Shown here: positions 1-20,921 of the stretch, in pieces
How positions within the stretch are numbered: position 1 is the first letter of the stretch
Layout of the letters: every line of letters begins with the position of its first letter
Notes under the pieces: generated by a model
Seen by the model: the letters and a program-made list of their open reading frames with translations, nothing else
Told to the model about the DNA's origin: nothing
Databases searched by the model: none
Origin: Candidatus Thorarchaeota archaeon
GTDB lineage: Archaea; Asgardarchaeota; Thorarchaeia; Thorarchaeales; Thorarchaeaceae
Assembly (NCBI GenBank): GCA_003345555.1
Contig: PRDJ01000055.1
Coordinates: forward strand, 1-20,921
Direction: 5' to 3'
Length of the DNA stretch: 20,921 nt
Translations under genes and position numbers: made by a program

Positions 1-1
1 G

Positions 2-352
2 AAGGATGCGATTGACCAGCTGAGAGACGAGGGCTACAAAGTTGGTAATGCACGCCTCAGGATGTTTCGCCCATTCCCGGTAGCCAGAGCTCGAGAGCTC
101 GCAAAGAAAGCAAAGGCGTTTGCCTGTTTCGACAGAGGATTGTCGTACGGGTTTGGTGGTCCAGCCGTAAGCGACCTACGTTCTTCGCTATATGCCACCA
201 AGTACCGTCCCATGATCAAGAGTTACGTCGGGGGCTTCGGAGGTCGCGACGTTACAATCACTGATATCAAGGAGGTTATCCTTGATACATTCAAGTCGCT
301 GGAGTCTGGAAACCTGGGTCCTGAGGAGACCTGGCATGATTTGATGGAGTGA
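2..352 (+). CDS. porA: 2-oxoacid (pyruvate/ketoisovalerate-type):ferredoxin oxidoreductase alpha subunit, C-terminal part (5' truncated by window)
   Basis: Frame open from base 2: KDAIDQLRDEGYKVGNARLRMFRPFP...FDRGLSYGFGGP, the typical PorA C-terminal domain. Its stop overlaps the beta subunit start (GTGA at 349-352). Confidence 0.9.
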   Translation, partial: KDAIDQLRDEGYKVGNARLRMFRPFPVARARELAKKAKAFACFDRGLSYGFGGPAVSDLRSSLYATKYRPMIKSYVGGFGGRDVTITDIKEVILDTFKSLESGNLGPEETWHDLME

Positions 353-1263
353 GGAAAATGGTCACTGCGAAGGAAATGCCGCAACGGGAGTACGTTTTGA
401 AGGGGAATGCTTCGTGTGCAGGATGCCAAGACATGGTAGGACTGAGACACGCTCTCAAGGCCCTTGAGGGGGATGTCATACAGGTTGTGCCTGCCTGTTG
501 TACCAGCGTCGTACAGTCACTGTGGCCCAAGGAGTGTTTGGACGTCCCGGTGCTGAACACCGCATTCATGGCCGCTGCAGCAACCGCCTCGGGCGTGAAG
601 GCAGCTCTCAAAGTTAAGGGGCGCGACTCTACTCAGGTGCTGGTGTGGGCTGGAGACGGCGGAACGTTCGATATCGGTATTCAGGCATTGAGCGGAGCAT
701 TCGAGCGCAGGACAGACATGCTCTATGTCTGTTACAACAACCAAGTCTATAGCAACACAGGTACACAGCGCTCTGGAGCTACACCACTGTATGCTCAGAC
801 TAGCACAACTTGGTACGGCAAGACCGAACCCGAGAAACTTCTCGACTTGATAATTGCAGCACACGAACCTGTCTACCAAGCTACTGCTAACACCGCATAT
901 CCTCGTGACCTCTATGATAAGTTCAGAAAGGCCCGTGACATACGAGGACCCAAGTTCATCCACATCTTCGTGCCTTGCCCACAAGCATGGAACTACCCCG
1001 TGGAGAAAGGTGTCGAGATAGGGAAGCTCGCAGTGGAGACTGGTTACTGGATACTCTGGGAGAGGGTAGGCGACAAGTTTGAACTCAGTCCAATCAGCAA
1101 GAGATACCAAGATCCCGCAAAGAGAAAGCCAATCGAGGAATTCCTCGAAATGCAGGGCAGATTCTCAAGGCTGTTCAAGCCTACTCGGAATGAGAAGCGG
1201 CTGGAGGAGTTCAGGGCCTTTGTGCAGCACAGATGGGACGTGACACTGAAGACTTTCACCTAA
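349..1263 (+). CDS. porB: 2-oxoacid:ferredoxin oxidoreductase beta subunit (TPP-binding)
   Basis: CAGC, ACCTS and CP cysteine motifs; TPP motif GDGGTFDIG...YNNQVYSNTGTQRS. Start is GTG 349 or ATG 358. Substrate specificity cannot be determined. Confidence 0.92.
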   Translation: MRKMVTAKEMPQREYVLKGNASCAGCQDMVGLRHALKALEGDVIQVVPACCTSVVQSLWPKECLDVPVLNTAFMAAAATASGVKAALKVKGRDSTQVLVWAGDGGTFDIGIQALSGAFERRTDMLYVCYNNQVYSNTGTQRSGATPLYAQTSTTWYGKTEPEKLLDLIIAAHEPVYQATANTAYPRDLYDKFRKARDIRGPKFIHIFVPCPQAWNYPVEKGVEIGKLAVETGYWILWERVGDKFELSPISKRYQDPAKRKPIEEFLEMQGRFSRLFKPTRNEKRLEEFRAFVQHRWDVTLKTFT

Positions 1264-1386
1264 TCCCTAAGCGGCTTGGAGTTGGTCTGCTCCTGATAGC
1301 CCACATATTATGGGGCGTGCTCAAGAACCTGGTGCATGTATCCTATCAGAAGGTTTATCTAGGGGAACTTCACGATTGTTAAGACT

Positions 1387-2169
1387 ATGGCATCTAATAT
1401 AAGTCCAAGATTCTTGCAGATTGCCAATGCGTTATCCATATTGGCTGCGCTTGCCGTCAATCTGCTGGCGAACGTAATTCCTCTGAATGGCGTTACCACC
1501 GGTGCAGTGGCGGACAGCTATCCAAACCTTTTCACTCCGCCAGGCTACGTGTTCGCGATTTGGGGTGTAATCTACATACTTCTAGGAGTATTCATGGTCT
1601 ATCAAGTCAGAGCTAATCAGCGTGATGCTCCTTACTTGAAGCAGATTGGCCTTTGGTACGTCTTGGCATCGCTTGCCAACATTACCTGGCTATTCCTCTT
1701 TCATTACTCCTACGGAATGCCGGCCCTTCTTGTGCTATCAATGGTCCCCATAGTCGTTCTGCTGTTTTCGCTCCTAATCATATACTTGCGTCTGGGCATT
1801 GGAAAGACGGCTGTTGCAATGAAAGAGCGACTTGCAGTTCATCTTCCTGTGAGCGTTTACCTTGGTTGGATTTCGCTTGCGACTATCGCAAACACCGCCT
1901 CAGTGCTCAACGTACTGATTCCTGGAATACCGCTAGATGTGCAAGCCCTCTGGACGGCTGTGGTCATAGTGGTGGCTCTAGTGATCACCATTCTCATGAT
2001 CATACGCAGAAATGAGATTGCATTTCCTCTAGTGGTCATATGGGCGTCTGTCGGCATAGCTGTTAAGCAGATGGCAACACAGACAATCTATGCAACTGCT
2101 TTGTCCGCTGCTATAATCATCGCTGTTGTCACAGTTCTGTTCGCTGTCTTTCGCAGGCGCAAGAAGTAG
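1387..2169 (+). CDS. TspO/MBR-related tryptophan-rich sensory membrane protein (~8 TM)
   Basis: Motif N..PLNGVTTGAVADSYPNLFTPPGYVFAIWGVIY, hydrophobic helices with Trp residues, basic C-terminal tail RRRKK. Confidence 0.75.
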   Translation: MASNISPRFLQIANALSILAALAVNLLANVIPLNGVTTGAVADSYPNLFTPPGYVFAIWGVIYILLGVFMVYQVRANQRDAPYLKQIGLWYVLASLANITWLFLFHYSYGMPALLVLSMVPIVVLLFSLLIIYLRLGIGKTAVAMKERLAVHLPVSVYLGWISLATIANTASVLNVLIPGIPLDVQALWTAVVIVVALVITILMIIRRNEIAFPLVVIWASVGIAVKQMATQTIYATALSAAIIIAVVTVLFAVFRRRKK

Positions 2170-2320
2170 AGGATATTCTACGGCTTTGCTCTACGACTGA
2201 TATTCTTTAGGCAGATGAGTCGGGCACCGACCATGGGGGCGGCAGAAAGGCCCGACAATCTGCCAATCAAAGCAAAAGCCCAAAGTTAAGAAGACAAGGC
2301 ACATCTTCGAGGGCTCACCG

Positions 2321-3619
2321 ATGCTCGCCAAAGACCTAGCAACAGCAGTCGAAATCAAGGATCCTGTCCACGGATACGTAGGCATGACCCAGATTGAGAA
2401 GGCCATACTTGACCTCAAGATGACCCAGAGACTTAGACGCATTTCGTACCCTGCGTGCACGCAGCTTGTGTATCCGGGTGCCGAAATGACTGCCATGAGC
2501 CGCATGCCGGGTAAGATGTATGTCACTCAGGTGCTCTTTGAGAACCTAGGCGCTGACACTAACGATATCCAAGTAGCTCGATTGGCCTCGATGTTGTTGA
2601 CATTAGCTCACGGACCGTGGTCGAATGTCATGGAAGAATACCTTGCAGTGAGAGGTACTGACCGCAGGAGACTGGCGCGTCTTATTCTTGAGGAATCCGA
2701 GATATCAGAGATCGTCAAAGGAAGCAGCTATTCCATCGAGGAATTGAAGACATCGATTGAGAGAGGTTTTCAGATTCGCGGTTATCGGGTAGACCTTCTG
2801 ACGATACCCATCAACCCACATCTTGTTGACAGTTTGATGAGAGATGCTTACTTTGCCGGGGTGAAGTATGCTCCTGTAGAGTTTCCTAGGTTGTTCACAA
2901 ATTCACGAATCCTACGAGATCACCTGGCTGTCGAACGAGGCTCGCTATTCACCTTGGAGTCTTACCTGTCTGCTGGGGCCAACATGTTCGAGGCTCTCTA
3001 CTATCACAAGGCCGTGAGAGCTGCGGAACTGATGCTGCTCCGCATACTCGATGAGGCCGGATCCCAAATCATAAAGTCGCCAGCAGATGACATTGGTTCC
3101 TTTCTTGAGTGCGACGACCTCTCGCTGTACAACACACTACTGACAGCTGTACCCGACGCATCAGAGGAGATGTCGACTGCCTGTCGTCTGTTTCAAGATT
3201 ACACCAGGAGATACCTCATCAAGATGGCAAGCACTAGGGCAATCTCGGATCCCGAGTTCCTAGGAAAAGTGGCTACAGTCGACGGTCAGTTTGAGATTGA
3301 GAGAGAGATCGCTAGCGAGGCCGGGATAGATCCAATGTACGTGTACATCGACTTCCCGGATCGTGTATCTGTCAACTACTACCCTGGTAAGTATCCTTTG
3401 GACAATCTCATGTTATTCGAGAGAGGATCAAGCGGGTATGAGCTGTGGCCAGTTCTAGAGATGAGTTCTGTGGCGCGAAGCTTGTCTCGACAAATGAAGA
3501 CAATCCGAATCTATACAACCCGCGGCTACCGTTCAAAGGTCAAGAAGTCCGGGGATAAAGTGCTTGAGAGTGTTGACACCAAGGGCGTCAAGCTCAAGGA
3601 TGAGAAGAAACGACAGTAG
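2321..3619 (+). CDS. HD-superfamily dNTP triphosphohydrolase-like protein (COG1078/SAMHD1-like), predicted catalytically inactive
   Basis: Family scaffold present (IKDPVHG, QRLRRI, LVYPGA, HGPWS, LMRDAYFAG, LYYHKAVRAAE), but the HTRFEH, HD and DxD catalytic positions are substituted. Confidence 0.85.
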   Translation: MLAKDLATAVEIKDPVHGYVGMTQIEKAILDLKMTQRLRRISYPACTQLVYPGAEMTAMSRMPGKMYVTQVLFENLGADTNDIQVARLASMLLTLAHGPWSNVMEEYLAVRGTDRRRLARLILEESEISEIVKGSSYSIEELKTSIERGFQIRGYRVDLLTIPINPHLVDSLMRDAYFAGVKYAPVEFPRLFTNSRILRDHLAVERGSLFTLESYLSAGANMFEALYYHKAVRAAELMLLRILDEAGSQIIKSPADDIGSFLECDDLSLYNTLLTAVPDASEEMSTACRLFQDYTRRYLIKMASTRAISDPEFLGKVATVDGQFEIEREIASEAGIDPMYVYIDFPDRVSVNYYPGKYPLDNLMLFERGSSGYELWPVLEMSSVARSLSRQMKTIRIYTTRGYRSKVKKSGDKVLESVDTKGVKLKDEKKRQ

Positions 3620-3773
3620 CTATGCACTTGCAGGTCGAGCGTGCAATACGGTCGTCCGCTTGGATTTGCAGGGAATGGCTGGATTGGATGGCCAGTTCCC
3701 CCACAACAACCATATTAATGCAGTCTTCCACTCTACTATTGCCGAACCTTGAACCGCGCCCGAGGTCGATTAT

Positions 3774-6050
3774 ATGTTCTCGTGCAGAAGATGTAATGAG
3801 CCCCTCTACGTCCGCAGCGCAGACCTTCATGACATGATACTGACAATGGACGTACAGTGTCTTAGCGGTCACAGAGGTGTCAGAAGGGTAGCTGAGCACG
3901 AAGCAAAGGAAATGACGAATGACCTGTTCAAGAAGATGTACGTCTGCCTTGAGTGCGGTCTCAACATGAGTCTCATAGATTCGCAGACTGCAGGCATCAA
4001 GGTATATAGCACATTTCTCTGCCCGATTCACGGTCCGCAGAAGAGAGAGTATCCCCTAGCTTTTGCACCTGCAGTCGTCTTGGCGGGTGGAGACGTTGAT
4101 AGTCCCAAGTCGATTATAGACTCATTCAGGTGTCCTCAATGTGGACAGACGTATGCTGTGAGCGAAATCTCCGAGAGACGTGGTATTCTTGAACTATTCA
4201 TACGATGTCCAAACGGCCACAGATCTACAAGGTATGTTCCTCGCTCAACTGAGGCCCCGCTATTGAAGAGCATACTCCAGCGAATCGCCTACTGTGATAT
4301 CTGCGGCCTTCCAGGGGCGGTGTCGCGTATTGAAGAGCGACGTGATGAAGCAAGAGTGATTACCTCGTGTCCCGAGCACGGCCTGTTGAAGAAGGATGTG
4401 CCAACAAGCATTCTGCCTATTCTCAAGGAAGCCGTCGAGGAGATTCCGCCAGATGCGATTGTGAGGGCAATGCTGATCTCTCGCTCCACCGGTAGGCTAC
4501 TTGCCATACGCTCAGTCGAGGAGTTCCAAACCGGTTACAGATTCCGTTGCAGTAGTCCTAGTAACAGTCATTGCATAGACCGCGTTATCCCGATTGTCTG
4601 GAATGATAGCGTCAAGGACCGGATTGCCACGGCTCTTCTTTCCTGCACCGACTGCGGCCTTCTTACTCATATTCTTGATGCCAGAGAAACGCGTCGGGGT
4701 ATCGACTTCGATGTAGTTTGTCCCATTCACGGAGTTCAGGAGCGATCGGTCCCTGTAGAGGTTTTCAAGTACGTCAAGGAGAGAGAACCAGGCATAGATC
4801 GTGAGCCCTCAATAGTTCGAAGTCTTACTTGCCAAAGGTGCAACATGCCCCTTGTGTTGCGTGACGTCGAGAATCGAAGAGGTCTCTCCGAGTTTGACCT
4901 GGATTGCCGAAACGGACATCGGACCAAGCGATTCTTTGTACCCAACCTTGACCAAAAGACACTCGTGAAGATGTATGTTCATTTGTATCAGTGTCCTGAG
5001 TGCTACGAGCCTCTGGGTCTCGTATACGCAAAGGAGTCTGGACGGGAGTCCCGAGTAGTTCTCTTGTGTCCCCTTCACGGAAAGATTGTTCTGGATGTTC
5101 CACATGATCATGCTGAGGCGATGCGCGCCGCCTATACAGAGATTCAAGCAGAGCGAGCGAGGCCCCCTGTCGAAGCTCCGGAGCCAGAACCTGAGGCCCA
5201 CACTGAGACTCTTGTTCAACCTATGGAAGAGAGGATCGAGGAAGTGAAGGTAGCGCGCGGATGTGATATCATTGGCGGCAAGTTTGATTACAAAGTCAAG
5301 GTGAAGAACGACACGGGTTACGTTGTGACAAACGTCACTGTGAGCATAGTTGCATTCCCTCAGGATTGTATGGAAATGGCAGGTGAGACAGTCAAATCCA
5401 TCCCGCGAGTAGAAGTTGGAGGCTTTCGCAGCCCCCAGTTCACTCTGTTTCCTACAAAAGACTGCGTGCAGGGCAAAGTTGTTGCCACTGTCTCATACAT
5501 AGACTTCCGCGATCAGCTGCACACGTTACAAGTTGAGCCGTACATAATCCGGTCTGTTTGTGATTTGCTCAAGCCCTCCGACAAGACATCGAAAGAGTTC
5601 GACTTGCTGCTGACCAATCTAACAAAGACCAATCAGGAACAGATCATGGAGTGGAACGCACGCGTGCTTTTCACCAAAGCTGAGAAGCTTCTGCCTGCAA
5701 AGAACTTCCACATAGTTGACAGGGACGAGAAAGTGGTCAACGCAGAGTTCATCGGCACGATCAGGGGCTACGCCGAGGGTAAGTACACGGGCAAGAAGGT
5801 TGCCGTCGTGTTTCTGATTAGCGGCCCCGAGACCGGCCGACATGCTCAGGTAAAGGTTGATGCACTCGGCGAAGATATCGCGATGCTACCCATCACCATT
5901 GATGAGCTGGCTGAGAGCATGGATTCATGGATCTGTCTGAGATGTGGTGCGCCCTTTGATGCGGAGCAGGTGCAGGCGCTAGAAGAAAGAAAAGCTGTGA
6001 ATTGCAGATACTGCTCTCACACTCTCACGATAGGGCTCTATCTGCAGTAG
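3774..6050 (+). CDS. Multi-zinc-ribbon repeat protein with C-terminal Ig-like + platform (adaptin/coatomer appendage-like) module and terminal C4 zinc ribbon
   Basis: 758 aa. Eight CxxC-x21-C-x(2-3)-H units (one degenerate) over aa 4-460, a Pro/Glu linker, a beta-rich domain at aa ~490-596, an alpha/beta domain at ~597-718, and CLRC-x19-CRYC. The coding call is confident; the domain names are inferred. Confidence 0.7.
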   Translation: MFSCRRCNEPLYVRSADLHDMILTMDVQCLSGHRGVRRVAEHEAKEMTNDLFKKMYVCLECGLNMSLIDSQTAGIKVYSTFLCPIHGPQKREYPLAFAPAVVLAGGDVDSPKSIIDSFRCPQCGQTYAVSEISERRGILELFIRCPNGHRSTRYVPRSTEAPLLKSILQRIAYCDICGLPGAVSRIEERRDEARVITSCPEHGLLKKDVPTSILPILKEAVEEIPPDAIVRAMLISRSTGRLLAIRSVEEFQTGYRFRCSSPSNSHCIDRVIPIVWNDSVKDRIATALLSCTDCGLLTHILDARETRRGIDFDVVCPIHGVQERSVPVEVFKYVKEREPGIDREPSIVRSLTCQRCNMPLVLRDVENRRGLSEFDLDCRNGHRTKRFFVPNLDQKTLVKMYVHLYQCPECYEPLGLVYAKESGRESRVVLLCPLHGKIVLDVPHDHAEAMRAAYTEIQAERARPPVEAPEPEPEAHTETLVQPMEERIEEVKVARGCDIIGGKFDYKVKVKNDTGYVVTNVTVSIVAFPQDCMEMAGETVKSIPRVEVGGFRSPQFTLFPTKDCVQGKVVATVSYIDFRDQLHTLQVEPYIIRSVCDLLKPSDKTSKEFDLLLTNLTKTNQEQIMEWNARVLFTKAEKLLPAKNFHIVDRDEKVVNAEFIGTIRGYAEGKYTGKKVAVVFLISGPETGRHAQVKVDALGEDIAMLPITIDELAESMDSWICLRCGAPFDAEQVQALEERKAVNCRYCSHTLTIGLYLQ
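3783..5153 (+). repeat. Protein-level tandem repeat: 4 x (A-type CxxC..Cx[N/S]GH + B-type CxxC..CPxHG), super-period 116-117 aa
   Basis: First Cys of each unit at aa 4, 58, 120, 174, (236), 291, 353, 407, giving spacings of 54/62/54/62/55/62/54. Confidence 0.9.
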
Positions 6051-6102
6051 GCTCCAGCAATGTTATGTGGAGTGAGCTTCTGTAACGTTCTGCAAAGGAG
6101 CA

Positions 6103-6696
6103 CTATTCGTTCTCCACACCGTTCGGGCCTTTCCATTCGATCGTTGGCTTGGCAATAACGTGCATATGAACCAAGATGCGATCAACGATGGAGTCAACGA
6201 GTTCCTCGACGGTATCGGGTTTGTGCCAGAATGCAGGGCTCGCAGGCAGGACAATGGCGCCAGCCTCTGTCACGAGCTCCATATTGCGAATATGGATGAG
6301 GTTCAAAGGTGTCTCCCTTGGCACGAGCACGAGAGTCTTCCTTTCTTTGAGGCAACAATCGGCTGCCCTTGTTATCAGATTGTCCGCGTACCCGTGTGCT
6401 ATGCCTGCCAATGTCTTCATTGAGCACGGCACGACGGCCATTGAGTCTAGATGGAAGCTACCACTGGCCGGACCCGCTGATAAGTCGTGCTCGTCATAGA
6501 CTGTGTCGACCTCCGCACCTAGTTGCTCGACAGTTACGTCGGTCTCGTGCAGAAGTGTGTCTGCGCCCCACTTGCTTACAACCAGATGCACTTCATGACC
6601 AAGACGCTTCAATGCCCTCACCAGTCTGAGTCCGTATATCGATCCACTTGCTCCTGTTAGGCAAACAAGCACTCGCTTCTTACTCAACTGTTGCAC
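6103..6696 (-). CDS. ubiX: Flavin prenyltransferase UbiX
   Basis: Motifs LTGASGSIYG, AGPASGSF, VPCSMKTLAGIAHGYADNLITRAAD, LVLVPRETPL, LPASPAFW. Start is GTG 6696 or TTG 6687. Confidence 0.95.
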   Translation of the reverse strand: MQQLSKKRVLVCLTGASGSIYGLRLVRALKRLGHEVHLVVSKWGADTLLHETDVTVEQLGAEVDTVYDEHDLSAGPASGSFHLDSMAVVPCSMKTLAGIAHGYADNLITRAADCCLKERKTLVLVPRETPLNLIHIRNMELVTEAGAIVLPASPAFWHKPDTVEELVDSIVDRILVHMHVIAKPTIEWKGPNGVENE

Positions 6697-6777
6697 CTGC
6701 CGAGATGGGTATTCTGTTCACGATGGTACATTAATACTTCGGGTTGGGCATATGTGTATGGTGCCCTTGCTTCCTCG

Positions 6778-8637
6778 CTAAACTAAGAAAGTGAGAAGTA
6801 CTGACAGGAGAATCGTGAGCCCCGCGGATGCGACGCCGACGCGCTTGGCGAGACGGCTTGCCTCAGCAACGTCCTCGGTCAGAGTATCGTATCCCTTCAC
6901 TCCGTAGGTCATGAGTCCCTTCACCTCTCCGAAGTTGAAACCGGCTTTGACGACTGTGATTCTCTCTCTAGCCTTGACGGCGGCCTCATCTATGTTACCA
7001 AGAATCTCCTCTGGCTTCAGCCTACCAACAGGAGGATAGCCTTTGCTCGATAGGGATACCGCATTCACAATGTGGGTATCTGTTGTCACAATCTCTGCTT
7101 GGTCAAACCCGAGGGACTTGAGAGATGCTATTGCTTTTTCTCTGAATCCCGATTCCATGTTGTTTCCGTCGACCGACAACAAAGCCGTTTCATGAGACGC
7201 CGTCTTGATAACAAGAGCCACAATCCCACCCGGCCCCATACCATCTTTGACTCCTACATCATCCGGAATGATGCGATAGGCCCCGACATTGATACGTTCC
7301 CAGGGCCTGTCCATTGTAGATGAGACCGCTTTCGACATGGAGTCTATGAACTCTGTGGCCTGAGGATCTCCAGGCATTACCGAGATTGCTTCATCGCTTA
7401 TGCAATTGTGGGCATCGACAACTGCGACATCAGCAATCTTCGGAACTCGATTCCGCACTGCCTTAGCTGCTTCCCGGCCGACTTCTATGAAGATGTCATC
7501 TGTAAACTCGGGAGCACTTGTTGTAATCGTTAGAACACTGTCTCCAAGGAACATCGTCCAGACCTTGAATCTCCCCATGGCTGACCAGTGCGGTCCGGAT
7601 ACCGAGTCGACAGTGGAAGCAGTGTCAATCAGTTCATCTATCTTTGCTAGAACTTTCGCGAATTGCTCCTTATTGGCAAGGTTTTGGTGATGGGTACAAC
7701 TACCATGCATTACGAACGCCGGGACCGCGTACTTCGATTCAATATGGTCTATGATCGTTGATGTCAGAAAGCTGCTTCCGACATTCCTGAATGGGCCGGG
7801 GTGCACATAAAGTACGACACCCACAACGACAAGACCCCGGTTTTCTTTGAAGACCATGATTTCCACAGGAATGTTCTGTTGCGTCGCGATGGTACTGATG
7901 GCTCTGTCGAAAGGTTCCGCATTGTCTGATAGGTATGAATGGGCGAACGCACGAAGCAGTTGGGGGCCGTCAATGCCAAGGTCTCTCTCAAAAGGCCTGC
8001 TTACAGCACGAAAGATGATCAGAACAGCGATGGAGTAGATCACTATCGAAGATGCGAAAGAAAGGTACCAAAACGTTGGCATCTGAAACGCCAGCTGTTC
8101 TGTGTAGCCTAGTGCGGCGGCCATAACGAACCAGAGCAGTGGCGGGATTGCTGCGGCGGTCAGATTGCGTGATGTTCGGCGGTCACTTAGCGCTTTGAGA
8201 ACGAATGCGGAGACCAGATACATCACACCAGCGCCCAGCATCCAAAACCTCGTTTCAAGCGAGTCGAGTCCTGTCAAGAAGCCAAGCAAGCCTCCTACCG
8301 TGCCAAGTGCCAGCCAAAAGAGAACTCCGAACTCAACCATGCCAAACACTCTTCTGCGGTCAAGAGGGGCGCCCTTTCTTCTTGTTGCAAGATAGATTAG
8401 CTCTGGCCCCACGAAAAACGGGAATGCCAAGAGCAAGACGTAACGTAGAAAGACGCAAGACAGGCACAGGCCGGGCGTAACACTGGATCTGAGAAAAGCT
8501 AAGAGGAGTGAGGAAAGGAGAATAGAGAGAACCATGACAATGACCATGCTTCTGTAGCGCGGCAGCCTCCACATGCGGCTGTAGAGCTTCTGCGTCTCCT
8601 TTACCTTAGCCTTCTCACCCAAGTCAAGTCCCACCAA
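6778..8637 (-). CDS. DUF2070-family archaeal membrane protein
   Basis: Multi-TM N-terminus; soluble domain with HPGP, HGSCTHHQN, DAHN, DGNN and TTDTH motifs; C-terminal TM helix. TTG start (8637 or 8622). Confidence 0.75.
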   Translation of the reverse strand: MVGLDLGEKAKVKETQKLYSRMWRLPRYRSMVIVMVLSILLSSLLLAFLRSSVTPGLCLSCVFLRYVLLLAFPFFVGPELIYLATRRKGAPLDRRRVFGMVEFGVLFWLALGTVGGLLGFLTGLDSLETRFWMLGAGVMYLVSAFVLKALSDRRTSRNLTAAAIPPLLWFVMAAALGYTEQLAFQMPTFWYLSFASSIVIYSIAVLIIFRAVSRPFERDLGIDGPQLLRAFAHSYLSDNAEPFDRAISTIATQQNIPVEIMVFKENRGLVVVGVVLYVHPGPFRNVGSSFLTSTIIDHIESKYAVPAFVMHGSCTHHQNLANKEQFAKVLAKIDELIDTASTVDSVSGPHWSAMGRFKVWTMFLGDSVLTITTSAPEFTDDIFIEVGREAAKAVRNRVPKIADVAVVDAHNCISDEAISVMPGDPQATEFIDSMSKAVSSTMDRPWERINVGAYRIIPDDVGVKDGMGPGGIVALVIKTASHETALLSVDGNNMESGFREKAIASLKSLGFDQAEIVTTDTHIVNAVSLSSKGYPPVGRLKPEEILGNIDEAAVKARERITVVKAGFNFGEVKGLMTYGVKGYDTLTEDVAEASRLAKRVGVASAGLTILLSVLLTFLV

Positions 8638-8713
8638 TCTTTCCAGTCGTGCCGCGTTACCTGTCTTATGAACTTGCCCTTAGTGGGTATTTCTTGCTTC
8701 CTCAAAGCGAATG

Positions 8714-8743
8714 TTTTTATCGTGTTCGATATCGCGTCCGATA
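8714..8743 (+). promoter_or_regulatory. TATA box (TTTTTAT, 8714-8720) overlapped by two tandem palindromes TATCG-N4-CGATA (8718-8731, 8730-8743); putative PadR operator
   Basis: The palindromes are directly visible, 12 bp apart, and lie 20-45 nt upstream of the padR ATG at 8763. Confidence 0.6.
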
Positions 8744-8762
8744 CAATCCGAGGAATCGTCAT

Positions 8763-9299
8763 ATGAGCGCACGCTCGACAAACAAGCAACGAGAAGAGAT
8801 TCAGGAGATCCAATCGGTTCCAAGAGGTCTTCTGAGATTCCTGATACTCAAGATGCTTGACTCGCAGGAGATGAATGGCACTCAGATAATGAGTACGTTC
8901 GAAGAGAGGAGCGGCGGGATGTGGAAACCTAGCTGCGGGTCAGTCTATCCGATTCTCGGTAATATGGAACGGAAAGGAATGATAAGATCAGTTAGTAGCG
9001 ATGGGCGCGGCAAGACGTACCAGCTATCGGACAAGGGCCGAACCGTTGTTAAGAAAGTGGAGGCTCGAATGCACCTCTTTGAGAGCAAGGCGTTGCTAGG
9101 TCCTCGGTTCTGGTTCTCAATGATGGATCCGGCTGAGAGGGCATCGGCCTATCTTGCGATGATCTCTGGCGTTGTCGAGGACTTGCCCGGAACAATCGAA
9201 TCGCTTCAAGGCGATGATCGTGAGAGGTACTTGAAGCGGCTCGAAGAAATCGTAGAGAATCTCGCAACTTCGACTAAGAATCTTAGAAGCGGAGGCTGA
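8763..9299 (+). CDS. PadR-family transcriptional regulator
   Basis: Motif RGLLRFLILKML...NGTQIM...SGGMWKPSCGSVYPILGNMERKGMI. ATG 8763 is preferred over the ORF-track GTG 8649, whose extra residues run through the promoter. Confidence 0.9.
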   Translation: MSARSTNKQREEIQEIQSVPRGLLRFLILKMLDSQEMNGTQIMSTFEERSGGMWKPSCGSVYPILGNMERKGMIRSVSSDGRGKTYQLSDKGRTVVKKVEARMHLFESKALLGPRFWFSMMDPAERASAYLAMISGVVEDLPGTIESLQGDDRERYLKRLEEIVENLATSTKNLRSGG

Positions 9300-9303
9300 A
9301 GTA

Positions 9304-11145
9304 TTGGCCAATAACAGTACAACGAATCGCAGGTCTGCATCCCGGTACATGCTCGCCGGTCTCATCAGAAGACCCTGGGTAATAATCGGGGCCACGATTC
9401 TGACGCTCATTTCCTCACTCCTCACGGTCTTGCCTATGGTGGTCGTAGGCTCAGCCGTTGATGAGCTTTCGAGCTCAAATGCAATCACGGCGCGATTCGT
9501 ACAGCTTTGCTGGTTGATAGTGGGTTTAGGCGTCGCCTACTTGGTCTTGTTCTTTATGGTTGGCTATGCTTGGGCAGTGGTGACTCTGGGTTGGGAGCGA
9601 GACGCGAGACAGCAGTTCATTGAGGCACTCCAGAACCATAGCATGGCATTTCACGATGAGGTGGATAGCAAGAGGATGCTATCGGTTGCTATGCAGGATA
9701 TAACATGGGTCCGGTTCTCGCTGAACCCTGCTTTGAGATTCTTCATCTCTGCCATTGCGTCGTTCGTTCTAACAGGGATTGTCCTCGCGAATGTTGATAC
9801 TAGTTTGTCCGTGTTCTACTTCGGGGGATACCCAATCTATGGGTTTACGCTTATCATTCTTGTAGGCATACCCCTGTACATCATCTTCGCCTACCGCTAT
9901 GCCAACCGCATAGCACCTGTCCGCAAGGCAAAGTCAGAGAAGATGGAGGAATTGACATCCATATCTCAAGGAGTATTCCAGGGTATCGAGGTTGTAAGGA
10001 CATTCAACGGTGAGGAAGGAGAGAATGCAAAGTTCGGGGAGGCCACCAAGGACTATGAAAGCATCAGCACTCGTGAGGGGCGTTTGGCTGCATTCTATAC
10101 CCCCCTGCTAATCCTGACAGGTATGACAATCACAGCTCTCCTGTACGGAAGCTATGCTCTTCTCCTTCACCAGATGACTGAAGGCACCCTCATTGAAGTT
10201 CTTGGGTTGCTTGTTTCTCTGGAAGGAATAAGCTTCATGCTTCCACAGAACCTTCTGATGATTCGCGGCGGCTATGTCAACGCTCAAAGAATAGTCAATA
10301 TTCTGGGCTGGAGAGATCCCCTAAACGAACCAGAGAACGAAGAACCACACGTGGACTGGAACGGCGACATTGTCTTTGAGAATGTGAGCTTCGCTTACGG
10401 ACGCGGAATGGCACAGGGAGAGAGTTACGCCCTTAGGAACCTCAATGTGACAATCCCAAGCGGCTCAAGGGTCGCACTGATTGGGAGCCCGGGGAGCGGC
10501 AAGAGCACGGTTCTCAAGCTTCTCCTTCGCTTCTACGATCCAGCCGAAGGTAGAATCACTGTGGGTGGCGTCGACCTCAAGAACGTAGGTACAAAGACAG
10601 TTCGCTCACACGTCGGCATGGTTGAACAGGATGTGTTTCTGTTCATGGCGAGCGTCAAAGACAACATAGCATTCGGCCGAACAGATGCTACCATCGAGGA
10701 GATTCAGGACGCAGCCAGAAGAGCCCAAGCGGAGGAGTTCATTCTTCAGATGCCAGAAGGGTATGACACGGTCATCGGAGAACGGGGAATGACGCTCAGT
10801 GGGGGTCAGCGTCAGAGGCTTGCAATCGCCCGAGCGATAATTCACAACCCTGAGATACTGCTGCTGGACGACTCGGTCAGCGCTGTTGATGCTCGAACTG
10901 AGTACATGATGAGGAAAGCTCTGAATGAAGTGATGACTGGCAGAACCAGTATAACAGTCACTCAGAGGCTACGCACTCTCGTTGAGTCGGACCTCATTCT
11001 CATTCTAGACAAAGGAACACTGATTGGTGCGGGTACTCATGCCCAGCTGTTGAAGTCATCAGAACACTACCGTCGAATCTTTGAACGGCTGCCTGGCGCA
11101 ACGGCCATGATAAAGCCCGCGAGGGCTCAGAGAGGTGGTAAGTGA
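9304..11145 (+). CDS. Heterodimeric type IV ABC exporter, subunit A (TMD+NBD, degenerate Walker B/H-switch)
   Basis: Walker A GSPGSGKST, signature LSGGQRQR, Walker B ILLLDD (catalytic E>D), switch TVTQR (H>Q). TTG start 4 nt after the padR stop. Confidence 0.92.
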   Translation: MANNSTTNRRSASRYMLAGLIRRPWVIIGATILTLISSLLTVLPMVVVGSAVDELSSSNAITARFVQLCWLIVGLGVAYLVLFFMVGYAWAVVTLGWERDARQQFIEALQNHSMAFHDEVDSKRMLSVAMQDITWVRFSLNPALRFFISAIASFVLTGIVLANVDTSLSVFYFGGYPIYGFTLIILVGIPLYIIFAYRYANRIAPVRKAKSEKMEELTSISQGVFQGIEVVRTFNGEEGENAKFGEATKDYESISTREGRLAAFYTPLLILTGMTITALLYGSYALLLHQMTEGTLIEVLGLLVSLEGISFMLPQNLLMIRGGYVNAQRIVNILGWRDPLNEPENEEPHVDWNGDIVFENVSFAYGRGMAQGESYALRNLNVTIPSGSRVALIGSPGSGKSTVLKLLLRFYDPAEGRITVGGVDLKNVGTKTVRSHVGMVEQDVFLFMASVKDNIAFGRTDATIEEIQDAARRAQAEEFILQMPEGYDTVIGERGMTLSGGQRQRLAIARAIIHNPEILLLDDSVSAVDARTEYMMRKALNEVMTGRTSITVTQRLRTLVESDLILILDKGTLIGAGTHAQLLKSSEHYRRIFERLPGATAMIKPARAQRGGK

Positions 11146-13244
11146 TGGGAATGCGAGGTCCTGGCGGTCCGCCAATTATGTCGCGTTCGCGTGAGAAGCG
11201 CAGCCGACCCGTGGCACTATTGCTCCGTCGTATGTTTGGCTACCTGCGCGGCTTCAAGCGTGCGGTGGCGATTGGCGCAGTTGTCTCCGTAATCGGTACA
11301 CTCTTCTCCGTTTTCGATACACTTGTTCTTTCGCAAGGCATTGACTATGTGGCAAATGTCCTCGCACATGACTTTGGCATCGTCCCGACTGCGACCTTCA
11401 ACGTTGAGGTACGGGTCTTCTTCTTCATAACATTCCTGTATCTCGGGATAAAGCTCGGGAGCTGGATATTCAACGGTGCATTCAACTGGATTCTCTCAGG
11501 CGCACAGGCTGGCATGGTTCGGACCGTGCAGGCTGATGTGTACGATCACCTAGTGAAAGCTGACCTGTCGTATCACAAGTCGCAGCAAAGCGGAAATGTG
11601 ACATCGCGAGTGACCTCGGACACGGCGAACCTTAGCATAGGCATCCAAGTGCTGATCCAGTTTGCAGGCCAGATTCTCTTGCTGGTCATGACGTTTCTTA
11701 TTCTCTGGGTCACGTCGCCAATCGTCGCCCTCACTTCTTTGGTCGTTGTTCCAGGAATCGCCGCCATTGCCGCTCTTTTCGGCACAGTCGGTCAGAGAAT
11801 CATGTTGGCTTCGCAGAGAGCAATGGGGCAGGTGTCAGGCCAAATCGCGGAGAACCTCAGCGGTATTCATGTGGCTAAGGCTTTCAACAGAGAGGGCGAA
11901 CTGGCTGGCACGCTCTATGAACTCAACAAGAAATCCTACCGATATGGTTTCAGATTCATGATGCTCATGAGCGCAATGCAGCCACTCATGAACTCGGTCG
12001 CAATGATTGGGGTGTCAGCTGTGCTCTTCATGGCAGGCTCGCTTGCCGTGGGTTCTTTGCCACTTCTTACCTACGGCCAGATCTTCCTGGGAATTACACT
12101 GGTGAACCGTTTCATGTGGCCGCTTCTCGCTCTAGTTATGATGGCTGCCCAAGTTCAGGCATCACTCGCATCGATGGACAGGATCTCAGATGTTCTCGAA
12201 GCAAAGCCCGGAATACGGGATGCTCAAGATGCCACGCCTCTCAAGGAAGCAAGCGACGGTATCACCTTTGAGAACGTCGTATTCTCCTATGGCAAACCAG
12301 ATGCCGATTCCAGCATGAGTCTCATGACCAGACAGGGAGGCATGGGTCCTCCGATGGGACACGGAGGCACAGGGATGATGGTAGCACCGCCGCCTCAGCG
12401 TGCAAGGACCGACCCTTCAGCCGTACCCAAAGACTCGTCATCTTTCATGGGCCAAGGTTCTGCTGCGAAGGCGACCAGCAACGTCCACGCGCTCAAGGGA
12501 GTAAGCTTCTCGGTAGAACCGGGACAAACTGTTGCATTGGTGGGTCACACCGGGGCTGGAAAATCGACGATTGCCGCTCTTATCAACAGATTCTACGATC
12601 CGCAGGAGGGAAAGATTCTGATTGGAGACCAGGACATCCGTCATGTAACACTCAAGTCACTCCACGAGGCGGTGTCACTTATTCCGCAGGAGCCGTATCT
12701 CTTCGATGGCACAATCATGGACAACATCTGCTACGGTCACCCGTCTGCCTCAGACAGTGAGGTTCAAGAGATTTGTCAAGCAATCGGGGCCGACGAGTTC
12801 ATCAAGGGTCTTCCTCTTGGTTACGGGACACCCATACTGGAGAGCGGAAAGAATCTCAGTGCTGGTCAAAGGCAGATGATTACGATTGCTCGAACCATGT
12901 TGGCTAACCCTCGAATACTTGTCCTTGACGAAGCAACTAGCCGCTTGGATGCCTACTCTGAGTCGCTTGTCCAAGATGCGCAGAGTAAGCTATTCGCCAA
13001 ACGCACGACAGTGGTAATAGCACACAGGCTGACGACAATCGTGAATGCCTCGAAGATTATTGTAATCGACAATGGCAAGATTGTAGAGGAAGGCACCCAT
13101 GACGAGCTCTTGGCGCTTGGTGGCATGTTCAAGACTGTGTATGATATCTACTATGCTCATCAGGGAATAGAGGAAATCACAGAGGAAGCAATACAGACCA
13201 TAGCTCCTCACGCGCCGGCAGTCGGTGGCAACGGAGCCCCGTGA
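11142..13244 (+). CDS. Heterodimeric type IV ABC exporter, subunit B (TMD+NBD)
   Basis: Walker A GHTGAGKST, signature LSAGQRQ, Walker B ILVLDE, switch IAHR. GTGA overlap with subunit A. Carries a 65-aa Met/Gly/Pro-rich insert in the NBD. Confidence 0.92.
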   Translation: MMGMRGPGGPPIMSRSREKRSRPVALLLRRMFGYLRGFKRAVAIGAVVSVIGTLFSVFDTLVLSQGIDYVANVLAHDFGIVPTATFNVEVRVFFFITFLYLGIKLGSWIFNGAFNWILSGAQAGMVRTVQADVYDHLVKADLSYHKSQQSGNVTSRVTSDTANLSIGIQVLIQFAGQILLLVMTFLILWVTSPIVALTSLVVVPGIAAIAALFGTVGQRIMLASQRAMGQVSGQIAENLSGIHVAKAFNREGELAGTLYELNKKSYRYGFRFMMLMSAMQPLMNSVAMIGVSAVLFMAGSLAVGSLPLLTYGQIFLGITLVNRFMWPLLALVMMAAQVQASLASMDRISDVLEAKPGIRDAQDATPLKEASDGITFENVVFSYGKPDADSSMSLMTRQGGMGPPMGHGGTGMMVAPPPQRARTDPSAVPKDSSSFMGQGSAAKATSNVHALKGVSFSVEPGQTVALVGHTGAGKSTIAALINRFYDPQEGKILIGDQDIRHVTLKSLHEAVSLIPQEPYLFDGTIMDNICYGHPSASDSEVQEICQAIGADEFIKGLPLGYGTPILESGKNLSAGQRQMITIARTMLANPRILVLDEATSRLDAYSESLVQDAQSKLFAKRTTVVIAHRLTTIVNASKIIVIDNGKIVEEGTHDELLALGGMFKTVYDIYYAHQGIEEITEEAIQTIAPHAPAVGGNGAP

Positions 13245-14065
13245 TTTCCATCTATAGGCGAGGAGGCAATACTCGGTCTCTGGAGCAATGCAGCCGCTGA
13301 CAGAGAAGCCCCCAGAATCAGATATGCCTCTGCTGCAAGTATCTGCATATAGGGTGTGAGGGATTCGAGCAGTACTTGTGAAGCGAAGTTCTGAATCAAG
13401 AAGAGGAAGACTCCCGTGAAGCCCAGTCCCATGGGCAATGAGAGTCTGCCGGTTCTGAAGATCCAGAACAGTGCTGCCATAGAAATCGCAACAAATGCAA
13501 GACCGAACAAGATGGGGGCCCTGCTTGCGAGAGAGAACAGGTCTGGGTGGCTGCCTCGTACGGTTTCCCAGAGGAGCATGAGAGAGGAGAACAGAATCGA
13601 CGAGGCTACTGATGCAGTCCACATTACTCGCGTACTCACATACCCCAGAACCTCGTTTGACGCCCTCAGGTAGGCCGCGATACCTATGATCCAGAACAGC
13701 AATCCGCATACTTGAATCAAATATACTGCAAAGGACAGCTGTGCCCCTTGAGGGACGCTGGACAACGCGTATTCTGCAACGTCGGCGACAAAGAAGAAAA
13801 CTAGGCCAACTGAAATAGCGAGGTTCATCAATCTGAATCCGTCATCCCGAGCGAGTCCGCCTCGTGCGAAAGCTCCGATTCCTATGAGAGATGCAAGCAG
13901 AGCAGAGACGGCCTCAGAAACGCCCACGAAGATCTTGAAAGAGTTGTCGCCATAGAGTAACTTGAGCAGCACAGCAAGCAGGAGCACGCTGACGCCCGCA
14001 AACAGAAATACGGCGTTAACGTTCCTGCCCATTCGCGTCATCTCTGTGCTCCTCTGGCTTTCCAT
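13208..14065 (-). CDS. Uncharacterised ~8-TM membrane protein (sensor-domain-like, no catalytic output domain)
   Basis: Eight hydrophobic segments. Start may be ATG 14032 rather than 14065. The 3' end overlaps ABC subunit B convergently by 37 nt. Confidence 0.7.
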   Translation of the reverse strand: MESQRSTEMTRMGRNVNAVFLFAGVSVLLLAVLLKLLYGDNSFKIFVGVSEAVSALLASLIGIGAFARGGLARDDGFRLMNLAISVGLVFFFVADVAEYALSSVPQGAQLSFAVYLIQVCGLLFWIIGIAAYLRASNEVLGYVSTRVMWTASVASSILFSSLMLLWETVRGSHPDLFSLASRAPILFGLAFVAISMAALFWIFRTGRLSLPMGLGFTGVFLFLIQNFASQVLLESLTPYMQILAAEAYLILGASLSAAALLQRPSIASSPIDGNHGAPLPPTAGA

Positions 14066-14144
14066 CTCAGGAGCCGTCGGCCTCCCTTTTGTTCTTTGCT
14101 GGTTTCGGCATACAATGACGGCTGTTCTGATGGCAAAAGAACTC

Positions 14145-15341
14145 TTACTGCGTCATCAGTTCCCAGGGAATTTCGTAAGCTCTGCTAGGAAATTCCTTCT
14201 CTAAGTCTTGCCTAGTTCGGGTTAGGACGGTATTCACTGGTTTTGCCCCCAAGAACCCTCGGGCCTCTCTCACAACTGATTGGAACAGGGGTCTGAACCC
14301 ATCGGTAATGGTCTCTGGAGTTATGCTTCCTCTCACAAATGCAGTCGTGAGCGAGCTTTTCACGTCCAAATCCAGTGTCTCTTCAAAATCGACAAATGCC
14401 AACCACGGGTGCGCGTCTAGGAGCGGATTCCGAGATTCAGAGAAAATCCGATAGGCGGTTCTGAATCCCAACAGCTTTGCGTACCTGTTCATCATGGTCT
14501 TCAATGCGGTCAGGTGAAGGACGAATACGGCCTGAGAGGGTGACACTCTCTCGACTGCCCTGTACCTAGCCAGCAACGCGATATCGTCTAGAAATCGCTT
14601 GAGATCCGAAGTCTTCACTTTCTCTGCAGCGATAGCCAGAGGGGTCTCTCCGTCAAGCTCTGAGAGTGCCTTTGTCGTTTCGGCCGATATTCCCTTGACT
14701 CTAGCCTTAGCACCCACGAGTGCGGTTGTCTGGTAGATATCATCCGGCTTCACCGGGTTAGTGATTGTGACCGCTTTCTCCCAAGTAGCCTCTGCAACCC
14801 AGTTGAGGGCAACGTCGATTGGTACTTCCAAGAAATCAGCCGCTTCTTTGACAGTGCAGACGGCTGGAATAAGTCTGAGAAGGGCTACGACTTCCGCATC
14901 TCTCGTGTAGAACTGCCAGTCACGCTTGACCTGAATCGTGCTGTCCGGCTTCACCGAGTCTTTGAGGAACTCGTCAAGAACGTAGTGGTCAAACCTCGTG
15001 TGAACGGCAAGGTCTAGGTCAACCCATCTTAGGACATTAAACTGCTCCTCAAACCTTGTGATTGTTCTCCTCAGTTTCTCCCTAAGGTGAGCTGTGTCTC
15101 GTGTGACAGAAAGAGCGCCGAGTGTCCACGTGCCAAACTCTACGAGAATCTCATAGTCCGCCCCCTCAAAGGCTCTCGCTTGAGAAGTGACTGACCGGGT
15201 TGCTTCATCGAAGAACGACGTCATAGCAACGATGAAGGATGAGATGAGATGAGGGTCGAACTGAGGCGGGTCTTCGAAATCGTGGTTATACATACAGACC
15301 CCGGTCTCGCGTTTGACTATGTAGATGCTCTTGACTTCCAT
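14145..15341 (-). CDS. Longin-domain protein with tandem winged-helix-like repeats
   Basis: N-terminus IYIVKRETGVCMYNHDF...DPHLISSFIVAMTSFFDE fits the longin pattern. Two ~67-aa units start at VKPD (aa 130 and 197) and have wHTH-like patterns (TVKEAADFL; LDGETPLAIAAE). Confidence 0.7.
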   Translation of the reverse strand: MEVKSIYIVKRETGVCMYNHDFEDPPQFDPHLISSFIVAMTSFFDEATRSVTSQARAFEGADYEILVEFGTWTLGALSVTRDTAHLREKLRRTITRFEEQFNVLRWVDLDLAVHTRFDHYVLDEFLKDSVKPDSTIQVKRDWQFYTRDAEVVALLRLIPAVCTVKEAADFLEVPIDVALNWVAEATWEKAVTITNPVKPDDIYQTTALVGAKARVKGISAETTKALSELDGETPLAIAAEKVKTSDLKRFLDDIALLARYRAVERVSPSQAVFVLHLTALKTMMNRYAKLLGFRTAYRIFSESRNPLLDAHPWLAFVDFEETLDLDVKSSLTTAFVRGSITPETITDGFRPLFQSVVREARGFLGAKPVNTVLTRTRQDLEKEFPSRAYEIPWELMTQ

Positions 15342-15514
15342 TAGACTGCATCCTCTTGTCTATCGAGTCAGGGGTGTGTAGGCTGATGAAGAACAAATCC
15401 GGTGTTGGGCTAGAATAGGTCCACAAGTCCTTTTGAGCCTTGTAGGTACGGACCCTAACAAGGTGTCTGGGTCAATCGAATACTACTATAAGGAAACAGC
15501 TGAGTGAAGCATTT

Positions 15515-16117
15515 GTGTCCGAGTACAGCATAAAGTGTCCCGCATGCGGACAGGGAAACCTGAAGGTCCGGTCCATGCTGTACCCCATTCCGTTTTTCAA
15601 CGAGCTCGTCATGTTCATGATAGATTGTCCTGCCTGTCATTTCAGCGAGAACGACGTGTTCAGTGCAGAGGAGAGACGCCCGAGCCGATGGACCATAAGA
15701 GTGGACAACTCTTCTCTTCTAAACACCCGTGTTGTTCGTTCTGGATCGGGAACAATCAGGCTTCCAGACTTCGGAATTGACATAGAGCCGGGCCCGGCTG
15801 CAGAATCATACATAAGCAATGTCGAAGGCGTTCTTCTTCGAGCGCGTCCCGTCATTGAGAGTGCTGTCAATTTCGCTGATGATGAACGACAACGAAAGAA
15901 GGGTCGCAAGATTCTCTCGATGATTGACAAGGCGATGAAAGGCGAGATACCCTTCACGCTGATTATTGAAGACCCGGCGGGTGTAAGCGGAATTATCCCG
16001 GATGACATGAGGCTAGTCAAGTACGAAGAACTGAGCACGGAAGAAGCATCTCAGCTCAAGGGTGCTCCTCTGTGGGTCGATGAGCTCAGATCAGACTATA
16101 TTGAGCGTAAGGGCTAA
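15515..16117 (+). CDS. zpr1: ZPR1 zinc-finger domain protein (COG1779)
   Basis: CPACG...IPFFNEL...CPACHF, RVVRSGSGTIRLPDFGIDIEPGPAAESYISNVEGVL, LIIEDPAGVS. GTG start. Confidence 0.9.
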   Translation: MSEYSIKCPACGQGNLKVRSMLYPIPFFNELVMFMIDCPACHFSENDVFSAEERRPSRWTIRVDNSSLLNTRVVRSGSGTIRLPDFGIDIEPGPAAESYISNVEGVLLRARPVIESAVNFADDERQRKKGRKILSMIDKAMKGEIPFTLIIEDPAGVSGIIPDDMRLVKYEELSTEEASQLKGAPLWVDELRSDYIERKG

Positions 16118-16147
16118 AAGGCTCACACGGCGAGCATTCGAATCACT

Positions 16148-16224
16148 GGGCCGATAGTTCAGTTGGTATGAATGTCTGATTTGCATTCAGAAGGTCGGGG
16201 GTTCAAATCCCCCTCGGTCCACCA
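16148..16224 (+). tRNA. tRNA-Ala(UGC), intronless, CCA encoded
   Basis: Acceptor GGGCCGA/TCGGTCC with the G3:U70 alanine identity pair and A73; D-arm GTTC/GAAT; anticodon stem TCTGA/TCAGA with loop TT-TGC-AT; T-arm GGGGG-TTCAAAT-CCCCC. Confidence 0.97.
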
Positions 16225-16290
16225 TCCACTCTTTTTGTGACGTCCATATCACGACTATCCATTCTTGTTTCTTGAGTGGTCAAGCATATC

Positions 16291-16398
16291 TTTAAAGGGG
16301 GCGCTTCTCGGCCGCACGCCAATAAACGCACGGGGCACGATGCAAGTCCAGTTCGGTATAATCTGAACTTGCGTGCATGCAATGCCTTGGTGTGGTGA
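16291..16398 (+). promoter_or_regulatory. Putative hppA promoter (TTTAAA 16291-16296) and SD (GGTGA 16394-16398)
   Basis: Matches the archaeal TATA consensus; GGTGA lies 8 nt before ATG 16407. Confidence 0.5.
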
Positions 16399-16406
16399 AG
16401 AGTAAC

Positions 16407-18767
16407 ATGCAAACGGGACTATTCAGTACATTTCTGAGTATGACGCTTCCCGAACAACTCATGGTCTTCTCCGTGGTCGGAGCCGCAGTCGTGAGCCTGA
16501 TTTACGCGTACTGGCTCTGGTCGGGTGTCAAGGCCAAGGACAAAGGCACAGAACAGATGATTGCAGTCTGGAGCGCAGTCAGAGAAGGCGCACTAGCCTA
16601 CCTCAAACGTCAGCTCAAGACCGTTCTTCCGATTCTGGCATTGCTCACGGTCCTGCTATTTGGGAGCGTCTATATCGTGCTGCCAACTCAGGAGGCATAT
16701 GGTGTCTTCGGGTACGGGACCATGTCGGTCTTCGGCTTCGAGGTTGAGACAGCCATGATCATGGTTGCGATAGGTAGGACGATTGCTTTCCTAATGGGCG
16801 GGTGCTTCTCGCTTCTTGTAGGCCAGCTCGGTATGCGGGTTGCAGTCAACTCCAATGTTCGAGTTGCTCAAGCCACTCGAGAGGCGGGTGAGCGTGGAGA
16901 ACGCTACAATCATGCGCTTGAGATCGCCTATCACGGTGGTACCTTTACGGGTATGCTTACTGACGGTCTCGGGTTGATGGGTGGCACTACAATCTTCATA
17001 TTCTTCGGTGCCGCAGCCCCTGACGCTCTGCTAGGATTCGGCCTCGGCGGTACACTGCTTGCTCTCTTCATGCGAGTGGGCGGTGGCATCTACACGAAGG
17101 CAGCCGACGTAGGCGCAGACCTCGTCGGCAAAGTTGAACAAGGCCTGCCCGAAGACGATCCGCGGAACGCAGCCGTCATTGCTGACCTCGTGGGAGACAA
17201 CGTTGGCGATTGTGCCGGTATGGCCGCAGACATCTTCGAGTCTTATGAAGTCACCATAGTTTCAGCTCTGATTATCGGTATCGCTCTCTACCTCAACCCT
17301 GACCCCGTCTTCGGTGGCAAGCTGATTTGGATTGTGTTCCCACTTGTTGTGCGCGGGGTTGGTGTCATTTCGTCTATGATTGGTACCTACGCTGTGGCCC
17401 TGTGGGGCAAGTTCCTTCATAGAGAAGTCGGTGCTGAGCACGCAATGTTCATGTCCTACGAACTGTCAAGCGCATTCACCATTTGTGTTTCCATCGTAAT
17501 CTCATACTTTTACATGGGCGACATCCGATACGGAATTCTGATAGGCATCGGTGTCATGCTTGCAGTCTCATTCAATCCCATCACAAGCTACTTCACTTCG
17601 ACAGAGAAGGCTCCTGTGAAGGAAATGAAGAAATCAACGGACACAGGTACAGCTACATTGATACTCTCGGGGCTTGCCTCGGGTTACGAATCGACAGTGG
17701 CTGCACTGCTGGCCATCGTAACTACCTTTGTGCTCTCGTGGATTTTGTTCTTCGGTGCCCCCGATCCAATATTCGTGCTCTATGCCATTGCTCTGGTCGG
17801 CATCGGGATGTTGACACACACCGGCAACAACGTGGCCATGGATTCCTATGGTCCAATCAGCGACAACGCAGGCGGCATCGGTGAACTGTCACCGGGCGAT
17901 TTCGATGAGACCGCGCAGCAGGTAATGGCTGATTTAGATGCTGTCGGCAACACTACAAAGGCAATCACAAAGGGTGTGGCAATTGCGTCTGCAGTAATTG
18001 CAGCAGTCAGTCTGTTCAACAGTTTCATTGTGACATCGGGCTTGACTGCAATTCGTCTGTCGGAACCAATTGTGTTCTCAGGGCTTTTGATTGGTGCCTC
18101 AATCCCGTGGATATTCTCAGCTCTGAACATTAAGGCCGTTGCACGCGCAGCAGGACAGATGGTCAACGAAGTCCGTAGGCAGTTCCGAATACCTGGTGTC
18201 CTCGAAGGCACCAAGAAGCCTGACTACGACAAGGCTGTCGCCATTTCAACCGGAGCCGCTCAGAAAGAGCTAGTCAGCTTGGCTGTGCTCGCAATTGCGT
18301 CCCCTCTAGTAGTCGGTATATTGCTGAACGTAGAGGCGCTTGGTGGCTTTCTGGCAGGCATAATCGTTTCCGGTCAGCTGCTTGCTGTGTTCATGGCAAA
18401 CACCGGAGCAGCATGGGACAACACAAAGAAGTCCATCGAAGATGAGCCACGCGACCCTAAGAACAATACTGGAAAGGGCTCAGAGCGCCACAAGTCAAGT
18501 GTTGTGGGTGACACTGTTGGAGATCCTCTGAAGGATACTGCCGGTCCTTCGCTGAACCCAATGATTAAGGTAATCAACTTGATCTCCCTCATTATTGCTC
18601 CGATACTTGTGGCCTACCGATTTGGACCAAACATGCTCATGAACCTCGAGCTCGCTGTGATGGTAGTGGTCCTGCTGGCACTCGTGTTCTGGGCTCTGCG
18701 CAAGAGCACCAAGCCAGCAGACTTCGGTGTCCAGAAGAAGGGCAAAGCTGAAGAAGCTGTGCAGTAA
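16407..18767 (+). CDS. hppA: Membrane-bound H+-translocating pyrophosphatase, K+-independent type
   Basis: GGIYTKAADVGADLVGKVE and EDDPRNAAVIADLVGDNVGD motifs; GNTTKA has Lys at the GNxx(A/K) determinant. ATG 16407 has an SD, so it is preferred over 16377. Confidence 0.95.
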   Translation: MQTGLFSTFLSMTLPEQLMVFSVVGAAVVSLIYAYWLWSGVKAKDKGTEQMIAVWSAVREGALAYLKRQLKTVLPILALLTVLLFGSVYIVLPTQEAYGVFGYGTMSVFGFEVETAMIMVAIGRTIAFLMGGCFSLLVGQLGMRVAVNSNVRVAQATREAGERGERYNHALEIAYHGGTFTGMLTDGLGLMGGTTIFIFFGAAAPDALLGFGLGGTLLALFMRVGGGIYTKAADVGADLVGKVEQGLPEDDPRNAAVIADLVGDNVGDCAGMAADIFESYEVTIVSALIIGIALYLNPDPVFGGKLIWIVFPLVVRGVGVISSMIGTYAVALWGKFLHREVGAEHAMFMSYELSSAFTICVSIVISYFYMGDIRYGILIGIGVMLAVSFNPITSYFTSTEKAPVKEMKKSTDTGTATLILSGLASGYESTVAALLAIVTTFVLSWILFFGAPDPIFVLYAIALVGIGMLTHTGNNVAMDSYGPISDNAGGIGELSPGDFDETAQQVMADLDAVGNTTKAITKGVAIASAVIAAVSLFNSFIVTSGLTAIRLSEPIVFSGLLIGASIPWIFSALNIKAVARAAGQMVNEVRRQFRIPGVLEGTKKPDYDKAVAISTGAAQKELVSLAVLAIASPLVVGILLNVEALGGFLAGIIVSGQLLAVFMANTGAAWDNTKKSIEDEPRDPKNNTGKGSERHKSSVVGDTVGDPLKDTAGPSLNPMIKVINLISLIIAPILVAYRFGPNMLMNLELAVMVVVLLALVFWALRKSTKPADFGVQKKGKAEEAVQ

Positions 18768-18780
18768 TCTCTAGGAATCT

Positions 18781-18820
18781 GAAGGTGGCAAACATCGCCA
18801 CCTTCTACTCTTTCTTTTAT
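18781..18820 (+). terminator. Hairpin + T-rich terminator after hppA
   Basis: Perfect 9-bp stem GAAGGTGGC (18781-89)/GCCACCTTC (18797-805), 7-nt loop, followed by TACTCTTTCTTTTAT. Confidence 0.75.
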
Positions 18821-18829
18821 CCGACGTAA

Positions 18830-19060
18830 CGTGAGCAGTGGGTTTCAGGCTCACTCAGGTTTTCCGGTCGGAAGGCTCAAGCGGTCCTCCCTCTGCTTGG
18901 AAAGCGCTCCACAGGATTAATCTGTCCGTTTCACTCAAGGCCAGATGCTGAATTCACCGCGAAGAGAGGTGGGTCCGGCCTCAGGCAAAAGAGAAGTAGT
19001 TGGTATTCGCGTGGTTAGGAGGGGAGATATGTTGAATACCCGAAGTCGGACCTCGGCGTA
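18830..19060. ncRNA. Candidate structured RNA of unknown family (strand uncertain; a minus-strand TATA lies at 19083-19075)
   Basis: Lies between convergent genes with no credible ORF. Nested stems GGTCCG/CGGACC and GGTATTC/GAATACC plus further hairpins. No recognisable family motif. Confidence 0.3.
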
Positions 19061-19192
19061 TCCGCGATTATTAGTATATTAAACATTGAGATGCGTGATT
19101 TTTCTAATCAGCAGATTCTGAATCGACCGAGATGTTCGAGCTAGATTACTATCGAATCTTCTGATTGGGCAGACTGATGCTCGAATGAGCAA

Positions 19193-19555
19193 TCAATAAC
19201 CGTATTCCTGCCCTAGTCTCTGCCTATACCACCTGAGTCCACGTTTGGTCATTTGATAAGATGACTGGAGCTCCTCGATCAATCCCATTTCCACCATGCT
19301 CTGAAGAACTCCGAAGAGTTTGTCTTCCGATGCTCCGGTGACTTCAAGTAACTTAGGGAATGTCAACTTGCCTTCGCGTCTTAGATGTTGAGCTATGTCG
19401 AACTTGCCGACTGCCCTAGTCTCTCCACGATTGATTATGTGTCCACAGTTGGTGCAGAGCAAATCTCCCTTCAAATCGTCTCTCGCGACCTCGTTGCTTC
19501 CACACACTGGACATGTCGAGTGAGAGAACCTGAGACTGCGCCTGTTCTGTGACAT
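19193..19555 (-). CDS. TFIIB-type zinc ribbon + winged-helix small protein
   Basis: CPVCGSNEVARDDLKGDLLCTNCGHII followed by a wHTH-like segment (LTFPKLLEVTG...LQSMVEMGLIE...YQMTKRG). Start is ATG 19555 or GTG 19573. Confidence 0.75.
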   Translation of the reverse strand: MSQNRRSLRFSHSTCPVCGSNEVARDDLKGDLLCTNCGHIINRGETRAVGKFDIAQHLRREGKLTFPKLLEVTGASEDKLFGVLQSMVEMGLIEELQSSYQMTKRGLRWYRQRLGQEYGY

Positions 19556-19615
19556 TTTTCCGTCCAGCGGCACAGTACGGGATTCTTGATAAGACTAGCG
19601 AAGGCGCAACATCCG

Positions 19616-20143
19616 TTATTCCTCGGGCGGTGGAGTCTTCTCTTCTGACAGTCGCTGGAAGAATGCTTCGAAATCGACTTCGAAAGGCACCCTTGGTCCG
19701 GGCCTGACCCGCTTTCTTGCCTTGTCAATCTCTACATACTGCTGCTTGGCGAGTTCCCGAAGGTCCTCAAGGACGCTTCTCGAAGTCTTCCTTCGCAAGT
19801 CTCTGACTTGGTCCATTGGCACCCACCCGCCATCCCTGTAGGCGAGCGTGATTACAGTCAGCAGAGTGGCGGCAAGACGGTCCGGTAATTGCTCTTCATC
19901 GCTCAACGAGTCTACGGTTCCTTTTGTATCCAGATAGAACACACGGCCAATAGGATTGTACCGAATCGTCATCCCTAATGGCAACAATCGGTCTTCAAGC
20001 TCGGAGAGTCTCCGAAACAAGTGATGTCTTCCGACATCTTCAGGTAGCCCGAGCGCATCCAGCATGTCGTCGACCCCTGCCCCGATGACACTGCCTGACC
20101 GTGTAATCAGTTTTAGAATCACCCAGTATTCGTTGGTCAACAT
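19616..20143 (-). CDS. Kite protein (tandem winged helix; ScpB/Nse1/Nse3-like)
   Basis: WH-A ending LSELEDRLLPLGMTIRY...VFYL; WH-B TLLTVITLAYRDGG.V....VRDLR...LRELAKQQYVEI resembles ScpB. Starts 3 nt after the kleisin-like gene's stop. Confidence 0.65.
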   Translation of the reverse strand: MLTNEYWVILKLITRSGSVIGAGVDDMLDALGLPEDVGRHHLFRRLSELEDRLLPLGMTIRYNPIGRVFYLDTKGTVDSLSDEEQLPDRLAATLLTVITLAYRDGGWVPMDQVRDLRRKTSRSVLEDLRELAKQQYVEIDKARKRVRPGPRVPFEVDFEAFFQRLSEEKTPPPEE

Positions 20144-20146
20144 TGC

Positions 20147-20788
20147 TTACGACTCCGCCCTTGTCACAGTTCTGGTCTTTGGGTCATAGCTCAGCATGCC
20201 CTTTGATATCAAGACTATGAGGAATAGGAAACGTCTAAGAAACTCTTCAAGATCCTCAACCGCGAGAAGTTCGTCGATTCTAAGGGCTCTACCAACGGGC
20301 ACTGTGGTGACAAAACGATTCAGTTCCTCAATGAAGATTGAGCTCTCGCTCGCAAAAACGAAGTCATCTGGGACTCCTGACATCATTGGTGGTATTTCAT
20401 CAGGGGGCCGCTGACTGTGAAGGTCAATCATTTTCATGATTCGTTCCATCGATTTGTCAAGTGAATCCGGACTGATGTGCATCTGTCTCACGGGCTGCGA
20501 AGAGCGGAAGAGAGTTGCCAGCTTCTTCGCACTCAGTAGTCTCAGTTTGTCTACATAGAGCTCCGGAGTCGCAACAACACGCGCCATTTCTTGGATCCTA
20601 GTTACTTTGAATCCCAGAGCCTCGTTCAGCAGCTCGTCAATATCCAGTCTTCGATCAATCCGGGCTGCAATCTGTTGCAGTTTCCGATATGGTTCAGTGA
20701 GGCGAACAGACAGCGGGTCCGTTTTTCCACTTCGAATGCTCTCGGCAATATCAGCTACTTGGCGACTTAGTTCTTGGAGTTCGCTCGT
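20147..20788 (-). CDS. Kleisin (ScpA/Nse4-like), probably initiated at ACG 20788 (ORF track gives only 20147-20587)
   Basis: The frame is open for 69 codons upstream of ATG 20587 and encodes IRSGKTDPLSVRLTEPYRKL...LDIDELL (ScpA N-terminal GKxDP motif). C-terminal EFLRRFLFLIVLISKGMLSYD matches the kleisin C-terminal winged helix. Confidence 0.65.
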   Translation of the reverse strand, partial: TSELQELSRQVADIAESIRSGKTDPLSVRLTEPYRKLQQIAARIDRRLDIDELLNEALGFKVTRIQEMARVVATPELYVDKLRLLSAKKLATLFRSSQPVRQMHISPDSLDKSMERIMKMIDLHSQRPPDEIPPMMSGVPDDFVFASESSIFIEELNRFVTTVPVGRALRIDELLAVEDLEEFLRRFLFLIVLISKGMLSYDPKTRTVTRAES

Positions 20789-20802
20789 CTGGCATCATCC
20801 TC

Positions 20803-20921
20803 CTATTCGCCTGAGAAGCTAGGACTTTCAATGATTACTGAAGGTTCAACGCCATTGGGCGAGACGACTCCTATCCTTTTGTCAGCGTGTCTCAACAAGT
20901 GAGTGCTCTTTGCCGGTGTAA
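20803..20921 (-). CDS. smc: C-terminal end of an SMC-family ATPase (5' truncated by window)
   Basis: The frame from 20919 reads TPAKSTHLLRHADKRIGVVSPNGVEPSVIIESPSFSGE*. It resembles SMC head tails (..IT..MM..ADKIIGV...NGVS.V) and lies directly upstream of kleisin- and kite-like genes. Only 38 aa are visible. Confidence 0.6.
   Translation of the reverse strand, partial: TPAKSTHLLRHADKRIGVVSPNGVEPSVIIESPSFSGE

Follow-up and report, generated by a model that had tools for sequence, protein, structure and literature searches.

A predicted adaptin/COPI ear-like module hinged to a zinc-ribbon scaffold in a Thorarchaeota protein

The window, the whole stretch of DNA that was analysed, comprises 20,921 nt of contig PRDJ01000055.1 from a Candidatus Thorarchaeota archaeon (GCA_003345555.1). 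Translation of one gene on its forward strand yields a single open protein of 758 aa (Table 1), with codon 490 at nucleotide 5241 and the stop codon at 6048–6050. The protein opens with MFSC, a start common to its orthologues, and no signal peptide is predicted. Eight C2CH zinc-ribbon units are followed by an acidic Pro/Glu hinge, a beta-sandwich, an alpha/beta platform and a C4 ribbon, in that order; the last three are referred to here as the module. The ORF is a real, conserved gene: a sequence search recovered 194 close homologues, the family holds 400 representative clusters at E ≤ 1e-3, and 758-aa orthologues are found in conserved synteny.

Table 1. Coordinates of the gene and of the parts of its product within the window
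Feature	Residues	Position (nt)	Strand	Basis or remarks
Whole gene	758 aa plus stop	3774–6050	+	Soluble; no predicted membrane span
N-terminal zinc-ribbon scaffold	1–462	3774–5159	+	Motif scan; AF2 model, pLDDT 91.8, pTM 0.80
Acidic Pro/Glu hinge	463–490	5160–5243	+	Low pLDDT, pI, orthologue alignment
Ig-like beta-sandwich subdomain	491–595	5244–5558	+	AF2 model, Foldseek, VIA
Junction (IRSVCDLLxP) and alpha/beta platform	596–718	5559–5927	+	Match to AP-4 beta4 ear 2mj7
C-terminal C4 zinc ribbon	719–750	5928–6047	+	C721, C724, C744 and C747 invariant; pLDDT 94–97

The genes surrounding this ORF encode an HD-associated protein, a flavoprotein, a DUF2070 protein, PadR and ABC transporters, and the same neighbourhood is kept around the 758-aa orthologues in four other genomes. 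A functional assignment from these neighbours was considered and rejected; the synteny is conserved, but its members suggest no function. No trafficking or ESCRT gene occurs in the neighbourhood, here or in the four other genomes, nor were mu/sigma-like or coat genes found in it. The source genome does carry Vps22-, Vps25-, Vps4- and Snf7-like genes, and its ESCRT cluster is located on another contig. A search of the source genome for the Vps28 family returned only the N-terminal part of the Vps22-like gene, within that cluster. There is no gene-context link to ESCRT or to coats.

Each unit of the N-terminal scaffold is a three-stranded sheet plus a helix. The motif scan found an intact CxxC...C-x2-3-H zinc site in seven of the eight units, starting at aa 4, 58, 120, 174, 291, 353 and 407; in this protein, unit five, at about aa 228–290, is degenerate. 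In Foldseek the zinc-array model has no global analogue in the PDB (TM ≤ 0.16), and its beta-propeller matches were discarded as spurious (TM ≤ 0.16, rmsd above 19 Å), being read as artefacts because the beta-hairpins of the array repeat. The hinge (RARPPVEAPEPEPEAHTE) is the sole low-confidence stretch in the N-terminal AF2 model, with a pLDDT of 58–68, and opens with a conserved K/R-P-P-[VI]-E-[AV] motif that gives way to a stretch of variable length between orthologues. The pI is 8.0 for the zinc array (not markedly basic), 4.4 for the linker and 6.2 for the module (acidic).

Beyond the hinge, aa 488–758 were modelled with AF2 from a 53-sequence alignment without templates, giving a pLDDT of 95.6 and a pTM of 0.82. 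The model places a beta-sandwich at model residues 4–107, an alpha/beta domain at 119–230 and the ribbon, itself a confident part of the module, at 232–262. Conserved motifs mark the sandwich (RG..G....K.K..N and GFxSPxFxFxPTxDCVxG) and the platform (NF, GxAxGKYT, GxDxxM, E), and the junction motif between them is likewise conserved. Against the PDB, Foldseek fills its first 15 places with appendages, or 'ears', of AP-2 alpha/beta2 or COPI beta/gamma, at E values between 1.9e-10 and 6e-7 for alignments of about 240 columns. An exhaustive VIA search, independent of Foldseek, ranked the same families first, and the only matches covering both subdomains were ears and BBS9. The ear matches of this kind reach Z 12.8–17.3 over 206–223 residues (PDB 1w80, 1b9k, 1e42, 9qpq_H, 1r4x), the highest being beta-COP (9qpq_H; Z 17.3, 223 residues, 3.8 Å), with the AP-2 alpha ears at Z 15.6–16.1 (210 residues, 4.2–4.6 Å) and the AP-2 beta2 ear at Z 14.7. 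With beta-COP and with the alpha ears, a single superposition takes in both subdomains, which in the model lie in one rigid unit with an ear-like relative orientation. BBS9 scores below the ears (Z 12.1, 188 residues). A shape search of the ESM Atlas returned alpha-adaptin ear clusters at TM 0.64 and 0.71. A predicted complex of two module copies (score 0.12, mark 0.42) counts neither way.

Taken separately, the sandwich (model residues 1–108) aligns with the sandwiches of the alpha, beta2, beta-COP and gamma-COP ears, and the platform (model 110–231) superposes on the AP-4 beta4 ear 2mj7 over 112 residues with an rmsd of 2.4 Å (Z 13.2); no other helix-grip fold exceeds Z 9.7. Each subdomain fold is common on its own, an observation that speaks against reading the module as an ear, as does the dependence of all these comparisons on predicted structures.

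A preliminary description of this DNA had proposed an adaptin/coatomer/BBSome-like appendage behind a Pro/Glu linker and a zinc-ribbon trunk, and most of this stands. The strings that it quoted all recur in the translation (YKVKVKNDTGYVVTNVTV, RVEVGGFRSPQFTLFP, GKVVATVSYID and DLLKPSDKTSKEFDLL, as well as KNFHIV, GYAEGK, VAVVFLI, VKVDA and IDEL), the closing C4 ribbon corresponds to CLRC...CRYC, and the linker ahead of the beta-rich domain is acidic, flexible by its pLDDT and variable in length. The motif scan and the AF2 model bear out the order of zinc-ribbon trunk, hinge and ear, and the two independent structure searches, both headed by AP/COPI ears, bear out the appendage fold; the comparison with PDB appendages that it had called for returned appendages as the best Foldseek matches. 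It had also named an outcome that would count against it, namely CARDB-type hits and no platform fold at aa 597–718; this outcome did not occur, because the platform by itself matches the AP-4 beta4 ear.

Profile and sequence searches are silent on this likeness. With hmmscan at E ≤ 10 the module matched no Pfam ear family, zinc-ribbon families alone being reported, and PF02883, PF02296, PF09066 and their COPI equivalents were absent both from the module and from ten divergent relatives. Apart from a beta-arrestin match at E 0.33, sequence searches with the module in Pfam, NCBIfam and the PDB brought up nothing but zinc-ribbon noise, and the C4 ribbon has weak Pfam zinc-ribbon matches only. 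A few family members have weak matches to GAE_BBS1 (best E 0.0095). Sequence identity of the module to eukaryotic ears is 6–14 %.

The module is widespread. It is matched in 92 of the 201 genomes of the phylum, among them 41 of the 43 from the family of the source organism, at 2–9 matches per genome in the latter; the source genome has three module genes. A membrane span is present in 100 of 131 representatives, many of them type-I receptors that carry the module beyond the span and have SBBP, beta-helix, PKD or LRR domains in their ectodomains. In 33 proteins a span lies immediately ahead of the module; there, K+R number 4 within the 15 residues that precede the span and 158 past it. The module is a mobile cytoplasmic unit, mostly on the cytoplasmic side of membrane proteins. 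Small membrane-anchored members stand in tandem gene arrays, and one paralogue group carries two modules in tandem. Other genomes have paralogues with HEAT_2 before the module, one of them weakly matching Adaptin_N (E 0.009). A 788-aa relative (family HMM E 1.9e-21) joins DDRGK/UFL1/PCI (winged-helix) repeats, the module and Vps28-C, the last directly after the platform, where the 758-aa protein has its ribbon. Both sorts of carrier tie the module to partners of a trafficking type. A quick tree (midpoint root, supports not read) places the zinc-array modules as one clade nested among membrane-tethered ones. The module motifs are strongly conserved across all these carriers, as would suit a shared partner.

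Taken together, the results predict, with high confidence, the ear fold and its subdomain arrangement for the last 270 residues. In eukaryotic vesicle coats, ears serve as interaction hubs, and pockets on their platform and sandwich bind motifs of the DPF/W, FxDxF and WxxF types. The explanation favoured here, with a probability of roughly 0.7, is that the protein carries the ear-fold module of a mobile Asgard family, hinged to a zinc scaffold, with a putative docking or bridging role. Sandwich, platform and C4 ribbon are predicted to form one rigid unit with the AP/COPI ear fold, which the short, flexible, acidic hinge tethers to the rigid eight-unit scaffold, making a soluble trunk-hinge-ear protein. 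The module may, as in eukaryotic ears, offer a protein-docking surface to a single conserved partner or to a small number of them; the scaffold may be a second binding surface, in which case the protein would bridge partners. The likely role predicted here is that of an ear which docks proteins and is carried by a rigid zinc scaffold, and we infer homology with the eukaryotic ears, not convergence. Any function of the module in trafficking is putative.

Several other readings compete with the docking ear. The protein could be an ESCRT-side adaptor, an ESCRT-0/I-like adaptor for cargo or ubiquitin and not a coat component, with the ribbon in the place of Vps28-C. The 788-aa relative points this way, as do the ESCRT genes of the source genome and the archaeal ear regions at ESCRT loci, for which an ESCRT-0-like role has been proposed (Makarova et al. 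2024; 10.1101/2024.02.06.579148). However, the gene stands away from the ESCRT cluster, both here and in the four other genomes, and any ubiquitin-binding or steadiness-box signal in the 758-aa protein stays within the noise, so that this role appears somewhat unlikely. Alternatively, the module could serve membrane receptors chiefly for oligomerisation or as a signalling output, and the soluble zinc-array protein would be a cytoplasmic partner that pairs with their tails. The prevalence of members whose module follows immediately inside the membrane, the tandem two-module paralogues, the tandem arrays of small anchored members and the nesting of the zinc-array clade in the quick tree are all consistent with such an assembly, yet pairing between modules is only putative and the architecture fits the docking of a third protein equally well; we regard it as unlikely.

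Convergence of a generic CARDB-type Ig sandwich with a generic TBP-like/helix-grip domain would reduce the ear likeness to an analogy, uninformative on function. Unrelated Ig-like domains do match the sandwich alone at Z 10–12.9 (TRAP subunits, transglutaminase barrels, complement MG domains), KA1 and helix-grip proteins match the platform alone at Z 9–9.7, one Lokiarchaeal member has a weak CARDB match (E 0.03), and a sequence-profile link to the ear families is missing. Against this, every match that extends over both subdomains with their order and orientation kept is to an ear or to BBS9 and exceeds every single-domain match, while the platform scores 3.5 Z units higher with the AP-4 ear than with other helix-grip folds. 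CARDB surface domains are not cytoplasmic, whereas the module is so in its membrane-bound relatives and has a platform; the CARDB/surface-Ig reading was rejected on these grounds. Additionally, Helarchaeal and Lokiarchaeal proteins of the PF02883 list of Eme et al. (2023) share the layout and, as judged by eye, the motifs. Convergence is therefore distinctly improbable.

A more far-reaching proposal, and a highly doubtful one, is that ear plus ribbon could be a cytoplasmic handle shared by a wide range of Asgard membrane proteins, whose tails soluble carriers would gather, as pre-eukaryotic cargo adaptors and ancestors of the AP/COPI ears. The handled proteins would include type-I receptors whose ectodomains are of the propeller, beta-helix, PKD and LRR kinds, and among the soluble adaptors would be the zinc-ribbon scaffold protein and the HEAT-plus-ear proteins. 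Least probable by far is a nucleic-acid-binding factor whose zinc ribbons and TBP-like domain bind DNA or RNA: the JGI names of homologues (RPC12/RpoP, Elf1, topoisomerase zinc ribbon), weak zinc-ribbon family matches and the TBP-like fold of the platform favour it, but these matches all fall below cut-off and are confined to single CxxC knuckles, the array lacks a markedly basic pI and the module is acidic, and the same module sits on the tails of membrane receptors, for which reasons DNA binding was rejected.

The origin of coats is a question in eukaryogenesis, and ears are central to vesicle coats. An ear-like family does not imply coats or vesicle traffic in Asgard archaea. What the family offers is a well-conserved ear-like module on very different carriers, mostly at the cytoplasmic face of membrane proteins, and, in a small, confidently modelled, zinc-stabilised domain, a testable handle for finding partners.

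Comparison with known systems places the protein closest to the ears of AP-2 (alpha, beta2) and COPI (beta-COP, gamma-COP). In both cases a sandwich precedes a platform in similar relative orientation, and the ear is the C-terminal unit behind a flexible hinge. The trunks differ, theirs being a HEAT solenoid; the 758-aa protein has no HEAT/alpha-solenoid (Adaptin_N) trunk, its place being taken by the zinc-ribbon array, and behind the platform there is an additional C4 ribbon. The low identity and the missing profile match also set the module apart, and mu/sigma partners, clathrin boxes and the peptide pockets known from ears are not in evidence. The AP-4 beta4 ear resembles it in the platform but has no sandwich, whereas the module has sandwich, platform and ribbon. 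BBS9 and BBS7 (GAE plus platform; 6vbu, 6xt9) provide a two-subdomain match as well, although their score is lower, and the 758-aa protein lacks the beta-propeller and coiled coil of BBSome subunits. The earlier idea that a zinc array replaces the HEAT or propeller trunk holds for this protein; it is not a one-off replacement, because paralogues with HEAT trunks exist and the array is one among many trunks.

Asgard ears have been reported before. Eme et al. (2023; PMC10307638, supplementary file 5) list Asgard 'standalone Alpha_adaptinC2 (PF02883)' proteins, which come only from Lokiarchaeales, Helarchaeales and Sifarchaeia; neither Thorarchaeia nor a zinc-ribbon-array protein is among the entries. 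The Lokiarchaeal entries are about 330 aa long with a CxxC...CxxC ribbon at the end, and the Helarchaeal ones are membrane proteins; PF02883, however, matches neither the 758-aa protein nor the relatives tested. Thorarchaeia, missing from this Pfam-based list, carry the module in nearly every genome searched. Makarova et al. (2024) describe archaeal 'adaptin appendage regions' as IG plus TBP, a two-subdomain reading like the present one, and place the fold in Euryarchaeota too. Their Asgard regions are combined with Vps28-C and HTH/PCI domains, the layout of the 788-aa relative, while a Methanosalsum protein has an added zinc ribbon and a further appendage is joined to a GOLD domain via a membrane span. 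Their ear regions are tied to ESCRT loci, unlike the present gene, and their text mentions neither an eight-unit zinc-ribbon trunk nor widespread type-I membrane-protein tails. The preliminary claim of a eukaryotic-signature trafficking module in a new architecture is accordingly narrowed: the zinc-ribbon trunk-ear layout remains, and the restriction to a eukaryotic signature is weakened by the euryarchaeal examples. The 758-aa protein has the sandwich and platform of the Asgard proteins in which a C4 ribbon or Vps28-C often comes next. Asgard ears being already published, it represents a known part in a layout not described before, with a putative function.

Nucleotide 5241 of the window is codon 490 of a 758-aa ORF, in whose translation every peptide string quoted in the preliminary description is recovered and which ends in a CxxC...CxxC ribbon. 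The names of near-identical homologues assign the window to a Thorarchaeota (Asgard) genome. By computation, the protein is modelled as a rigid zinc-ribbon scaffold, a flexible acidic hinge and a zinc-capped module shaped like an ear, the appendage of AP-complex and COPI large subunits. In the window protein the sandwich of this module spans aa 491–595 and the platform aa 596–718. Computation also finds the module at the cytoplasmic face of numerous membrane proteins.

Coordinates of the window gene, its parts and related loci (unprefixed positions, the window; L004 and L016, other contigs of the same genome; remaining L-handles, genomes of relatives)
Feature	Position	Strand	Remarks
Window gene, 758 residues	3774-6050	+	translation of ORF
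Eight-unit zinc-ribbon array	3774-5159	+	AlphaFold2: single rigid body, pTM 0.80
Hinge	5160-5243	+	K/R-P-P-[VI]-E-[AV] start, then acidic stretch
HD-associated-region protein, directly upstream of window gene	2321-3619	+	HD_assoc_2 Pfam match
Tandem paralogue 1, 366 aa	L004:4657-5757		two membrane spans, module, ribbon
Tandem paralogue 2, 623 aa	L004:6180-8051		two spans, helical middle, module, ribbon
HEAT + ear-like module, small soluble, 404-485 aa	L005:2652-3866, L006:2946-4166, L013:3767-5224	all -	one with weak Adaptin_N (E 0.009) and terminal ribbon
DDRGK/UFL1/PCI winged helices + module + Vps28-C, 788 aa	L012:3929-6295	-	another family of the phylum
Zinc-array paralogue, 618 aa	L007:5810-7666, L008:6062-7918	both -	tail resembles platform remnant + ribbon
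Protein adjoining Snf7 and Vps4, 546 aa	L016:13239-14879	-	only weak zinc-finger and GRAM/PH-like matches

Residues 490–718 have no informative match in Pfam, NCBIfam or PDB sequence searches. An exhaustive representative search with the module returned 400 clusters at E≤1e-3, from which 53 diverse copies were drawn for alignment. AlphaFold2, run without templates on this alignment, gives a confident model (pLDDT 95.6, pTM 0.82) consisting of a beta-sandwich (4–107, model numbering), a short junction, an alpha/beta domain (119–230) and the ribbon (232–262). The first 15 places of a Foldseek search of the PDB are held by AP-2 alpha, AP-2 beta2, beta-COP and gamma-COP appendages only (E 1.9e-10 to 6e-7, ~240 columns), followed by chains of the ribosome–Sec61–TRAP translocon and the Fanconi anaemia core complex, and by BBS9/BBS7. 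Re-scoring with VIA-align places COPI chain 9qpq_H highest (Z 17.3, 223 residues, 3.8 Å), then the alpha ears (Z 15.6–16.1, 210 residues), the beta2 ear (Z 14.7) and BBS9 (Z 12.1). A second search of 48,161 representative chains, independent of Foldseek, returned identical top-ranked families; the matches covering both subdomains are ears or BBS9 without exception, and single-domain matches to generic Ig-like or helix-grip folds do not exceed Z 12.7 and 9.7, respectively. Likewise, eukaryotic alpha-adaptin ear clusters are found by shape in the ESM Atlas (TM 0.64/0.71) and, as weak leads (0.75), by a language-model feature search.

The observation in the preliminary description is confirmed and its structural reading as an ear-like unit is supported, with ears ranking first in Foldseek, VIA-align and the Foldseek-free search. 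Rather than a surface Ig domain lacking a platform, the outcome that would have spoken against an ear, the module has a platform that by itself matches the platform-only AP-4 beta4 ear (Z 13.2, rmsd 2.4 Å, 112 residues). Identity to ears is only 6–14 %. No Pfam ear family matches the module at E≤10 or occurs in ten divergent relatives, only weak GAE_BBS1, TRAPPC13_C and CARDB matches appearing, and the family profile has no significant match among PDB sequences. It is thus structure and the literature, not a sequence comparison of this analysis, that point to a putative homology with the ears of eukaryotes.

The N-terminal 462 residues contain seven intact CxxC...C-x2-3-H sites (aa 4, 58, 120, 174, 291, 353 and 407) and one further, degenerate unit by motif scan. 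The model of the array is confident (pLDDT 91.8, pTM 0.80), with eight units each comprising a three-stranded sheet and a helix, and its sole drop in confidence is at the hinge. Foldseek found no global analogue of the array in the PDB; matches to beta-propellers (TM≤0.16) are artefacts. In the window protein the fifth unit has lost cysteines that most orthologues retain there. The hinge (residues 463–490, pI 4.4) is an acidic Pro/Glu stretch whose opening motif, conserved in nearly all orthologues, is a possible short linear motif for binding; the acidic remainder differs in length.

The genome carries three copies of the module, one in the window gene and two in tandem genes of a different contig; the helical middle of the longer paralogue (~300 aa) has no Pfam match. 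Across the phylum 92 of 201 genomes have a match, including 41/43 in the window's own family (2–9 matches each), 38/40 (weaker matches) and 5/5 in two others, and 0/21, 0/19 and 0/10 of those searched in three further families. Named relatives are Thor-, Hel- and Lokiarchaeota. Among the 131 representatives with 300 or more residues, 100 have a hydrophobic span. Many relatives are type-I proteins with a signal peptide, an ectodomain (SBBP propeller repeats, beta-helix, PKD, LRR or bacterial Ig domains), a Thr/Pro-rich stalk, one span and an Arg/Lys run, the module starting 23–109 residues later. Where a span lies just upstream of the module (n=33), Lys and Arg total 4 in the 15 residues before it versus 158 in the 15 after; thus, the module lies on the cytoplasmic side. 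It is a mobile cytoplasmic unit.

Other carriers have two complete modules in tandem, HEAT_2 repeats plus module (~405 aa, Thorarchaeia), or HEAT repeats, module and ribbon with a weak Adaptin_N match (485 aa). In layout these HEAT proteins are adaptin-like miniatures; the window's own, 93 %-complete genome yielded none. In a quick, midpoint-rooted maximum-likelihood tree, to be read as a hint only, the modules of zinc-array proteins group as a single clade within those tethered to membranes. A 618-aa zinc-array paralogue, absent from the window, separates the window-gene orthologue from the flavoprotein gene in two related genomes, and the match of its tail to the module profile is marginal.

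The motifs RG..G....K.K..N, GFxSPxFxFxPTxDCVxG, IRxVCDLLxP, NF, GxAxGKYT and GxDxxM are common to all carriers, which fits a shared ligand. A conserved partner would dock on the module, and the soluble window protein would connect this partner with whatever is bound by its zinc scaffold. An ESCRT-related partner is suggested by the 788-aa relative, in which Vps28-C adjoins the platform end, and by Makarova et al. 2024 (10.1101/2024.02.06.579148); this relative connects the family with parts of ESCRT and UFM1-ligase type. The genome's own ESCRT genes (Vps22-like, Vps25, Vps4, Snf7) are on another contig than the window gene. Alternatively, the module may dock onto the tails of its membrane-bound paralogues or onto some other partner.

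The gene order (HD-associated protein, window gene, flavoprotein, DUF2070, PadR, two ABC transporters) recurs in four other genomes, with ~60 % protein identity, and suggests no function. The HD-associated protein, likewise kept in position in all four, matches HD_assoc_2 as its sole Pfam family. For a 398-aa ORF at 14145–15341 (-), Pfam gives nothing at E≤0.001.

None of the papers searched describes the eight-unit zinc trunk, the expansion in Thorarchaeia or the extent to which the module serves as a receptor tail. The trunk goes unmentioned in Makarova et al. 2024, and ears are not a topic of two recent Asgard surveys based on structure. The ear part is already known, since it is covered by Eme et al. 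(2023, PMC10307638) and Makarova et al. The latter describe archaeal 'adaptin appendage regions' (IG + TBP), found in Asgard with Vps28-C and HTH/PCI domains, in a Methanosalsum protein that bears a zinc ribbon, and in one case joined via a membrane span to a GOLD domain. The 546-aa ESCRT-cluster protein is reminiscent of their Asgard Znr_PH_CC_SB. The supplementary list of Eme et al. holds 33 PF02883 proteins from Lokiarchaeales, Helarchaeales and Sifarchaeia, with Thorarchaeia absent; its Lokiarchaeal entries have a C-terminal C4 ribbon of the same kind as the window protein, and its Helarchaeal entries are membrane proteins that, judged by eye, share the module motifs.
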